DNA from: a virus
Strand: one strand, 5' to 3'
IMG/VR virus record: IMGVR_UViG_3300002854_000227
Location: 7,533 to 71,532 of that record
DNA: 64,000 nt
The notes beneath the pieces were generated by a model. That model was given only the letters and a program-made list of their open reading frames with translations, was not told where the DNA came from and did not search any database. Every line of letters begins with the position of its first letter. The first letter of the stretch is position 1. Both the position numbers and the translations under genes were made by a program. This document shows positions 1 through 64,000 of this stretch, in pieces.

Positions 1-2
1 GG

Positions 3-320
3 GCGACGATTAGTCGGCACGAGCCGGTTAAGGATCCGGTGACCAAGGAGACGAAGCAGGTGTTGCAGCCGGTGTACGAGGACGAGCCCTGTAAGCTTTC
101 GCAGACCGGTCTTCCGCGTAATGGCCAGACGGAGGCGCAGAATGATGTCCGGTACGACGCGAAGCTGTTTATTGCGCCGGAGCTCGTCATCAAGCAGGGC
201 GATGTCATCGCCTTGACACGGGCGGCTTCCGGACAAGTGGAGACGTTTTCGGCGGGCAAGCCGTTCCCGCCGTATTCGTCGCATCAGGAAATCTACCTGA
301 CAGCCAAGGGGTGGGCGTGA
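3..320 (+). CDS. Phage head-closure/neck protein (5' end probably outside window)
   Basis: Frame of ORF 39..320 is open back to base 3; position before gp10-like gene; C-terminal YSSHQEI motif typical of this family. Confidence 0.65.
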   Translation, partial: ATISRHEPVKDPVTKETKQVLQPVYEDEPCKLSQTGLPRNGQTEAQNDVRYDAKLFIAPELVIKQGDVIALTRAASGQVETFSAGKPFPPYSSHQEIYLTAKGWA

Positions 321-688
321 TGGAAGTCATTTTTACGGAGGAGCAGTTACGAGAGAAATGCGCTAAGTGGCAACGTATCCTCCGGCTGCAGGATTGGAAT
401 GTGAGAACATCGATCGTGCGGGAAAGGGACATGAGGACAAGCGGTGGCAATGCAGAGATCAGTGTTAACATCCAGCATCGACTCGCAGACCTTCGTCTTC
501 TCGACCCGATCGATTTCAACCCTAATGACCATAACCCGCAGGACATGGAACAACATCTCGTCCATGAGTTGCTGCATATTCATCTCTGGCCGTTCACGGA
601 AGAGTTGAACGGTCCACTGGCTGATGCGGAGGAGCAGGCCATTAACATGATCGCAGGCGCGCTTATTAGGTTGCATCGACATGGCTAA
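317..688 (+). CDS. Small HExxH (zincin/SprT-like) protein
   Basis: LVHELLHIHL motif plus downstream EEQA; GTGA overlap with upstream stop. Confidence 0.6.
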   Translation: MMEVIFTEEQLREKCAKWQRILRLQDWNVRTSIVRERDMRTSGGNAEISVNIQHRLADLRLLDPIDFNPNDHNPQDMEQHLVHELLHIHLWPFTEELNGPLADAEEQAINMIAGALIRLHRHG

Positions 689-1172
689 CCTGGGCAGCTT
701 CGATTTTTCCGAGCTGGTGAAATTCCGCGACAAGATAGTAGACATGCAGAGGCACTTTCCCGATTTTATGCGGAAGTGCCTTTTCCGTTTGGCCAGCGAG
801 CTGATGGAGGAGGTCATTCCGCGGACGCCATCCAGCAACGGGAGTTTGCGCCGCGGTTGGACGCTCGGGGAGTTGCGCACAGCGGGAGTCGAGTATGAGA
901 TTGAGGTCCATAACACCGAAGAGTATTCCTTCTATATCGAGAACGGGTTCGCTGCTCACTGGGTTCCGGGGAAATGGGTGGGCAATACCTTCTATTATAT
1001 TCCGAACTACAGTCCGCCAAAGGGAGAGCCAGCAGGAATGTACGCCGGGCCGAGAGACGGCTGGGTCGAGGGCAAGTTTATGCTCTTGATCTCTAGCGAG
1101 TTGCTCGAGCGGAGGATACCGGTGATCATGGAGCGAGAAATGAAGCGATTTATCGATCGGTTTATGAGGTGA
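681..1172 (+). CDS. HK97 gp10-like tail completion protein
   Basis: P..SNGSLRRGW and N..EYS.YIENG motifs; synteny. Confidence 0.8.
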   Translation: MANLGSFDFSELVKFRDKIVDMQRHFPDFMRKCLFRLASELMEEVIPRTPSSNGSLRRGWTLGELRTAGVEYEIEVHNTEEYSFYIENGFAAHWVPGKWVGNTFYYIPNYSPPKGEPAGMYAGPRDGWVEGKFMLLISSELLERRIPVIMEREMKRFIDRFMR

Positions 1173-1615
1173 TGCCAGTGGCGCAAGTCAGTTTTAACTC
1201 GGTCCGATACGCGGTTCACTCCGCTCTTGATGACACTTTCCCCGACATCCCGATCTCTGGCGAAGAGATCCCGCAAGGGCTTGAGGCACCGTATTTCTAT
1301 GTACGACTTCTGGAACCAGGACACACGAGGGAACTAGGGCGCCGATTTAAGCGCCGGCACCCGTTCGTCATTCGTTATTTTGCCGTTAATCGTGAGAATG
1401 AAGCGATGTACACCATGGCCGAGCAACTCACCGCGGCGCTGGCGTCGATTACGGCCGGCGGCCGTCCCTGCGCCGGACAAGACATTCGATTCCAGATCGA
1501 GAACGAAGTGCTCTACTTCTGGGTCACATATTCGCTGTACGTGTGGGCGCCGCGGCCGGGTGACCCGGCGATGGAGACGCTCGAGCAGCATGGAGGGATT
1601 AAGCATGAGCCGTAA
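1169..1615 (+). CDS. Tail terminator-like protein (DUF6838-type)
   Basis: EEIPQG...PYFYV motif; lies upstream of sheath gene. Confidence 0.65.
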   Translation: MMPVAQVSFNSVRYAVHSALDDTFPDIPISGEEIPQGLEAPYFYVRLLEPGHTRELGRRFKRRHPFVIRYFAVNRENEAMYTMAEQLTAALASITAGGRPCAGQDIRFQIENEVLYFWVTYSLYVWAPRPGDPAMETLEQHGGIKHEP

Positions 1616-1793
1616 AGCGGACGATGCCGGCACGCAGCCGGCGAAACATAGCAAGGACAATCTGCTGCAATCCAAGCGGTTTACGCCGCAGCAGAAGGAC
1701 TATCTGCGGGCGTTGCTGCAGGACGGCGAGACGTATTCGGTCGCCGAAGCCGCGCAACTGCTCGACAATTATTTGAAGCAGGAGGCGAAGTAA
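1605..1793 (+). CDS. Small conserved phage protein preceding tail sheath (62 aa)
   Basis: GGAGGG RBS then ATG at 1605; LLQSKRF...ALL.DGETYS motif seen before XkdK genes. Confidence 0.65.
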   Translation: MSRKADDAGTQPAKHSKDNLLQSKRFTPQQKDYLRALLQDGETYSVAEAAQLLDNYLKQEAK

Positions 1794-1796
1794 GCG

Positions 1797-3113
1797 ATGG
1801 CCGGTGGAAACTGGACTGTACAAAATAAAGTGCGCCCGGGCGTTTACACGAACATCGTGACCGCACCGAAGGCGTTGGGCACGCTGGGCGAGCGCGGCAT
1901 CGTGTCGATCCCGTTGTTACTGCCTTGGGGCGAACCGAAGGTAATCACGACGATCGAAGCCGGCGAGGACACGATGCCCAAGCTGGGCTATCCGATCACG
2001 GATTCGGCTCTACTGCTCGTGCGTGAAGCGTTGAAGCGCGCCCAGAAACTGCTTCTCTACCGCGTGAACGCCGGTACCAAGGCTGCCGTCACCAGCGGCA
2101 ACCTGACGGTTACGGCCAAGTGGGGCGGCGTCCGCGGGAACGATCTGACGGTCGTGATCACCGAGAACGTCGACGACGAGGATCTATTCGACGTGAGGGC
2201 GCTCCTGAACGGCGATGAAGTCGACAGCCAGACGGTGGCCAACATTGCGGGGCTCGTCTCGAACGATTGGGTCGTATTCTCGGGGACCGGTGCGCTCGCG
2301 GCAACGGCCGGCGCTCCGCTGGTCGGCGGCGCAAACGGTAGCACAACGAACCAGGACTACCTCGACTACCTGGTCGCGATCGAGCCGCAGGACTTTAACA
2401 CGATCGCGTTGCCGTCGACGGACGTAACGGCGAAGGGAGCATTCACGTCCTTTGCGAAGCGGCTGCGTGACGATGAGGGCAAGAAGATCCAGGTCGTGCT
2501 CGAGAATTACCCGTCCGCCGACTACGAAGGCGTGATTTCCGTCAAGAACGGCGTCATCCTGGACGATGGCACGACGCTCACCGCAGCGCAGGCCACGACT
2601 TGGGTGGCCGGCGCGACAGCGGGCGCCAGCGTGAACGAGTCGCTGACGTATGCGGCCTACGAGGGCGCGGTGGACGTGGCAACGCGTTACACGAACAGCC
2701 AAATCATCGCCGCGCTGCAGGCGGGCGAATTCGTGTTTACAGCGAACAATGGCCGGGCGGTCATCGAGCAGGACATTAACTCGCTGACATCGTTCACGCC
2801 ATCGAAGGGAAAATCGTTTGCGAAGAATCGCGTAGTTCGAGTGCTGGATGGGTTGGCTAACGATTACTCCCGGGTATTTTCGCGGTCTTATATTGGTAAG
2901 GTTTCAAACAATGCCGATGGACGAAATCTATTCAGAGCTGAGTGCGTCAACATCACGAACCAGTATCAGAATATCGGTGCTATTCAAAACTTCGATTCAC
3001 AGACCGACATCGAAGTCTCGGCCGGCGACGACGTGGATGCAGTCGAGATCAATCAGTGGGTGCAGCCCGTAGATAGTGCAGAAAAATTCTATTTCAATAT
3101 TACGGTCCAGTAA
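1797..3113 (+). CDS. xkdK: Tail sheath protein (XkdK family)
   Basis: N-terminal GGNWTVQNKVRPGVY and C-terminal KNRVVRVLD motifs; 438 aa. Confidence 0.92.
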   Translation: MAGGNWTVQNKVRPGVYTNIVTAPKALGTLGERGIVSIPLLLPWGEPKVITTIEAGEDTMPKLGYPITDSALLLVREALKRAQKLLLYRVNAGTKAAVTSGNLTVTAKWGGVRGNDLTVVITENVDDEDLFDVRALLNGDEVDSQTVANIAGLVSNDWVVFSGTGALAATAGAPLVGGANGSTTNQDYLDYLVAIEPQDFNTIALPSTDVTAKGAFTSFAKRLRDDEGKKIQVVLENYPSADYEGVISVKNGVILDDGTTLTAAQATTWVAGATAGASVNESLTYAAYEGAVDVATRYTNSQIIAALQAGEFVFTANNGRAVIEQDINSLTSFTPSKGKSFAKNRVVRVLDGLANDYSRVFSRSYIGKVSNNADGRNLFRAECVNITNQYQNIGAIQNFDSQTDIEVSAGDDVDAVEINQWVQPVDSAEKFYFNITVQ

Positions 3114-3126
3114 GGAGGGGTTTAAG

Positions 3127-3594
3127 GTGACTTTTTTTCGTGAGAACGACGCAATTAGCGGCAAACAGGCCCGGGCGATCGCTACAATCGGCGGAAGAGT
3201 AGAAGAACTCTTCTACGCCAAAACCATCGAAGCGACGATTGAGAAGAACAAGGTCGATGTTCCGGTTCTTGGTCGCACGAATACACCGCAGCGCTCGGCC
3301 GGCTGGAAAGGGAGCGGCACACTGACAGTGTATTATGTGACATCGGTATTCCGTCAGCTGATGCGTGATTTCGTCAAAACTGGCAAAGACTTTTGGTTTG
3401 ATCTGCAAATCATCAATGAGGACCCGACTTCTGGGACCGGCAAACAGACTGCCATGCTGCTTAAATGCAACCTCGACAGCGTCATCGCAGCCAAGTTTGA
3501 CGCGTCCAGCGACGACATGCTTGAAGAAGAAATGCCGTTCACGTTCTCGGACTACGATCTGCCGGATTTGTTCAACACAATCTCGGGCGCTTAA
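3127..3594 (+). CDS. xkdM: Tail tube protein (XkdM family)
   Basis: AAGGAGGGG RBS then GTG 3127; DAISGK...EEEMPFTFSD motifs. Confidence 0.9.
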   Translation: MTFFRENDAISGKQARAIATIGGRVEELFYAKTIEATIEKNKVDVPVLGRTNTPQRSAGWKGSGTLTVYYVTSVFRQLMRDFVKTGKDFWFDLQIINEDPTSGTGKQTAMLLKCNLDSVIAAKFDASSDDMLEEEMPFTFSDYDLPDLFNTISGA

Positions 3595-3626
3595 GCGGCG
3601 CCCCTTTATTATAAGGAGCGATTAAG

Positions 3627-4034
3627 ATGAGCTTGCAGGATTTTTTGAACGCGAACCCGGTCGATAACTTGACCGATGAAGTGGTGGTGTCCCCGCGCTT
3701 TAGGGACGCAGAAGGGAAGCCTTTGAAGTTTACCATCCGTGCTATGACTTCTCGGGATTTCGAGGATATTCGCAAAGCGAGTACAGTCATTCGCAAGGGT
3801 CGCAAAGTTGAGTTTGACGCACAAAGTTTTAACATCAAGACAGTCATCAACCATACCGCGGTTCCAGATTTTAAGGATGCCGAAAGCATTCAGAAGCTTG
3901 GCTGCCGCACGCCTGAAGAGTATGTTCAGCGCGTACTGCTTGCAGGTGAAATTACGACGTTGGCCAGCGAGATCCAGAAACTCAGCGGCTTCGACGTTGA
4001 GATGGAAGACTTGGTCGAAGAGGCAAAAAACTGA
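3627..4034 (+). CDS. xkdN: Tail assembly chaperone (XkdN-like)
   Basis: Position between tube and TMP; LLAGE motif; ends EEAKN. Confidence 0.88.
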   Translation: MSLQDFLNANPVDNLTDEVVVSPRFRDAEGKPLKFTIRAMTSRDFEDIRKASTVIRKGRKVEFDAQSFNIKTVINHTAVPDFKDAESIQKLGCRTPEEYVQRVLLAGEITTLASEIQKLSGFDVEMEDLVEEAKN

Positions 4035-4204
4035 TAGAGGAGGGCGACAGCGAGGCGAACTACGCCTACTACGCCCTCCACAAGTTTCATAAATGGCCGA
4101 GTGAATTTCTCGCGCTCTCTCGTGAGGAAAAAGCTTTTGTTATGGCTGCCATCGATGTGAGGATTGATAAGGAAAAAAGAGAGGCGGCAAAAATCCGGAA
4201 GTGA
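4025..4204 (+). CDS. -1 frameshift extension of tail chaperone (gpGT-like)
   Basis: Slippery A AAA AAC at 4025-4031 just before TGA; -1 frame reads LIEEGDSEANYAYYALHKFHKWPSEF...KIRK* with no start of its own for the conserved part. Confidence 0.8.
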   Translation, partial: KKLIEEGDSEANYAYYALHKFHKWPSEFLALSREEKAFVMAAIDVRIDKEKREAAKIRK

Positions 4205-4257
4205 TAGCCTGGACCTCGATTTCTGTGGTAATATGTAGAAAAAAAGGAGGGCGAAAG

Positions 4258-4611
4258 GTGAAGAAGGGATTACTCTGGTGTTTGCTTCTCTCTATCTTGG
4301 TCGTTGGCTGCTCGAAAACTGATTCGAAAGTTAGTGAACTTTCATTAAACGACGTCATTCAAGTCTTCAAAGATAAAGGATTTGAAGTTGATCCAGAAGA
4401 GAAGCCAATGTTTCAAATGATCGGTGCTGATGACGGAGTTATTTTTACAGTGGGCAATTCGCCAGTAAAGATCTATCAGTTTTCATCCGTCAATGACTTA
4501 AAAAAAGCGAAATCTAGCAACGAACTTATAAAGGATTGGCCATCAGTTGGCCGAATCTTGCTTGAATCAAGGAATGACGAAGTACTTCAAATATTTGAGA
4601 GCTTAAAATGA
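4258..4611 (+). CDS. Lipoprotein moron
   Basis: AGGAGG RBS then GTG 4258; KK-hydrophobic-VVGC lipobox; AT-richer than flanks; own terminator. Confidence 0.75.
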   Translation: MKKGLLWCLLLSILVVGCSKTDSKVSELSLNDVIQVFKDKGFEVDPEEKPMFQMIGADDGVIFTVGNSPVKIYQFSSVNDLKKAKSSNELIKDWPSVGRILLESRNDEVLQIFESLK

Positions 4612-4622
4612 CTTTGACAATT

Positions 4623-4646
4623 AAAGCACCCTTCGGGGTGCTTTTT
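4623..4646 (+). terminator. Intrinsic terminator
   Basis: AAAGCACCC-TTC-GGGGTGCTTTTT hairpin with T tract. Confidence 0.8.
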
Positions 4647-4670
4647 GCTTTTCACATGGAGGTGAGATAA

Positions 4671-6860
4671 GTGCCTACGATATCTACAACTCTACGGATG
4701 ATGGACCGGTTTGCGCAGCCGCTTCAACGTGTGACCAACCAGGTTAACACAGCGATTACTGCGCTGGAGAGAATGAGACGCTTAATTGAACGGCCAGCGA
4801 GGATGAACCTTAATATCAATACAGCAGCGATCAATGCACGGCTTGCCAGCATTCATGTCGCTCCGATCAATGTATTGGTGCGTCTGAAAACGTCCCAAGT
4901 GTTAGCTCAGGCTACGGCTTTGAGGGCTCAGATCATAAGTCGGATTGGCACGATAACCGCTACAGTAAACCTTTCCAGCAACATAACATCCTTATTAAGT
5001 CAGCTTATCACATTGGTCAGACAACTATCAGAGGCCGTGCGCGACATCCGTCCTCCTTCTGGTGGAGGCGGGGGAGGGTCGGCTGGCGGAGCCGGAAGCT
5101 CAGGTGCTAGCTGGTTTGGTGGAATGGGGAAACTGGCTGCTGGATACTTATCGTTATCTGGCCTGAAATCAGCGATGCAAATCAGTGACGAGTACGTTAA
5201 CACTAAGGCGCGGTTAGACCTGATTAACGACGGCCTCCAGACGACGGACGAGCTCCAATCTAAGATATTTGCCGCAGCTGATCGAGCGCGAGGCAGCTAT
5301 GCCGACATGGCCGGCGTTATTGGCCGTATGGGTACACTAGCATCTGAGTCCTTTAAGAGTAACGATGAGTTGATCGCTTTCAGCGAACTCATGCAAAAAT
5401 CTTTTCGTGTCGGCGGCAGCTCGACTATGGAACAACAAGCAGGTATGTATCAGCTAAGCCAAGCGATGGCCGCCGGGAAGCTGCAGGGTGACGAATTTCG
5501 GAGCATTATGGAGAATGCACCTATGCTCGCCGCCGCAATTGCTGATTTTACCGGCAAGAGCAAAGGTGAACTCAAAACGATGTCAGCAGAAGGGACGATC
5601 ACGGCCGACATCATCAAAGGTGCGATGTTCGCCGCGGCCGACGACATTAACAATAAATTTGCGACAATGCCACGGACATTCGGTGACATCTGGAACGAGG
5701 CTAAGAACACGGCGCTTCAATCGTTCGGGCCAATCATCGAGAGGGTTAATGGCTTTCTTAACAGCGATGAAGGAGTGCGCTTTGGGAACAATTTGAGCCA
5801 AGCTATTCAGCAGGCTGCCGTTGCGACTGACATGCTTTTAACGGCGATGTTCAGCGTTTATAATTTTTTCTCGTCGAACTGGTCGACCATAGAGCCGATT
5901 ATCTGGGGGATCACCGGGGCATTTGTTGCATGGAGATTAGCGACACTCTTGCAAGCGGCAGCGCAAGGAATCGCGGCCTTGGCAACGGGCGGCGGGACAC
6001 TCGCGATATTTGCCCAAACGCTGGCGACTCTCGGACTCGCAGCGGCGTGGGGAACGCTCAGCACTGCAATGAAAGCCAACATCTTTATCCTCATCGCCTC
6101 AATCATCATCGGGCTTATTATCTGGCTCGTGAAGCTCTGGCAAACCAACGATCAGTTCGCGGCTGCTCTCTATCGCGCCTGGAACGGCATTCTGAACTTC
6201 TTCGACCAGATTCCGATTTTTTTCACGCGAGTCGGGAACGGCATTACAAACGTTTTCCAAGACGCAAAGGTGAAATCTCTGCAGATCATGGAAGCCCTCG
6301 TGAACGGGGTTATTGATGATCTTAATAAGCTCATCAATATGCTTAACAAGATCCCCGGCGTTTCTCTGGACACCGTCAGCCATGTCGAGTTTTCATCGAA
6401 AGCAGCGGCCGAGGCTGAAGCCATCCGACAAGCCGGAGAAGAAACTGTGAAAGCAATGCAAGCAGAAGCAGCCGAGAAAGCGGCTGTTCGTGAGCAGAAA
6501 GTCCAAGACATGTTAAATGACCGCCAAGCGAAGCGTGCGGCAGACGAGGCTGAGAAAGCTAAGAAAGATGCTGAAAAAGGAAATCCTTTTGATTTTAATG
6601 CAGCTATCCCGAATATCGGGAAAGTCGGTGAAGTTGGCAAAATCAATGACACCGTCGATATCAGCAGCGAGGATCTGAAGATGATGCGTGAACTGGCCGA
6701 GATGAAGAACATTCAGAACTTCGTCACGCTTACGCCGCAGGTCAGCTTCGGCGACACGCACGTTCGCCAGGATGGCCGATCGGTAGACGAAATTATCGCC
6801 AACATCAGCGATCAACTGAACGAAGCCATCGCTTCCGGCGCGCAGGGGGTTTATGCGTAA
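4671..6860 (+). CDS. Tape measure protein
   Basis: GGAGGTG RBS; tape_meas domain (SQAMAAGKLQGDEFRSIMENAP); 729 aa. Confidence 0.92.
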   Translation: MPTISTTLRMMDRFAQPLQRVTNQVNTAITALERMRRLIERPARMNLNINTAAINARLASIHVAPINVLVRLKTSQVLAQATALRAQIISRIGTITATVNLSSNITSLLSQLITLVRQLSEAVRDIRPPSGGGGGGSAGGAGSSGASWFGGMGKLAAGYLSLSGLKSAMQISDEYVNTKARLDLINDGLQTTDELQSKIFAAADRARGSYADMAGVIGRMGTLASESFKSNDELIAFSELMQKSFRVGGSSTMEQQAGMYQLSQAMAAGKLQGDEFRSIMENAPMLAAAIADFTGKSKGELKTMSAEGTITADIIKGAMFAAADDINNKFATMPRTFGDIWNEAKNTALQSFGPIIERVNGFLNSDEGVRFGNNLSQAIQQAAVATDMLLTAMFSVYNFFSSNWSTIEPIIWGITGAFVAWRLATLLQAAAQGIAALATGGGTLAIFAQTLATLGLAAAWGTLSTAMKANIFILIASIIIGLIIWLVKLWQTNDQFAAALYRAWNGILNFFDQIPIFFTRVGNGITNVFQDAKVKSLQIMEALVNGVIDDLNKLINMLNKIPGVSLDTVSHVEFSSKAAAEAEAIRQAGEETVKAMQAEAAEKAAVREQKVQDMLNDRQAKRAADEAEKAKKDAEKGNPFDFNAAIPNIGKVGEVGKINDTVDISSEDLKMMRELAEMKNIQNFVTLTPQVSFGDTHVRQDGRSVDEIIANISDQLNEAIASGAQGVYA

Positions 6861-7597
6861 TGGCCTACGGCATCTGGCTCTCGTATAACAATCAGCAAGA
6901 AGGTTTCCAACTCCCGGTTAACCCGAGCAGCATCGAGATGAGCGACGGAAGCAAGGGGCAGACATACGACATCGTGGAGCTCGGCGAGATCAACGTGATC
7001 AAGAATCCGAAGCTGACGACGTATCGGTTCAGCAGCATCTTCCCGTCGCCGAATGCTCGTATGTACTACGAAGGCGATCGGTATGTAGATCCTCTTGCGA
7101 GCGCTCCGATTCTTACTTCTGTTCAAACGGATGCGGCCAGCCGAATAAAAGTCAAAACGAATCCTTACGTGGATTACATAACGAGATGGATGGCGACCAA
7201 GCGGCCCATCCGTTTTGTTTTTACTGGGGATACGTTCGATCTTAACGTGGCCGCGAGCATTGAAGCCTTTGATTGGAAGGAAGTCGCCGGGAGCTCAGGT
7301 GATATTGAGTATTCGCTGACGCTGAAAAAGTACGTTTTCTATGCGGCAAGGCGCGTAATCGTTAAGGCCGCGGCCTCCGGCGGAGGCAAGCAGCTTACAA
7401 AAGGAGCGTCTCCTAGAGCGGATGAACGGGAGAAGCCGAAGACATATGCGCTGCGCGCTGGCGACACGCTGTGGAAGGTGGCCAAGAGAGTGCTCGGGAA
7501 CGGCGACAGGTGGCGCGAGATCCAGAAGCTGAACGGGCTGACCGATGCGCAACTTAAGACGCTTGCGATTGGGAAGGTGCTGAAGCTGCCGACGTAG
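6860..7597 (+). CDS. LysM-domain tail protein (XkdP-like)
   Basis: FQLPVNP N-terminus; C-terminal LysM (YALRAGDTLWKVA...IQKLN...L.IGKVLKLP). Confidence 0.85.
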   Translation: MAYGIWLSYNNQQEGFQLPVNPSSIEMSDGSKGQTYDIVELGEINVIKNPKLTTYRFSSIFPSPNARMYYEGDRYVDPLASAPILTSVQTDAASRIKVKTNPYVDYITRWMATKRPIRFVFTGDTFDLNVAASIEAFDWKEVAGSSGDIEYSLTLKKYVFYAARRVIVKAAASGGGKQLTKGASPRADEREKPKTYALRAGDTLWKVAKRVLGNGDRWREIQKLNGLTDAQLKTLAIGKVLKLPT

Positions 7598-7608
7598 GAG
7601 GGATAATC

Positions 7609-8577
7609 GTGATTAAACTGCTCTTGGACAACAAGGACGGCATAGTGTGGGATTTGTCCGGAATCGCTTCGGATATCTCGTGGAAGACGACGCGGATCGG
7701 CCGGCCGGGCAGCCTGGAGTTTACGCTCGTCAGGAACGGCATATTCCAGGCGAAGGATTTCAAAATCAATAACGGCGACGTCATCAGCTTCCGGTACGAT
7801 TCCGTCAACGTCTTTTTTGGCTACGTCTTCAAAATCGCCGAAAGTGACAACGAAGCGGTGAAGATCCTTTGCTACGACCAGATACGGTACCTGCAGAGCA
7901 GCGACACGTACGCCTTCTCCGGCACGACAGCCGCCGATGTCTTGCGGCGGATATCCAGGGATTTCGGGCTGAAGCTCGGCCGGGTAGATGATACCGTATA
8001 TCGGATTCCGACAATGTTGGAGGACAACCAGAAGCTGATCGATATCATTTGTAAGGCGCTCGACCTGACGCTGATCAACTCCGGCCGCAATTACTTTTTG
8101 TTCGACGACTTCGGCACGCTCGCGCTGCGCGCATCTGAGAGCATGCTGCTCGAATTTGTCGTGGGCGATCGCAGCCTCATGACCGGTTACGGAACGGAGC
8201 GCTCGATCGACAGCGACACTTATAACAGGATCAAGCTCTATCGGGATAACAAGAAGTCCGGAAAGCGCGATACGTACATCGCCCAGGACAGCGCGAATAT
8301 CGCGAAGTGGGGCGTGCTGCAGCTCTCACAATCCGTCGACGAGAATATGAATGATGCGCAGATCAGTGATATGCTGAACACGCTTACCACCGTGAAGAAT
8401 CGGGAGACGCGCACGCTAAAGGTCGACGCGCTCGGTGACGTCCGGGTCCGCGCCGGCTGTTATGTGCCCATCATCATCGGTGAGCGCGGGATCAATCAGC
8501 CGTTTTTGGTCGATGACTGCACGCATCGGTTCGACGGCGGCGCCCATACTATGACGTTGGAGCTGAAGGTCTTATGA
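7609..8577 (+). CDS. Baseplate hub protein (XkdQ/YqbQ-like)
   Basis: CYDQIRYL and AKWGVLQ motifs; synteny. Confidence 0.85.
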   Translation: MIKLLLDNKDGIVWDLSGIASDISWKTTRIGRPGSLEFTLVRNGIFQAKDFKINNGDVISFRYDSVNVFFGYVFKIAESDNEAVKILCYDQIRYLQSSDTYAFSGTTAADVLRRISRDFGLKLGRVDDTVYRIPTMLEDNQKLIDIICKALDLTLINSGRNYFLFDDFGTLALRASESMLLEFVVGDRSLMTGYGTERSIDSDTYNRIKLYRDNKKSGKRDTYIAQDSANIAKWGVLQLSQSVDENMNDAQISDMLNTLTTVKNRETRTLKVDALGDVRVRAGCYVPIIIGERGINQPFLVDDCTHRFDGGAHTMTLELKVL

Positions 8578-8885
8578 GCAGCATCGAAAAGCTGATGGGT
8601 GCAATTAAGCAGGCGAGCATAGGCGCGGTGGACGCTTCCGCGCCGGTCGCCGTCCGGATCGGCACGGTGAAGAGCGTATCGCCGCTCGCGGTTACGGTGG
8701 ATCAGCGGTTGACGCTCACGTCGGAGTTTTTACTCCGGACCGCCGCAACGCTGCCGCTGAAGGTGATGATCGGCGGCACTGACTACCCGGTGCGTGAAGA
8801 TCTGCAAGCCGGCGACAGAGTCGTGCTTCTGCGCGCTCAGGGTGGCCAGCAATTCGTCATATTGGATAAGGTGGTGGACGGATGA
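8574..8885 (+). CDS. DUF2577 baseplate spike-like protein
   Basis: IGTVKSVSPL...L..GDRVVLLRAQGGQQF motif. Confidence 0.8.
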   Translation: MSSIEKLMGAIKQASIGAVDASAPVAVRIGTVKSVSPLAVTVDQRLTLTSEFLLRTAATLPLKVMIGGTDYPVREDLQAGDRVVLLRAQGGQQFVILDKVVDG

Positions 8886-9283
8886 TACCTGTTGGCGCAT
8901 CGATCGAGGAAACGGAGACGGAAGAGATCTCGCAGCCCTCTCGCACATATAAGCTGGACTTCGCGCGCGGGCGCGCCGCCGGCATGACGGACGGGTTGGA
9001 CGCGATCAAGCAAACAGTGGTTAAAATCTTGCAGTCTGACCGTTTCTTTCACGAGATTTATTCGTTCGATTACGGTCATGAACTTGGCGCGGTGATCGGC
9101 GGAGCTCCGGCCTTTGTTCGGTCCGAGGTGTCCCGCCGCATCCAGGAAGCGCTGCTGCAGGACGATAGGATAACGGCGATCCAGAACATGCAAGTGACCG
9201 TCGAGGGTGATAGCCTAACGGCGACTTTTCTCGTCGTTTCGACCGAAGGGAGTTTTGAACAAGGGGTGAGCAACGGTGTATGA
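8882..9283 (+). CDS. DUF2634 (XkdS-like) baseplate wedge protein
   Basis: PSRTYKLDF, IYSFDYG.EL, EALLQDDRI motifs. Confidence 0.85.
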   Translation: MIPVGASIEETETEEISQPSRTYKLDFARGRAAGMTDGLDAIKQTVVKILQSDRFFHEIYSFDYGHELGAVIGGAPAFVRSEVSRRIQEALLQDDRITAIQNMQVTVEGDSLTATFLVVSTEGSFEQGVSNGV

Positions 9284-10361
9284 GCATATGACATTTGACT
9301 TTATACTTCAGCGGATGCTGGATCGTGTTCCCGACGACCTGGACAAGCGTGAGGGAAGCGTCATCTACGACGCGCTGGCGCCGGCGGCCGCCGAGCTGGC
9401 ACAACTCTATATTGACCTCGATATCAATTACAATCTCTCGTTCGCGGACTCCGCGGCGGGAGATTTTTTGTCTCGGCGGACGGCGGAGTTTGGAATTAAC
9501 CTCCGCGCGGCGACAAAGGCGATCCGGAAAGGGTTATTCTTCGGCGCCGGTGCCGGCGCCACTCCGCTGAACGTGCCGATCGGCAGCCGGTATGCGATCG
9601 AGGAGCTGACTTATATCGTGGTGGCGCAAATCTCGGCCGGCGTCTACCGGCTTGAGTGCGAGGTGGCCGGCGTCGTCGGCAATCAAAAGTTTGGTAACCT
9701 GCTGCCGATCACGAGCATTCCGGGGCTGGAAAGCGCGGAGCTGACGGACGTGCTCGTCCCTGGCGAAGACGAAGAGACGGACGATGCGCTGCGCGAACGA
9801 TTTTATACCGCGGTTAACGAGCCGGCATTTGGTGGAAACATCGCAGATTATAAGAAGAAGATCAATGCGATGTCCGGCGTGGGAGCCACGAAGGTCTACC
9901 CTGCCTGGGCCGGCGGCGGGACGGTCAAATGCACGCTCATCGCCGCGGATTGGTCAGCCCCGTCGCCGTCGCTCGTCAATGACGTGAAGACTGCGATTGA
10001 TCCGACGGTGAATTCCGGGCAAGGGATTGGCCTGGCTCCGATCGGTCACGAAGTGACGATCGCGGGCGTGGCCGGGGAAGAGATCAATATCGAGACGACG
10101 TTGACGCTGGCCAGCGGCGTCACAACCGGACAGGTGCAAGCAGACGTGGAAGCGGTGATCGATGCGTACTTGATGGAGCTGCGGCAGGACTGGGCGATTC
10201 AGCAGCAGATCATCGTTCGAACGGCGCAGATCGATGCTCGCATGCTCACCGTACAGGGCGTTGAGGACGTGGCAGATACCGAGATCAACGGTGTGGCCGC
10301 CAACTTGACGCTCGGGGCTGACGAGATCCCGGAACTTGGGACGGTGACGATCAATGAGTAA
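9276..10361 (+). CDS. xkdT: Baseplate J-like protein (XkdT)
   Basis: DKREGSVIYDALAP and FGGNIADY motifs. Confidence 0.88.
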   Translation: MYEHMTFDFILQRMLDRVPDDLDKREGSVIYDALAPAAAELAQLYIDLDINYNLSFADSAAGDFLSRRTAEFGINLRAATKAIRKGLFFGAGAGATPLNVPIGSRYAIEELTYIVVAQISAGVYRLECEVAGVVGNQKFGNLLPITSIPGLESAELTDVLVPGEDEETDDALRERFYTAVNEPAFGGNIADYKKKINAMSGVGATKVYPAWAGGGTVKCTLIAADWSAPSPSLVNDVKTAIDPTVNSGQGIGLAPIGHEVTIAGVAGEEINIETTLTLASGVTTGQVQADVEAVIDAYLMELRQDWAIQQQIIVRTAQIDARMLTVQGVEDVADTEINGVAANLTLGADEIPELGTVTINE

Positions 10362-10941
10362 ACCGATTCAGGAGTATTGGCCGGCATTTTACGAAGGCAT
10401 AAAGGATTTCGTGGAATTGGCCAAAACCGTGGACGAGGAGCTGCAGCTCGTCGCCGGCGCAGTTGACCAGCTATTCAGCGATCAATTCGTTATTACCTCC
10501 GGCCTCGATGCGATCAAGCGCCGAGAAAGGATGCTCGGCATTCAGGCGGATCCGTCGGCGGAGACGCTCGACTTCCGGCGCCGCCGCATCGTCAATCGGT
10601 ATTCAACCAAGCCGCCGTTCACGCTAAGCTACTTGCAGCAGCGACTCGACCAGCTCGTCGGACCAGGGCTGACGATCGTGTCGGTGGACGTGCAGGCTTT
10701 TGTCTTATATGTCACGGCCAACATCCAGAATGCGAACGTCTTCCGCGAGGTGCAGTACACCATCGAGACGGTCAAGCCGGCCAACTTGATCTATCAGCAA
10801 AACACGTCGATATCGGGAGCGGTCGGACTCGAGGAGCACTTATCCGCGAAGGAGATTACGTGGAACTACAAACTGAACGGGACATGGCAGCTCGGGGAGA
10901 AACCATTCGCCTCGTACGGAACGGAGGTCGCGATTAAATGA
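10354..10941 (+). CDS. Baseplate protein (YmfQ/DUF2313, XkdU-like)
   Basis: ETLDFRRRRI and KPANL motifs after baseplate J. Confidence 0.8.
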   Translation: MSKPIQEYWPAFYEGIKDFVELAKTVDEELQLVAGAVDQLFSDQFVITSGLDAIKRRERMLGIQADPSAETLDFRRRRIVNRYSTKPPFTLSYLQQRLDQLVGPGLTIVSVDVQAFVLYVTANIQNANVFREVQYTIETVKPANLIYQQNTSISGAVGLEEHLSAKEITWNYKLNGTWQLGEKPFASYGTEVAIK

Positions 10942-11225
10942 TCCATGCGCAGTTTTTAAACGACGTCGCTGATTTCGTTAATGGGAAAATAGCGAAGGTC
11001 GTTCTTAACGGCACGGTCGAAATTAGCAACTTCACGGTTAAAGAGGCACCGGAGCGGACTGTCATCTTGCAATATATCATTCCCGTTGCAGGCGTCTCTC
11101 TCGTCGAGTTGATCGAACTTAGGAGCTCATCCGGAGCACTCATCACCTCGAATGAAGTCGAGATCCCGGTTACTTCGGATACGCTCATGTTGCAGACCAT
11201 AGAAGTTAAGGAGGTCATGGCGTAA
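10938..11225 (+). CDS. Small baseplate/fibre-associated protein
   Basis: Overlapping start/stop coupling on both sides; 95 aa. Confidence 0.65.
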   Translation: MIHAQFLNDVADFVNGKIAKVVLNGTVEISNFTVKEAPERTVILQYIIPVAGVSLVELIELRSSSGALITSNEVEIPVTSDTLMLQTIEVKEVMA

Positions 11226-13819
11226 TGGCGAAAACAGATTGGACATTGGTTGATACGATTCTCCCGGACGACATGAACGACATCGGTGCCGAGATCAACG
11301 TCAACGCGGACAAACTTGCCGACAACCTGGACAGCCGTGCATGGGAACTCGTCACGCTCGGTCAGGGTGTGCAGATCGTCCAGGGCGGCGACGTCCCGGC
11401 GATTTTGCATCCCGCTATGCAGGGACGGACGCTCGTTAATCTGCTTGGTAGGGATGGGAATTGCGAGGACGTTAGCAAGTTTACTCCTACTTCGGGCAAT
11501 CTCGTTGTATCCCTTGACTCGGCGAATAAATCTGTCGGGAGTAACGGATACAAGATGACATGGACAAGCACATCTGTACCCGTTGTTTCGGGAGCTGATT
11601 CTCGTGACCTGTTTGCTCTGATAAACCCTGCAAAGTATTACATCGTAGTGGCTGACCTAAAGAACGGAACGGCGGCCTATACCAATATAGGGGTTAGACT
11701 TAGCGGGGGCATTCAGTATGCTTCGACGCAAGTAACCGACACGTCAAAGTTCACAACGCAATATATCGTGATATCACCGCCCGATCTCATCGGAGCAACA
11801 CAATTTAAAATAATTCCCGTAATCAGCGCAACGGCTCAGAATCAATATGGGCACATCGACGCGATTCGCGTTTACGAAATCACTGTTGCCGAAAAATCGT
11901 ACATCGATGGCCTGACGAGCGTACAAGCTAAATCGTACATCGCTGCTAATTACCCCTACGTAGACGATATGAAGCACGTCAATGCCGTCTATATCGAGAA
12001 TAAGGGGAAGAATCTGCTTCCGCCGTTTTCGGAATGGTTTCCATTCGACAATTCAGCATCCGTGAAGTACGAGGTTTTAGATAGTTTCACTGTTCGAATG
12101 TACGGAATCGGAATGACAGGCACAATAGTATCTCCTTTAATCCCGGTCGTGCCAGGACAAAGTTACACTATTTCTGGTGGTGAAGTGTATTCAGCAAATT
12201 CGTACTTCGATATTATTTTCTACGACAAAAATGGAGTAGTAATCGGTTTGGGTGTTGATGGATTGAGTACTGGCGCAACGAAGGCTACTGGCGTCGCTCC
12301 ATTAAACGCCGTCTATGCTAAAGGGCGGGTTATAACCCTTGCGGGAGCGACATCGGGCAGTTTCCTTGTTACGAACCCAATGCTTAACATCGGCTCCGAA
12401 CCCCTCCCGTTCGAGCTCCAAAAACCGTCTTATCTCTATCTACCAGACTGCAACTTCCGTTCCAATATAGACGGCAGCATAGCAGATCGACTGTATACCG
12501 ATGGTCAAGGTAAACCGAGGGTGACGAGAAGATTTAGAGAGATTGTGTTGGATGGTTCATTAGATTGGGCGTTCGTTACTGATCACGCTGGGTTTAAGAG
12601 GGTATCGACTGCCTCTGCAAAGCGTCAGGTAGACTCCGATGCCACGAACGCCGTAGCGATAAAATATGACGGCAAGATTTTACTGTTAAATTCTTCTGCA
12701 CCAACAACCGGAGATCAGGTTTCATTTCTGACAAGCGGAGCCTATATTTCTATTGCCGACACCGACAGCGGTTGGGGAGAAACCTACACACCTACAGCAG
12801 ATGAGATTAAGGCTTATTTCTATGGGTGGAGGATGGTCGATGGTTCGCTTAATCCTTATCCCGGAAACGGAACGAAGTACTGGGTTTATGCAAATGGTCT
12901 TGGCGGGTGGACGGGCACTACAACAACTTTGCCGACGGATTTTTCTCCTGCTGTGACGAACAAAACAATATCGTCCTACCGCCTCATGTATCAACTCGCC
13001 CAAAGCGTAGACGAGTCTGTTAGCTATGAAGGCTCCTTAATGTTGCACGAGGGAGCGAATCAAGTCGAGGTCGGGACGGGGATTGTGGTTCGGGAGGTAG
13101 TAGTACCGAGTGGAGTTGCTTTAGATGAGTATCATATCAACACGAATGTTAATGGGATTCCGAATCTGTTAAAAAACAGACCTGGTCGTATCACCAACGT
13201 GTTCAAAAAATCAGTTGTCGATGATTGGGTCAAAGGAATACGAAGTTCCGATCACGTTGGATTGTCGGTGTATGGCTATGGGTACGCATATATTCAAAAA
13301 GACAGATTCGATCCAACCGCCGCCTATTCCGTCACCTACCTAGCGCTCGACACCTACTTGCTCGGAATCGCTCCGCAAACGATTAGCACAGAGTATGCGC
13401 CGAACATCAGAGAATCGGTGGAATCCTTGGTAAGAGAGCTAGTCGAAGCTCGCACGGAAACATCCGTCCTGGCGAACACGAAGGCGCAGAAGCAGCAGCC
13501 GCAATGGGTCGATCCAACATTTATAGGTGGGTGGCTGAAAAAAAGTGGAGGACGATCAGGTTATTGGAAAGATGATTTCGGAATAGTTCACATACATGCG
13601 GATATAGAGGCGGGTAACACTGCGGGGGGTTCGACAATACTCCAACTACCTCAAGGATATCGACCGTTAACTACCATTCGATTAAATGGGCATGTCGTCG
13701 GGAGTGCCACGTTTGCCGCCTTTTACATCACGACTTCCGGAGAAATAAAAATTCTTTCCACGTCCATTGCTGCAAGTTCCACCATAACTTTTAGCACTTC
13801 ATTTCGAGCCGAACAATAA
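11225..13819 (+). CDS. Tail fibre / receptor-binding protein (864 aa, mosaic)
   Basis: AKTDW...DMNDIG anchor N-terminus; carbohydrate-binding-like beta domains; C-terminal LPQGYRP module. Confidence 0.75.
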   Translation: MAKTDWTLVDTILPDDMNDIGAEINVNADKLADNLDSRAWELVTLGQGVQIVQGGDVPAILHPAMQGRTLVNLLGRDGNCEDVSKFTPTSGNLVVSLDSANKSVGSNGYKMTWTSTSVPVVSGADSRDLFALINPAKYYIVVADLKNGTAAYTNIGVRLSGGIQYASTQVTDTSKFTTQYIVISPPDLIGATQFKIIPVISATAQNQYGHIDAIRVYEITVAEKSYIDGLTSVQAKSYIAANYPYVDDMKHVNAVYIENKGKNLLPPFSEWFPFDNSASVKYEVLDSFTVRMYGIGMTGTIVSPLIPVVPGQSYTISGGEVYSANSYFDIIFYDKNGVVIGLGVDGLSTGATKATGVAPLNAVYAKGRVITLAGATSGSFLVTNPMLNIGSEPLPFELQKPSYLYLPDCNFRSNIDGSIADRLYTDGQGKPRVTRRFREIVLDGSLDWAFVTDHAGFKRVSTASAKRQVDSDATNAVAIKYDGKILLLNSSAPTTGDQVSFLTSGAYISIADTDSGWGETYTPTADEIKAYFYGWRMVDGSLNPYPGNGTKYWVYANGLGGWTGTTTTLPTDFSPAVTNKTISSYRLMYQLAQSVDESVSYEGSLMLHEGANQVEVGTGIVVREVVVPSGVALDEYHINTNVNGIPNLLKNRPGRITNVFKKSVVDDWVKGIRSSDHVGLSVYGYGYAYIQKDRFDPTAAYSVTYLALDTYLLGIAPQTISTEYAPNIRESVESLVRELVEARTETSVLANTKAQKQQPQWVDPTFIGGWLKKSGGRSGYWKDDFGIVHIHADIEAGNTAGGSTILQLPQGYRPLTTIRLNGHVVGSATFAAFYITTSGEIKILSTSIAASSTITFSTSFRAEQ

Positions 13820-13830
13820 GGAGGGTTAAA

Positions 13831-14322
13831 ATGAAAGAAGCAATACGAGTCAGCCTCGACGGCTTTTACGTCGAGCCGATCCTCGTTCCGTTTTCACAAA
13901 CGGGCGTTACGGAGATCCACGAGCTACTTCCCGCCGAAGAGGATGAGAAACCGGAAGAAGTCGTAACCGGATATATAATCGCCGAGAAAGTCCCTGACGG
14001 GTTGTTCATGCCCCGATGGGACTTTTCTAATTCCGTTTGGATCGATGGGCTAACGCAAGAGGAAATCGAAGAGATTCGGAACGCCCCGCAGCCGGTTACT
14101 ACGGAACAGCGTGTATCCCAGCTTGAGAGCGAGAGCGTCGAAACGATGCTCGGATTGGCCGAAGTTTACGAGTCAACTACCGACGCACTCACCGTTCGTG
14201 AGCAAGAGACCGTCGACACCATGCTAGGGCTTGCTGAAGCGTACGAAATCATCCTTATGCAGCAGACAACCATCGACGCTCTATCGGCCCGTGTCGCCTC
14301 CTTGGAAGGGGGTGAAAGCTAA
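13831..14322 (+). CDS. Tail fibre assembly-like protein
   Basis: Follows fibre; PDGLFMPRWD..W motif; coiled-coil C-terminus. Confidence 0.6.
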   Translation: MKEAIRVSLDGFYVEPILVPFSQTGVTEIHELLPAEEDEKPEEVVTGYIIAEKVPDGLFMPRWDFSNSVWIDGLTQEEIEEIRNAPQPVTTEQRVSQLESESVETMLGLAEVYESTTDALTVREQETVDTMLGLAEAYEIILMQQTTIDALSARVASLEGGES

Positions 14323-14323
14323 T

Positions 14324-14431
14324 ATGGCACAAGTATACGCAAGCTTGATTCGTAAGGGATTCAAGACGATCGACGACGTCCCCGCCGAAAAGCGGGCGGA
14401 AGTGGAAGCCATCCTGGCCGCTGATGCTTAA
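14324..14431 (+). CDS. CD1375/XkdX-like small protein
   Basis: MAQVYASLIRKG.KTIDDVP...R.EV motif. Confidence 0.75.
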   Translation: MAQVYASLIRKGFKTIDDVPAEKRAEVEAILAADA

Positions 14432-14486
14432 GCGGTTATGGGACAGGCTTCTTTTCTTATTCCAAGTGGGAAGGGGGGATGCGGAC

Positions 14487-14621
14487 ATGGCAACGGTATA
14501 TGCAACGCTGATCGTTAAGGGCTACTACACGATCGATCAAGTGCCGACGGCGCAACGCGCGAAGGTAATCGACATCTTGGCGGCAATGGATCTGAACGAA
14601 GACGGCACGCCGAAGGAATAA
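14487..14621 (+). CDS. Second CD1375/XkdX-like small protein
   Basis: MATVYATLIVKG..TIDQVP; paralogue of upstream gene. Confidence 0.72.
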   Translation: MATVYATLIVKGYYTIDQVPTAQRAKVIDILAAMDLNEDGTPKE

Positions 14622-14670
14622 TCATCGCGAGGCCCTGCAGCGGCGGGGCCTCTTTATTGGAGGGCACAAG

Positions 14671-15069
14671 GTGAGCATCGAACAGAACGTACTTAGCGAC
14701 ATCGCGGGTAAGCTCGGACGGCTGGAGTCGTCAACCGAAGCTCAAGCCCGCGCGACAACTGAGCTTACCAACAACGTCAATCGACTGGTCGAGCGACTGG
14801 CGCAGAGCGACAAAGACGCGACCAGGGCGAAGGAATCGGCAGCTTCCGCGCATCACCGGTTGACCGAGATCAATGCTGACATAGAAAAAATTCGTGTGCA
14901 TTATGACAACGAAATCCGCCTGATGCATGCGCGAATCGAAGCGGAGACTTCCGCGCTTGGTTCCCGCATCTCGGCAGAGAACAAGGAACGTAAAGCAGAT
15001 AGGAACTGGTTGATCGGTACCGTGCTTACGGCTGCTGGACTGATCATTGCAATTATCAAATTATTCTAG
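14671..15069 (+). CDS. XhlA-like lysis accessory protein (coiled coil + C-terminal TM helix)
   Basis: GGAGGG RBS; ends WLIGTVLTAAGLIIAIIKLF; precedes holin. Confidence 0.6.
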   Translation: MSIEQNVLSDIAGKLGRLESSTEAQARATTELTNNVNRLVERLAQSDKDATRAKESAASAHHRLTEINADIEKIRVHYDNEIRLMHARIEAETSALGSRISAENKERKADRNWLIGTVLTAAGLIIAIIKLF

Positions 15070-15081
15070 GGGACGAGTATT

Positions 15082-15354
15082 ATGGACTGGGGAACGATTG
15101 CTGGACTCATTGATGCAAGGCTGCTTGTCGTGTTGGCGGCATGTTGGGTGATTGGATATTCGCTCAAACGGACGCCGCGCGTTCCGGACTGGTCAATCTT
15201 GTATGTCGTAATTATAACGGCAGTCCTACTCGCCGGCGGTGTGATCGGATTTACCTTCGAAGCTGTTGTTCAAGGCATCATTGTGGGGGCGGTAGCCGTC
15301 GCCGGTCACCAGGCGGTGAAGCAAGCGAAGGAGGCGGCAGGTGTCGATGATTAA
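15082..15354 (+). CDS. Holin
   Basis: Three hydrophobic segments, LKRTPRVPDW, GHQAVKQ tail; directly before endolysin. Confidence 0.85.
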   Translation: MDWGTIAGLIDARLLVVLAACWVIGYSLKRTPRVPDWSILYVVIITAVLLAGGVIGFTFEAVVQGIIVGAVAVAGHQAVKQAKEAAGVDD

Positions 15355-16909
15355 ACATACTCGCATTCGCGTCGTTAACGGTAGGATCGAGGAAGGCCCG
15401 CTGCAATACAGCAGCGGATACAGCAAGGCACAGGGATGGACGGACATCCGGATTGTCGAGCTTCCGCCGGCGGCGATCCGGACCGCTCGGTACATTTACA
15501 GCAAGGGCGGTACCGTGCCATCCATTGCTGCCAAACAGGCCGGCGACGTGTTCGCGTTCAACGCGAGCTATATAGACGTGGCCAGCGGTGCGCTGCTCGG
15601 CCGGACCTTCACCGATGGCAAGCAGATCGCGGCGGACATCGCCGGCAAGACGGTTGATCGGGACCATCTTTATTTCGCTGACGGCCGCTTCGACATTGGA
15701 GAGATTTCTGGCGTCGAGGGATTGGTGTGGGCGGCGCAGGGCGCCCCGCGGCTGGTGCTGGCCGGGCAAAACGTCGCGGACAATGCGTCGAAGCTCGAGA
15801 ACGTGCAAGCCGACATTGCGAAGCAGCTGCAGCCGCGCCTGGCCGCCGGCATTAAGTCGGATGGCACGCTGGTTCTCGTTCTGGTCGATGGCCGCGGCAA
15901 TGCTGACCGCGGCCTGCACCTGACGGAGCTCTCTGCGGTCATGCTGCATTATGGAGCCCGCGACGCGATCAACCTGGACGGCGGAGGATCGGCGACGCTG
16001 TACGCAAGCTTTCCCGAACTCCGGACGGCTGCAGATATCAAAGAAGGGAACTATCACCTTGCCGATCTGTCGGCCAGTTCGCCGCGAACGGTCCATCACG
16101 CCGCCGTCATAGAGGTGGATAAGGCCAAGCTGTTTCCGCCGGCGTTATTCGGCATTGATTGCGCGGCGCCGCTAACGGCAGCCAAGGCAAAAGCGCTTGC
16201 CGCTGAAGGTGTAAAGTTTGCTGTCCGCTATTTGGTCCCGCCGGCGTATGCATGGAAACGGCTGCTCAAACCGGAGGCCGATGCGATCCAGGCGGCCGGC
16301 TTGCGGTTGGCCAGTGTGTTCCAACTCGGCGCGGACCGGCCAAAAGGCGGTGCGGGCAACGGTGCGGCAGACGGTAAGTCCGCCTTGGCCGAGGCCATAG
16401 CGATCGGGCAACCGGCGGGATCGGCGGTCTTTCTAGCCGTCGACTACGATGCGAAGCCGGACGACTACGACAAGATCGAGGCGTACCTGCGAGCAGCACA
16501 GGACGAGCTTCCGGGCTATCACGTAGGCGTCTACGGGCATTTCGGCGTGATCGAGGAGATGGCACGCCGCGGTGCCTGCCGCTACTTCTGGCAGACGTAT
16601 GCGTGGAGCGGCGGAAAGAAGAGTAACCGCGCGCACCTTTGGCAGTACAAAAATAACGTCACGCTCGCCGGCCATGCGGTCGACTGCAACGAATGCTATG
16701 ACGATTCTATTTTTTGGGGAGCTTCAAGTGGGGAGGAGAAGCCTTTGAGCACGAACGAGATCATTGTTATCGTGAATGGCAAAGAACTGCCGGAAAAAGG
16801 TGAGGTCAAAGCCGGAGTAACCCACGTGCCGGCCCGGGCGATCGCCGAGGCATTAGGCGCCAAGGTCGTATGGGACAAAGATGCGAATGCCGTACGCATT
16901 ACGACATGA
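15341..16909 (+). CDS. Endolysin: phosphodiester-glycosidase (NAGPA-like) domain + DUF1906 glycoside hydrolase + C-terminal copper-amine-oxidase-N-like domain
   Basis: QPRLAAGIKSDG and AINLDGGGSATLY (NAGPA-like); FAVRYL, AVDYD, GVYG, WQTYAWSGG (DUF1906); THVPARAIAEALGAKVVWD. Confidence 0.75.
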   Translation: MSMIKHTRIRVVNGRIEEGPLQYSSGYSKAQGWTDIRIVELPPAAIRTARYIYSKGGTVPSIAAKQAGDVFAFNASYIDVASGALLGRTFTDGKQIAADIAGKTVDRDHLYFADGRFDIGEISGVEGLVWAAQGAPRLVLAGQNVADNASKLENVQADIAKQLQPRLAAGIKSDGTLVLVLVDGRGNADRGLHLTELSAVMLHYGARDAINLDGGGSATLYASFPELRTAADIKEGNYHLADLSASSPRTVHHAAVIEVDKAKLFPPALFGIDCAAPLTAAKAKALAAEGVKFAVRYLVPPAYAWKRLLKPEADAIQAAGLRLASVFQLGADRPKGGAGNGAADGKSALAEAIAIGQPAGSAVFLAVDYDAKPDDYDKIEAYLRAAQDELPGYHVGVYGHFGVIEEMARRGACRYFWQTYAWSGGKKSNRAHLWQYKNNVTLAGHAVDCNECYDDSIFWGASSGEEKPLSTNEIIVIVNGKELPEKGEVKAGVTHVPARAIAEALGAKVVWDKDANAVRITT

Positions 16910-17051
16910 CGATCAGCCCGGGGGCTTAGCCTCTCGGACTGTCGTACGATTGCCACCTTAATATAAATCACAAAGACCCCGCTTTTCCTATAGGAGGCGG
17001 GGTTAATAGCGTTTATTAATGAATACACTAAAGTCAAGGAGGTAATAATCT

Positions 17052-17219
17052 GTGGAGAAATATCTTAATAAAGAAGATGGTACAGTAGTTGAACTCGTGT
17101 CCGAATCGCCAAATGGTGAGTTTGTGATGCTGCAAAGAGAAGGAGTACCAGAAAATCGTTGGATTATTGAAAGCAAAAAATTCTGTAAGCAGTACAGTAA
17201 AAAAGTAAATCCGAATTAA
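17052..17219 (+). CDS. Small hypothetical protein (55 aa)
   Basis: AAGGAGG RBS then GTG 17052; MEKYLNKEDGTVVELV...; not in ORF track; convergent with HNH gene. Confidence 0.55.
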   Translation: MEKYLNKEDGTVVELVSESPNGEFVMLQREGVPENRWIIESKKFCKQYSKKVNPN

Positions 17220-17959
17220 ACAAGTGCCAATGATGAAGCTGTTACAAATAGTTGTTCGATTTCTTCATTCCAGAGACTCTCACTTTTAATTAAGTCAATT
17301 ACTAAGCTGAAATCTGTATTACTTAGCAATTCTGTTGCTACAGTCGCCGCAAAAGCTGATTCGGGTTGGGCTTCATATAGTAAATTCGTGGTAAATGATA
17401 TTATTTTATTTTTGTTTTGGGTAGTACGCTGTATGCCGCTCTTATATTTTTCAGCTCGTTCAACCAGTTCTTCAATTTGGAATTGTAATGCTTTTACTAT
17501 ATCAAAACGGGCGGTCATCATTTTTCTTACATCATTTAATAGTAATCTCTTAATGGTCATTTTACCGTGGTCAGTCTTAGCATAGTAACAAAACGATCGC
17601 ATCGTTAGATGGTCCTTTGGATCCATTGTTGACGGATTAATAAATGGTTTGTTTTTTGTGTCATAATCTGACTTGCGTCCGTTGCACCTCTTGCAGCTGG
17701 GTAGAAGATTATCCCATTCGATAACAAGCTCAGGATAACTGTCTTTATCATGGAAGTGATCTATCTCCATATATTTGGATTCTTCCATAAGTTTGCATTC
17801 GCAGTAAGCACATTTATAATGCGAACTTTCTAATAAGGCAATTTCGATCTCTTTGATTTTCCACACTGACTCGTTTGTTTGAGCATATTCTTTTGTTAAT
17901 TCGTCTTTTAGGGTTGAAGTAAGAATACTTGGGCATGGTTTTTTTGTAATCTTAATCAT
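17216..17959 (-). CDS. HNH endonuclease, PtuB-like
   Basis: KCAYCE...EIDHF.DK..YPEL..EWDNLLPSCKRCN..K; overlaps ATPase stop. Confidence 0.85.
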   Translation of the reverse strand: MIKITKKPCPSILTSTLKDELTKEYAQTNESVWKIKEIEIALLESSHYKCAYCECKLMEESKYMEIDHFHDKDSYPELVIEWDNLLPSCKRCNGRKSDYDTKNKPFINPSTMDPKDHLTMRSFCYYAKTDHGKMTIKRLLLNDVRKMMTARFDIVKALQFQIEELVERAEKYKSGIQRTTQNKNKIISFTTNLLYEAQPESAFAATVATELLSNTDFSLVIDLIKSESLWNEEIEQLFVTASSLALV

Positions 17960-19148
17960 TAATATCTCCCATGGAAGCCATTTGAATTTTTAGAATTTTC
18001 CGCAATTGGTTTTCAGGATGCAACATATTGTTTAGTGTAGAGTAAGCTTCTTGTGCTTGTTGAATATTATCAGTATTCAAAGCTTCCTCAAATTTTGATA
18101 CTGAATTTGTGAATACATCAGAAACCACACTTTTTAGCCCCATTACATCTGTTAGTATTTCTTCAACGGTCCATCCTTGGAATCCATACTTACTTGAAGC
18201 GATTTTTCGGACCGTTACTGAGCCATCTTCATGATATCCTAATGGTATAATCTCGTCGGATTGGGCTACTTGCAACATGTGCGGGCTATGAGTTGAAACA
18301 ATAAATTGAGCATTTGGGAATACAGTTTTCAATACTTGAATTAGTTTCGATTGCCATTGAGGATGTAAATGCAGGTCTAATTCATCGATTATTATTATTC
18401 CAGAGTATTCTTGAAATTGGATTTGTTTTTCATCTTTAAACCTGAACTCTACTTCTTTCATTAGACCTAGCAATATGTAGATTACAGATTTGTATCCAGA
18501 TGATAGATATTCAAAATACAACTCTGCTCCAGAATTGTTTTTTACTAGGATATCAAATGTCTCGATTTTAACTCTTGAAAATCTAATTTGATCATCCAAA
18601 ACGCCAAAAATCTCTTTTGCGGTTTCTAAATTCTTCTTCTGCACCTCTGAAAGCCCTAATTCATGTGGGGCCCACATGAATCTACTCACAAACCAATTTT
18701 TCAAGTCGTTGGCTTGTATACCGTATATTGATAAGTGATGATTATCTTGTGGGGAGTCCTTTGTAATTCCATTTAACGCAATGTAATCGAAGTGGCGGTT
18801 AGTCTTTAGAACTAGGACATTGTTAGCATGTTGAAATAAATGATGATGGTGATACGGAATGTTATTGTTCTCGGTGGGGTGAAAATTATTTCTGTCTAAT
18901 TGGGTATCAATTAGATCGTTATCAATGATAGTTGCTATTCTCCAATATCCTTGATCGTAGTTAGCATTTCTTCTAATAAAAGTTGAGTGATGGTGTGAAA
19001 AAGAATGTCCTATACATTCTAATATTGTTGTTTTCCCAATTCCGTTAGGACCACAAATAATATTGAATTGCCCGTTAAAGGAGATTGTTAGATCATCAAT
19101 CCCTCCGATTCCATGAATCTTGAGTTCTTTTATTCGTAACAATTTCAT
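17952..19148 (-). CDS. ABC/AAA ATPase, PtuA-like
   Basis: Walker A GPNGIGKT, signature LSSG, Walker B IIIIDELDLHLHP, H-loop STHSP; AT-rich. Confidence 0.85.
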   Translation of the reverse strand: MKLLRIKELKIHGIGGIDDLTISFNGQFNIICGPNGIGKTTILECIGHSFSHHHSTFIRRNANYDQGYWRIATIIDNDLIDTQLDRNNFHPTENNNIPYHHHHLFQHANNVLVLKTNRHFDYIALNGITKDSPQDNHHLSIYGIQANDLKNWFVSRFMWAPHELGLSEVQKKNLETAKEIFGVLDDQIRFSRVKIETFDILVKNNSGAELYFEYLSSGYKSVIYILLGLMKEVEFRFKDEKQIQFQEYSGIIIIDELDLHLHPQWQSKLIQVLKTVFPNAQFIVSTHSPHMLQVAQSDEIIPLGYHEDGSVTVRKIASSKYGFQGWTVEEILTDVMGLKSVVSDVFTNSVSKFEEALNTDNIQQAQEAYSTLNNMLHPENQLRKILKIQMASMGDIND

Positions 19149-19282
19149 TTCCTCATTTCATTTTATTGTAAAAAGCCTTTTTATTATTGTACATTGATAG
19201 GGATACTTTGGAAATAAATTCATTTCACTCTTATAATATGAAACTATTTAAAATATTCAACCCTATCAATTGAATATGTTAC

Positions 19283-20134
19283 TTATATAATGAAATCCAC
19301 AAACTCAGGACTCCTCAACATCCCCGCACGTGTCCAATTTCTGAACCTCACTCTAGCACTAATCCTCTGCTCCAAATAAACGAAATCTCGATCCTCCCCG
19401 GTGACAAGCCTCTGAGCTACTTTATAAAAAGCCCTCTTATGGTCCTGCGGTACCGCAAGCTCAATTATTCCAACCGGCCGCCCTTGATACATCGCCAGCC
19501 AGCGCAATTGATCCTTGCGGTATCCTGCGACTTGGATGACTGCATACGTGTAGTTAATAATTTTGATCCAGTTGGCATCGCGCCGGCCGACGTAGCGGCT
19601 TGTCTGCCTCTTTGCGACGATCCCCTCGAGCTTTTTTTCCTTGATCGCTTCGAACAACGCGACGCCGGTCCCAGGTACGCTCAATACAGGGCTGTGAAAC
19701 TGATTCGGCGTCAACACTTCCCGGAGAATCCGTTTGCGTTCCGTGAGCGGCAGCGCCCGCAGGTCCCGACCACGGTACCGCAAAATATCAAACACGTAAT
19801 AGTGGACCGGCTGCCGAATCATTGCCTGTCGGATCGCCATCGACTTTCGAGTTGAGAATCGTTCCATGATTAGCTCGAACTCAATTGTTCCGGTCTCTGG
19901 GTTATGACAAGCGACCTCACCGTCTAGGACCGTGTCCGCGCTGTCGTCGATCGGCACGTTGTGTAGCTCGGGGTATTGCCGTGTGACATCGTTATTATGA
20001 CGTGTAAAAAGACGGACCTGTCCGGCCTCCATGGAGAGGATGAGACGGTGTCCGTCGATCTTTGGCTCAAATATGTACCGCTCATCGTCGAATGGCTTTT
20101 CTCGCTTATCGAGGAGCATTGGAGGGAGGAACAT
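19283..20134 (-). CDS. ATP-dependent DNA ligase
   Basis: Motif I EPKIDGHR, LDGEV, YVFDIL, EGIVAKR...Y..RR..NWIK, FRNWTRAGMLR.P. Confidence 0.9.
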   Translation of the reverse strand: MFLPPMLLDKREKPFDDERYIFEPKIDGHRLILSMEAGQVRLFTRHNNDVTRQYPELHNVPIDDSADTVLDGEVACHNPETGTIEFELIMERFSTRKSMAIRQAMIRQPVHYYVFDILRYRGRDLRALPLTERKRILREVLTPNQFHSPVLSVPGTGVALFEAIKEKKLEGIVAKRQTSRYVGRRDANWIKIINYTYAVIQVAGYRKDQLRWLAMYQGRPVGIIELAVPQDHKRAFYKVAQRLVTGEDRDFVYLEQRISARVRFRNWTRAGMLRSPEFVDFII

Positions 20135-20214
20135 CGATAACACCGCCAGTATAACTAGGTTGATATACCGATTGTATCATTCAGGTGGCATAACTGATGC
20201 AGGTAAACATTGGA

Positions 20215-20430
20215 CTAATCCTGTTTCAACCGAATCTCTGAACCATCCTTTGGGTAGTGCTCGCCGTCTTCGAGAACAATCGTGATATCGGTTTGGCTAA
20301 TGATCCGACCGACGCCCATTAGTTCATCCACTTTATACTCCCCGGTCCCGAAGCGGTAGCCGTAAGTCCTCCAGACCTCAATCTCCACACAGGCAAGGAT
20401 CATCTCATTAAACTGCTTAACGTCCATCAT
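20215..20430 (-). CDS. Hypothetical protein, paralogue of 63538..63750
   Basis: GGGAGG RBS; near-identical C-terminal half to the prophage 2 copy. Confidence 0.75.
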   Translation of the reverse strand: MMDVKQFNEMILACVEIEVWRTYGYRFGTGEYKVDELMGVGRIISQTDITIVLEDGEHYPKDGSEIRLKQD

Positions 20431-20596
20431 AACGATTAGGCCTCCCGATCTCCCGAACAAATTTACCTCGATCGTCATAAACCAAAATGCTTAGTCCTTT
20501 AATTGCCCCCTTAGTCTCCATAAGTAGTCGAAATGCCTCGTCCCTCGATAACGATACGTTGATACGTTGCCCGTTGTAGGCAAGGTAGTACTTCAG
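20417..20596 (-). CDS. Small hypothetical protein (59 aa, apparent CTG start)
   Basis: GGAGG 7 nt before CTG; reads KYYLAYNGQRINVSLSRDEAFRLL...; stop overlaps next start region. Confidence 0.45.
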   Translation of the reverse strand: MKYYLAYNGQRINVSLSRDEAFRLLMETKGAIKGLSILVYDDRGKFVREIGRPNRYDGR

Positions 20597-20697
20597 TTTT
20601 CGCCCTCCAGGATCCGTTCCTATTCATCATTCTTCGACACTCGCCCATAATTCCCTTTATTTAGGATATAAAATCTCAGTTAGGAATAAATTGAGTG

Positions 20698-20743
20698 TTG
20701 CAAGGGAACAACTGTTCGTATTATGATAGGGAACAAACGTTCC
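20698..20743 (+). promoter_or_regulatory. sigmaA-like promoter with two LexA/DinR (Cheo) SOS boxes
   Basis: GAAC-AACT-GTTC at 20706-20717 and GAAC-AAAC-GTTC at 20731-20742; TTGCAA (20698)...TATGAT (20722). Confidence 0.85.
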
Positions 20744-20761
20744 TGTTTGGAGGCGGACGAA

Positions 20762-20962
20762 ATGACCGTGGAGAGGTATGTGGGCCGAGTGGTCGAGATC
20801 GTGTACATGGACAGCAAAGGTCGCTTCAGCAAACGAACGATCCGAATTCTCCGGGTGGAGGCGGGGATCGTACATGCGTTCGACGTGTCCCGCAACGGGC
20901 CGAGAAGATTCGACCATGAACGCATCCTGGCGGCGCAACCGGTGGTCCGCGATGCCTCCTGA
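20762..20962 (+). CDS. Small YolD/WYL-like protein
   Basis: GGAGG RBS then ATG 20762; VEIVYMD.KGRFSKRTIR...RRF...RI motif; first gene after SOS boxes. Confidence 0.7.
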   Translation: MTVERYVGRVVEIVYMDSKGRFSKRTIRILRVEAGIVHAFDVSRNGPRRFDHERILAAQPVVRDAS

Positions 20963-22211
20963 GCGGACGATATTCCTGATCGATGGACAGTCCTTCTACG
21001 CATCGGTCGAAAAGGCAGCTCATCCCGAATACGCCAATAAGCCGGTGGCGGTGGGAGATCCGGCGCGGCCGTCTGGAATAATACTGGCCGCGTGTCCGAT
21101 CGCCAAATCCCGCGGTGTGACGACGGCTGAACGCAATTTTACAGCTTTGGCCAAGTGTCCGAACCTCGTGATTATCCGGCCGCGGATGCAACGTTACATC
21201 GAGATCTCGTTGGCGATCACGGAAATATTTGAGTCATACACGGATCTGGTCGAACCGTACAGTATCGACGAACAATTTCTGGACGTCACCGGGGTACTTC
21301 ACCAGTATGAATCTGCCGAGAAGCTGGCGATGGAAATCCAGAATGAGATTCTATTGTCCACCGGCGTTTGGTCGAGGGTGGGAATCGGTCCGTCAAAGAT
21401 CCTCGCCAAAACGGCGACAGACAATTTTTCCAAAAAGAATGAGACAGGAATTTTCCGTCTCGGCTACGACAATATCGAGGATGTCCTGTGGCCGCTGCCG
21501 GTCCAACAGATGTTCATGGTGGCGAGCAAGATGGCCACACACTTTCACATCATGGGCCTTCCGACAATTGGCCACATAGCCCGCATGCCGCTCGCGGATT
21601 TTAAGCGCCGCATGAGACAGCACATGGGCAGGCAGAGCGACATTCAGGCGGAGTACTACTGGCAGACGGCGCGGGGCATCGACCCGAGCCCTGTCGTGCC
21701 GTCAATTCGCAGCGAGCTCAAGTCCGTCAGCCACGGCAAGACGCTCCGGGCGAGCTTATACTATAAGAGCCCAGACATAGAGCTCGTGCTGCAGGAACTA
21801 GTAATCGAGGTATGCCGGCGAGCGCGTCGGCTAGGAAAGCAAGGTCGTGTCGTATCCGTAGGCCTCGGGGAGACGGACGGGGAGCGCGCGGCGCGGTTTG
21901 GACGGCAGGCGACGCTGCAGCACGCGACAAACCTCACGCACGAGGTGTATGCAGCAACTCTCCGGCTATTCCGCGAATACTGGCAAGGGATGTCTGTGGG
22001 ATACCTGTACGTGTCATTGACGCAACTGTCCGAAGACAGCGTGACGCAGCTCGCGCTGTTCGATGATCGTGCCCGCCGGCACGACCTGGAGGCTGTCACG
22101 GATGCAATCAAGGACCGCTATGGAAGCGCGGCGATTATGCGAGCCTCGTCATTGCAAGGGTCCGGGGTGGCGCGCGAGCGGGCCGGGCAGATCGGAGGGC
22201 ACTATAAATGA
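20952..22211 (+). CDS. Y-family DNA polymerase (DinB/UvrX/UmuC-like)
   Basis: LIDGQSFYASVE, SIDEQFLD, IKDRYG..AIMRA motifs. Confidence 0.93.
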   Translation: MPPERTIFLIDGQSFYASVEKAAHPEYANKPVAVGDPARPSGIILAACPIAKSRGVTTAERNFTALAKCPNLVIIRPRMQRYIEISLAITEIFESYTDLVEPYSIDEQFLDVTGVLHQYESAEKLAMEIQNEILLSTGVWSRVGIGPSKILAKTATDNFSKKNETGIFRLGYDNIEDVLWPLPVQQMFMVASKMATHFHIMGLPTIGHIARMPLADFKRRMRQHMGRQSDIQAEYYWQTARGIDPSPVVPSIRSELKSVSHGKTLRASLYYKSPDIELVLQELVIEVCRRARRLGKQGRVVSVGLGETDGERAARFGRQATLQHATNLTHEVYAATLRLFREYWQGMSVGYLYVSLTQLSEDSVTQLALFDDRARRHDLEAVTDAIKDRYGSAAIMRASSLQGSGVARERAGQIGGHYK

Positions 22212-22669
22212 CCAAGCTTGACGGCAATGGCCGCTGGGGCGGCAAGATGCTGCTGACGGAGCATCCGGAGCAATATGAACGACGAATCGATACGGTAAAA
22301 GCCGGCAAGGCGACGGCCGAGGATCTCCGGTTAATAAGAGACTCCATTTTACTGCCGTACTTGATGACGATGATCCAAAGATCGATCGATGAGGTCGGGC
22401 GCTCTCAAATTTCCATGTACAATGTAATGGGGCGTTTTATGAGGGTGCTGCTGGACCGAGCCAGTCTTGAATCCTTTAACGTCCGCAGAGAACTTAAAAA
22501 GCGTAATATCAAGATCCTGAATGATGAGACGCAAGACGACATGGTCTACAATCGTTACGTCTGCAGAGGGTATGAGGGCAAGTTTGGGATGACTAGGGAA
22601 ATCATGCGGGCAGAGATTAGCAAGCACCTGTCTCAAATAGTGGAAGGTTTTCTTAAACCAAAGGAGTGA
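22208..22669 (+). CDS. Hypothetical protein coupled to the Y-family polymerase gene
   Basis: ATGA overlap; KLDGNGRW..KMLLTEH N-terminus resembles YolD-like partners. Confidence 0.65.
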   Translation: MTKLDGNGRWGGKMLLTEHPEQYERRIDTVKAGKATAEDLRLIRDSILLPYLMTMIQRSIDEVGRSQISMYNVMGRFMRVLLDRASLESFNVRRELKKRNIKILNDETQDDMVYNRYVCRGYEGKFGMTREIMRAEISKHLSQIVEGFLKPKE

Positions 22670-23457
22670 TCGTCGTGCAAGAAGAAATATACGTTGCTTG
22701 TCGATGTGAAGAGAGTCCAGAAATTTTAACGGTAACCACCGAGTTTATTGTAGCGTTGGATCAATACGCTATAGATGAAGAAAACGTATGGATAGAGATC
22801 TGGAAAGGAGGGAAAAGAACGGCTACATGTCGAACTCGGCTAGATTTTGCGAAGCAAGGGATCACCTTTCATATCAACCGAAGAGTTCCGGAGAGAAATG
22901 ACCTGGAGCGGCGGCGCTCATTGAGATTCTATCTATATAATGAAAGTAGAAACCCCGGTCTAATGTGGCCGGGGTTTTATGCGCATAGATTTATTCTTAC
23001 GGACGTCAGCGCCTACTGGGACAACGCGGCGACGATCTGCGCGATGCGGGAGGCGGACGACCGGTTTCTGGTGACGACGGAAAGCCTTAGTCATTTTCAA
23101 GAGGACGTCCATCGCTGGACGGGCCAGGTCGGATCTCAATTCGGCATGAGGCCGGAGCAATTTCAGTTGGTGCTGCTGCAAGGAGGGCATCGAACGACGG
23201 GAGGATATCGCGTGAAGGAGATTCGCAAGGAGACCGGCTGTACCGAGTACGCCGAGCTGAAGCTTCTCGAGAGCATGCACCTGCAATTGGACAGCGGCAG
23301 GCTCGACGAGTGGTTGTCGTCCGACGAGAAGCACGGGGCCAGCTTCGACCCGGTCGCCCGGCCTCTCCTCCGGAGCCTGAACTGGACCGACAGGCTGCGG
23401 CAGACGGAGAGGCCTTGGGTGCGGCGCCTGATGAGGCATCGCGGGAGGGGAAGATGA
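22666..23457 (+). CDS. Chimeric ORF: AT-rich phage-side N-terminus fused in frame to 3' part of host cpaE-like gene
   Basis: Single 263-aa frame crossing a hairpin and a composition break near 22990. Confidence 0.5.
   Translation: MIVVQEEIYVACRCEESPEILTVTTEFIVALDQYAIDEENVWIEIWKGGKRTATCRTRLDFAKQGITFHINRRVPERNDLERRRSLRFYLYNESRNPGLMWPGFYAHRFILTDVSAYWDNAATICAMREADDRFLVTTESLSHFQEDVHRWTGQVGSQFGMRPEQFQLVLLQGGHRTTGGYRVKEIRKETGCTEYAELKLLESMHLQLDSGRLDEWLSSDEKHGASFDPVARPLLRSLNWTDRLRQTERPWVRRLMRHRGRGR
22950..22980. terminator. Hairpin / probable terminator at prophage 1 right end
   Basis: AAACCCCGG-10nt-CCGGGGTTT perfect inverted repeat followed by T. Confidence 0.65.
22990..23457 (+). pseudogene. 3' fragment of host CpaE/TadZ-like (MinD/ParA-like) pilus gene
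   Basis: GC-rich; DVSAYWDNAATICAMREADDRFLVTT resembles MinD-family Walker-B region; stop overlaps cpaF start (ATGA). Confidence 0.55.
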
Positions 23458-24956
23458 GGGCGCGTCCGGAGACGGAGGCTCAGGGAGGGACGGTTGCCGG
23501 GATAGAGCCGGAAGAGCGTTCAGGTAGCCGCGAGCCTTCGGGCAAGCGGTTTTCCCCGGCCGCGTACGCGGCCGGCCTGCAAGCATCCGAATCGTTGCAG
23601 GCCGCGGGGGTTCCCGAGGAGCGGGAGCCGTCCGACGCGTTGAACCGGCTGAGGGCGTATACGGAGGAAGTTCGGCAGATGCTGTCGACGCCGCGGGGCT
23701 GGAGCGAGGAAGAGCGCAAGCAATACGCGGAGAAGCTGAACCGGGCGATCATCGGATTTCCGCAGGAGCGCGCGGAGATGCTGGCGATCATCGCGGACTG
23801 GATCATCCGCAAGCGGCTGCAGCATGTGTCGTTCGGAGGCCTTCCGTACGCGACGCTCGCGGAGGCGCTGTTCGCCGAGGTCATCGGGATGAACGTGCTC
23901 GAGCTCGTGCTGCGGAACCGGGAGGGGCTGGAAGAGGTCCAGGTGGTCGGCACCCGAATCTTCGAGATCCGGGACGGCCGGGCGACGCCTTCGCCTTACC
24001 GGTTCCAGGAAGTGTCGCAAGTGGAGAGAATCCAGCAAAATCTGGTGCTGTTCAACAACGACCGGATCAACCCCCGCAAGCGATGGGCGGAAGTGCTGTT
24101 GCTCGACGGCTCGCGGGTGACGCTGACCGGCTTCGGCTTTACGGCGCAGCCGACGCTGACGATCCGGCTGTACACGGTCAAGCGTTTCAGCCTTGATACG
24201 CTCTGTCGGCCGGAATACCGGACGATGGACGAACGGGTGAAGGAGCTGCTCCTGCTGATCGTCGCTAGCAGGCTGAACATGGTCGTGATCGGGGCGACGA
24301 ACACGGGGAAGACGCATCTGATCAAGGCGCTCATCTCCGCCATGCCGGACGAGGAACGGATCGTGACGATCGAAGGGCGCTTCGAGCTGATGCTGGGGCG
24401 CGACTTCCCCGACAAGAACGTCGTAGAGTACGAGGCGGAGGAGGACGATCCGCTGCACGGTCCCCGGCAGGCGTTCAAGCTGGCGCTGCGGCAATCCCCG
24501 CGAAGGATTTGCCATGCGGAGATTCGCGACGAAGACGCCAACATCTACGTTCGCGCCTGCACCCGTGGGCACGAGGGGAGCATTACGTCGGTACACGCGA
24601 GCGGCCTCGAGGACGTTCCCGATACGATTACCGACATGTGCCTGCTCGACGGGCGAGGGATGAATCCCGCGTCCATGACCCGCCGGATCGCCGAGCACGT
24701 GACGCACGTCGGGTTCGAGATGAGGATGATCGGGGGGATGCGCAAGCTGGCGCGGGTCGGGGAATTCGAGTGGCGGGAAGGTACGGTAGGGGTGAGGGAC
24801 TTGGCGGTCTACGACGAGAAGGAAGAGCGCTGGACGTTCCCGGAGAGCTTCTCCGGGAAGGCGCTTCGCAAAATATCGCGAGCGGATCCGGACGGCTACG
24901 CGAACTTTCTCGAGCGGATTCGGGCGCCGCATGGCGAGGAGGCGATGGCGCGATGA
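23454..24956 (+). CDS. cpaF: Tad pilus assembly ATPase CpaF/TadA
   Basis: Walker A GATNTGKT, RIVTIE, ALRQSPRRICHAEIR, GHEGSITSVHA. Confidence 0.9.
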   Translation: MRARPETEAQGGTVAGIEPEERSGSREPSGKRFSPAAYAAGLQASESLQAAGVPEEREPSDALNRLRAYTEEVRQMLSTPRGWSEEERKQYAEKLNRAIIGFPQERAEMLAIIADWIIRKRLQHVSFGGLPYATLAEALFAEVIGMNVLELVLRNREGLEEVQVVGTRIFEIRDGRATPSPYRFQEVSQVERIQQNLVLFNNDRINPRKRWAEVLLLDGSRVTLTGFGFTAQPTLTIRLYTVKRFSLDTLCRPEYRTMDERVKELLLLIVASRLNMVVIGATNTGKTHLIKALISAMPDEERIVTIEGRFELMLGRDFPDKNVVEYEAEEDDPLHGPRQAFKLALRQSPRRICHAEIRDEDANIYVRACTRGHEGSITSVHASGLEDVPDTITDMCLLDGRGMNPASMTRRIAEHVTHVGFEMRMIGGMRKLARVGEFEWREGTVGVRDLAVYDEKEERWTFPESFSGKALRKISRADPDGYANFLERIRAPHGEEAMAR

Positions 24957-25888
24957 AGCCGTTGCTCTACGCCGCGGTCGTGATGCTCTTTATGCTTGCC
25001 TACGTCGGCTTCTATTCCGGCATGGGGATCTGGTGGGACGGACAATCCCGCAAAAGCCGCCTCCGTTCGAAGAAAAAGGCGGACCGGGAACGTCCGGAAA
25101 GACAGCTCCGATGGAGAAGCCTCGACAAGCTAAGGAGACACGTCTCCGATCTGCTGCTCGCGCTGGGCTGGCGAATCGGGCCGTTCGGATTCGCGGCGTG
25201 CTGCTGCGGAACCGGGCTGTCGGGCGCGCTCGCGGGAGCGGCGCTTTTCCAGTCGGGCCGCTCCGCGCTGCTGACGATGCTCATGTGCGGCACGGTCCCT
25301 TACGTCCTGCTTCGGATGTCGCTCATGAACCGGCAGATGGCGACCCGTCTGGAATTTCTTCCGGCCGTCGAGTTGTTCTACCAGAGCTATCTGGTGACGG
25401 GATGCCGCCACGTCCGGATCGCGTTGCAGAAGACGGTGGAAGAGAGAAGGTTGCCCGGGGAAGTGCAGGCGGTGTTCGACCAACTCTATCGGAACCTGTC
25501 GGTCAAAGGGGACGACGAGGGAAGCCTGAGGCGATTCTCGCTGTCGTTCGGCAACCTGTGGGCGGAGTATTTCGGCAACATTCTGAAAATCGCGCTCGGG
25601 GAGGGCAATAACGTCTCCGAAAACCTCAAGGAGCTGATCTCGGACATGCGCAAGGCGCAGCTCGCGAACCAGAAGGAGCGCCATCGCCTGTTGGAGATCC
25701 GGTTGGCGAACTATACGCCGGTCGCGTTTTTGGCCCTGTTCATGGGCGTCAATTTCAAGCTGAATCCGGAGGGCAGCTACGCTTACTATATCGCGGACCC
25801 CGGCGGCAGGAGCATGCTTCTGAACGCTGTGCTGCTCCTGTTCGGTTCGTTCCTGATGGGTCTTTATTTGTCGAGGAAGAAGCTGTAA
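24953..25888 (+). CDS. tadB: TadB-like inner membrane platform protein
   Basis: ATGA overlap with cpaF; multiple TM helices; GNNVSENLKELISD T2SSF-like segment. Confidence 0.72.
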   Translation: MKPLLYAAVVMLFMLAYVGFYSGMGIWWDGQSRKSRLRSKKKADRERPERQLRWRSLDKLRRHVSDLLLALGWRIGPFGFAACCCGTGLSGALAGAALFQSGRSALLTMLMCGTVPYVLLRMSLMNRQMATRLEFLPAVELFYQSYLVTGCRHVRIALQKTVEERRLPGEVQAVFDQLYRNLSVKGDDEGSLRRFSLSFGNLWAEYFGNILKIALGEGNNVSENLKELISDMRKAQLANQKERHRLLEIRLANYTPVAFLALFMGVNFKLNPEGSYAYYIADPGGRSMLLNAVLLLFGSFLMGLYLSRKKL

Positions 25889-25905
25889 GGCAAGGGGGAA
25901 AATCG

Positions 25906-26799
25906 ATGTCGGAGTATATGTCGGCGTTGACGTTCGGATTGGGCTGGCTCTTGCAGTTCGCGCTGGCGTTCGCCGGAATCTGGTTGGCGTTGCGGCTCGG
26001 CTTCGCGCCCGCCAACCGGTGGCGCGTCCAGTTGAAGGGCTGGCGCGCGAGAAAGGCGCCCCGCTGGTGGTTCAGGCTGTGGCGGACGGACAGGGAGAGC
26101 GTCGCCCTGCAGGAACGGCGCGTGCTGCTGGCCGGCTGCGGCATTCGCTATTCGCCGGAAGCGTATTTATCGGCGCGAAGGTGCGCGCTGACCGCGCTGC
26201 CGCTTGCGGGGTCGCTGCTGTACGCGTTGCAGGCGGGAAGCCTTCTCCCCGCGCTGCCCATTTGGAACGCGATCGTCGCGTTGGCGGCCGCCGCGATCGC
26301 GATCGCGCTCGACCGGCCGATGCTCCAGTCTTTCCGCCGCTATCGGACCGACCGGATCCGCAAGGAGATCGTCGCGGTCATCAGCCAATTGCTCTACTAT
26401 ACCGGCTCGAGGCTGCACCTGCACGGCAAGCTGATGAAGTGTTTGTCGCTGACCCGCCAAATCCGCTACGAGATGGGCTTGCTGCTGAACGAATGGTACC
26501 ACGACGCGGACACGGCGCTAAGGCGGTTCAAGGAGCGACTCGGCACGGACGAAGCTTACGGCTTCGCCGAGAGCCTTCGTTCCTTGCGGCTTAACGAGAG
26601 CGACGAAATCTACGCCCTCATGAGGGAGATCGTGCGGGACTACAAGGCCCAGATCGAGCTCGCCAAGGAAAGCCGCAAGGAGACGGCTTCGTATTTGCTA
26701 TTCGTGCTGGCCGGCATTCCGATCCTTTACACGTTTCAGATCTTTTTATATCCCTGGGTCCAGGAAGCGGCGAAGCTGTTCGACGCGCTTAACCCATAG
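25906..26799 (+). CDS. tadC: TadC-like inner membrane platform protein
   Basis: Follows tadB; TM helices; ALRRFKERLGTDEAYGFAESL segment. Confidence 0.7.
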   Translation: MSEYMSALTFGLGWLLQFALAFAGIWLALRLGFAPANRWRVQLKGWRARKAPRWWFRLWRTDRESVALQERRVLLAGCGIRYSPEAYLSARRCALTALPLAGSLLYALQAGSLLPALPIWNAIVALAAAAIAIALDRPMLQSFRRYRTDRIRKEIVAVISQLLYYTGSRLHLHGKLMKCLSLTRQIRYEMGLLLNEWYHDADTALRRFKERLGTDEAYGFAESLRSLRLNESDEIYALMREIVRDYKAQIELAKESRKETASYLLFVLAGIPILYTFQIFLYPWVQEAAKLFDALNP

Positions 26800-26816
26800 G
26801 AAGGAGGTGTGCAAGG

Positions 26817-26897
26817 ATGAGAAATATTCTGATCACCGTCATGATGCTGATTACGGTTATATACGCGGAAACCGCTGTAATTATAGGTCTTTTTTAA
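26817..26897 (+). pseudogene. 5' remnant of small pilin-like gene, probably interrupted by prophage 2
   Basis: Strong AAGGAGGTG RBS, MRNILITVMMLI hydrophobic start, then AT-rich sequence and stop after 26 codons, 18 nt from integrase stop. Confidence 0.6.
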
Positions 26898-26915
26898 TAT
26901 CCGTGAGCGTCTTGC

Positions 26916-28112
26916 TCACATTTTGACCACCTCACTCATGAGGGCTCCGAATTTTGCTGACGCTTCCTTCTTCATCGACTTCGTGACATGAAGATAAACG
27001 AGTCTTGTCACCGTATCGTTTTTATGCCCGAGTCGCTCCATTATCACCTCTATATCTATCTTCGCTTCTGCGCAGAGAGATGTGTGCGTATGGCGGAGAG
27101 AATGCGGCGTTAGTTTATTCGGCAGAGACATCCATTGCGTTATTCTCTCCATTCGTAATTCAATCGTACGTCTCTTTGGCGGGTACCCGTAATGGTTCCC
27201 CTGAGGTGCGTGTCTCGGTTGATCCATTCGACCGAAAACAAAGTCGGCATCGTGATAGGTCTTGCGATAGCGCATCCTAAATTCATTTTGCTTGGCTTTT
27301 AGTGACTCAAGTTCAGTAAATACGTTGGGGTCTACGTCTATCGTCCTCCTCGATTTTTTTGTTTTGGGCGGGAGAATTTCATACCAAGTGGATAAATCCT
27401 CTGGATTGTATAACGTACCGTTGATGGATATGGTGTGTTCCTTAAAGTCAATGTCGCCCCATCTCAATGCACATAGTTCTCCGACGCGCATCCCTGTATA
27501 GGCGAGGACTAGGAATACAGCGTAATCGTTGTCTAATCCTCGGTGCTTCGCGAGTTTTAGGAATTGGGCAAGCTGCTCCTTCTCCATATACTTAGGTAAT
27601 TCGTTTATCTCTTCGTCGCTAGTTGGGACCTTGGCGTATTCAGTGGGATCAATCTTGATTACCCCATCTTGCATGGCTTTCCTGAATATCATCTTGGCCG
27701 TTCCATGGATGCCTTGGATAGTGTTTCGCTCCATATTCTGGTCCATTGATATAAGCATATCTTGGTATTGATTCCTGGTAATATTGCCGATTGTGATTGC
27801 ATCGAAGAATTTTAGAATGGACTCGATTTGGTACTCCCGTTGCCTCACAGAACTGATCTTGGGTTTCTTTGATATGACCCCGGCCGCATACCACTTCAAC
27901 CATTTATCCGAAAAGCTTCGAAAGGATATCTTCTGCTCTTTAACGTAAAGCCCCTTAGCTATTTGGATTTCCAGTTCTTTTGCTGCTAATGACGCTTCTT
28001 TCTCTGTTCTAAATCCGCTCTTCGGGATCTGTGCCCTCTCTCCGGTGACGGGATCTTTCGGTCCCTCAACAACGTAGGACCATGTTTTTCCTCGTTTTCG
28101 GATATATGCCAT
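26916..28112 (-). CDS. int: Tyrosine integrase
   Basis: Arm-binding N-terminus (KSGFRTEKEA); catalytic TGMRVGE, HSLRH, LGH, VYLH. Confidence 0.95.
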   Translation of the reverse strand: MAYIRKRGKTWSYVVEGPKDPVTGERAQIPKSGFRTEKEASLAAKELEIQIAKGLYVKEQKISFRSFSDKWLKWYAAGVISKKPKISSVRQREYQIESILKFFDAITIGNITRNQYQDMLISMDQNMERNTIQGIHGTAKMIFRKAMQDGVIKIDPTEYAKVPTSDEEINELPKYMEKEQLAQFLKLAKHRGLDNDYAVFLVLAYTGMRVGELCALRWGDIDFKEHTISINGTLYNPEDLSTWYEILPPKTKKSRRTIDVDPNVFTELESLKAKQNEFRMRYRKTYHDADFVFGRMDQPRHAPQGNHYGYPPKRRTIELRMERITQWMSLPNKLTPHSLRHTHTSLCAEAKIDIEVIMERLGHKNDTVTRLVYLHVTKSMKKEASAKFGALMSEVVKM

Positions 28113-28115
28113 GAC

Positions 28116-28730
28116 TTACACCTCCACAACTATCTTCTTTAAACGTCCAATAACCTTGACCTCGTCTGGAGGACAGTAGATGGGTTCGTATTTGTTTGTT
28201 AAGCTCTCGCTCTGTAAAATCAATTGATCCCCGTTGCGATATACCCGTTTCAAAAATGCTTCTTCTCCGATCAGTACGGCGGCAATTTCTCCATTCTCGA
28301 CCTCTTCTTGTTTTCTGACGAGTAACAAATCTCCCTCAAAGATTCTAGCTCCTGTCATGCTGTCCCCTTTGGCTCGAAGATACAGATATTCCCCTCCGTT
28401 CAACCATTCCTGCGGGGTTGCTTCGAATCCCTCTATTTCTTCATATGCGATGACTCCGTCTCCGCAACTGATCCTTCCGACGATCGGGACATTTACCATT
28501 TCGCCAAATTGATAGGGCTTTTCGTCCGACAACTCGTCGTCTGCAAGATAATCTAGGGACACGTTAAAAAAGTCCGACAGTTTCTTTAGCGTTGTCAACT
28601 TTATATTCTCGCTGCCTTTTTCATAGAAGTTAACAATTGTCGTGTAAGGGACCCCTGATTCTTTTGATAGACCAAGTTTGGTCAGCTTTAGATCCCCCAT
28701 TAGCTTGTCTAACTTCTCGGTAAATTTCAC
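28116..28730 (-). CDS. CI-like repressor (HTH + S24 autopeptidase)
   Basis: GGAGGG RBS then GTG at 28730; HTH; ISCG cleavage site, GDSM Ser, FLKRV Lys. Confidence 0.92.
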   Translation of the reverse strand: MKFTEKLDKLMGDLKLTKLGLSKESGVPYTTIVNFYEKGSENIKLTTLKKLSDFFNVSLDYLADDELSDEKPYQFGEMVNVPIVGRISCGDGVIAYEEIEGFEATPQEWLNGGEYLYLRAKGDSMTGARIFEGDLLLVRKQEEVENGEIAAVLIGEEAFLKRVYRNGDQLILQSESLTNKYEPIYCPPDEVKVIGRLKKIVVEV

Positions 28731-28797
28731 TTTTGTTTCCCTCCATGGTAAATATATTTCCATTATATATCCTTTAATCTATTGTGTAAATTAAAAT

Positions 28798-28886
28798 TTA
28801 CCACGCATGATAAAAATGGTGCATTTAAAGCTTGACCACTTACCACACATGGTATATTATAGCCTTACACTTACCACGCGTGGTAA
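28798..28886. promoter_or_regulatory. Lysis-lysogeny switch: three 16-bp operators and rightward promoter
   Basis: TTACCACGCATGATAA (28798), TTACCACACATGGTAT (28840), perfect palindrome TTACCACGCGTGGTAA (28871); TTGACC-17-TATTAT at 28832-28860. Confidence 0.85.
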
Positions 28887-28904
28887 CAACGAGGAGGTGA
28901 TGCT

Positions 28905-29117
28905 ATGTTCCCAAACCTGCGCGCAGAAATGGCGAGGAACGGCCTTGATGGTGAGGTGGTTTCGAAAGTAATCGGATGCACTCGCAAAAGCTTCAGTAAT
29001 AAACTGACGGGAAAAACCGAGTTTACTCGGATCGAGTTATTCCGGATTAAAAAGGAGTTTTTCCCTGAATGCTCTCTTGAATACCTATTCGACGAAAAGA
29101 AATCTACTGCCTCATAA
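28905..29117 (+). CDS. Cro-like HTH protein
   Basis: MFPNLRAEMAR...SFSNKLTGKTEFT...LEYLF; divergent from repressor. Confidence 0.88.
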   Translation: MFPNLRAEMARNGLDGEVVSKVIGCTRKSFSNKLTGKTEFTRIELFRIKKEFFPECSLEYLFDEKKSTAS

Positions 29118-29139
29118 GGGGGAAACGGAGGGATATCCA

Positions 29140-29349
29140 TTGCCTGATATTTTAACGGCGCAAGACATAGCCTCCCATCTTCGGATAAGTCGAAAACGCG
29201 TCTACGAACTCATGCAGATGAGCCCGAAACATGGAGGAATTCCGTGTTTTAGCGTCGGCAAAAGTCGCAGAGTAGAGCGGAACGATTTTGAACGTTGGTT
29301 GGCTAGTCTCAAAAAAAGCATGAATACCGTCCCGGAGGTTAGCCAGTGA
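29140..29349 (+). CDS. Excisionase-like HTH_17 protein
   Basis: GGAGGG RBS then TTG; ILTAQDIASHLRISRKRVYEL...IP.F.VGKSRRV. Confidence 0.8.
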   Translation: MPDILTAQDIASHLRISRKRVYELMQMSPKHGGIPCFSVGKSRRVERNDFERWLASLKKSMNTVPEVSQ

Positions 29350-29510
29350 TCATCAAGCGCATTGAATACTACGCCCGCAAGTCCGCGGCGTACAGTCAGC
29401 TCCGCCGCCGGTGGCCGCATCGCCATCGCAGGCTCGTCGCCTACAAGGCGGCGCTGGACAGGCGGATCAACGCGGAGTGGTTGGATTGGAAATCGAGAGA
29501 GGGAAGGTGA
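29346..29510 (+). CDS. Small basic hypothetical protein (54 aa)
   Basis: GGAGG RBS then GTG; not in ORF track. Confidence 0.5.
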   Translation: MIIKRIEYYARKSAAYSQLRRRWPHRHRRLVAYKAALDRRINAEWLDWKSREGR

Positions 29511-29517
29511 GCAACGG

Positions 29518-29685
29518 ATGCGCCAAGTCTTAGTTGACCCGATCGCCGCACGGCTGGACAAGCTGCGGACGTACTATCTGCACTTCAACGTATTTGTCCG
29601 CTATGGCCTGACGTTCAAGCAATTCGTCGCCAAGGTGGACAACGGGACGTGGGTGGCCTACAAGGCTCCGGTGGTCGCCGAATGA
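29518..29685 (+). CDS. Small hypothetical phage protein (55 aa)
   Basis: ATG 29518 after GAAGGTGA; ATGA overlap with next gene. Confidence 0.55.
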   Translation: MRQVLVDPIAARLDKLRTYYLHFNVFVRYGLTFKQFVAKVDNGTWVAYKAPVVAE

Positions 29686-30455
29686 ATAAGGCGCAAGTCC
29701 TGCCCTCAATTACTGAGCTCACCGACGATGGAGCGATCTTCTTCGTCAGCCACAGCGGTGGTAAGGATAGCCAGGAAATGTACAACAAGCTCCGGAGAAC
29801 AGTTCCTTATAACCAGATTGTCGTCGTACACGCTTGTCTCGGCGAGGTTGAGTGGCCGGGAGTTATCGACCACATCAAAGCCAACGTAGACCATCACGTC
29901 CATGTTGTTCGTGCGACGAAGAGGGACGGAAGAGAGAAGACGTTGCTTGGCATGGTTGAAGATCGAGGCATGTGGCCGTCGTCATCTTGCCGGCAATGTA
30001 CGAGCGACCTGAAGCGCGGACCGATTATGAAGTTCATTCGGAATTATCTGTATCAGAAAGGCCGCCGGATCGCGGTCAACTGCATGGGGATTCGAGCGGA
30101 GGAGTCTACCGCGCGAGCTAAGAAAGTTCCGTTCCGGTTCAATGCGTCCGAGAGCTGCGGACATCGCGACGTATACGATTGGATGCCGATTTTCGATTTG
30201 ACGACCGCCGAAGTCTTCCAAGGGATCGCGGATGCTGGTCAAAAGCCGTTTTGGACATATGAACGGAATGAGCGGTTGAGTTGCGTGTTTTGCATCATGG
30301 GAAGCGTAAACGATCTCCGGCACGGAGCAGAGAAGAATCCGGATCTTTACCGTGAATACGTCGAACTGGAGCGCAGGATCGGGCACACGATGTTTAGCTC
30401 CGGTGGGCGCCAGATATCACTCGAGGAGCGGACCGGGATTCCAATGCAAAATTAA
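29682..30455 (+). CDS. PAPS-reductase-family (PP-loop) protein
   Basis: SHSGGKDS PP-loop, CRQCTSDLKRGP, GIRAEES..R, RLSCVFCI. Confidence 0.85.
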   Translation: MNKAQVLPSITELTDDGAIFFVSHSGGKDSQEMYNKLRRTVPYNQIVVVHACLGEVEWPGVIDHIKANVDHHVHVVRATKRDGREKTLLGMVEDRGMWPSSSCRQCTSDLKRGPIMKFIRNYLYQKGRRIAVNCMGIRAEESTARAKKVPFRFNASESCGHRDVYDWMPIFDLTTAEVFQGIADAGQKPFWTYERNERLSCVFCIMGSVNDLRHGAEKNPDLYREYVELERRIGHTMFSSGGRQISLEERTGIPMQN

Positions 30456-30530
30456 TTCCCTTAGAGTGTGCAGAGCCGTCTTCGGCGATCGGTAGATAGA
30501 GTAGAACCTGACAAGGAGGTGAGAGAGGAC

Positions 30531-30677
30531 ATGGGAGAGGCAAAGCGTCGTAAGCTGGCCGGGAACACCGAGCCGAACAAGCAATGTCACCAGCGCAAGG
30601 AGGCCAAACGGCACGCGCATAAATTGGCGGTGCAGGAACGCGCGGCAGCGCGGGCGATGAATCCGCGGTTGAAATAA
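30531..30677 (+). CDS. Small hypothetical protein (MGEAKRRK type)
   Basis: AGGAGGTG/GAGG RBS; 48 aa. Confidence 0.5.
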   Translation: MGEAKRRKLAGNTEPNKQCHQRKEAKRHAHKLAVQERAAARAMNPRLK

Positions 30678-30718
30678 TTCCCGGATTGCTAGATTACGAC
30701 GGGGAGGTGAGAAAGAAC

Positions 30719-30910
30719 ATGAAAGATCGTAAGCCATTTATCGACCCTAGGCATTTCGAATTCGGCCCCTGGCAACAAGAGCTGATTTGGGTCCAGCGTA
30801 ACAGCCTCGGTATCATCGTCGGCTACAGCGAACGGCTTCCGATGACCGATAATTTCGTTCCGACGATGCCGATCAGAAAGAAAAACAGCCCTTCTCAGGG
30901 TGAGAGCTGA
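30719..30910 (+). CDS. Small hypothetical protein
   Basis: GGAGGTG RBS then ATG 30719. Confidence 0.5.
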   Translation: MKDRKPFIDPRHFEFGPWQQELIWVQRNSLGIIVGYSERLPMTDNFVPTMPIRKKNSPSQGES

Positions 30911-30987
30911 GAGAGGGCCGCAAAACAAAAACAAGTTAGCCCCATGATATCGCATGTTCGCGACTGGGGCAAGGAGGATTTTTATCT

Positions 30988-31209
30988 ATGACGACCGCAA
31001 CAGCAAATAAGCCGCGCCCGTCCAGACGGCTCGAGCACCAACTGCGAGGAGTCCTCGCGAAAGTCTATGTCCTGCTACCGGGCTGCGACGTCTGCAGCCA
31101 GCGCATGGAGCCGGAGTTCCTTAAGCCGTTCCCGGGGGCGCCGGACGTCAAGGCTTGCGGTCCGTGCATCCAGACCTGCACGGGGGAGGTGGCGGGGGAT
31201 GGCGGATAA
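30988..31209 (+). CDS. Small Cys-containing hypothetical protein
   Basis: AAGGAGG RBS; CDVC...CGPC possible Zn finger. Confidence 0.55.
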   Translation: MTTATANKPRPSRRLEHQLRGVLAKVYVLLPGCDVCSQRMEPEFLKPFPGAPDVKACGPCIQTCTGEVAGDGG

Positions 31210-31522
31210 ATGTCCGGTTTGTAAGACAAGCCTTACGGGTCTGTGTATTGTCGAGGATCACTTCTCGCAGAAACCTGTGGAGACCCGCGACCTCGACGCC
31301 GATCTGGCGCTCTGCGAAGCGGCTACGTGGGAGACGTGGGACAAGTTGATCTGGCACATTCCCGCTGCCGATTTCCACTTTACCGCGGAATCCCGCCAAG
31401 GCTGGCCGTACGCGATCCGCCGCGCCCAGGAGGCCGAGCGGGAGGTCGACCGGCTCCGCAACGAGATCGGCATGCTGCAAGAGCAGTTAAGTCAGCATCA
31501 CCGTAGCGGTTGCTACGACTAA
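31199..31522 (+). CDS. Hypothetical phage protein (Ead/Ea22-like C-terminal part)
   Basis: GGAGGTG RBS; RDLDADLALCEAAT...F.AESRQGWP.AIRRA motif. Confidence 0.55.
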   Translation: MADKCPVCKTSLTGLCIVEDHFSQKPVETRDLDADLALCEAATWETWDKLIWHIPAADFHFTAESRQGWPYAIRRAQEAEREVDRLRNEIGMLQEQLSQHHRSGCYD

Positions 31523-31546
31523 CCATACATCAGGAGGCTATCATCT

Positions 31547-32059
31547 ATGTCTATCATTCCGATCCAAGTCACGCTCCAAGCGGCCAACGCGGCCGACTAC
31601 CGTCAGCTCGTCCATGACCTCGCCGGCACGATGGCGAGCGGCCAGACGGAAAAGGCTCCGACTCAAGGATTCCAAGAGCCCGCAGCGCAAGCGGCACCCG
31701 CTTACGTTCCGCCGGTCCAACAGCCGGCTCCGCAACCGGCGCAACCCGTATACCAGCAACAGCCGTTCACGCAGCAGACGCCGGCAGCCTATCCGACCGT
31801 GGCGCCTACGAGCGCGGTACCGACGGCAGCACCGATGCAACAACAGCCGCCAGTACAGCAAATGCCGGCGAGCGTGCCGACCTCGGCGCCGCAGTACACG
31901 CAGCAGCAGCTCGCGATCGCCGCGACGGCGCTCATGGAGGCGGGTCACAACATCACGGCGTTGCTGCAGCAGTATAACGTCCAAGCGCTGACCCAGCTCC
32001 CGCCGGAGCGCTACGGGGAGTTCGCGACGACGCTGCGCGGCCTGGGGGCGAGCATCTAA
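31547..32059 (+). CDS. Conserved phage protein with Q/P/A-rich linker, upstream of DUF2800
   Basis: AGGAGG RBS; C-terminal LLQQYNVQALTQLPPERY helical domain. Confidence 0.7.
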   Translation: MSIIPIQVTLQAANAADYRQLVHDLAGTMASGQTEKAPTQGFQEPAAQAAPAYVPPVQQPAPQPAQPVYQQQPFTQQTPAAYPTVAPTSAVPTAAPMQQQPPVQQMPASVPTSAPQYTQQQLAIAATALMEAGHNITALLQQYNVQALTQLPPERYGEFATTLRGLGASI

Positions 32060-33258
32060 TGACCCAGATCGCACACGCTGAGAGGGCTCACGCGCTGCTG
32101 TCGCCCAGCGGCGCGCACCGGTGGCTCAATTGCACGCCGAGCGCTCGTCTCGAGGCGACGCTGCCGGATACGACGAGCGAGGCCGCAAGCAAGGGCACGC
32201 TCGCTCACGAGATCGCTGAGCTCAAGCTCCGCAAGTATAACGAGCCGATGGGGCCGCGCAAGTTCGCCTCGGCGCTCAAAAAGTTCAAGGATCATCCGTT
32301 GTACGAGCCGGAGATGGACAAGCATACGGACCTTTACATCGACTATATCAAGTCGATCGTCCACAGCTACAGCTCGCCGCCGTACATCGCGATCGAGCGC
32401 AAGTTCGACTTGAAGGCATACGTACCGGAGTCGTCCGGCACGAGCGACTGCGTGATCATCGGCGGCAAGGACCTGCGGGTCGTCGACTACAAGAACGGTC
32501 AGGGCCACGCGGTCGAGGCCGAGCACAATCCGCAGATGATGCTGTACGCGCTCGGGGCGCTTCGGCAATACGCCATGCTTTACGAGATTGAGACCGTGCA
32601 TATGACGATCGTGCAGCCCAAGGTATGGGACGCGCCGTCCGAGTGGTCCATCTCCGCGGCGGATCTGCTGGCGTGGGGTGAGTCGATCAAGACGATAGCG
32701 CAGGAGGCTTTCGAGGGCAAGGGCGCGTATACGCCGGGCGAGCATTGCGGGTTCTGCCGGGCGCGGAACACCTGCCGAGCGCGAGTCGAGAAGTTGCTGT
32801 CCGTGGAAGACGTCGCCCCAATGCGGCCGCCGCTCATCACCTGGGCGGAAGCAGCGGACGCGCTTCGCCGGGCCGAGGGTATCGTCTCTTGGTTCGAGTC
32901 GCTCAAGAAGGACGCGCTATCCGAAGCGCTACGAGGCGGTGACGTGCCTGGCTTCAAAGCGGTGGAGGGGCGCGGCGGGCGCGAATACGTCAATCTCGAC
33001 AAGGCGTTCGCGCATTTGACGGCCAACAAGATCGAGGAAGCGCTGCTGTATGAGCGCAAACCGTTGACACCGCCGGCCGTCGAGAAAATGCTCGGGGCCA
33101 AGCAGTACCGCGAATTGCTCGAGGAACCCGGCCATGTCATCAAGACGTCCGGTAAGCCGACGCTGGCCGCTGTGGACGACAAGCGGCCAGCCATTACCAA
33201 CCAGGTTAACCCGGCGGACGTGTTCGGCGCTCCGGTGCCGGCAGCAACCGCCGATTAA
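32059..33258 (+). CDS. DUF2800 Cas4-like/PD-(D/E)xK nuclease
   Basis: HALLSPSGAHRWLNCTPS, GTSDCVII, DYKNG, HCGFCRA..CRAR. Confidence 0.88.
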   Translation: MTQIAHAERAHALLSPSGAHRWLNCTPSARLEATLPDTTSEAASKGTLAHEIAELKLRKYNEPMGPRKFASALKKFKDHPLYEPEMDKHTDLYIDYIKSIVHSYSSPPYIAIERKFDLKAYVPESSGTSDCVIIGGKDLRVVDYKNGQGHAVEAEHNPQMMLYALGALRQYAMLYEIETVHMTIVQPKVWDAPSEWSISAADLLAWGESIKTIAQEAFEGKGAYTPGEHCGFCRARNTCRARVEKLLSVEDVAPMRPPLITWAEAADALRRAEGIVSWFESLKKDALSEALRGGDVPGFKAVEGRGGREYVNLDKAFAHLTANKIEEALLYERKPLTPPAVEKMLGAKQYRELLEEPGHVIKTSGKPTLAAVDDKRPAITNQVNPADVFGAPVPAATAD

Positions 33259-33308
33259 CAAATACATCACTTTGGCGCCGAGCGCCAAGACAAGGGAGAC
33301 ACGACAAC

Positions 33309-34181
33309 ATGGCAAACGATCAAGCGCAAGCGACAAGCGTAACAACCGGCGAGGTAAGACTGAGCTTCGTACATCTGTACCAGCCTCACGCCAGCCAGCC
33401 CGGTCAAGAACCGAAATTCAGCACGACGATCCTGATTCCGAAGTCCGACACGGCGACGATGCAACGCATCTATGCCGCGATTAATGCCGCGTTCGAAAAA
33501 GGAGTTGCGGGGGCATGGGGCGGAGCTCGTCCGCCGCAACCCAAAACGCCGATTTGGGACGGCGACGGCGTCCGTCATAACGGCGAAGCCTTCGGGCCGG
33601 AGTGCCGGGGACATTGGGTCCTGACGGCTTCCAGCAAGCAACAGCAGCAAATCGTCGACGTTAACATGAGTCCGGTCATCGATCAAACCAAGGTCTACTC
33701 CGGCGTTTACGGGCGGGTCAACATTAACTTCTTTCCGTTCTCCAACAGCGGCAACCGCGGAATCGGCGCCGGACTCGGGCCAGTGCAGGTCCTGCGCGAC
33801 GGCGAGCCGCTGGGCGGCCGCGTGACAGCGGAGCAAGTATTCGGCGGTGCGCCGGCTGCTGGCGCCTACGGGGCTCCCGCGCAACCGTTCGGACAGCCAG
33901 CTCCGCAGGGGTGGCAACAGCCAACACCGCAGCAGCAGCAATACGGACAGGCTCCTGCGCAGGCACCACAGCAATACGGCCAGGCGCCGACGTATCCACA
34001 GCAGGGTTATGGACAAGCTCCTGCGCAGCAGCCGGCGCAATACGGCCAGACACCGCAACAATACGGCCAGCCCGCTCAACAGCCGCCAATGCAACAGCAG
34101 TACGGCCAGCCCGCGCAGCAACCGCAACCGCTCAACCCGATCACCGGCACACCTCTTAACGGCGGAATCATGGGCATCTAA
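33309..34181 (+). CDS. DUF2815 single-stranded DNA-binding protein with long Q/P/Y/G-rich tail
   Basis: VRLSFVHLY.P, KFSTTILIPKSD, VYSGVYGRV, GL..VQ..RDGEPLGG; six YGQ repeats. Confidence 0.88.
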   Translation: MANDQAQATSVTTGEVRLSFVHLYQPHASQPGQEPKFSTTILIPKSDTATMQRIYAAINAAFEKGVAGAWGGARPPQPKTPIWDGDGVRHNGEAFGPECRGHWVLTASSKQQQQIVDVNMSPVIDQTKVYSGVYGRVNINFFPFSNSGNRGIGAGLGPVQVLRDGEPLGGRVTAEQVFGGAPAAGAYGAPAQPFGQPAPQGWQQPTPQQQQYGQAPAQAPQQYGQAPTYPQQGYGQAPAQQPAQYGQTPQQYGQPAQQPPMQQQYGQPAQQPQPLNPITGTPLNGGIMGI

Positions 34182-36154
34182 TGCTCGACAAACTGCATTT
34201 ATCTGTCGATATCGAGACCTACTCGAGTGTCGACCTCAAGAAGTCGGGGCTCTATAAATACGTGCAGAGCCCCGATTTTTCTATCCTCCTATTCGCTTAT
34301 TCCTGGGACGGGGAGCCGGTCCGCGTCGTTGACCTAGCGCAGGGAGAGGAGATCCCGCAGCACGTTCTACTCGCACTGAATGACCCCAACATAATCAAGC
34401 ATGCCTACAACGCCGCTTTCGAGTGGTACTGCTTAAGTAAGTTCTGGTTTACGCCAATCACTGAATGGCGATGTACGATGATGCACGGTCTGTACTGCGG
34501 CTATACGGCCGGCCTCGGCCCGACGGGAGAGGCGCTGGGCATCCCGCAGGACAAGCGCAAGCTCGGCACGGGCGGCTCGCTCATCCGGACGTTCTGCGTT
34601 CCGACGAAGCCGACCAAGACCAACGGCCAGCGGACCCGGACGCTCCCGTACCACGAGCCGGAAAAGTGGCAGCTCTTTAAGACATATTGCGCCGGCGACG
34701 TCGTGGCCGAGATGGAGATCCTCCGTCGGCTATCTGTCTTCCCGGTACCGGATCAAGAGGAATGGCTGTGGCAGCTCGATCAGCAAATTAACGCTTACGG
34801 CGTCGCGGTCGACCTCGAGCTCGTAGACGGGGCGCTCGCAATCGACGAGCAGATCAGCGCGGAGCTGCGCGCGGAGGCGATCGGGCTTTCCGGGCTCAGT
34901 AACCCCAAGAGCGTTCAGCAGTTGACCAAGTGGCTCGAAGAGGAGATCGGCGAAGAGGTCGACAACCTCCGGAAAGACACCGTCAGCAAGCTGATCGACA
35001 AGGTCGACGAGGGGGCGGCAAAGCGCGTCCTCGAGATCCGTCAGGAACTCAGCAAGACCAGCGTTAAGAAGTACGCAGCCATGCGCGCAGCAGTGTGCGA
35101 CGACGGCCGTGTCCGCGGGCTGCTCCAGTTCTACGGGGCCAACCGGACTGGGCGCTGGGCAGGGCGGCTCGTGCAGATTCATAACCTACCGCGGAACCAT
35201 ATGGCGATGCTGGACCTCGCCCGAGAGCTGGTGAAGGCCCGGAAAATCGCCGCGCTCAAGATGATTTTCGGCAACATTCCGGACGCACTCTCGCAGCTCA
35301 TCAGGACGGCCTTCATTCCATCGGCCGGAAACGTACTGCGCGTTGCGGACTTCTCAGCAATCGAGGCCCGCGTGCTGGCATGGTTGGCCGGCGAACAATG
35401 GCGGCTCGACGTATTCGCTACGCACGGCAAGATTTACGAGGCGTCGGCGTCGCAGATGTTCGGCGTTCCGATCGAAGAGATTGGCAAAGGCAGCGAGCTC
35501 CGGCAAAAAGGGAAGGTCGCAGAGTTAGCGCTGGGTTACCAGGGCGGTCCCGGTGCGCTGATCAGCATGGGCGCGCTAGAACAAGGTTTATCCGAGGATG
35601 AGCTCCCGGAGATCGTGCTGCGCTGGCGTAACGCCAACAGGCGAATCGCCGATCTGTGGTCGGGGATGGAACGCGCGGTGCTGGATGCCATGCGTACCGG
35701 GCAGTCGGTCGGCATTCGTGGCATGATCATCGCACGGGAGAGCCACCAAGGGACGCAGCAGGACTTCCTGACCATCCAGCTCCATAGCGGCCGTAAGCTC
35801 TATTACGCAAAACCGTACTTGAGCGATAACGACTTCGGCAAGGAGGCGCTCTGGTATTGGGGCGTCGACCAGAAGACGAAGAAGTGGGCCACGATGTCCA
35901 CGTACGGCGGCCGTCTCGTCGAGAACGTCGTTCAGGCCATTGCGCGGGATTGCTTAGCCGTATCGCTTGCGCGGCTCTACAACGCCGGATATCCGACGCC
36001 GTTCCACGTACACGACGAAGCCGTGGCCGACGTGGCCCCGGGGCGCGGATCGGTTGACGAGATGACTGCGCTTATGGGCGCGCCGATCGACTGGGCGCCG
36101 GGGCTGCCGCTGGCGGCCGCCGGGTTCGAATCAAACTACTACATGAAGGACTGA
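34181..36154 (+). CDS. polA: Phage DNA polymerase, family A
   Basis: Exo DIETYS; motif A ADFSAIEARVL; motif B RQKGKVAELALGY; motif C HVHDE. Confidence 0.95.
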   Translation: MLDKLHLSVDIETYSSVDLKKSGLYKYVQSPDFSILLFAYSWDGEPVRVVDLAQGEEIPQHVLLALNDPNIIKHAYNAAFEWYCLSKFWFTPITEWRCTMMHGLYCGYTAGLGPTGEALGIPQDKRKLGTGGSLIRTFCVPTKPTKTNGQRTRTLPYHEPEKWQLFKTYCAGDVVAEMEILRRLSVFPVPDQEEWLWQLDQQINAYGVAVDLELVDGALAIDEQISAELRAEAIGLSGLSNPKSVQQLTKWLEEEIGEEVDNLRKDTVSKLIDKVDEGAAKRVLEIRQELSKTSVKKYAAMRAAVCDDGRVRGLLQFYGANRTGRWAGRLVQIHNLPRNHMAMLDLARELVKARKIAALKMIFGNIPDALSQLIRTAFIPSAGNVLRVADFSAIEARVLAWLAGEQWRLDVFATHGKIYEASASQMFGVPIEEIGKGSELRQKGKVAELALGYQGGPGALISMGALEQGLSEDELPEIVLRWRNANRRIADLWSGMERAVLDAMRTGQSVGIRGMIIARESHQGTQQDFLTIQLHSGRKLYYAKPYLSDNDFGKEALWYWGVDQKTKKWATMSTYGGRLVENVVQAIARDCLAVSLARLYNAGYPTPFHVHDEAVADVAPGRGSVDEMTALMGAPIDWAPGLPLAAAGFESNYYMKD

Positions 36155-36160
36155 TGATAA

Positions 36161-36694
36161 ATGAGCGGCACGCCGCCGACTATGCCCTTGGATGAATTAA
36201 TTAAGCTCAGGGATGGAGCGATAAGGCAGAAAGACGTCAAGATCGAATTTATTACGTCTCGTATGCAAAGTTTCGAGCAGCAGGCCGTTGAAGGCTGGGC
36301 GATGGTCGAGCAGTTACGCGACGAACTGGCCGAGCTCGAGGCCAAGAATCGTAAAGCCGCGACACCGGAAGCTCCCCGCGCAACCACCGCTCCCGACATC
36401 CTGGAGCGCGCTGCCGGCCACATGGCTGATCGGGCGAAGACGTACGACGCCGCGGGCGGTGAACGCAGCATGGGCAAGGTGGCCGGCATCGTCCGGACGC
36501 TGTACGCGGATCAGCTCGCGCGCGGAGAGTTTACCGAGGAGATGGCGTGGGGCCTGCAAGTCGTGCTTAAGCTCGTACGCACGAGTCAGGGCGGCTACCG
36601 GGCGGACAATTATGAGGACGGCGCGGCTTACTTCGCTCTCATGGGCGAGTGCGCGTCGGTTGAGAGGGAGGCTGACGCATCGTGCGGAAGCTGA
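36161..36694 (+). CDS. DUF6378-like (nucleotide diphosphohydrolase-related) protein
   Basis: IL..A......R...Y...ERSM...LKLVR......DNY.D.AAY.AL pattern. Confidence 0.6.
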   Translation: MSGTPPTMPLDELIKLRDGAIRQKDVKIEFITSRMQSFEQQAVEGWAMVEQLRDELAELEAKNRKAATPEAPRATTAPDILERAAGHMADRAKTYDAAGGERSMGKVAGIVRTLYADQLARGEFTEEMAWGLQVVLKLVRTSQGGYRADNYEDGAAYFALMGECASVEREADASCGS

Positions 36695-38040
36695 TTGTTG
36701 ATAGTTTCGCAGGGGGAGGCGGTGCTTCCAGCGGGATCAAATGGGCGACAGGTCGTAGCCCTGATATCGCTATTAATCACGATGACGACGCGATCAGCAT
36801 GCATACGGCTAACCACCCAGAGACTTTTCATTATCGGGAGGACGTCTGGCATGTTGATCCGAGAGAGGCAACGGGTGGGCGACCAGTTGGATTGATGTGG
36901 CTATCCCCCGACTGTACGTATTTCAGCGTGGCCCTCGGAGATAAACCCATGGACAAGAACGTCCGAGGGCTCGCATGGACAAAAGTGCGGTGGGCAGCTA
37001 CCGTACGACCAGAAGTCTTCTGCCTAGAGAATGTGAAAGAATTTCAAGGCTGGGGTCCTCTTCTGCCGAATAATCGTCCCGACCCAGAACAGAAGGGTCG
37101 TACGTTCAATAGCTTTGTAAACGCGATTCGGAAGCAGGGTTACGACGTTGAATGGCGCGTACTCAGAGCTTGCGATTATGGCGCACCTACGAAGAGAGAA
37201 CGATTCTTCATGGTTTCTAGGCGAGACGGCAGGCCGATTGTTTGGCCCGAACCTACACACGGAGACCCAAAAAGTCTTGCAGTTCAGACTGGACGGCTCA
37301 AGCCGTGGAATACGGCTGCTAGCTTCATCGATTGGTCGTTGGAGTGCCCGAGCATCTTCACCCGAAAAAAGCCTTTATCGCCGAACACGTTACGTCGGAT
37401 AGCATTGGGCGTCCAAAAATTCATCATCAATGATCCAGATCCTTTCATCGCCCCGATAACTCCGGGGGGCGCCGAAGACAGGTCTGAACTGGTTGCTTCG
37501 TTTCTTGCACAATACTATTCAGCAGATACTGCTCGCGGTCAACGGCTTGATGAGCCGATCATGACTATTCCGACAGCGAACCGATACGCACTAGTGACGA
37601 GCCATTTGGTCAAACTCAAAGGCACGAACATCGGTTACCGGACGGACGAGCCAATGCATACGATTACTGCGGGTGGGTTGCATCACGGAGAGGTTAGAGC
37701 TCTGTTAATAGCATATTACGGATCCAGTATTGGACAATCGCTCGACGAGCCTATCAATACTGTTGTTACTAAGGACCGCTTTGCTCTTGTGATGGTTCAC
37801 GGAACCCCATATCAGATCGTAGATATCGGAATGCGCATGCTTCAACCTCATGAACTCTATGCCGGCCAAGGCTTCGCGGAGGATTACATTTATACTCACG
37901 GCCATGACGGTAGGAAGTTTTCGAAGAAAGTTCAGGTCGAAAAGTGCGGGAACGCTGTCCCCCGACACTTCGCCAAAGCACTGGTAGAAGCGAATTGTCC
38001 GGAATTGTGCGGGATCGTGGATGAGGAGGCTGTCGGATGA
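36682..38040 (+). CDS. DNA cytosine-C5 methyltransferase
   Basis: Motif I DSFAGGGG, SPDCTYFS, ENVKEF, R.RFF, QVEKCGNAV. Confidence 0.92.
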   Translation: MRKLIVDSFAGGGGASSGIKWATGRSPDIAINHDDDAISMHTANHPETFHYREDVWHVDPREATGGRPVGLMWLSPDCTYFSVALGDKPMDKNVRGLAWTKVRWAATVRPEVFCLENVKEFQGWGPLLPNNRPDPEQKGRTFNSFVNAIRKQGYDVEWRVLRACDYGAPTKRERFFMVSRRDGRPIVWPEPTHGDPKSLAVQTGRLKPWNTAASFIDWSLECPSIFTRKKPLSPNTLRRIALGVQKFIINDPDPFIAPITPGGAEDRSELVASFLAQYYSADTARGQRLDEPIMTIPTANRYALVTSHLVKLKGTNIGYRTDEPMHTITAGGLHHGEVRALLIAYYGSSIGQSLDEPINTVVTKDRFALVMVHGTPYQIVDIGMRMLQPHELYAGQGFAEDYIYTHGHDGRKFSKKVQVEKCGNAVPRHFAKALVEANCPELCGIVDEEAVG

Positions 38041-38207
38041 AAGACGGACCCGTGCTCTTTTATTCCCAAGGCGGCACCCTCTATCCGGTCGCGCTGGACG
38101 CTGAGCAACAGCAGATTTTCGATATTACCTGTAAGCTGTTCAGCCCGATCAGGATCGTCAAAGACCGTCCGCAAGGTAAGGCGGTCAATTTATTGGATAG
38201 TAAGTAG
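38037..38207 (+). CDS. Small hypothetical protein (56 aa)
   Basis: GAGGAGG RBS, ATGA overlap; not in ORF track. Confidence 0.55.
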   Translation: MKDGPVLFYSQGGTLYPVALDAEQQQIFDITCKLFSPIRIVKDRPQGKAVNLLDSK

Positions 38208-38224
38208 TTAGGAGGCCCGGTGCC

Positions 38225-40645
38225 GTGCAATACAACAGACAGTTAACCATATCAGCAGCCGGCAGCCGTAAGGCAACCCGTTGGCCCGCGCAGGTCATCC
38301 ACTGGCACGAGCTCGTCGAGCGGCTGCGGACGGCCGTTCGCGGCACGGAGACGCTGGCGGAGTATATGTCCTTCCCCAAGTCGAGGCAAGACGACCTAAA
38401 GGACGTCGGCGGATTCGTCGCCGGCTTCCTGACGGACGGGCGCCGGAAGACGGGCGCTGTCGGAAGTCGGGACATCGTCACGCTGGACCTCGACAACATC
38501 CCCGCGGGCGGCACGGCGGACGTCTTGCGCCGGGTCGAAGGACTCGGCTGCGGGTACGCGGTGTACAGCACGCGCAAGCACAGCGAGGGTAAGCCGCGGC
38601 TGCGGGTACTGGCGCCGCTGGCCCGGACGGTCTCCGCGGATGAATACGAGCCACTGGCCCGTAAGCTCGGCCAGATCATCGGCATAGAGCTGTGCGATCC
38701 GACGACGTTCCAGGCGACTCGGCTTATGTATTGGCCAAGCTGCAGCGCGGACGGCGTTTACGTCTACCACTACGGCGACAAGCCGTTCCTGGATCCCGAC
38801 GGCCTCCTCGCGCTGTACGCCGACTGGCGCAACGTGGCGGAGTGGCCGCAGGTGCCCGGGGCCGCGGCGGCGCAAGTCCGTTTAGCCGCAAAGCAGGGAG
38901 ACCCGACAAGCAAAGAGGGCGTCGTGGGGGCGTTCTGCCGGCAGTATGACGTCCTGACAGCGATCGAGACGTTCTTGCCCGGGATGTACGTGCCGACGGC
39001 AGACGAGGGGCGGCTGACGTTCGTCGGCGGCTCCACGGCCGGCGGTGCGGTGCTCTACGACGACGCCAAGTTCTTATATAGCCATCACGCGACGGATCCG
39101 TGCGGCGGTCGCCTCGTCAACGCGTTCGACCTCGTGCGCATGCACCTCCACGGCGACCAGGACGACGACGCGGTGCCGGGGACGCCGACCAACCGTATGC
39201 CGAGCTTTGCGGCAATGATCGCTTTCGCGCTGCAGGACGCCGGCGTGGCGGCCGTCATGGCTCAGGAGAGGTACGAGAAGGCTACGGCTGCCTTTGCCAG
39301 TGACGCCAACGCCCCGGAAGCCATAGCGACGGAAGACGACCTTTCATGGATCAAACGGCTTGATCTGAGCCCGACGACGGGAAAGCCAGCAAAGACAGCT
39401 GGGAACATCCTGACGGTGCTACGCCACGACAAGGCGCTGGCCGGAAAAATCTACCGTGACACTTTCGCGGAGCGCTTGATGGGGGAGGGGCCTCTTCCGT
39501 GGGCAAAGCGCGCACAAGCGCCTGAATCGTTTGCCTGGGAGGATCCTGACGATCAAGGGCTCGGCCTCTACGTCGAGCGCGTGCTAGGTTTTAGCTCTGA
39601 ACGGCCGCTGCATATGGCGCTTAGCGAGATCGCGGAGGCCAACGCCATTAATCCTGTGGCTGCATACTTGTCGGCGCTTGAATGGGACGGTACGCCACGT
39701 GCGGATTCGCTGTATATCGATTATTTCGGCGCGGAGGATTGCCCTTTCATTCGAACGATTGCGCGTAAGTCGTTAGTGGCCGCCGTAGCTCGGGCGATGC
39801 TGGGCAAGGTCAAGTTCGACTTTATGACTGTTCTTTTCAGTAAGAAGCAGGGGATCGGCAAAAGTACGCTTTTCCGGCGTCTTGGCAAAGAGTGGTTCAC
39901 CGACAGTATTAAGTCATTCGAGGGCAAAGAGGCCGAAGAGCTCATTCAAGGTAAATGGATCGTCGAGATTGCCGAATTACAGGCTTTCAATCGGGTGGAC
40001 ATTAACCGAATCAAGCAGTTTTTGTCCAAGGAAGACGACCAATACCGAGAGGCCTACGGGCGCAATGTCAAAAATCAGGTACGCCGTTCGGTCTTTTTCG
40101 GGACGACGAATGACCACGAATACCTCCATGATCCGACAGGGAATCGCCGTTTTTGGCCCGTGGACGCCCGGCCGGAATGTGCAACCAAGTCCGTTTTTAA
40201 GGATCTTACAGAGCTGGAGATTGACCAGATTTGGGCGGAAGCTGTCGTGCGCTGGAGACTCGGGGAGGCGATGTATCTATCAGCCGAGATGGAAGAAGAG
40301 GCGGAACGGCGCCGGCAGGAGCATATGGTGCGAGATCCGTTAGAAGGGTCGATCGAGGAGTATATTCAGAAACCTGTGCCGATTGATTGGCTAAAGTGGG
40401 AAACTGATAGGCGTCAGATGTTTTGGGGTGGCGGGATGAAGTACGACGGCCCGCTTGCCTATCGGGATCGGGTATGTGCCGCTGAAATCTGGAGGGAGTG
40501 TCTTGGCGAAAGACGCGCAGCCACTAAGGCGGACTCCAATCGGATAAATGCGATAATGGAGCGAATGACCGGATGGGAAAGGTCGCAAGTCATCCAGATG
40601 GGGCCGGGATATGGCAAGCAAAGAGGCTTTGTTCGACGAATATAA
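38225..40645 (+). CDS. Primase-helicase (VirE/VapE family)
   Basis: N-terminal primase-polymerase (LDLD, YSTRKH..PRLR); C-terminal QGIGKSTL Walker A and GNRRFWP. Confidence 0.88.
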   Translation: MQYNRQLTISAAGSRKATRWPAQVIHWHELVERLRTAVRGTETLAEYMSFPKSRQDDLKDVGGFVAGFLTDGRRKTGAVGSRDIVTLDLDNIPAGGTADVLRRVEGLGCGYAVYSTRKHSEGKPRLRVLAPLARTVSADEYEPLARKLGQIIGIELCDPTTFQATRLMYWPSCSADGVYVYHYGDKPFLDPDGLLALYADWRNVAEWPQVPGAAAAQVRLAAKQGDPTSKEGVVGAFCRQYDVLTAIETFLPGMYVPTADEGRLTFVGGSTAGGAVLYDDAKFLYSHHATDPCGGRLVNAFDLVRMHLHGDQDDDAVPGTPTNRMPSFAAMIAFALQDAGVAAVMAQERYEKATAAFASDANAPEAIATEDDLSWIKRLDLSPTTGKPAKTAGNILTVLRHDKALAGKIYRDTFAERLMGEGPLPWAKRAQAPESFAWEDPDDQGLGLYVERVLGFSSERPLHMALSEIAEANAINPVAAYLSALEWDGTPRADSLYIDYFGAEDCPFIRTIARKSLVAAVARAMLGKVKFDFMTVLFSKKQGIGKSTLFRRLGKEWFTDSIKSFEGKEAEELIQGKWIVEIAELQAFNRVDINRIKQFLSKEDDQYREAYGRNVKNQVRRSVFFGTTNDHEYLHDPTGNRRFWPVDARPECATKSVFKDLTELEIDQIWAEAVVRWRLGEAMYLSAEMEEEAERRRQEHMVRDPLEGSIEEYIQKPVPIDWLKWETDRRQMFWGGGMKYDGPLAYRDRVCAAEIWRECLGERRAATKADSNRINAIMERMTGWERSQVIQMGPGYGKQRGFVRRI

Positions 40646-40646
40646 C

Positions 40647-40800
40647 GGCAACATTGGCAACAATCCAAGCCCGCGGGCAACATATTCCATAATTTAGGCT
40701 ATGTTGCCTTTGTTGCCTTTGCGGCCCCGAGATCCCTTGCTACTATTGATTTATATATAAGGCAACAAAGGCAACAATAATATTAATAGTAAATTATTTA
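40647..40800. repeat. Iteron-like GGCAAC repeats with AT-rich tract; putative replication origin
   Basis: Seven GGCAAC/GTTGCC copies; 18-bp perfect inverted repeat 40702-40719 / 40759-40776. Confidence 0.65.
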
Positions 40801-40900
40801 GAGAGATTAGAGAGTATAGGAGGGAGACATCCCGCCTAAAACGCCTGATTGCGTTATGTCATATACGCGTATACGAGAATGTTGCGAGGAGGATTTAGGA

Positions 40901-41185
40901 ATGAAATCGAGAGACGACTTTTTGCAGATGCTGCAAAGCAACCCAGACCTAAGCGAGATGGTCCGCAATAGTGAGCATGTGAAACGGGATTACAAGCCAA
41001 GGCCCACGCGTCGAACGAAAAAGACACCGGCCAGCATAGCCCGCGACCATTTTTGGGATAGCGTAGAGGGCGCTGCGTTCCGGCACGAGATCGAGACGGA
41101 AACCGGCGTGGAACTCGGAGATGTGAAAATAAGAGCAGCGCTTAAGGACGCCCTGCTGCTTTTCATCACAAGCATCAAGAACTAA
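40901..41185 (+). CDS. Hypothetical protein
   Basis: GAGGAGG/AGGA RBS then ATG 40901. Confidence 0.6.
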   Translation: MKSRDDFLQMLQSNPDLSEMVRNSEHVKRDYKPRPTRRTKKTPASIARDHFWDSVEGAAFRHEIETETGVELGDVKIRAALKDALLLFITSIKN

Positions 41186-41206
41186 GTCATCAAGGGAGGA
41201 ATCAAC

Positions 41207-41506
41207 GTGAGAGAGAGCGACATCGAGAAGTACCTCCGGAACAAAGTACATGCTGCGGGAGGTAGAGCGTACAAGTGGGTCAGCCCCGGGAACAACGGCG
41301 TACCGGACAGGATCGTTATGCTGCCGGGCGCGCCAGACCTATTCGTGGAGCTAAAAGCCCCGGGCAAAAAGCCGACGGCGCTGCAGGTGGTCCAGCACAA
41401 AATGCTGCGAGAACTGGGTCGATACGTGATCGTAATCGACAGTAAAGAGCAGGTTGACCGCTTGATCGAGGCGCACCATGCTGGGCTGCTGGGTGAGAGA
41501 GCATGA
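41207..41506 (+). CDS. VRR-NUC domain nuclease
   Basis: ESDIEKYL, KWVSPGNNGVPDRIV, FVELKAPG. Confidence 0.9.
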   Translation: MRESDIEKYLRNKVHAAGGRAYKWVSPGNNGVPDRIVMLPGAPDLFVELKAPGKKPTALQVVQHKMLRELGRYVIVIDSKEQVDRLIEAHHAGLLGERA

Positions 41507-42960
41507 CCGCCGTCGGCTTGCAGCAGCCGCCTCGAAAGCAGTTTAAGCCGTGGGCCTATCAACGATATTGCATCATGCGCGCGGTGAGCGACGCGGCGCT
41601 GGGCCTCTTTCTCGATATGGGACTTGGCAAGACAGTCATTACGCTGACCGCGATCAATGACCTCAAGTACAACCGGTTCGATGTCCGCCGCGTGCTGATC
41701 GTCGCCCCGAAAAAGGTCGCCGAAGCCACGTGGTCGAACGAAGTCCGGAAATGGGATCACCTGCAGATGCTTCGCGTCGTGCCGGTACTGGGGACGGCCA
41801 AGCAGCGGATCAAGGCGCTGAATACGCCGGGCGACGTCTGGGTGATTAGTCGGGATAGCCTGTCCTGGCTAGTCGAGTATTACCGCAACGCCTGGCCGTT
41901 TGACATGGTGGTGCTGGACGAGCTGTCAAGCTTCAAGGGCTACGACGCACAGCGATTCAAGGTGCTGACATGGGTGCGGCCGCATATCCGGCGGATCATC
42001 GGCTTGACCGGTACGCCGGCGCCAAACGGCCTGCAAGACCTATGGGCGCAAATCTACCTGTTGGACCAAGGCGAGCGTTTGGAACGCAACATCACGGCAT
42101 TCCGGACCAAATATCTCGAACGGAATTACAACGGATTCGGATTCATGCCCAAGCCGGGAGCAGACGAAGCCATCCATGGGAAAATCTCGGATATCTGCAT
42201 CAGCATGAAGGCCGAGGATTACTTGGAGCTACCAGAGGCAATTCCGAATGTGATCCCGATCGTCCTAGACGACAAGGCAAAAGCCGCATACAAGAAGTTG
42301 GAGCTGGAGGCTGTCCTGGCGCTGGAGGATACGGAGATCACGGCGCTGTCCGCCGCGGCATTGTCCGGCAAGCTGCTGCAACTATGCAATGGAGCGATCT
42401 ATGCAACCGACCCGGTGCTTGATCCGGAAGGTCGGCAGAAGGTAGACGGCAAGGGCAACCCGATGACGACCAGGCGCACGATGGACGTTCACGACTGCAA
42501 GATCGAGGCGTTCATGGAGTTGATCGAGCAATTGCAGGGCAAGCCTGCACTGGTGTTTTACAACTTCCAGCACGACCTCCAAAGGATCACGAAGGCACTG
42601 GTGAAATCGGGGCTTCGGGTGCGAGAGCTAAAGACGAAACAAGACCAGGACGATTGGAACGCCAGGCGGATCGACGTACTTCTGGCGCACCCAGCCAGTG
42701 CCGGCCACGGGCTTAACCTACAGGACGGCGGCAACCATGTCGTATGGTTTGGGCTTAATTGGTCTCTGGAGCTTTACCAGCAAGCTAACAAGCGACTGCA
42801 TCGACAAGGCCAGCAGCAAGTCGTTATTCTGCATCACCTTGTCGTACAGGGCGGCGTAGACGAGGACGTCATGGCGGCGCTGGAGAGCAAGGCAACGACA
42901 CAGGACAAGCTGCTGGCGGCGCTTAAAGCCCGCGTCGACGGCATCAAGGAGGTCGGCTAA
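41503..42960 (+). CDS. SNF2-family helicase
   Basis: DMGLGKT, VVLDELSS, LTGTP, SAGHGLNLQ, QANKRLHRQGQ. Confidence 0.92.
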   Translation: MTAVGLQQPPRKQFKPWAYQRYCIMRAVSDAALGLFLDMGLGKTVITLTAINDLKYNRFDVRRVLIVAPKKVAEATWSNEVRKWDHLQMLRVVPVLGTAKQRIKALNTPGDVWVISRDSLSWLVEYYRNAWPFDMVVLDELSSFKGYDAQRFKVLTWVRPHIRRIIGLTGTPAPNGLQDLWAQIYLLDQGERLERNITAFRTKYLERNYNGFGFMPKPGADEAIHGKISDICISMKAEDYLELPEAIPNVIPIVLDDKAKAAYKKLELEAVLALEDTEITALSAAALSGKLLQLCNGAIYATDPVLDPEGRQKVDGKGNPMTTRRTMDVHDCKIEAFMELIEQLQGKPALVFYNFQHDLQRITKALVKSGLRVRELKTKQDQDDWNARRIDVLLAHPASAGHGLNLQDGGNHVVWFGLNWSLELYQQANKRLHRQGQQQVVILHHLVVQGGVDEDVMAALESKATTQDKLLAALKARVDGIKEVG

Positions 42961-42961
42961 C

Positions 42962-43174
42962 ATGACGCTACAAACCAGACTCATACGGGCCCGTAAAGCC
43001 AAAAAGCTCACACGGGAGGATTTGGCGGATCTCGTAGCGGTGACCCAAGGCTGTATCGGCCACTACGAGACCGGCCGCCGAGAGCCGTCGCTGGATACGC
43101 TGGTCGCACTGTCGAACATATTAGGCGTAACGACGGATTATCTGCTTAAGGGCGAGGAGGTCGAGATAGGATGA
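42962..43174 (+). CDS. XRE-family HTH protein
   Basis: LTREDLADLV.VTQ.CIGHYETGRREPSLDTL. Confidence 0.88.
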   Translation: MTLQTRLIRARKAKKLTREDLADLVAVTQGCIGHYETGRREPSLDTLVALSNILGVTTDYLLKGEEVEIG

Positions 43175-43641
43175 CGTGGGTCACGGCGTTGATCAAAGAC
43201 TATCGCAAGAGCCGCAACATGATGATCAAGTACCGGGATTCGCTGGACGAAAAAGAGGAATGGCAAGAGGTCGCACTTGTCCAAAGCACCGTAACGAGTA
43301 TGCATTACGCGATCGAGTGGATGCGGACAGGGCGGCAGCCGTACGCGATGCGAGGCGTGGACCGGAGAGGGGTCTACAAGGAGCCGTTTGTCCTGGATAA
43401 AGACTTGTTCCCGTCGCTGCAGGACGACGAGCCCGAACCGGAGCCGCGGTACTCCACGGAGGAGAGGCGGCGAGCGCTGGAGCTTATTCGGTCGATGTCG
43501 GACCGCGAGCGCGATTGCTTCCTGCTTCACGCGGCCGAGGGATTGAGCGAACGGGATATTGCGGTAGCGCTTGGCATCTCTCGAAGATCGGTTCGGACAT
43601 TCATAGAAAGAGCGAAATCCAAAGCCCAACAAGCGATATAA
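43171..43641 (+). CDS. Sigma-factor-like late transcription activator (Xpf-like)
   Basis: AIEWMRTGRQP; sigma70 region-4 HTH at C-terminus; precedes packaging genes. Confidence 0.75.
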   Translation: MTWVTALIKDYRKSRNMMIKYRDSLDEKEEWQEVALVQSTVTSMHYAIEWMRTGRQPYAMRGVDRRGVYKEPFVLDKDLFPSLQDDEPEPEPRYSTEERRRALELIRSMSDRERDCFLLHAAEGLSERDIAVALGISRRSVRTFIERAKSKAQQAI

Positions 43642-43699
43642 GGATTCTTGTCGCCCACCTGTCGCCCGAGGTCGCTATAAGTAGAGGGACATTTTAAGA

Positions 43700-43910
43700 G
43701 CCCTACACGGCAAAGGCCGATTAGCCCAAGTGGGCGAGCAAGATCCAAGATGCCGGTATCGCAGACAGGGGCAGTAGCGCCTCGATGGAGCGTTTCCGGC
43801 ATCATCGTTATTCCTGGCCGTTCTATCGGCCATTTATATTCAGCCGCATCGCGGGGACTCCTCGCCCTTTCTGGCCGCGCATCGGGGCGGTGCGATGCGG
43901 CTCCCGAATT
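43700..43910 (+). ncRNA. Candidate structured RNA / late leader
   Basis: Perfect stems 43749-56/43796-803, 43815-20/43827-32 and 43842-52/43892-902. Confidence 0.35.
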
Positions 43911-43962
43911 AAGCAGGAAAATCCTCCCTTTTGTCGAAATTACACGACAGGGAGGTGATATT

Positions 43963-44112
43963 ATGACAGAAGAACAAGCTGATCGAATTATTAATTTGCT
44001 TGGTAAAATACTTGATAGATTAGATTATATCGAATCCAGTACAGGCACAATTAAGAACGGCACACTTGAAATAACGGAAACATTAGAACGAATTAGAAGG
44101 AACACTGATTAG
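43963..44112 (+). CDS. Small moron protein (49 aa)
   Basis: GGGAGGTG RBS; AT-rich; followed by AAGAGCACC...GGTGCTTTTTT terminator. Confidence 0.65.
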   Translation: MTEEQADRIINLLGKILDRLDYIESSTGTIKNGTLEITETLERIRRNTD

Positions 44113-44167
44113 CAGAAGAGCACCCTAACCGGTGCTTTTTTATTTTCCCTGAAAGGAGGCTGCCACG

Positions 44168-44884
44168 ATGGCGTTGACGGCCAAGCAGAAGAAATTCGTC
44201 GCTGAATACCTGATTGACCTTAACGCCACTCAGGCGGCCACCAGGGCAGGTTATAGCGCAAAGAATGCGGATAAGATCGGCCCGGAGTTGCTAGGGAAAA
44301 CTAGGGTAGCCGAGGCCATTCAGCAGGCAATGGGGAAGCGTGAGAAGCGAACTGAGATTACGCAGGACATGGTCCTGCAACGCTGGTGGGCGATCGCGAC
44401 GGCGGATCCGAACGAGATCATTCATCTCCGGAGGTTGTGCTGTCGTCATTGCTTCGGCATCGGGCATGCCTATCAGTGGCGCGACGAGGCGGAATACGAT
44501 GCTGCAGTACAGGCTGAGATAGACGCAGCGGCCGCCGAAGATCGTAAGCCAAACCCGCCGTCAGACGAAGGCGGCATAGGCTATGATAAGTTACTGCGCC
44601 CGCACCCCAAGTGCCCGAAATGCCAGGGCGAAGGGCGTCCCGATTTGCACATGGCTGACACGCGGGATCTTGGAGGTCCGGCGAAGATGCTTTACGCCGG
44701 CATAAAACAGACGCAGGCGGGCATCGAGATCAAGATGCAGGATCAAGGCAAGGCGCTGGAAAACGTCGCGAGGCATCTCGGCATGTTCAAGGATAAAGTC
44801 GAGCTTTCGGGAGGTGTCGACGTCAACAACCCCTATGCAGGGTTGACGACGGAAGAGCTGCGGAAGATGATCGACAGTGGATAG
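44168..44884 (+). CDS. terS: Terminase small subunit
   Basis: LTAKQKKFVAEYLIDLNATQAA.RAGYS; internal CCRHC...CPKC insertion. Confidence 0.92.
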   Translation: MALTAKQKKFVAEYLIDLNATQAATRAGYSAKNADKIGPELLGKTRVAEAIQQAMGKREKRTEITQDMVLQRWWAIATADPNEIIHLRRLCCRHCFGIGHAYQWRDEAEYDAAVQAEIDAAAAEDRKPNPPSDEGGIGYDKLLRPHPKCPKCQGEGRPDLHMADTRDLGGPAKMLYAGIKQTQAGIEIKMQDQGKALENVARHLGMFKDKVELSGGVDVNNPYAGLTTEELRKMIDSG

Positions 44885-46271
44885 GGCGTCGATTATCCGC
44901 GGCGCCCGCATGGAGTTGGCCCGGCGGCAGTTCTCCGCGTTCTGCCAGACGATGGCGCCGGACTTCTACAAGCCCGATCGCGACTTTCTCGCTGAGCTCT
45001 GCAACGAAATGCAGGACTTCTACGAGAGCAGCGACGACATCCTGATCGTCAACGAGCCGCCGCGGCACGGAAAGTCCCGGACGGCTTCCATGTTCGCGCA
45101 ATGGGTATTCGGGCAGAATCCACGCGAGAAGGTCATGACAGGATCGTACAACGAGACATTGTCCACGACATTCTCCAAGGCCGTGCGTAACGGGATCGGC
45201 ACTGTGAAGGCAGATCCGAATGTCATCGTATATAGCGACATATTCCCACGCGTGAGGATTAAAGCCGGCGATGGTGCGATGAACCTATGGAGCCTCGAGG
45301 GCGGCTATAACAACTACCTGGCGACGTCTCCGACAGGTACGGCGACCGGTTTCGGCGCGACGATCCTCATGATCGACGATTTGATTAAGAACGCGGAGGA
45401 AGCCAGCAACGAGGCCACGCTAGAGAAGCACTGGGAATGGTTCACGAATACGATGCTTTCCCGTCTGGAAGAGGGCGGAAAGATCATCATAATCATGACC
45501 AGATGGGCCACGGGAGACCTCGCAGGTCGCGCGCTGGAGCATTTCGCGGCCGAGAAGAAGAAAGTCCGCCTACTGACCATGAAGGCGCTGCAGGACGACG
45601 GCACGATGCTATGCGACGAGATCCTAAGCCGCGAGAGCTACGACATGAAGGTCCGGGCAATGGGCGAAGACATTGCCAGCGCGAACTATCAGCAGATCCC
45701 GATCGACATCAAGGGCAAGCTGTACAGCAGCTTCAAGACTTACACGGAGTTGCCGACGGACGCCGCCGGCGAATCGCTGCTTACCGGGATATACTCATAC
45801 TGCGATTCCGCCGATCAGGGCGACGATTACCTGTGCAATATCATCTGGGGCGTCTACCAAAAAGAAGCGTACGTCCTGGATGTCCTATACACAAAACAAC
45901 CCATGGAGATTACAGAGCCCGCGACCGCGAAGGCTCTTTTTTCGTTTGCCGTGAATAGGGCTCGGGTTGAATCCAACAACGGCGGCCGGGCTTTCGCGCG
46001 AAACATCAAGCGGATACTCGAGACGGAGCTGAAGAGCAACCGGACCGACGTGAGCTGGTTCCATCAATCGAAAAACAAAGTAGCCCGCATCGTCTCGAAT
46101 TCGACATGGGTCATGCAGCACGTCTATTTCCCTGTTAACTGGCGCGATCGTTGGCCGGAATACTACAAGGCGATGACGTCATACCAACGGGAAGGCAAGA
46201 ACGCGCACGACGACGCGCCAGACGCCACGACAGGCGTCGCAGAAACGATGTACCTGCTGAATGGGGGCTAG
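44877..46271 (+). CDS. terL: Terminase large subunit
   Basis: PPRHGKS Walker A, LMIDDLIK, HDDAPDA nuclease motif. Confidence 0.93.
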   Translation: MDRASIIRGARMELARRQFSAFCQTMAPDFYKPDRDFLAELCNEMQDFYESSDDILIVNEPPRHGKSRTASMFAQWVFGQNPREKVMTGSYNETLSTTFSKAVRNGIGTVKADPNVIVYSDIFPRVRIKAGDGAMNLWSLEGGYNNYLATSPTGTATGFGATILMIDDLIKNAEEASNEATLEKHWEWFTNTMLSRLEEGGKIIIIMTRWATGDLAGRALEHFAAEKKKVRLLTMKALQDDGTMLCDEILSRESYDMKVRAMGEDIASANYQQIPIDIKGKLYSSFKTYTELPTDAAGESLLTGIYSYCDSADQGDDYLCNIIWGVYQKEAYVLDVLYTKQPMEITEPATAKALFSFAVNRARVESNNGGRAFARNIKRILETELKSNRTDVSWFHQSKNKVARIVSNSTWVMQHVYFPVNWRDRWPEYYKAMTSYQREGKNAHDDAPDATTGVAETMYLLNGG

Positions 46272-46274
46272 GAA

Positions 46275-47768
46275 ATGGGGTGGATACGGAACATGCTCAT
46301 GAAGATGCTGCGGGTAAACCCCGCGCCGGAAAATCAGATCATCACGATCAACGAACCGTTCAGCCATCGAGCGAACGTGCTACGGAATCGGCTCTGGTAC
46401 CGCGGGGATCCGTCGGAGCTGGACCAGTTTTACAAGCAGGCCAAGAACGACGCCGTCAGCAAATCGCGCTTCTGGGCGGCTGTGCCGAGCGCGGACCTCT
46501 CTATCCGAAAGATCCATTCCGGGCTGCCCGCTATGATCGCCGACAGATTATCGGATATCGTCATCGCCGACATGGACGGGATCGAGCTGACGAACGAGGC
46601 CCAGACAGACCTGTGGGAAGAGATCGCCGAGGACAATGCCTTCGCGGAGTTGCTGGGCGAGAGTATTACGGACGCGCTGGTGGCCGGCGACGGCGCGTTT
46701 AAAATCACGATTGATACGAGCATCACGCAGTATCCGATCATTGAGTTCTACAGCGGCGACCAGGTGGAGTATAAGCTGGCCCGTGGCCGGCTACAGGAAG
46801 TCTACTTCTACACGGATTACTGCTACAAGGACCAGGATTACCGGCTTTCGGAGACGTTCGGAAAGGGCCATATCAAGTACGTTTTGACGGACGCCCAAGG
46901 CAAGCAGGTTCCGCTCACGGCGTTACCTGAGACGTCCGAGCTGGCGGATACGACGTACGACGGCGACTGGATCATGGCCGTGCCGCTCATGTTCTTTAAG
47001 TCGCCGAAGTGGCGCGGCCGCGGGAAGTCGATCTTTGACAGCAAGTCGGATAGCTTCGATGCGTTGGACGAGGTGATTAGCCAATGGGTCGACGCGATCC
47101 GATCTGGGAGGGTGCAGAAGTACATTCCCGAGGATCTGATCCCGCGGAATCCAGACAACGGGCAGACGATGCGGCCAAATCCCTTCGACAATCAGTTCAT
47201 CAAGGTCGGATCGACGCTCGCGGAGGACGCGAAAAGCCAAATCAACATGATCCAGCCGCAAATCCTCTACGAAGCGTTCGTCGAGTCGTATGCCTCGGCG
47301 TTGGATATGTGCTTGCAGGGGATTGTCTCCCCGGCAACGCTCGGAATCGACCTGAAGAAGACGGACAATGCCGAGGCGCAACGGGAGAAGGAGAAAGCGA
47401 CACTTTACACGCGCGGCAAAATCATCGATCGGCTGAACGAGGTCGTACCGGAGGTCGTCGCGACGGCGCTGAAAGTCTACGACACGCTGAAGAGCCGACG
47501 AGCTGGCGAATATGAACCGAGTATCAAGTTCGGGGAGTACGCGAGCCCGAGCTTTGACGCGGTCGTGGAGACCGTGGGCAAGGCGAAAACGCTCGGTATT
47601 ATGAGCCTGGAACGCGTCGTCGAGGAGCTCTACGGCGACACCTGGACGACTGAGGAGAAGGCCGAAGAGGTCGAGCGGTTGAAGGCCGAACAGAGCGTCG
47701 GAGAGACGGAGCCGCCAGCAGTGAACCGCGACGGCGATCCAGAAGAGGATGACGGGGATGAAGTATAA
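46275..47768 (+). CDS. Portal protein (A118-like)
   Basis: Follows TerL; LWYRGD, DALDEVISQW, SPATLGID. Confidence 0.85.
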   Translation: MGWIRNMLMKMLRVNPAPENQIITINEPFSHRANVLRNRLWYRGDPSELDQFYKQAKNDAVSKSRFWAAVPSADLSIRKIHSGLPAMIADRLSDIVIADMDGIELTNEAQTDLWEEIAEDNAFAELLGESITDALVAGDGAFKITIDTSITQYPIIEFYSGDQVEYKLARGRLQEVYFYTDYCYKDQDYRLSETFGKGHIKYVLTDAQGKQVPLTALPETSELADTTYDGDWIMAVPLMFFKSPKWRGRGKSIFDSKSDSFDALDEVISQWVDAIRSGRVQKYIPEDLIPRNPDNGQTMRPNPFDNQFIKVGSTLAEDAKSQINMIQPQILYEAFVESYASALDMCLQGIVSPATLGIDLKKTDNAEAQREKEKATLYTRGKIIDRLNEVVPEVVATALKVYDTLKSRRAGEYEPSIKFGEYASPSFDAVVETVGKAKTLGIMSLERVVEELYGDTWTTEEKAEEVERLKAEQSVGETEPPAVNRDGDPEEDDGDEV

Positions 47769-48876
47769 CATCCGTCAAATCTTCGCCGAAATGGAGCTCG
47801 ACCTGATTAAGAGCATGCAGCGAAACCTGAAAGCCCACGAGGCCGAGGAAGAAAAGCTCGGATTCAAGTGGGAGCAATGGCAGAAGCGCAAGCTTGAAGA
47901 CTTGCAACGCTACCGGGCAGAGAGCCGCAAGATCGTCCGCAAGCATTCTGGGCAAATCGAAACGGCTGCCGAGCAAGAGGTTAAGGGATCGTTTCGACGT
48001 GGTGCCGATCGCGTCCTGCTATCGATTAAGAAGCTATGGGGGCGGCTCGGATTCGGCTCCGGGCTGCATGTCCCGCTGCCCACGCCGCGCGAGGAAAGCG
48101 ATACGAACTTCTTTCGGTTCAACGAGAAGCGCGTAAACCGGCTTGTCGATGCTGCTCGAAACGAAATGCAGATCGCACGTGCGGCGATGCTTCGGCAAGC
48201 TGACGACGTATTCCGGCAGACGATCTTCAAAAGCCAGGTGTACCTTAATTCCGGCGCGGCGTCGCTGAACCAGGCGATCGATATGGCGACGCGGGACTTC
48301 CTAGACAAAGGATTCAACTACATCGAATTCTCCGACGGCCGGCGCATGAACGTCGGCTCGTATGCCGAAATGGCGCTCCGTGCGGCATCCCAACGGGCCA
48401 TGTTCGCGGGAGAAGGGGCGCGCCGGCAAGAGATGGGCGTCCATACGGTCGTTGTGTCGGCGCATAACAACTGCTCAGAGCTGTGCCTGCCATGGCAGGG
48501 CAAAGTCTACATCGATGACGTCTATAGCGGCGGCAAACCGAACGGCAAGTACCCGCTGTTGAGTACGGCCATGGCGGCGGGGCTGTTCCATCCGAACTGT
48601 CGGCACAACATGACGACGTTTGTCCCGGGGGTTAGCCGGCTGCCGGCTCCAGTTGACGACGAAGAAGCGCTCGCGAACTACGACGCCGAGCAGGAGCAGC
48701 GTTATATGGAGCGCCAGGTCCGGAAGTACAAGCGGCGCGAGGCCGGGAGTACGGATCCGAAAAACCAAGAGGCCGCCAAAGCCAAGGTGAAGGAATGGCA
48801 GAAGCGGCTTCGGGGGCATTTGTCCCAAAACGAGCATTTACGGCGCGATTCAAGGCGCGAAAGGGTACGTGTATAA
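47758..48876 (+). CDS. Minor capsid protein (Phage_min_cap2-like)
   Basis: GLFHPNCRH, YDAEQEQRYMERQVRKYKRR. Confidence 0.85.
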   Translation: MKYNIRQIFAEMELDLIKSMQRNLKAHEAEEEKLGFKWEQWQKRKLEDLQRYRAESRKIVRKHSGQIETAAEQEVKGSFRRGADRVLLSIKKLWGRLGFGSGLHVPLPTPREESDTNFFRFNEKRVNRLVDAARNEMQIARAAMLRQADDVFRQTIFKSQVYLNSGAASLNQAIDMATRDFLDKGFNYIEFSDGRRMNVGSYAEMALRAASQRAMFAGEGARRQEMGVHTVVVSAHNNCSELCLPWQGKVYIDDVYSGGKPNGKYPLLSTAMAAGLFHPNCRHNMTTFVPGVSRLPAPVDDEEALANYDAEQEQRYMERQVRKYKRREAGSTDPKNQEAAKAKVKEWQKRLRGHLSQNEHLRRDSRRERVRV

Positions 48877-48992
48877 GCGTGGGCTCCGGCTGAGACTGCT
48901 GGGGCCTAATCGTCGTTGCTCGCGACGTTAAATAAGGGGCCATCACCGGACGCGACCGGGTTACCAAGCGAAGATGAATGGAGGGTCCATCA

Positions 48993-49577
48993 ATGAACAA
49001 AGAAGAGTTTATCGCATTGGGTTTGTCCGATGAGCAAGCGACCAAGGCGGCTACCGCTTCCGCGGAGGAGCTTAAAGGCTTCATCCCAAAGGCGCGATTC
49101 GATGAGGTGAATACGGCCAAGAAGACGGCCGAGGATACGCTCAAGGAGCGCGACAAGCAGCTCGAAGAGCTGAGCAAGACGGCTGGGGCGAGCGAGGACC
49201 TGAAAAAGCAAATCGAAACGCTCCAGACGGAGAACAAAGCCGCATCCGAGAAGCATGCCGGTGAGCTGAAGGACCTGACGCTCACGGGCGCGATCAAGTC
49301 GGCGCTCTCCGGTAAGGTGCATGACGAGGCACTGGTCGCCGGGCTATTCGACCGCACGAAGCTCGTTATCGACGGCGAGAAGGTCGTCGGGCTGGACGAG
49401 CAACTTAAGGGGCTCCAGGAGTCCAAGGCGTTCCTGTTCAAGCCAGAGGGCGGCGCAGGCACTGGTGGAGGCGGCAACGGGGGCTTCCGGGTTGGCGGGG
49501 CTGGTGGCGGTAACGGCGGACAAGCGTCCAACGAACAGCTAGCGGCCATTTTCGGCGTCGCCGGGGATGGAAAATAA
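48993..49577 (+). CDS. Capsid scaffold protein (GP20-like)
   Basis: GGAGGG RBS then ATG 48993; FIPKARFDEVN, GLDEQLK.L.ESK.FLF. Confidence 0.88.
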   Translation: MNKEEFIALGLSDEQATKAATASAEELKGFIPKARFDEVNTAKKTAEDTLKERDKQLEELSKTAGASEDLKKQIETLQTENKAASEKHAGELKDLTLTGAIKSALSGKVHDEALVAGLFDRTKLVIDGEKVVGLDEQLKGLQESKAFLFKPEGGAGTGGGGNGGFRVGGAGGGNGGQASNEQLAAIFGVAGDGK

Positions 49578-49599
49578 CGATTAAGGGAGAGACGATCAA

Positions 49600-50481
49600 A
49601 TGCCTTACAACTACGTAGACAGCTTTCTGACGGTCTTGCAGCAGAAATATTCGAAGGAACTGACGTCCAGCGGTCTCACGACGCAGAATGCGATCTTTTT
49701 GAACGCCAAGACGATCAAGATCCCGCGAATGGACGTGGCCGGATACAAGAACCACAGCCGCGCCGGCGGCTGGAATCGCCAGGCGATCAGCAACGACTTC
49801 GAGCTGAAGCAGCTCGCCTTCGACCGCGACGTAGAATTCTACGTCGACGCGATGGATGTCGACGAAACGAACCAAATCCTGTCGGCAGCCAACACGACGA
49901 ACGTGTTCGAGACGGAGCAGGCGATTCCGGAACTGGACAAGTATCGGTACAGCAAAATCTACGCCGATTACGTCGCGTTGGGCAAGGCGCCGAATACGAC
50001 GGCACTGACCACGGCCAACGCGCTCCAGATCTTCGATACGCTCATGCAGAACATGGACGAAGCCGAAGTGCCGCTCGAGGGCCGGATCCTGTATGTCACG
50101 CCTGCGGTGAACACGTTGTTGAAGCAGGCCCAAGACATGCAGCGCTTTATCGGCGTGCAAAACAACAACGGCACGATCGACCGCGCGGTGCGCAAGCTCG
50201 ACGACGTTACACTCGTTCAAGTGCCGTCCAGCCGCATGAAGACGGTGTACGACTTCACGAATGGCGCGGTCCCTGGCGTCGGTGCGAAGCAGATCAACAT
50301 GATTCTGATCCATCCGCAAGCGGTCATTGCGCCGATCAAGCACAGCGCAATTTATCTGTGGGAACCGGGCAGCCACACCGGCGGCGACGGCTACCTGTAC
50401 CAAAACCGTCGTTACACGGATCTGTTCCTCATCAACCGGAAAGCCGATGGCATTCAAATCAACGCCGAACCGGCGAGCTAA
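49600..50481 (+). CDS. Major capsid protein
   Basis: Follows scaffold; DRDVEFYVDAMDVDET, IPELDKYRYSK. Confidence 0.88.
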   Translation: MPYNYVDSFLTVLQQKYSKELTSSGLTTQNAIFLNAKTIKIPRMDVAGYKNHSRAGGWNRQAISNDFELKQLAFDRDVEFYVDAMDVDETNQILSAANTTNVFETEQAIPELDKYRYSKIYADYVALGKAPNTTALTTANALQIFDTLMQNMDEAEVPLEGRILYVTPAVNTLLKQAQDMQRFIGVQNNNGTIDRAVRKLDDVTLVQVPSSRMKTVYDFTNGAVPGVGAKQINMILIHPQAVIAPIKHSAIYLWEPGSHTGGDGYLYQNRRYTDLFLINRKADGIQINAEPAS

Positions 50482-50497
50482 GAAGGGAGCGTTGACC

Positions 50498-50791
50498 ATG
50501 TTTTACGCAGTCAAAGGGAATACGCAGTTGAAGATCGACGAGGCCGAACGATCCGACTACCTGAAACTCGGCTACGACATTGCTGAGGAAAAAGACGGGG
50601 AGCTCGAGATGATCGAGTCTTCCCCGGCAAAGACGTTGTCTTATGCCGAGCACAAGAAGGCCTTAGACGAAATCGAGAACCTTCGGGGGCAGTTGGCCGG
50701 CTTCGGCGAAGAAGCCTCGAAGGAGATCGCAAGTCTCAAGGCCAAACTGGCCGAAGCGAACAAGAAGCTGAAGGAAGCCACGGGCGGGTGA
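50498..50791 (+). CDS. Head-associated hypothetical protein
   Basis: GGGAG RBS, ATG 50498; coiled-coil C-terminus. Confidence 0.65.
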   Translation: MFYAVKGNTQLKIDEAERSDYLKLGYDIAEEKDGELEMIESSPAKTLSYAEHKKALDEIENLRGQLAGFGEEASKEIASLKAKLAEANKKLKEATGG

Positions 50792-50795
50792 TCGT

Positions 50796-51161
50796 ATGGT
50801 CTACGCTACGGCAGCGGACTACGCGCAGTACGGCGCCGGCACGATCCCGGCCGAAGAGCTCGATAAGGCGCTCGGCCGGGCGAGTGATCAGGTGGACAGC
50901 CTGACCTATAACCGGATCGTTGCGCGAGGCTTCGAAGCTCTCTCGCCCTTCCAGCAGCTCAACATCCGGAAAGCGGTGTGTCAGCAGGCAGACTTCGCAT
51001 ACCAATACGGCGACTACCTGGACGCACCGCTTTCCGGGTACAGCGCAGGCAGTATCTCGCTGACGTTCAAAGCGGCTGAAGGGGCGGGCGGCGTCCGGAC
51101 GACGGATACGGTCATGAATCTTCTGCGTGCCACGGGGCTCGCGAACAGGGGGATGTGCTGA
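50796..51161 (+). CDS. Head-tail adaptor
   Basis: YATAADY, ASDQVDSLTYNRI, GLANRG. Confidence 0.8.
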   Translation: MVYATAADYAQYGAGTIPAEELDKALGRASDQVDSLTYNRIVARGFEALSPFQQLNIRKAVCQQADFAYQYGDYLDAPLSGYSAGSISLTFKAAEGAGGVRTTDTVMNLLRATGLANRGMC

Positions 51162-51487
51162 TGCGTGGTAAGCTACCGTTTCCGACGTGGATTCTTGTGA
51201 CGCCCGTGCGAGTCTACCAAACCGAATTAAGCGAGGACGGAGAGCCTATCGAGGAATTAATCTTCGACGGGCTTTGCTGTTTCGACGAGAAAATGCGCCA
51301 GACGCTCGACAAGGAACGCCGTCTGGTGACGTTGTCGGGCAAGGTTATCATCCAGGGCGATATTAACCCCGGTAAGCTGATCGAGGGCTATGTCGTCGTT
51401 GCCGACGCTCAGCGGTCTATTTTCCGCGCGGCCCGTCCGTACAATCCGGACGGCAGCGTATTTTCGACCGAACTGGAGCTGATGTGA
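51155..51487 (+). CDS. Head-closure / minor capsid protein
   Basis: Synteny; NPDGSVFSTELEL terminus. Confidence 0.7.
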   Translation: MLMRGKLPFPTWILVTPVRVYQTELSEDGEPIEELIFDGLCCFDEKMRQTLDKERRLVTLSGKVIIQGDINPGKLIEGYVVVADAQRSIFRAARPYNPDGSVFSTELELM

Positions 51488-51877
51488 ATGAAGGTCCGAA
51501 CGCGAATGAATCGACGGGCGGTCAACCAGATTTCGGAGGCGGCGCTGCAGGCCCTCTCGATGACGGTAAAGGGCTCGCACGACAGCATCCTCTCCGACAT
51601 CATGACGTCCGAAGTCGTGCCGAAGCAGACCGGCGAGCTCGAGCGCAGCGTGTACATCGACGAGTCCCAGATCAAGAAAGGGACCGTGACGCTCGTCTAC
51701 GATTCGCCGTACGCGCGTCGGCTATATTGGCATCCGGAATACAACTTCCGGACTGACAAGAACCGGAACGCACGCGGAATGTGGCTGGAGCCCTGGGCGA
51801 ACGGCGAGAAAACGAACACATTCGTTAAGCGGTTTAAGGATCTGCTGAAGCGTCTTTCCGGAGGGTTCATCCGATGA
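51488..51877 (+). CDS. Minor capsid / tail completion protein
   Basis: VPKQTGELERS, YDSPYARRLYW, ARGMWLE. Confidence 0.8.
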   Translation: MKVRTRMNRRAVNQISEAALQALSMTVKGSHDSILSDIMTSEVVPKQTGELERSVYIDESQIKKGTVTLVYDSPYARRLYWHPEYNFRTDKNRNARGMWLEPWANGEKTNTFVKRFKDLLKRLSGGFIR

Positions 51878-52260
51878 GGCTCTCGGAGGTTCGCGACTGG
51901 CTCAAAACGAAAATCGATTGTCCTAACTGGTATATCGGGAAGATTGACGGGAAGAAGCCGCAATGCATAGGGCTCTATGGGCTGAACAGCGGCGCGCCGG
52001 TCATTGCGATCGGCGGGTTGGAGAACACCTCGTACGCGGCCAAACCGATATCGATCCTGATTCACTGGGGGAAGAATGCCGACGTGGCCGAGGTCAAGGC
52101 GCAGGAGGTCTATGCGGCGCTGTTCGGCCAGTCCGCTGTCATCGGCGGGCAACGGGTCATATCGTTCGACATGCGAACGCCGGAACCGGTCAGCGTGGGC
52201 ACAGACGACGAGGGCATTTATGAGTACGTCATCGAAACAACCATCTATTACGAAAGGTAG
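51874..52260 (+). CDS. Tail terminator (Minor_capsid_3-like)
   Basis: ISILIHWGKN, GTDDEGIYEYVI. Confidence 0.75.
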   Translation: MRLSEVRDWLKTKIDCPNWYIGKIDGKKPQCIGLYGLNSGAPVIAIGGLENTSYAAKPISILIHWGKNADVAEVKAQEVYAALFGQSAVIGGQRVISFDMRTPEPVSVGTDDEGIYEYVIETTIYYER

Positions 52261-52268
52261 GCGAGGAT

Positions 52269-52742
52269 ATGCTTAAGCTCAACTTGCAGACATTCGCCGG
52301 AACGGGCGTGTTCCCGGTCCATAACAACAAATTCAAAATCGGCACCGCAGGGCGGGCGTCGACGGTGGCCGAGATGGTCGTGGTGAAGGACTTGGAGACG
52401 TTCTCCCCTTCGATCGACGCCAACACGGAAGAATGGACTCCGATGGACCAGGGCGGCTGGGTACGCCGCGCGGTCACCGGGAAGGGGCTCACCTTCTCGT
52501 TCAGCGGAAAACGCCATTACGGCGATCCGGGTAACGACTATATCGGCGGTTTGTTGCTCGGCACCGGGCAAGCGGTCGAAACGAAATTCGAGTGGGAGAT
52601 GCCGGACGGCGGCAAGCTCGTCATGGACTGCGTCATCAACCTGACGACGCCCGCAGGCGGAGACTCGACCAATATCGATACGCTCGAATTCGAACTGCTT
52701 TCGGACGGCCTGCCGACGTATACGGCGCCGACCGGTCCATAA
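52269..52742 (+). CDS. Major tail (tube) protein
   Basis: GVFPVHNNKFKI, SFSGKRHYGDPGNDYI. Confidence 0.85.
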   Translation: MLKLNLQTFAGTGVFPVHNNKFKIGTAGRASTVAEMVVVKDLETFSPSIDANTEEWTPMDQGGWVRRAVTGKGLTFSFSGKRHYGDPGNDYIGGLLLGTGQAVETKFEWEMPDGGKLVMDCVINLTTPAGGDSTNIDTLEFELLSDGLPTYTAPTGP

Positions 52743-52758
52743 GGGGGGATAACGTATC

Positions 52759-53067
52759 ATGGCAATTATCAATATCACGGACAAGCTCAGCTCGACCCGG
52801 CCCCAGATTCAAATCGGGGAAAAAACCTACGAGGTCAATAACTCCATGGCCGCGGTGTTTAACTTCGAGGGGCTTGCCAGCACCGGCACAGCGACGAAGA
52901 TGAAAGAATCGATGGAGCTGGCGCTCGGCAAAGACGCCGTCGCGGAGATCGACGTCATGGCAATGTCGCTCGAAAATTTCAAAGTGCTATCGATCGCGGT
53001 CATGGCAGCCATGCAAGGGCTGACCTTCGAGAAGGCGGAAGCCCGATTTCGCAAAGCCGAGCAATGA
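52759..53067 (+). CDS. Tail assembly chaperone
   Basis: Between tube and Gp15-like ORF; ends ARFRKAEQ. Confidence 0.75.
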   Translation: MAIINITDKLSSTRPQIQIGEKTYEVNNSMAAVFNFEGLASTGTATKMKESMELALGKDAVAEIDVMAMSLENFKVLSIAVMAAMQGLTFEKAEARFRKAEQ

Positions 53068-53410
53068 GGAGCGCTGGTATGACCTTGCTGACGATTGGCC
53101 GCTCGTAGAAGCCAGCATCGCCAAGCAGTACGGCATCCGAATAAGGCAGCATACCGATATGCCCTGGGACGAGTTTTGCACACTCGTAGCAGGGCTTATG
53201 CCGGATACGCCGCTGGGCTCTGTAGTCTCGATCCGCGCGGAAAAGGACCAGAAGGCCATAAAGTCGTTCTCAGCAGACCAGAGGCGAATCCACCGGGAGT
53301 GGCGGACACGGCGGGCCCAGAAGCGGCTCGACGACCCAGATAAACTCAAGCAGGATATGGATGCGCTGGTTAAGCTCTTCGCGACCATGTTCGGGAAGGA
53401 GGCAACATGA
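53047..53410 (+). CDS. Gp15-like chaperone extension, probably reached by +1 frameshift
   Basis: +1 frame reads WYDLADDWPLVEASIAKQYGIRI...TPLGSVVSIRAEKD with no in-frame start before 53159. Confidence 0.65.
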
Positions 53411-55950
53411 GCGGCGCAAGTGCAGGATCCATAGATTTAGATCTCGGGATCGATTACGGGAGCTTTAACCAGCAGCTCCGTGGGATCGCCGGCAACGCGA
53501 CCAACATGGTTGGTGGAGCGTTCAAGAAGTTGGGTGGGATCATCGCCGCCGCCTTTGCCATCCACGGCATGGTCAGCTTCAGTCGAGAGGCTATCAATCT
53601 CGCATCCGACTTACAAGAAGTCCAGAACGTTGTTGACGTGACGTTTGGTAGCATGTCGACCGAAGTAGACGCCTGGTCGACGCAAATGATTGAAAGCTTT
53701 GGCTTGTCGGAGCTGTCGGCGAAGAAATACGCCTCAACAATGGGCGCCATGCTTAAGTCGTCCGGTCTGACCGGCGAAACCATGAAAGACATGTCCAAGA
53801 ACCTGACCGAGTTGACGGCGGACATGGCCTCGTTTTATAACCTCTCGACCGATATGGCCTTTGACAAGATCCGTGCCGGGATATCCGGAGAGACGGAGCC
53901 ACTGAAGCAACTCGGTATCAATCTCAACGTCGCCAACCTGGAGGCATTTGCACTAAGCCAGGGCATCACGAAGAGCTATCAGGCCATGTCGCAGGCTGAG
54001 CAGGTCATGCTACGCTACAACTACTTATTGAATGCGGCGAAAGATTCGCAGGGCGACTTTGCCCGCAACGGGGATAGCTGGGCGAACCAGCTCCGCGTCT
54101 TGACGGAGCGCTTTAGAATATTCCAAGGCACGATGGGTCAGGGATTCATCAATATCCTGACACCCGTGATCGGCTGGATTAACAAGCTGATCGCTAAACT
54201 GCAGATCGCCGCGAATTATTTCAAGGCCTTTACGGAGGTTTTATTCGGGGCGCAGAATGTCGCTTCCAACGGTGCAGCAGCCGTAGCGGGCGCGGCGTCG
54301 TCTATGGGTGACATGGGGGCCGCTGCAGCGGATGCCGCTAAGGACGTTAAGAAAGCGGGCAAGGCAGTCAAAGGATCGCTGGGCAGCTTTGACCAGCTCA
54401 ACACGATCACGCAAAAAACTGCGTCTGCTATGGACGACATCGCAGATCAAACGGCAGCGATGGGCGGGATGGACCTAGGCTCCGGTAACATGGTGCTCGA
54501 ACCGGATATCAATACCGATATCATGCGCGCTAAGGTGCAGGGGATCGTTGACGATATACGAGGCCAATTCAATTCGCTTTGGTCAGGCATCAAATCCGGG
54601 TGGTCGTGGGCAGTATCCACGTTTGGCCCGTCACTCCAACAAGCATGGGCGACTGTTGCTCCGGAGCTTGCGAAATGGAAGGGTTCATTCGGAACGATGT
54701 TTAACGACATCATCAAATTAGGCGAGCCGCTTAAAAACTGGTTTTTAACCAGCGTCGTGCCGCTTTGGCAGCAAGGGATCACGACAGCGGGCGAAATACT
54801 GGCGGGCCTATCAGAGAGCGTCAGGATCGTATTCGAGGACATATGGGCGGCCGCCTATCCCATATTGGAAAGCTTTGTTACGGAGGGGCTCCCTCGACTA
54901 ACGGAATTTCTCGGGGAAGCGCAGGGGATTTTTCAGCAGCTATTCGATCTGGCCAAGAGAATTTTCGACGATATTTGGAGAGACGCGGTCAATCCCGCCA
55001 TGCAGCTTATTTCGGATATCGTGCGAGACGTGCTCGATATCGTCTATGCATGGTGGGACAAGTGGGGCGTTAAAATCCTTGATGGGATCAAGAAGAGCCT
55101 GGATAAGATCAAAGAGATATGGCGCGACTTGTGGGATGGTTTTTTGAAGCCCTTTGTTGACGAAATGCTCGAGAACCTGACTTGGTTGTGGGAAAAGCAC
55201 TTGAAAGGGCTCGTCAAACAAATCGGAGAGTTCGTCGGTAAACTGATCACGGCCGCCCAAGACATCTGGAACGAGTTCATCGCGCCGATCATTCAATACT
55301 TGGTAAAAACCCTCGGCCCGACATTCTCGGATGTTTTTACTTTTATCGGAGATGTGATCGGCACAATCATCGGTGTTATTGCGGACGTTGCATCCGGAAT
55401 ATTTAAGGCTCTCGGCGGAATTATCGACTTTATCGCCGGAGTTTTTACTGGAGATTGGAAGCGCGCATGGAACGGTATTAAGGACTTTATGAGCGGAATA
55501 GGGGACGCCATTGTTGGGATATTCAAGGGCGCTGTTAACCTTGTTATCGACGCCATTAACTGGATGATCCGGCAATTAAGCAAAGTGAGTATCGATATCC
55601 CAGACTGGGTGCCCGGCGTTGGCGGGAAAAATTTTGGATTTACGATTCCGGAGATTCCGAAGCTCGCGAAAGGCGGCCTGGCTTACGGTCCGACGCTTGC
55701 AATGGTCGGGGATAACCGCGGGGCCGCCGCTGACCCGGAAGTCATCTCGCCGCTGTCTAAGCTGCAGGAACTGATGGGCGGGAGTAACCAGGCCGTCGTT
55801 GAGGCGTTGTATATGATCCTCGAAACGCTCCGTAGCAATGGCAGCCGCGAGACGGTCCTGAAGATCGGCGAGACGGAGCTCGGCCGCGTCGCGGCCCGGG
55901 CAATTAACAGCGCGCAGCGACAAGCTGGACGATCCCTGCTTGAACTATAA
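53407..55950 (+). CDS. Tape measure protein
   Basis: ASDLQEVQNVVDVTFG, SGETEPLKQLG, IPKLAKGGLAYGPTLAMVGD. Confidence 0.92.
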   Translation: MSGASAGSIDLDLGIDYGSFNQQLRGIAGNATNMVGGAFKKLGGIIAAAFAIHGMVSFSREAINLASDLQEVQNVVDVTFGSMSTEVDAWSTQMIESFGLSELSAKKYASTMGAMLKSSGLTGETMKDMSKNLTELTADMASFYNLSTDMAFDKIRAGISGETEPLKQLGINLNVANLEAFALSQGITKSYQAMSQAEQVMLRYNYLLNAAKDSQGDFARNGDSWANQLRVLTERFRIFQGTMGQGFINILTPVIGWINKLIAKLQIAANYFKAFTEVLFGAQNVASNGAAAVAGAASSMGDMGAAAADAAKDVKKAGKAVKGSLGSFDQLNTITQKTASAMDDIADQTAAMGGMDLGSGNMVLEPDINTDIMRAKVQGIVDDIRGQFNSLWSGIKSGWSWAVSTFGPSLQQAWATVAPELAKWKGSFGTMFNDIIKLGEPLKNWFLTSVVPLWQQGITTAGEILAGLSESVRIVFEDIWAAAYPILESFVTEGLPRLTEFLGEAQGIFQQLFDLAKRIFDDIWRDAVNPAMQLISDIVRDVLDIVYAWWDKWGVKILDGIKKSLDKIKEIWRDLWDGFLKPFVDEMLENLTWLWEKHLKGLVKQIGEFVGKLITAAQDIWNEFIAPIIQYLVKTLGPTFSDVFTFIGDVIGTIIGVIADVASGIFKALGGIIDFIAGVFTGDWKRAWNGIKDFMSGIGDAIVGIFKGAVNLVIDAINWMIRQLSKVSIDIPDWVPGVGGKNFGFTIPEIPKLAKGGLAYGPTLAMVGDNRGAAADPEVISPLSKLQELMGGSNQAVVEALYMILETLRSNGSRETVLKIGETELGRVAARAINSAQRQAGRSLLEL

Positions 55951-55962
55951 CGAGGTGATGAC

Positions 55963-56322
55963 GTGCAGATCAAAATCAATGGGGTCGAAATTGCCGAATA
56001 CCCTTCGAAATTTACGGTAACGCCGATGGACCTCGATGATGGGGAATCGACAGGGCGGACCGCCGACGGCAAGCTTAACCGCGATCGCATCCGAGTTGTA
56101 AGGCAGATTGAGATGGAGTGGGGCGTGCTGTCATGGCCGAAAATCTCAGCCATACTCAAGGCGATGGACGCCGTCTTTTTTAATCTCACCTATCCGGACC
56201 CGATGACCGGCACGTACGAGACGAAGACGGTATATGTCGGGAACCGGCCCGCGCCGTTTGCAGTCGGAACCGGCAATGACTTGAGATGGTCGGGGCTTAA
56301 AGTAACCTTGACGGAGCAGTGA
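55963..56322 (+). CDS. Distal tail protein (DUF6711-like)
   Basis: RTADGKL.RDRI, YPDP..G.YET...YVG.R. Confidence 0.75.
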   Translation: MQIKINGVEIAEYPSKFTVTPMDLDDGESTGRTADGKLNRDRIRVVRQIEMEWGVLSWPKISAILKAMDAVFFNLTYPDPMTGTYETKTVYVGNRPAPFAVGTGNDLRWSGLKVTLTEQ

Positions 56323-56326
56323 GGCC

Positions 56327-58309
56327 ATGTATCCAATATCGACGCTCTATACCGACTATCTAAAACGGCACGATCGGGAATTCAAGGTAAAGGCCAACAT
56401 CGCCGGTACGGAATACGACGACACGTCCATCGTCGATTTTACGATTGAGAATAGCCTGGCGATGGGTGACGAGTTCGAACTCGGAACGGCCATCAAGTCC
56501 AAGCTGACGATCCGGATCCGAACGCGTACGGTCATCCCTGCGAACGCGAAGATCGTACCCTACCTCGCTTTGTCACTCGCGGACATGACTTGGCAGCAAG
56601 CAGATTACGCTTGGCAGGGGGCTGATTTCTCCTGGGACGGAGGGACGACGAGCTGGCTGCCGCTCGGCGAATTTTACGTAGATTCGCGCGAAAAGGTCAA
56701 CGACGTTTGGGCGTTCACCTGTTACGACAAGCTCGTCTGGGCGGACGTCCCGTACGTCAGCTCGCTCGTTTATCCGACGACGCAGAAGGCCGTCTGGGAC
56801 GAAATTTGCACGCGGCTCGGCTTTACCTACGACAGCAGCGTCGTGATTAACCCAGCGTACCAGATTCAAGCGGGCCCGGCCGGTTACAGCTATCGGCAGG
56901 TCATGGGCTACATTGCCGGCGCCAATTCGGCGAGCGTATTCGTGGGCAAGGATGGGAAGCTAAAGTTTAAGCGATTCGCCGCTGCCGACGTCCCGGTCTA
57001 CGAGCTCACGGCAAGCGACTACTTCCGCGCGAAGCAGCTCAATCCGGTGAAGACCTACTCCCGGATCGTGGTCGCCTACAACACGGAGGACGGACTGACC
57101 TATGAGGCGGGGACAGGCGACGAGAATCATACGCTGTACGTGGAAAACCCATTCGCCACACAGGCGATTACGAACAGCCTCCGGGCGACGCTGAACGGTC
57201 TCTCTTATATGCCGGTATCCATGGATGCCCGCGGCTTTCCACAGCTCGAACATGGCGATTGCATCAGCTTCCAGCGGTACGAGGGCGGCTCGTGGATCGA
57301 GACGGATTCGCCTTGGCAGGATTCCGACATCGCCTGGGACGGAATCGTCCGATACCGGACGTACATCTTGCACAAGGTGTACAGCTTCAAAGGCGGGCTC
57401 AAAATGTCCATCGAGGCGCCGTCTAAGAGCGAGCAGCAGTCCGAATTCGTTGTCGAGGGCACACTTAGTCAGCAGGTAAACCGGTTGAACAACAACGCCG
57501 TCAAACAGGGCAAGTCCTATTACGGCGCGACGATCACCCGGACCGCGGGGCTTACGATCGAGCGGGAGGACCATAAGAGTAAGGTGGTTCTCAACTCGGA
57601 TGAAATGACCTTCTATTCAGGTTCCGACAAGGCGATATGGTTCGACGTACCGAACAACCGCTTCAAATTCAAGGGGACACTTGAAGCCGCAGACGGCGTG
57701 TTCAGCGGCAATCTTTCAGCGGCCGGGGGTACTTTCAGCGGCGATCTCGTAGCGGCGGGCGGGACGTTTCGGGGGGCGCTCCAAGCGGCGTCAGGCACAT
57801 TTGCAGGCGCCCTTCAAGCGGCATCGGGGACGTTTACAGGTAACCTGTCGGCAGTGGGCGGGACATTTACCGGGACGCTAATCGGGGTAAATGGAACCTT
57901 TAGCGGGTCAATCACTGCATCGACATTTACCGGTGGCCTTATTCAATCGGCGACGACTGGAAAGCGTATCGAAATGACAAACGGAAAAATATCTGTCTAC
58001 AACGCCGATAATACGCTTGGCATGGAGATTGACTCGACCGGTGCGAATCCGATTATCAATTTCTATGAAAACGGAGTGTTAAAGGCAAACTTATTCCGGT
58101 CTCTGGGTAGTACCGTCTTTGCATCTGAAGGTTCATTGTTACTATCCGGAAATACGAGAACGAATATTTCAAATCCACTCACCATTAATTCTGGCTCTGC
58201 ATTTGATTCTATATTTCAATCTAATAGCTCAGCGACAACTATTACGGGCATCGTAGGAGACTTTAACACCCTACTTAATAACCTCAGAAACATGAATATA
58301 CTGGCATGA
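56327..58309 (+). CDS. Tail/baseplate hub (Tal-like) protein with 11-aa repeats
   Basis: Follows Dit; LGEFYVD, CYDKL motifs; GTF.G.L repeats. Confidence 0.75.
   Translation: MYPISTLYTDYLKRHDREFKVKANIAGTEYDDTSIVDFTIENSLAMGDEFELGTAIKSKLTIRIRTRTVIPANAKIVPYLALSLADMTWQQADYAWQGADFSWDGGTTSWLPLGEFYVDSREKVNDVWAFTCYDKLVWADVPYVSSLVYPTTQKAVWDEICTRLGFTYDSSVVINPAYQIQAGPAGYSYRQVMGYIAGANSASVFVGKDGKLKFKRFAAADVPVYELTASDYFRAKQLNPVKTYSRIVVAYNTEDGLTYEAGTGDENHTLYVENPFATQAITNSLRATLNGLSYMPVSMDARGFPQLEHGDCISFQRYEGGSWIETDSPWQDSDIAWDGIVRYRTYILHKVYSFKGGLKMSIEAPSKSEQQSEFVVEGTLSQQVNRLNNNAVKQGKSYYGATITRTAGLTIEREDHKSKVVLNSDEMTFYSGSDKAIWFDVPNNRFKFKGTLEAADGVFSGNLSAAGGTFSGDLVAAGGTFRGALQAASGTFAGALQAASGTFTGNLSAVGGTFTGTLIGVNGTFSGSITASTFTGGLIQSATTGKRIEMTNGKISVYNADNTLGMEIDSTGANPIINFYENGVLKANLFRSLGSTVFASEGSLLLSGNTRTNISNPLTINSGSAFDSIFQSNSSATTITGIVGDFNTLLNNLRNMNILA
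57695..57935 (+). repeat. Degenerate 33-bp tandem repeat (GTFxGxLxAAx), about 7 copies
   Basis: GVFSGNLSAAG GTFSGDLVAAG GTFRGALQAAS GTFAGALQAAS GTFTGNLSAVG GTFTGTLIGVN GTFSGSITAS. Confidence 0.85.
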
Positions 58310-58361
58310 AGGATGCGCCTGCTTTACAATGGGAGGAAAATGTCGGAAGGTGGTAAATCAC

Positions 58362-58919
58362 ATGAAAAAGCACTTTCTCTCCATTTGTTTTGGCATACTC
58401 ATCGGACTTGTTGCCGGATCTACTACAGGGGCTTTTGCTGCTGTTGGAGATAGAGTAGAGGCTGTATTCGATAAATTCACATTCATCGTAAATGGCGAAA
58501 AGAAAGACTTGGCAGCCGATCCTCTCGTGTATAAAGGGACAACGTATCTCCCGGTCCGGGTTGTTAGCAATTTACTCGGGTACGACGTTAACTTTAAGGC
58601 GAAGACAAAGACGCTCGAGTTGGTTCAAGGGACGGAGAGTGAAACTGTGAGTAGCGATGGTAGTACAGTTCAAAAAGAAATCGATGAGATAAACTGCATC
58701 CTGCCCGGGCTAAAAAGTAATAGGGATACGTTGCAGCAAACGATCGATTCAAACATTCAAAAACTCCTTGACGATGGAAAAACGATGCAACAAATTGAGT
58801 CCGGAGACATCGGTATGATTCTACCTTTGCAACAATGGAAAGACGAAGTGGCCGACGTAAACAAACGAATCAAGGAACTAGAAACGCGTAAATCCGAACT
58901 CGAAGCACAGCTTAAATAA
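58362..58919 (+). CDS. Secreted copper-amine-oxidase-N-like (stalk) domain moron
   Basis: Signal peptide MKKHFLSICFG...; YKGTTYLPVRVVSNLLGYDV; own terminator at 58926-58955. Confidence 0.75.
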   Translation: MKKHFLSICFGILIGLVAGSTTGAFAAVGDRVEAVFDKFTFIVNGEKKDLAADPLVYKGTTYLPVRVVSNLLGYDVNFKAKTKTLELVQGTESETVSSDGSTVQKEIDEINCILPGLKSNRDTLQQTIDSNIQKLLDDGKTMQQIESGDIGMILPLQQWKDEVADVNKRIKELETRKSELEAQLK

Positions 58920-58957
58920 TATCCGAAAGACGCTCCTTCCATGGGGCGTCTTTTTAT

Positions 58958-59191
58958 TTGGAGGCGATCCGCTTGGCCGTTGTCCAACCTGTCGTACGAA
59001 TCGAGCTCGACCCGCTCAAACCTGTGCCGGAGATATGTGCCGCCATCATGGCCGTTACGCCGTACCATCAAGGTCAAGAAGAGTCGATCCTCATCGGGAT
59101 CCAAGAGGCCATCGAGCAGCGTCTTGCATTTTTAAAAAAGGGAGCTGAACAAGTTGCCGAACCGGTACGCGAACCTAGTCGGGAGCAATAA
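58958..59191 (+). CDS. Small conserved phage tail-region protein (start uncertain)
   Basis: IELDPLKPVPEICA.I.AVTPYH...EESIL; overlaps tailspike start. Confidence 0.55.
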   Translation: MEAIRLAVVQPVVRIELDPLKPVPEICAAIMAVTPYHQGQEESILIGIQEAIEQRLAFLKKGAEQVAEPVREPSREQ

Positions 59192-61220
59192 GATCAGCAC
59201 GGACTACACCAAGATCAATGACGGCTTTCAAGCCGTGCAAGATGAAATGGACAGCAAGGCACCGGCGAGCGTCGGTACCACGTTGACGGCTCATATCGGC
59301 TCCCGCGGCGCTGCGCACGGCAACGCGACCCAGACCGAGGCGGGGTTTATGTCGGCCGCGGACAAGTCCAAGCTTAACGGGATCGAGGCGGGCGCCGAAA
59401 AGAATAAGCCAGCATTTTCGCACGTCAACGACGTTACGGCCGGAACGCCAGAGGACACGCTTACCGTAGAGGGCGGGACGGGCATCACCGTAACGACCAA
59501 TCCGACCACGAAGAAAATGACCATTACGGCAACTGGCACGGCGACGCCTGGAGCGCACGGTCCGTCCCATACGGAGTTCGGATCCGATCCAATACCAAAC
59601 GCCACACCGTCAGAAGGCGGCCTCATGTCCGCAGCAGACAAAACGAAGTTAGATGGTATGGACGGGGATTTCGACGACCTTGCTGGACCTGGTCGAACAA
59701 CCGAAACGGTTAAAGGTAACGCGGATGCAATTGCTTCATTAAATGCGGGAACTGTTACGAACATCGTCAACGCCGTTACCGGACATGGAGCGGACAGGAC
59801 GGGTGTGACAGACAGTTCCGCAGCTCTCAACGCAGCGGCTTCGGCGGCTGCTGGCGGCGTGCTCTATATCCCTCCGGGAAGTTACAAGATTTCCGCGACG
59901 ATTAACATTCCCACAAACGTTACTGTATCGGCATACGGGGCGCGGGTTTTCAATACATCAAGCCATATCACATTGCTCTCTCTCGGCTCCAATCTTGAAG
60001 TTATAGGCCTTGAGCTTGAGGGGGCCGGAAACAGCGCATACAATTCGTCTGGCGTTGCAATCTCTGTTGTAGGTGCAAGCGCGGCCAACCGAGCCAAAGA
60101 CATCACATTGAGGGATTGCAATATCCACGACGTTGGATTTTACGGAGTATATATGGAATTCGTGGACGGGGCGACCGTGGATCACTGTCAGATAAAAAAC
60201 GTCGCTTACGGTGGCGTCGTAGGTTTGTCGGTGTCCAATGTAACGGTAACAAGAAGCCGTATCAAGGGCGTTTCTCCGGGATTTAACAACAACGCTTACG
60301 GCGTAGCATATACGAGACATGGCAGTAGCAGCGATCTAACTACTTATCCCCGAAGCGCACATTGTACGGTATCAGATTGTAGGATCGAGGATATCACGCT
60401 TTGGGAAGGTCTAGATACGCACGGCGGGGAATACATCAGTTTTATCAACAACCGCATCAAAAATTGCAAAGTAGGAATTGCAATCGTAGCGGCTCCGTAT
60501 TCTGGTGGAGGTTATGCGGCAAAGTATTGCCAGGCTATAGGCAATAGGATTGACGGAATTACGACAGGTGCCGGGATCATCGTGGCCGGAGCAAGTAACA
60601 CTGTTGGTAACCCGTACGATTACGTGACAGCATGCGTGATTCTCGGAAATGTGTTGTACAGGTGCGGGGTGGTGGGAAACAGCAACAGCGGCGGGATTTA
60701 CCTCGATGCGTCCGAAGCCACTGTCGTCCAAGGGAACACATTAACGGAATGCTATGCGAATGGGGTCATCTTCAATAACACGAACCGCGGTTTCTCTTGT
60801 ACGGGAAATACGATAATAGATCCGCAAGATACGACTTGGGCGAATGCCGCAGGTATTTGTATCCGTACTTCGTACAACACCGGCACGATCGACGGGAACA
60901 CGCTTTTAAGGATCAACGATGCTCTGAATACTTACGTTTCCGAGATCGGAATTTTTGTAAATACATCGGGTACGAACTACGACCTGTATGTCGGAGTTAA
61001 TCAAAACAATTTCGTTATCCAGATGGTCGGTTTGCAAGGGGAATATACGAAATTTGGTTCGCTGGGTAATAATATCTTCGTTTATGCCCACACCGCAACG
61101 CCAGAAGGTGTGATAGGAGCTGCGATAGGTAGTCTTTGTATTAATCGTAACGGGGGAGCAGGAACAACATTTTTCGTCAAACAAACTGGAGCTGGAAATA
61201 CAGGATGGGTTGGAAAGTAA
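59154..61220 (+). CDS. Tailspike with right-handed beta-helix (pectate-lyase-3-like) domain
   Basis: NRYANLVGSNKIS anchor; GADRTGVTDSSAALNAA, LYIPPGSY; parallel beta-helix repeats. Confidence 0.8.
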   Translation: MPNRYANLVGSNKISTDYTKINDGFQAVQDEMDSKAPASVGTTLTAHIGSRGAAHGNATQTEAGFMSAADKSKLNGIEAGAEKNKPAFSHVNDVTAGTPEDTLTVEGGTGITVTTNPTTKKMTITATGTATPGAHGPSHTEFGSDPIPNATPSEGGLMSAADKTKLDGMDGDFDDLAGPGRTTETVKGNADAIASLNAGTVTNIVNAVTGHGADRTGVTDSSAALNAAASAAAGGVLYIPPGSYKISATINIPTNVTVSAYGARVFNTSSHITLLSLGSNLEVIGLELEGAGNSAYNSSGVAISVVGASAANRAKDITLRDCNIHDVGFYGVYMEFVDGATVDHCQIKNVAYGGVVGLSVSNVTVTRSRIKGVSPGFNNNAYGVAYTRHGSSSDLTTYPRSAHCTVSDCRIEDITLWEGLDTHGGEYISFINNRIKNCKVGIAIVAAPYSGGGYAAKYCQAIGNRIDGITTGAGIIVAGASNTVGNPYDYVTACVILGNVLYRCGVVGNSNSGGIYLDASEATVVQGNTLTECYANGVIFNNTNRGFSCTGNTIIDPQDTTWANAAGICIRTSYNTGTIDGNTLLRINDALNTYVSEIGIFVNTSGTNYDLYVGVNQNNFVIQMVGLQGEYTKFGSLGNNIFVYAHTATPEGVIGAAIGSLCINRNGGAGTTFFVKQTGAGNTGWVGK

Positions 61221-61267
61221 ATCAATATGGTATATTATGATGAAAAATAGCAAATGGGGAGTTTCGG

Positions 61268-62242
61268 TTGAATTATTCAATTGTTGTTTTTATACTTTCG
61301 TTATTAAGTTCTATGCCATATTTTCCAGTTGTTCAATTAAAATCAGAGTATCTGGGAATAGTGGAGACGGCGAAGGAAAAATACGAAGACATAGGTTACG
61401 ATTGGAGAAGATATGAAGTAGACTACAATGCTTTTGGGGACTACTTCAATTTCAGCACAAAAGGGATTCAACAGGGAAAAACTTTGGACGAAAATGGAAT
61501 ACCTATGTTTTCAAGTAACGACGATAAATTATACTACCATCCAGTTATGATTCAGCAGTATGCATTGCAATTGCATAGTCAGTACATGAAAACTGGAACT
61601 GGAAAAGAGCAGTTTTTGAATGTTGCTAACTTTATTATCAGTTTGATGGATGAAGACGGATCATATCGGTACCCGTTTGGTTTCAATTATTACGTTACTA
61701 AAAAAGATCTTGAGCCTGGTTGGGTATCTGCTTTAGCTCAAGGACAAGCTTTGAATGTGTTCGCAAGAGCCTATGATTTAACAAATGATGATGAGTATTT
61801 AAAGGCAGGAAGAAAATCCTTCGATTTTATGGTAAGGCCCGTTTCTGAGGGCGGAACCATGACGACATTAAAAGATTTGCACAAGAGTCTTGATGGCTAC
61901 GTTTTCTTTGACGAGTATCCGATTATTCCATCGGCATACACGTTAAACGGATTTATGTTTACTATGATCGGTCTATACGATTGGTCACAAGTGGATCCGG
62001 AGAGCGAAGCAAAACATTATTTTAATAAATCCCTAATCACGTTGAAACATATTCTAAAATATTACGATATTGGGGGGATGACAACATATGATATGAGTTT
62101 TATTACTCATAAAATAACACCAGTTGTTAACCCTAGATATCATCAAGTTCATGTTCACCTGCTAGATGCTCTATACGACATTACAAATGACGAAAAGATC
62201 AAAAATTATAGAGACTTGTGGGCGGGATATGTAAATCAGTAG
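61268..62242 (+). CDS. D-glucuronyl C5-epimerase C-terminal-domain protein, N-terminal signal/anchor
   Basis: YHPVMIQQYAL, WVSALAQGQAL, FFDEYP, TLNGFMF..IGLYD, YHQVHVHLL..LY; AT-rich; own terminator. Confidence 0.8.
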   Translation: MNYSIVVFILSLLSSMPYFPVVQLKSEYLGIVETAKEKYEDIGYDWRRYEVDYNAFGDYFNFSTKGIQQGKTLDENGIPMFSSNDDKLYYHPVMIQQYALQLHSQYMKTGTGKEQFLNVANFIISLMDEDGSYRYPFGFNYYVTKKDLEPGWVSALAQGQALNVFARAYDLTNDDEYLKAGRKSFDFMVRPVSEGGTMTTLKDLHKSLDGYVFFDEYPIIPSAYTLNGFMFTMIGLYDWSQVDPESEAKHYFNKSLITLKHILKYYDIGGMTTYDMSFITHKITPVVNPRYHQVHVHLLDALYDITNDEKIKNYRDLWAGYVNQ

Positions 62243-62324
62243 GGAGCCTTTAGGCTCTCTTTCATTATGTGCAGCAAGCTCGCGTCTCCGGCGCGGGCTA
62301 TTTCTGTTGAGAGGAGGCGGTCTC

Positions 62325-62615
62325 TTGGATCAAAACGTCATCACCATTATTGCAGTAGCCGGTACACTCAGCGGGATCGCCCTCGGGTGGTTTGGTAGGG
62401 CTCGGACGGTCCGTCAGGATACTATCGCGGACGCGACCAGGGACGCCACACTGCAATCTGATCTGGGCCACATTAAACGCGGGATAGAAGATCTCCGCGT
62501 AGAGATCAAGTTCCAGGGCAAGCAATACGCCGAACTGCACGAGTCTGTCATCCGCATGGACGAGTCGCTTAAGTCGGCACATAAACGCATTGATAAATTG
62601 GAGGCGAGGGCATGA
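62325..62615 (+). CDS. Lysis accessory / holin-like protein (N-terminal TM + coiled coil)
   Basis: GAGGAGG RBS then TTG; ends KSAHKRIDKLE. Confidence 0.7.
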   Translation: MDQNVITIIAVAGTLSGIALGWFGRARTVRQDTIADATRDATLQSDLGHIKRGIEDLRVEIKFQGKQYAELHESVIRMDESLKSAHKRIDKLEARA

Positions 62616-62893
62616 TGGATTGGAACGTTATCGCAGGACTCATCGACGTTAGGCTGGCCGGGGTACTGGCCGCTTGCTGGATCATCGGTTACGGACTTAA
62701 GCGGACCCCGCGCGTCCCGGACTGGTCGATCCTGTTTATCGTGATCGCCGTCGCGGCGCTGCTGACGGGCGGCGTAATCGGCTATACGGTCGAGGCAATC
62801 GTGCAGGGTATTCTCGTTGGCGCGCTGGCCGTCGTGGGGCATCAGGCCGTCAAGCAGGCGAGGGAGGCAGCGGGCGATGGCAAATCTGACTAA
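62612..62893 (+). CDS. Holin (homologue of 15082..15354)
   Basis: Same family as prophage 1 holin, 67/87 identical residues by manual count. Confidence 0.85.
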   Translation: MMDWNVIAGLIDVRLAGVLAACWIIGYGLKRTPRVPDWSILFIVIAVAALLTGGVIGYTVEAIVQGILVGALAVVGHQAVKQAREAAGDGKSD

Positions 62894-63506
62894 GCCCCAA
62901 TTTATCGCCGCGCTACTACCGCACGTCCAGCGGGTCCGCCGGGAGGGTTCTCCGATGTTCCCTTCCGTCCGGCTGGCGCAAAACTTGCTCGAGACCGGCG
63001 GGGTTCTCCATCCGTGGAATAACCTGGGTGGGATCAAGGTCGGGAGCGGCATCCCGAACGCGTTCTGGAAAGGGCAATGGGTGCGCAAGGGGACATGGGA
63101 AGTCGAGAACGGAACCCGCGTCGACACCGCGGCCAATTTTCGGGCCTACGAGAGCGTCTACCATTTCTACAAGGACCAGGATCTCCTGTTCGCGCTGGTG
63201 CGCTATGCCCGCGTCCGCGCAGCCAAGTCGCCGGCAGAGCAAGCGGACGCGCTACGGATGTGTGGATATGCGACCGATCCGCAGTACGCGACGAAGATCA
63301 CGTCGATTATCAAGACTTACAAGCTCGATCAATACGACAAGGAGGACGAGTACATGATGGACCCGAAGGATGCCAATTACATCATCGACAAGCACATCCG
63401 ACCAATGCGAGCCGCCGCGCTCAAGGCAGGGGATCAGAAACAGGCCGACGAGTCTCACAGGCTCGCCAACGAGCTTCGCAAGGCCTCCGGGCAAAAGGTG
63501 CAGTAA
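62877..63506 (+). CDS. Endolysin, GH73 glucosaminidase
   Basis: LAQNLLETG, NNLGGIK, FRAYES, GYATDPQYATKI. Confidence 0.88.
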   Translation: MANLTKPQFIAALLPHVQRVRREGSPMFPSVRLAQNLLETGGVLHPWNNLGGIKVGSGIPNAFWKGQWVRKGTWEVENGTRVDTAANFRAYESVYHFYKDQDLLFALVRYARVRAAKSPAEQADALRMCGYATDPQYATKITSIIKTYKLDQYDKEDEYMMDPKDANYIIDKHIRPMRAAALKAGDQKQADESHRLANELRKASGQKVQ

Positions 63507-63511
63507 TACAA

Positions 63512-63547
63512 ACAGCCCGAGGGCTTCGGCTCTCGGGTTATTTTTGT
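63512..63547. terminator. Probable bidirectional terminator
   Basis: AGCCCGAGGGC-TTCG-GCTCTCGGGTT followed by ATTTTTTG. Confidence 0.75.
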
Positions 63548-63750
63548 TTTATCCGGATCTCCGAACCATCCTTTGGGTAGTGCTCGCCGTCTTCGAGAAC
63601 GATCGTGATATCGGTTTGGCTAATGATCCGACCGACGCCCATAATCTCATCCACTTTGTAATCCCCTGTTCCGAAACTGTAGTCGTAGGTTCTCCAAACC
63701 TCAACCTCTACCCCGGCAAGGATCATCTCGTTAATCAGCTTCGCGTCCAT
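63538..63750 (-). CDS. Hypothetical protein, paralogue of 20215..20430
   Basis: GGAGTG RBS; same protein family as prophage 1 copy. Confidence 0.75.
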   Translation of the reverse strand: MDAKLINEMILAGVEVEVWRTYDYSFGTGDYKVDEIMGVGRIISQTDITIVLEDGEHYPKDGSEIRIKQK

Positions 63751-63785
63751 CCGACTTCACTCCAAATCTATAAGCGTATGGAAAT

Positions 63786-63815
63786 ATTCTATTGTTCAAA
63801 GAGCATTTATGTAAA
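63786..63815 (-). promoter_or_regulatory. sigmaA-like promoter for the 70-aa gene
   Basis: TTTACA-18-TAGAAT on minus strand. Confidence 0.55.
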
Positions 63816-63849
63816 GGCCAGCCATGCACGGCCAACTCGTTGCGGAATT

Positions 63850-63929
63850 CCGCGACCATCCCGGTCGTAGCCGGTAGGTTTCGGCCTCCTCCGCTGAAGG
63901 CCCAAGGCGCGAATGCGCTCGTCAGGCGG
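63850..63929 (-). ncRNA. Hammerhead ribozyme-like element (type I topology, extra hairpin in core)
   Basis: Minus strand CCGC-CUGACGA-[GCGC AUUC GCGC CUUG]-GGCCUUC agcgga GGAGGCC-GAAA-CC..CCGG cuacga CCGG..GG-UC/GCGG. Confidence 0.72.
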
Positions 63930-63934
63930 GTGCG

Positions 63935-64000
63935 CTACTGGTGCTCTGCGATGAAATTTTCGATCCGCTCTATCACGTCTTCCAAATCCGCGAAAGAGTC
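63935..64000 (-). CDS. 3' end of a gene starting outside the window
   Basis: Minus strand reads ...DSFADLEDVIERIENFIAEHQ* ending just before the ribozyme-like element. Confidence 0.5.
   Translation of the reverse strand, partial: DSFADLEDVIERIENFIAEHQ

What the first reader, a model, noticed from the sequence alone, without database searches (positions are those of the whole stretch)
63842..63934. Hammerhead ribozyme variant with an extra hairpin in the core and a competing fold
Seen on the minus strand, starting just after a stop codon: stem I CCGC/GCGG, core CUGACGA, an inserted GCGC-AUUC-GCGC hairpin plus CUUG, stem II GGCCUUC/GGAGGCC, GAAA, and stem III CC..CCGG/CCGG..GG. The GUC cleavage triplet predicts a cut between 63854 and 63853. 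The 3' strand of stem I is also half of a perfect palindrome, GCGGAAUUCCGC, which competes with the active fold and would cap the 3' product. Known: CUGANGA, GAAA and NUH define hammerheads; canonical ones have no insertion after A9. Inference: a possibly switchable self-cleaving RNA that processes the prophage's minus-strand accessory transcript upstream of the orphan gene shared by both prophages.
Basis: partly seen in the sequence, partly recalled or inferred. Interest (0 to 1): 0.8.

Follow-up and report, generated by a model that had tools for sequence, protein, structure and literature searches.

The report
Hammerhead ribozyme with extra core hairpin
This is very probably a real self-cutting hammerhead RNA between two small prophage genes; it belongs to a common phage family but carries a rare, conserved extra hairpin in the normally invariant catalytic core.

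Summary
On the minus strand, 63929-63850 holds CCGC / CUGACGA / a GCGC-AUUC-GCGC hairpin plus CUUG / a 7-bp stem II / GAAA / stem III / GUC / GCGG. It starts 5 nt after a stop codon.

Rfam finds nothing. However, Rfam also misses canonical relatives.

A pattern scan found more than 130 copies of the same type I hammerhead in phage contigs, often 5-7 per contig. A covariance model built from them hits the window once (34.8 bits, E 1.4e-6).

The 16-nt hairpin cassette sits exactly where about half the family has one bulged U, between A9 and G10.1. It defines a rare subfamily of 21 distinct members in Cohnella, Paenibacillus, Bacillus and Desulfosporosinus prophages. All have intact cores and covarying stems. 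Near-identical relatives carry only the U.

The "competing palindrome" needs revising. Its 3' half (UCCGC) is first of all the covarying pseudoknot partner of loop II, so it is part of the active fold. A GCGG...CCGC hairpin at the 5' end of the 3' product is nevertheless conserved family-wide.

Cleavage is inferred, not shown.

The scan has noted prophage hammerheads on other DNA before, but no look-alike of this sequence.

Verdict: new variant of a known kind.

The parts
63935..63937 (-). Stop codon (TAG) of the upstream 101-aa coiled-coil ORF; the ribozyme starts 5 nt later
63926..63929 (-). Stem I, 5' strand (CCGC)
   Evidence: Pairs with 63850-63853. CG/CG/GC/CG in 20 of 20 subfamily members, with rare compensatory changes in the wider family
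63919..63925 (-). Catalytic core strand C3-A9 (CUGACGA)
   Evidence: C3, G5, A6, G8 and A9 are invariant in all 150 aligned family members, and U4 in 147 of them, including the 42 that were not retrieved by a pattern that fixed these bases
63903..63918 (-). Inserted cassette between A9 and G10.1: hairpin GCGC-AUUC-GCGC (63918-63907) plus 4-nt linker CUUG (63906-63903)
   Evidence: Present in 21 distinct relatives and 98.8% paired. One compensatory pair (C-G to U-A). Loop variable (3-5 nt). Absent, replaced by a single U, in near-identical relatives L160, L067 and L003
63883..63902 (-). Stem II (GGCCUUC/GGAGGCC, 7 bp) with loop II AGCGGA (63895-63890)
   Evidence: (5 of 7 pairs change on both sides among relatives)
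63879..63882 (-). Core G12 A13 A14 A15.1 (GAAA)
   Evidence: invariant in the family
63855..63879 (-). Stem III: A15.1-U16.1, two C-G pairs, bulged U, U-A, an A.G mismatch, then CCGG/CCGG closed by CUACGA
   Evidence: The bulged base varies (U/C/A) in relatives. L114 has a fully paired 8-bp version
63853..63854 (-). Predicted scissile bond: after C17 (63854), before G1.1 (63853)
   Evidence: Position follows from the hammerhead rule (cleavage 3' of NUH). Position 17 is C or A, never G, in 150 relatives. Cleavage itself was not tested
63850..63853 (-). Stem I, 3' strand (GCGG); also the 5' arm of the alternative hairpin GCGG-AAUU-CCGC
63842..63846 (-). UCCGC: pseudoknot partner of loop II (G63894-A63890); also the 3' arm of the alternative hairpin
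   Evidence: covarying loop II / tail pairs; mean complementary run 4.0 vs 3.67 +/- 0.06 with permuted tails
63796..63841 (-). Conserved block on the 3' product: ACGAG, an 8-bp G.U-rich hairpin (63836-63817), then single-stranded CCUUUACAUA..UGCUCUUUGA. Function unknown
63538..63750 (-). Downstream 70-aa ORF (Shine-Dalgarno sequence GGAG about 10 nt before the ATG). A paralogue in the other prophage (about 20216-20431, minus strand) has no ribozyme

Best explanation
A functional type I, pseudoknot-stabilised hammerhead ribozyme lies in the intergenic spacer of a minus-strand accessory operon at the right end of the prophage.

Proposed sequence of events:
1. As the RNA is made, stem I (CCGC/GCGG), stem II and stem III form around the CUGACGA / GAAA core.
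2. Loop II (GCGGA) pairs with UCCGC, 7 nt past the cut site, to lock stems I and II side by side.
3. The RNA cuts itself between C63854 and G63853.

Fate of the products:
- The upstream message (113-aa and 101-aa genes) keeps the folded ribozyme as a structured 3' end with a 2',3'-cyclic phosphate.
- The downstream piece starts with a 5'-OH. The 4-bp stem I falls apart, and GCGG refolds with the now free CCGC into a hairpin at the very 5' end. This makes the cut irreversible and probably shields the 70-aa gene's leader.

The new feature is a 16-nt cassette (a GCGC/GCGC hairpin plus CUUG) at the A9/G10.1 junction. That is the one place where the family otherwise tolerates a bulged U. The cassette turns the three-way junction into a four-way junction. 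The 4-nt linker has about the length needed to return across the hairpin's end to G10.1.

Shown here: anatomy, family membership, conservation and covariation.
Inferred: cleavage, the fate of the products, and any role of the cassette.
For: (1) Every defining core base is present.

(2) The homologue of the upstream gene in L003 is followed by a near-canonical hammerhead at the same place.

(3) 134 copies were found in 91 phage contigs with the same stem I, and many contigs hold 5-7 copies. A first model built from 12 canonical members (R1) found 181 matches, the window among them (25 bits). A second model built from the best 150 of those matches (R2) hits the window once (34.8 bits, E 1.4e-6).

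(4) In the 21-member insertion subfamily, 97% of cells are paired versus 30-42% when the partners are slid. Stem II has 5 of 7 pairs with changes on both sides. RNAalifold independently returns stems I, II and III and the inserted hairpin.

(5) The pseudoknot covaries.

(6) There is a clean indel: window, L135 and L068 carry the cassette, while L160, L067 and L003 carry a single U in an otherwise near-identical ribozyme.

(7) Cores are intact in all cassette-bearing members across four genera and many gene contexts. A scan anchored only on the cassette and stem III found no decayed copy.

(8) CCGC lies within 30 nt of the cut in 91 of 121 members, versus 1-29 for control tetramers. It is separate from the pseudoknot partner in 54 of 152. 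The 5'-terminal hairpin is predicted for the 3' product.

(9) The ribozyme starts 0-6 nt after an upstream stop codon in 15 of 22 relatives.

(10) Prophage hammerhead arrays and the pseudoknot are published (PMC3088659). [quoted passage not shown]
Against: - No cleavage assay and no RNA data exist.
- Rfam hammerhead models give no hit even at E<=10.
- The A9 phosphate / G10.1 region is a functionally sensitive part of the core (my own knowledge of hammerhead structures). No natural hammerhead with a whole helix there turned up in the literature I could search, so activity may be reduced.
- Stem I is only 4 bp, and the secondary-structure energy of the active fold (-34.0) is no better than the alternative (-34.5). 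The minimum-free-energy fold is a third structure (-41.2).
- Covariation inside the inserted hairpin is thin: one compensatory pair in one clade, so common descent could explain its conservation.
- Several conserved columns were fixed by my search patterns.
- A promoter-like site (TTTACA-18-TAGAAT, 63815-63786) could make the downstream gene independent of processing.
Confidence: 0.77

Rival explanations
1. Gated (switchable) hammerhead. The cassette and/or the palindrome hold the ribozyme off until a signal arrives (a protein, the terminating ribosome 5 nt upstream, temperature or Mg2+). For example, the linker UU could pair with A13-A14, or the GCGG-AAUU-CCGC hairpin could sequester both the stem I strand and the pseudoknot partner.
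For: - RNAalifold proposes U-A pairs between the linker UU and A13/A14 in 19-20 of 20 members.
- The active and alternative folds are isoenergetic.
- The cassette's stem and linker sequences are more conserved than stems II and III, including columns not fixed by my patterns. In the two scans that did not require it, all 8 long-insert members had the same GCGC...CUYG.
- The ribozyme abuts a stop codon.
Against: - The proposed UU:AA pairs never vary, so they carry no covariation signal. They flank a G.G mismatch.
- No ligand-pocket-like conservation: the hairpin loop is free to vary.
- The palindrome's 3' half is explained by the pseudoknot.
- High conservation can reflect a single recent origin.
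Confidence: 0.15
2. Dead relic. The cassette insertion inactivated a once functional hammerhead, and what is seen is inherited sequence without catalytic function.
For: - An insertion of 16 nt next to A9 is unprecedented in the papers I could search.
- Rfam gives no hit.
- The 4-bp stem I competes with a local hairpin.
Against: - There are 21 distinct cassette-bearing sequences from at least four genera and varied gene neighbourhoods.
- The GUC triplet, A15.1-U16.1, the 3' strand of stem I, stem III and the pseudoknot partner were not fixed by the two patterns that retrieved most members, and they are intact in all 21. CUGANGA, GAAAC and the 5' strand of stem I were required by every retrieving pattern, so their presence adds nothing here.
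- Stems II and III and the pseudoknot have diverged by compensatory changes.
- No decayed copy was found in a core-agnostic scan.
Confidence: 0.1
3. The signal is a DNA-level or chance feature. For example, the perfect palindrome GCGGAATTCCGC could be a protein operator, with the hammerhead resemblance accidental.
For: - The palindrome is perfect and contains GAATTC.
- CCGCCTGANGA-like 11-mers with one mismatch occur at chance frequency in the window.
Against: - The model E-value is 1.4e-6, with a single hit.
- In relatives the 'loop' of the palindrome varies in sequence and length (AAAU, GAAC, AUCU, GUUA, AAU). Only the RNA pairing potential is kept.
- The neighbouring hairpin pairs through G.U, that is, only on this strand as RNA.
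Confidence: 0.02

Closest known systems
Type I hammerhead ribozymes with a loop II / stem I-extension pseudoknot, arranged around single genes in prophages (Perreault et al. 2011, PMC3088659)
   Same: - Same core, same topology (stem I open), and the same kind of pseudoknot.
- Same setting: intergenic, prophage, neighbouring genes not constant, often several copies per phage.
   Different: - A 16-nt hairpin-plus-linker cassette lies between A9 and G10.1.
- The paper's listed core insertions are A6a, U13a and 2a/2b. Its held supplements did not contain the cassette sequence or the host genera.
- Rfam 15 hammerhead models do not reach threshold on this family at all.
Hammerheads with one extra nucleotide between A9 and G10.1: CChMVd (+) (De la Pena and Flores 2001, cited in PMC4209133) and Penelope-like-element hammerheads (PMC4209133)
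   Same: The same insertion site. About half of the phage family studied here also has a bulged U there.
   Different: Those carry a single bulged base. Here a 4-bp helix with a 3-5-nt loop and a 4-nt return linker makes a four-way junction.
RiboJ-type synthetic insulators: a hammerhead followed by a hairpin upstream of a ribosome-binding site (Lou et al. 2012, from my own knowledge; the part is used in PMC7536230)
   Same: Ribozyme cut, then a hairpin at or near the new 5' end, then a ribosome-binding site and gene. This is the arrangement seen in 75% of the natural family.
   Different: - Natural rather than engineered.
- The hairpin reuses the 3' strand of stem I, so it can form only at the expense of the active fold.
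- The effect on expression is untested.
Pseudoknot-containing hammerhead solved by crystallography (PMC11300833)
   Same: Hammerhead core with a pseudoknot as the tertiary brace, and a G10.1-C11.1 pair next to the A9.G12 sheared pair.
   Different: In that form the pseudoknot helix replaces helix II and comes from an extra stem-loop (helix IV). Here helix II is intact, its loop makes the pseudoknot, and the extra hairpin sits on the other side of the core.

Membership tests
Hammerhead ribozyme class | Core strand C3 U4 G5 A6 N7 G8 A9 | tested here: met
   CUGACGA at 63925-63919. In the 150 aligned relatives C3, G5, A6, G8 and A9 are invariant and U4 is present in 147
Hammerhead ribozyme class | Core strand G12 A13 A14 followed by the A15.1-U16.1 pair | tested here: met
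   GAAA at 63882-63879. A63879 pairs with U63855. A-U in 20 of 20
Hammerhead ribozyme class | Cleavage triplet N-U-H, with H not G, followed directly by the 3' strand of stem I | tested here: met
   GUC at 63856-63854, then GCGG. Position 17 is C (143) or A (7) in relatives
Hammerhead ribozyme class | Three helices (I, II, III) around the core, supported by covariation | tested here: met
   97% of cells paired, 7 pairs with changes on both sides, and slid controls at 30-42%
Hammerhead ribozyme class | G10.1-C11.1 pair directly contiguous with A9 and G12 | tested here: inconclusive
   C11.1 (63883) is contiguous with G12. G10.1 is either G63902, which is 16 nt away from A9, or G63918, which is contiguous with A9 but would turn stem II into a three-way junction. 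Both candidates are G in all members, so covariation cannot decide
Hammerhead ribozyme class | Site-specific self-cleavage giving a 2',3'-cyclic phosphate and a 5'-OH | not testable with these tools
   No RNA run was listed for the window or for a Desulfosporosinus relative
Rfam hammerhead families (RF00163, RF00008, RF02275-RF02277) | Score at or above the family's gathering threshold | tested here: not met
   No hit at gathering or at E<=10. The same models also miss canonical relatives: best 19.5 bits against a threshold of 48.5 on L015, which has 6 copies
Phage type I pseudoknot hammerheads (Perreault 2011 type; own models R1/R2) | Significant full-length match to a covariance model of the family built without the window | tested here: met
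   R1: 25.0 bits, E 0.003 in 838 kb. R2: 34.8 bits, E 1.4e-6, the only hit in the window
Phage type I pseudoknot hammerheads (Perreault 2011 type; own models R1/R2) | Loop II pairs with the tail just 3' of stem I | tested here: met
   GCGGA (63894-63890) with UCCGC (63846-63842). At least five covarying sequence types among relatives

The most novel reading that the evidence does not exclude
The cassette makes this a natural allosteric or gated hammerhead. A conserved hairpin plus CUUG linker wedged beside A9, together with a 3' tail that can either brace the active fold (pseudoknot) or lock it off (palindromic hairpin), would let a protein, the terminating ribosome or a physical signal decide when the phage transcript is cut. 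This would be the first natural four-way-junction, regulated hammerhead.
Probability: 0.12. Interest if true: 0.8.

Novelty: new variant of a known kind. Interest (0 to 1): 0.52.

Why it matters
The hammerhead core is one of the best studied and most invariant RNA active sites, and its known natural insertions are one or two bases.

A whole helix tolerated, and conserved, beside A9 in more than 20 prophage loci would tell structural biologists where the core can be opened. It offers a natural scaffold for engineering aptamer-controlled ribozymes at a new attachment point, and it comes with its own control (near-identical relatives with a single U).

The work also shows that current Rfam models miss an abundant phage hammerhead family with a 4-bp stem I. 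It further shows that three quarters of that family can refold the 3' product into a 5'-terminal hairpin, a natural counterpart of synthetic ribozyme insulators. That gives a testable role for bacterial hammerheads, whose function is still unclear.

Tried and rejected
- Rfam at gathering threshold and at E<=10, on the window and on relatives: no hammerhead hit.
- blastn of the region against GenBank phages: no match.
- Protein-seeded locus searches in viral contigs with both flanking ORFs: nothing.
- Exact 20-mer of core plus cassette in viral contigs: nothing.
- P0002/L004, the second homologue of the upstream gene: no ribozyme downstream.
- Metagenome scan for long A9-G12 spacers: 14 loci, of which only 3 were real (L099, L100, L105). 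The rest were coding-sequence coincidences.
- Half of the genome-contig hits were likewise coincidences (Rhizobium and others) and were discarded because they lack the hairpin, the GUC and stem I.
- Sequencing runs: none was listed for the window. For the Desulfosporosinus relative, no RNA holder was listed.
- Literature searches for a hairpin insertion at A9/G10.1, four-way-junction hammerheads, or Paenibacillus hammerheads: nothing relevant.
- Pairing of the linker CUUG with the downstream CGAG: fits some members, but not the Desulfosporosinus or L121 members, so it was dropped.
- Pairing of ACGAG with CUCUU to enclose the downstream hairpin: 4 of 5 pairs with shifting mismatches, not convincing.
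- Reading the downstream block as a sigma-70 promoter: only the -35-like TTTACA is conserved and the -10 is not. Left open.
- Second hammerhead half-site in CCGC-N-ACGAG: there is no GAAA, so it was rejected.

Full report
**What is there**

The window is bases 7533-71532 of a 73,952-base IMG/VR provirus record. On the minus strand, a 101-aa coiled-coil ORF of unknown function ends with TAG at 63937-63935. Five bases later the sequence reads, in order:

- CCGC (63929-63926)
- CUGACGA (63925-63919)
- GCGC-AUUC-GCGC (63918-63907)
- CUUG (63906-63903)
- GGCCUUC-AGCGGA-GGAGGCC (63902-63883)
- GAAA (63882-63879)
- an interrupted stem III ending in GGU (to 63855)
- C (63854)
- GCGG (63853-63850)
- AAUU-CCGC (63849-63842)

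A 70-aa ORF follows at 63750-63538, and a bidirectional terminator at 63514-63539 closes the unit against the converging lysis genes.

**Is it a hammerhead?**

Rfam 15 says nothing, even at E<=10 on a 400-base slice. That turned out to be a weakness of the models, not of the candidate.

- The closest homologue of the upstream ORF (66% identity, a soil metagenome contig, L003) is followed directly after its stop codon by a near-canonical type I hammerhead: CCGC, CUGAUGA, one extra U, a 6-bp stem II, GAAA, a 5-bp stem III with a GAGA loop, GUC, GCGG. Rfam misses that one too.
- A pattern that fixed only stem I, the core and GAAAC found 134 copies in 91 phage contigs, with up to seven per contig. 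Stems II and III differ in almost every copy but always pair.
- Rfam at gathering threshold finds none of them. It does find a pistol and a twister ribozyme next to one of them.
- I built a covariance model from 12 canonical members (R1). It found 181 matches in the loci held, including the window at 25 bits.
- I rebuilt the model from the best 150 matches (R2). On the window alone, R2 gives one hit, 63929-63840 minus strand, at 34.8 bits and E 1.4e-6.
- Among the 42 aligned members that my original pattern had not forced, C3, G5, A6, G8, A9, G12-A14, A15.1 and U16.1 are invariant, and position 17 is C or A, never G.

This is the prophage-associated, pseudoknot-braced hammerhead family of Perreault et al. 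2011 (PMC3088659).

**The extra hairpin**

In the family, the segment between A9 and G12 is 15-24 nt long, except in a small group where it is 36-37 nt. The extra 16-17 nt are always the same kind of cassette: a 4-bp GCGC/GCGC stem, a free 3-5-nt loop, and CUUG (rarely CUCG).

Further scans of viral, metagenome and genome collections brought the group to 21 distinct sequences. They come from:

- Cohnella (L114, L135)
- Paenibacillus (L120, L121, L124, L125)
- Bacillus sp. FJAT-26390 (L137)
- six Desulfosporosinus genomes
- uncultivated phages

On their alignment:

- 97% of cells pair, against 30-42% when the partners are slid.
- Stem II has changes on both sides in 5 of 7 pairs.
- The inserted hairpin is 98.8% paired, with one compensatory change (C-G to U-A in Desulfosporosinus) and two wobble changes.
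- RNAalifold returns the same four helices without being told.

The cassette lies exactly where 71 of 152 family members have a single unpaired U, directly after A9. Near-identical ribozymes exist with the U instead of the cassette. L160 has the same stem II, loop II and stem III as the window. L067 matches L068 in the same way.

So the site is between A9 and G10.1. That junction is already known to accept one extra base in a viroid hammerhead and in Penelope-element hammerheads (PMC4209133 and its citation of De la Pena and Flores 2001).

An equally possible register keeps G63918 as G10.1 and lets the hairpin branch out of stem II. The data cannot separate the two.

All 21 members keep an intact core. 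The flanking genes differ between loci. A scan anchored on the cassette and stem III alone found no decayed copy. That pattern is what selection on an active ribozyme predicts, although part of the core conservation was imposed by my search patterns.

**The 'competing palindrome'**

GCGGAAUUCCGC is indeed a perfect palindrome. In nearest-neighbour terms, the fold that uses it (-34.5 kcal/mol) equals the hammerhead secondary structure (-34.0).

But its 3' half, UCCGC, is complementary to loop II (GCGGA). Across relatives this loop-to-tail pairing changes in step:

| Loop II : tail | Where |
|---|---|
| GCGGU:ACCGC | L121, L139 |
| UGGGU:ACCCA | Desulfosporosinus |
| UGGGU:ACCCG | L114 |
| UGGAU:AUCCG | L125 |
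| GGAU:AUCC | L003 |
| UGGCGG:CCGCCA | L099, L100 |
| GGC:GCC, GAC:GUC, GGUU:AACC | the wider family |

The mean complementary run is 4.0, against 3.67 +/- 0.06 with permuted tails.

This is the tertiary pseudoknot that Perreault et al. showed to be needed for fast cleavage. In L099 and L100 it is 6 bp, while the palindrome-type hairpin would be only 4. So the CCGC belongs to the active fold first.

Even so, a CCGC within 30 nt of the cut is present in 91 of 121 members (control tetramers: 1-29). In 54 of 152 it is separate from the pseudoknot partner. RNAalifold on the 3' products predicts the GCGG/CCGC hairpin at the very 5' end.

My reading is that the two structures are successive rather than rival. 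Stem I and the pseudoknot form before the cut. After the cut, the 4-bp stem I dissociates, and the 5'-terminal hairpin then blocks re-ligation and probably protects the 5'-OH end. This last step is an inference.

**How it most likely works**

The ribozyme starts 0-6 nt after an upstream stop codon in 15 of 22 relatives examined, and a ribosome-binding site follows within 40-130 nt in most.

- Because the ribozyme is type I, almost all of it stays on the upstream fragment as a structured 3' end.
- The downstream gene gets a new, hairpin-capped leader.
- The effect would be to uncouple the fates of the two cistrons. This is the role proposed, but never proven, for prophage hammerhead arrays.
- It also parallels synthetic RiboJ insulators.

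A promoter-like site (TTTACA-18-TAGAAT, 63815-63786) lies between the cut and the 70-aa gene. If it is active, the ribozyme would act only on read-through RNA. The other copy of the 70-aa gene in the first prophage has no ribozyme.

**What the cassette does is open**

- Its stem and linker are more conserved than stems II and III, even in columns that my patterns left free.
- All eight long-insert members found by scans that did not specify the cassette carry it.
- RNAalifold also pairs the linker UU with A13-A14. That would be an off state, but those pairs never vary and so prove nothing.
- A neutral, tolerated decoration of recent single origin remains possible.

**Novelty and score**

Prophage hammerheads, their pseudoknot and their arrays are known, and this scan has noted them on other DNA many times.

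I found no description of a helix inserted at A9/G10.1, but the library is not complete. I therefore rate it a new variant of a known kind, of moderate interest. It is well supported by comparative evidence, but untested at the bench.

Noticed in passing
window 63796-63841 (-); also L003:3401-3445, L009, L010, L067, L135, L137, L158, L160, L164; L068:7245-7369 (-) without a ribozyme: A conserved block of about 46 nt follows the cut site in one clade: ACGAG, an 8-bp hairpin rich in G.U pairs (so it is an RNA feature of this strand; 6 pairs covary), then invariant single-stranded CCUUUACAUA..UG(C/U)UCUUUGA. After that the sequences diverge. In 9 of 10 cases it follows a hammerhead; once it stands alone. 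In three loci it abuts a converging terminator instead of a gene. Function unknown (released small RNA, protein site, or promoter/operator).
   Followed up: partly
L015, L044, L003, L020 and the window: Rfam 15 hammerhead models miss the whole phage family with the 4-bp CCGC/GCGG stem I. The best score was 19.5 bits for one of six copies in L015. A small home-made model finds 181 copies in 838 kb.
   Followed up: yes
L020:2659-2719 (-) and L020:5002-5059 (-); L015:3805-3890 (-): Pistol and twister-P5 ribozymes (above Rfam threshold), and a sub-threshold twister-P1-like match (45 bits), lie within a few kb of hammerhead copies in the same phage contigs.
   Followed up: no
flanks of family members, e.g. 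L046, L047, L087: CCGC is also enriched in the 30 nt upstream of the ribozyme (43 of 121). In some phages the upstream and downstream flanks resemble each other (..cgccgcaaaaccauu..), as if the ribozyme had been inserted into, or duplicated with, a repeated spacer.
   Followed up: no
L137 (upstream of 3604), L010 (upstream of 13317), L120 (upstream of 3720): In three relatives the gene that ends just before the ribozyme encodes a short, strongly hydrophobic peptide (holin-like or type I toxin-like).
   Followed up: no
window about 20216-20431 (-): A paralogue of the 70-aa downstream ORF lies in the first prophage. Its start overlaps the end of the preceding frame and it has no ribozyme. The differences between the two copies look compatible with a real coding gene.
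   Followed up: partly
window 63815-63786 (-): A sigma-70-like site, TTTACA-18 nt-TAGAAT (10 of 12 matches), lies between the cut site and the 70-aa gene. The -35-like hexamer is invariant in the clade; the -10 is not.
   Followed up: partly
L105:1865-1943 (+): A different way of enlarging the same ribozyme: an extra small hairpin inside loop II rather than in the core.
   Followed up: no
L001:2715-2909 (+), beyond the window end: A 64-aa ORF with a sub-threshold BrnA / ribbon-helix-helix antitoxin match (24.5 bits against a cutoff of 26.1) near the prophage end.
   Followed up: no
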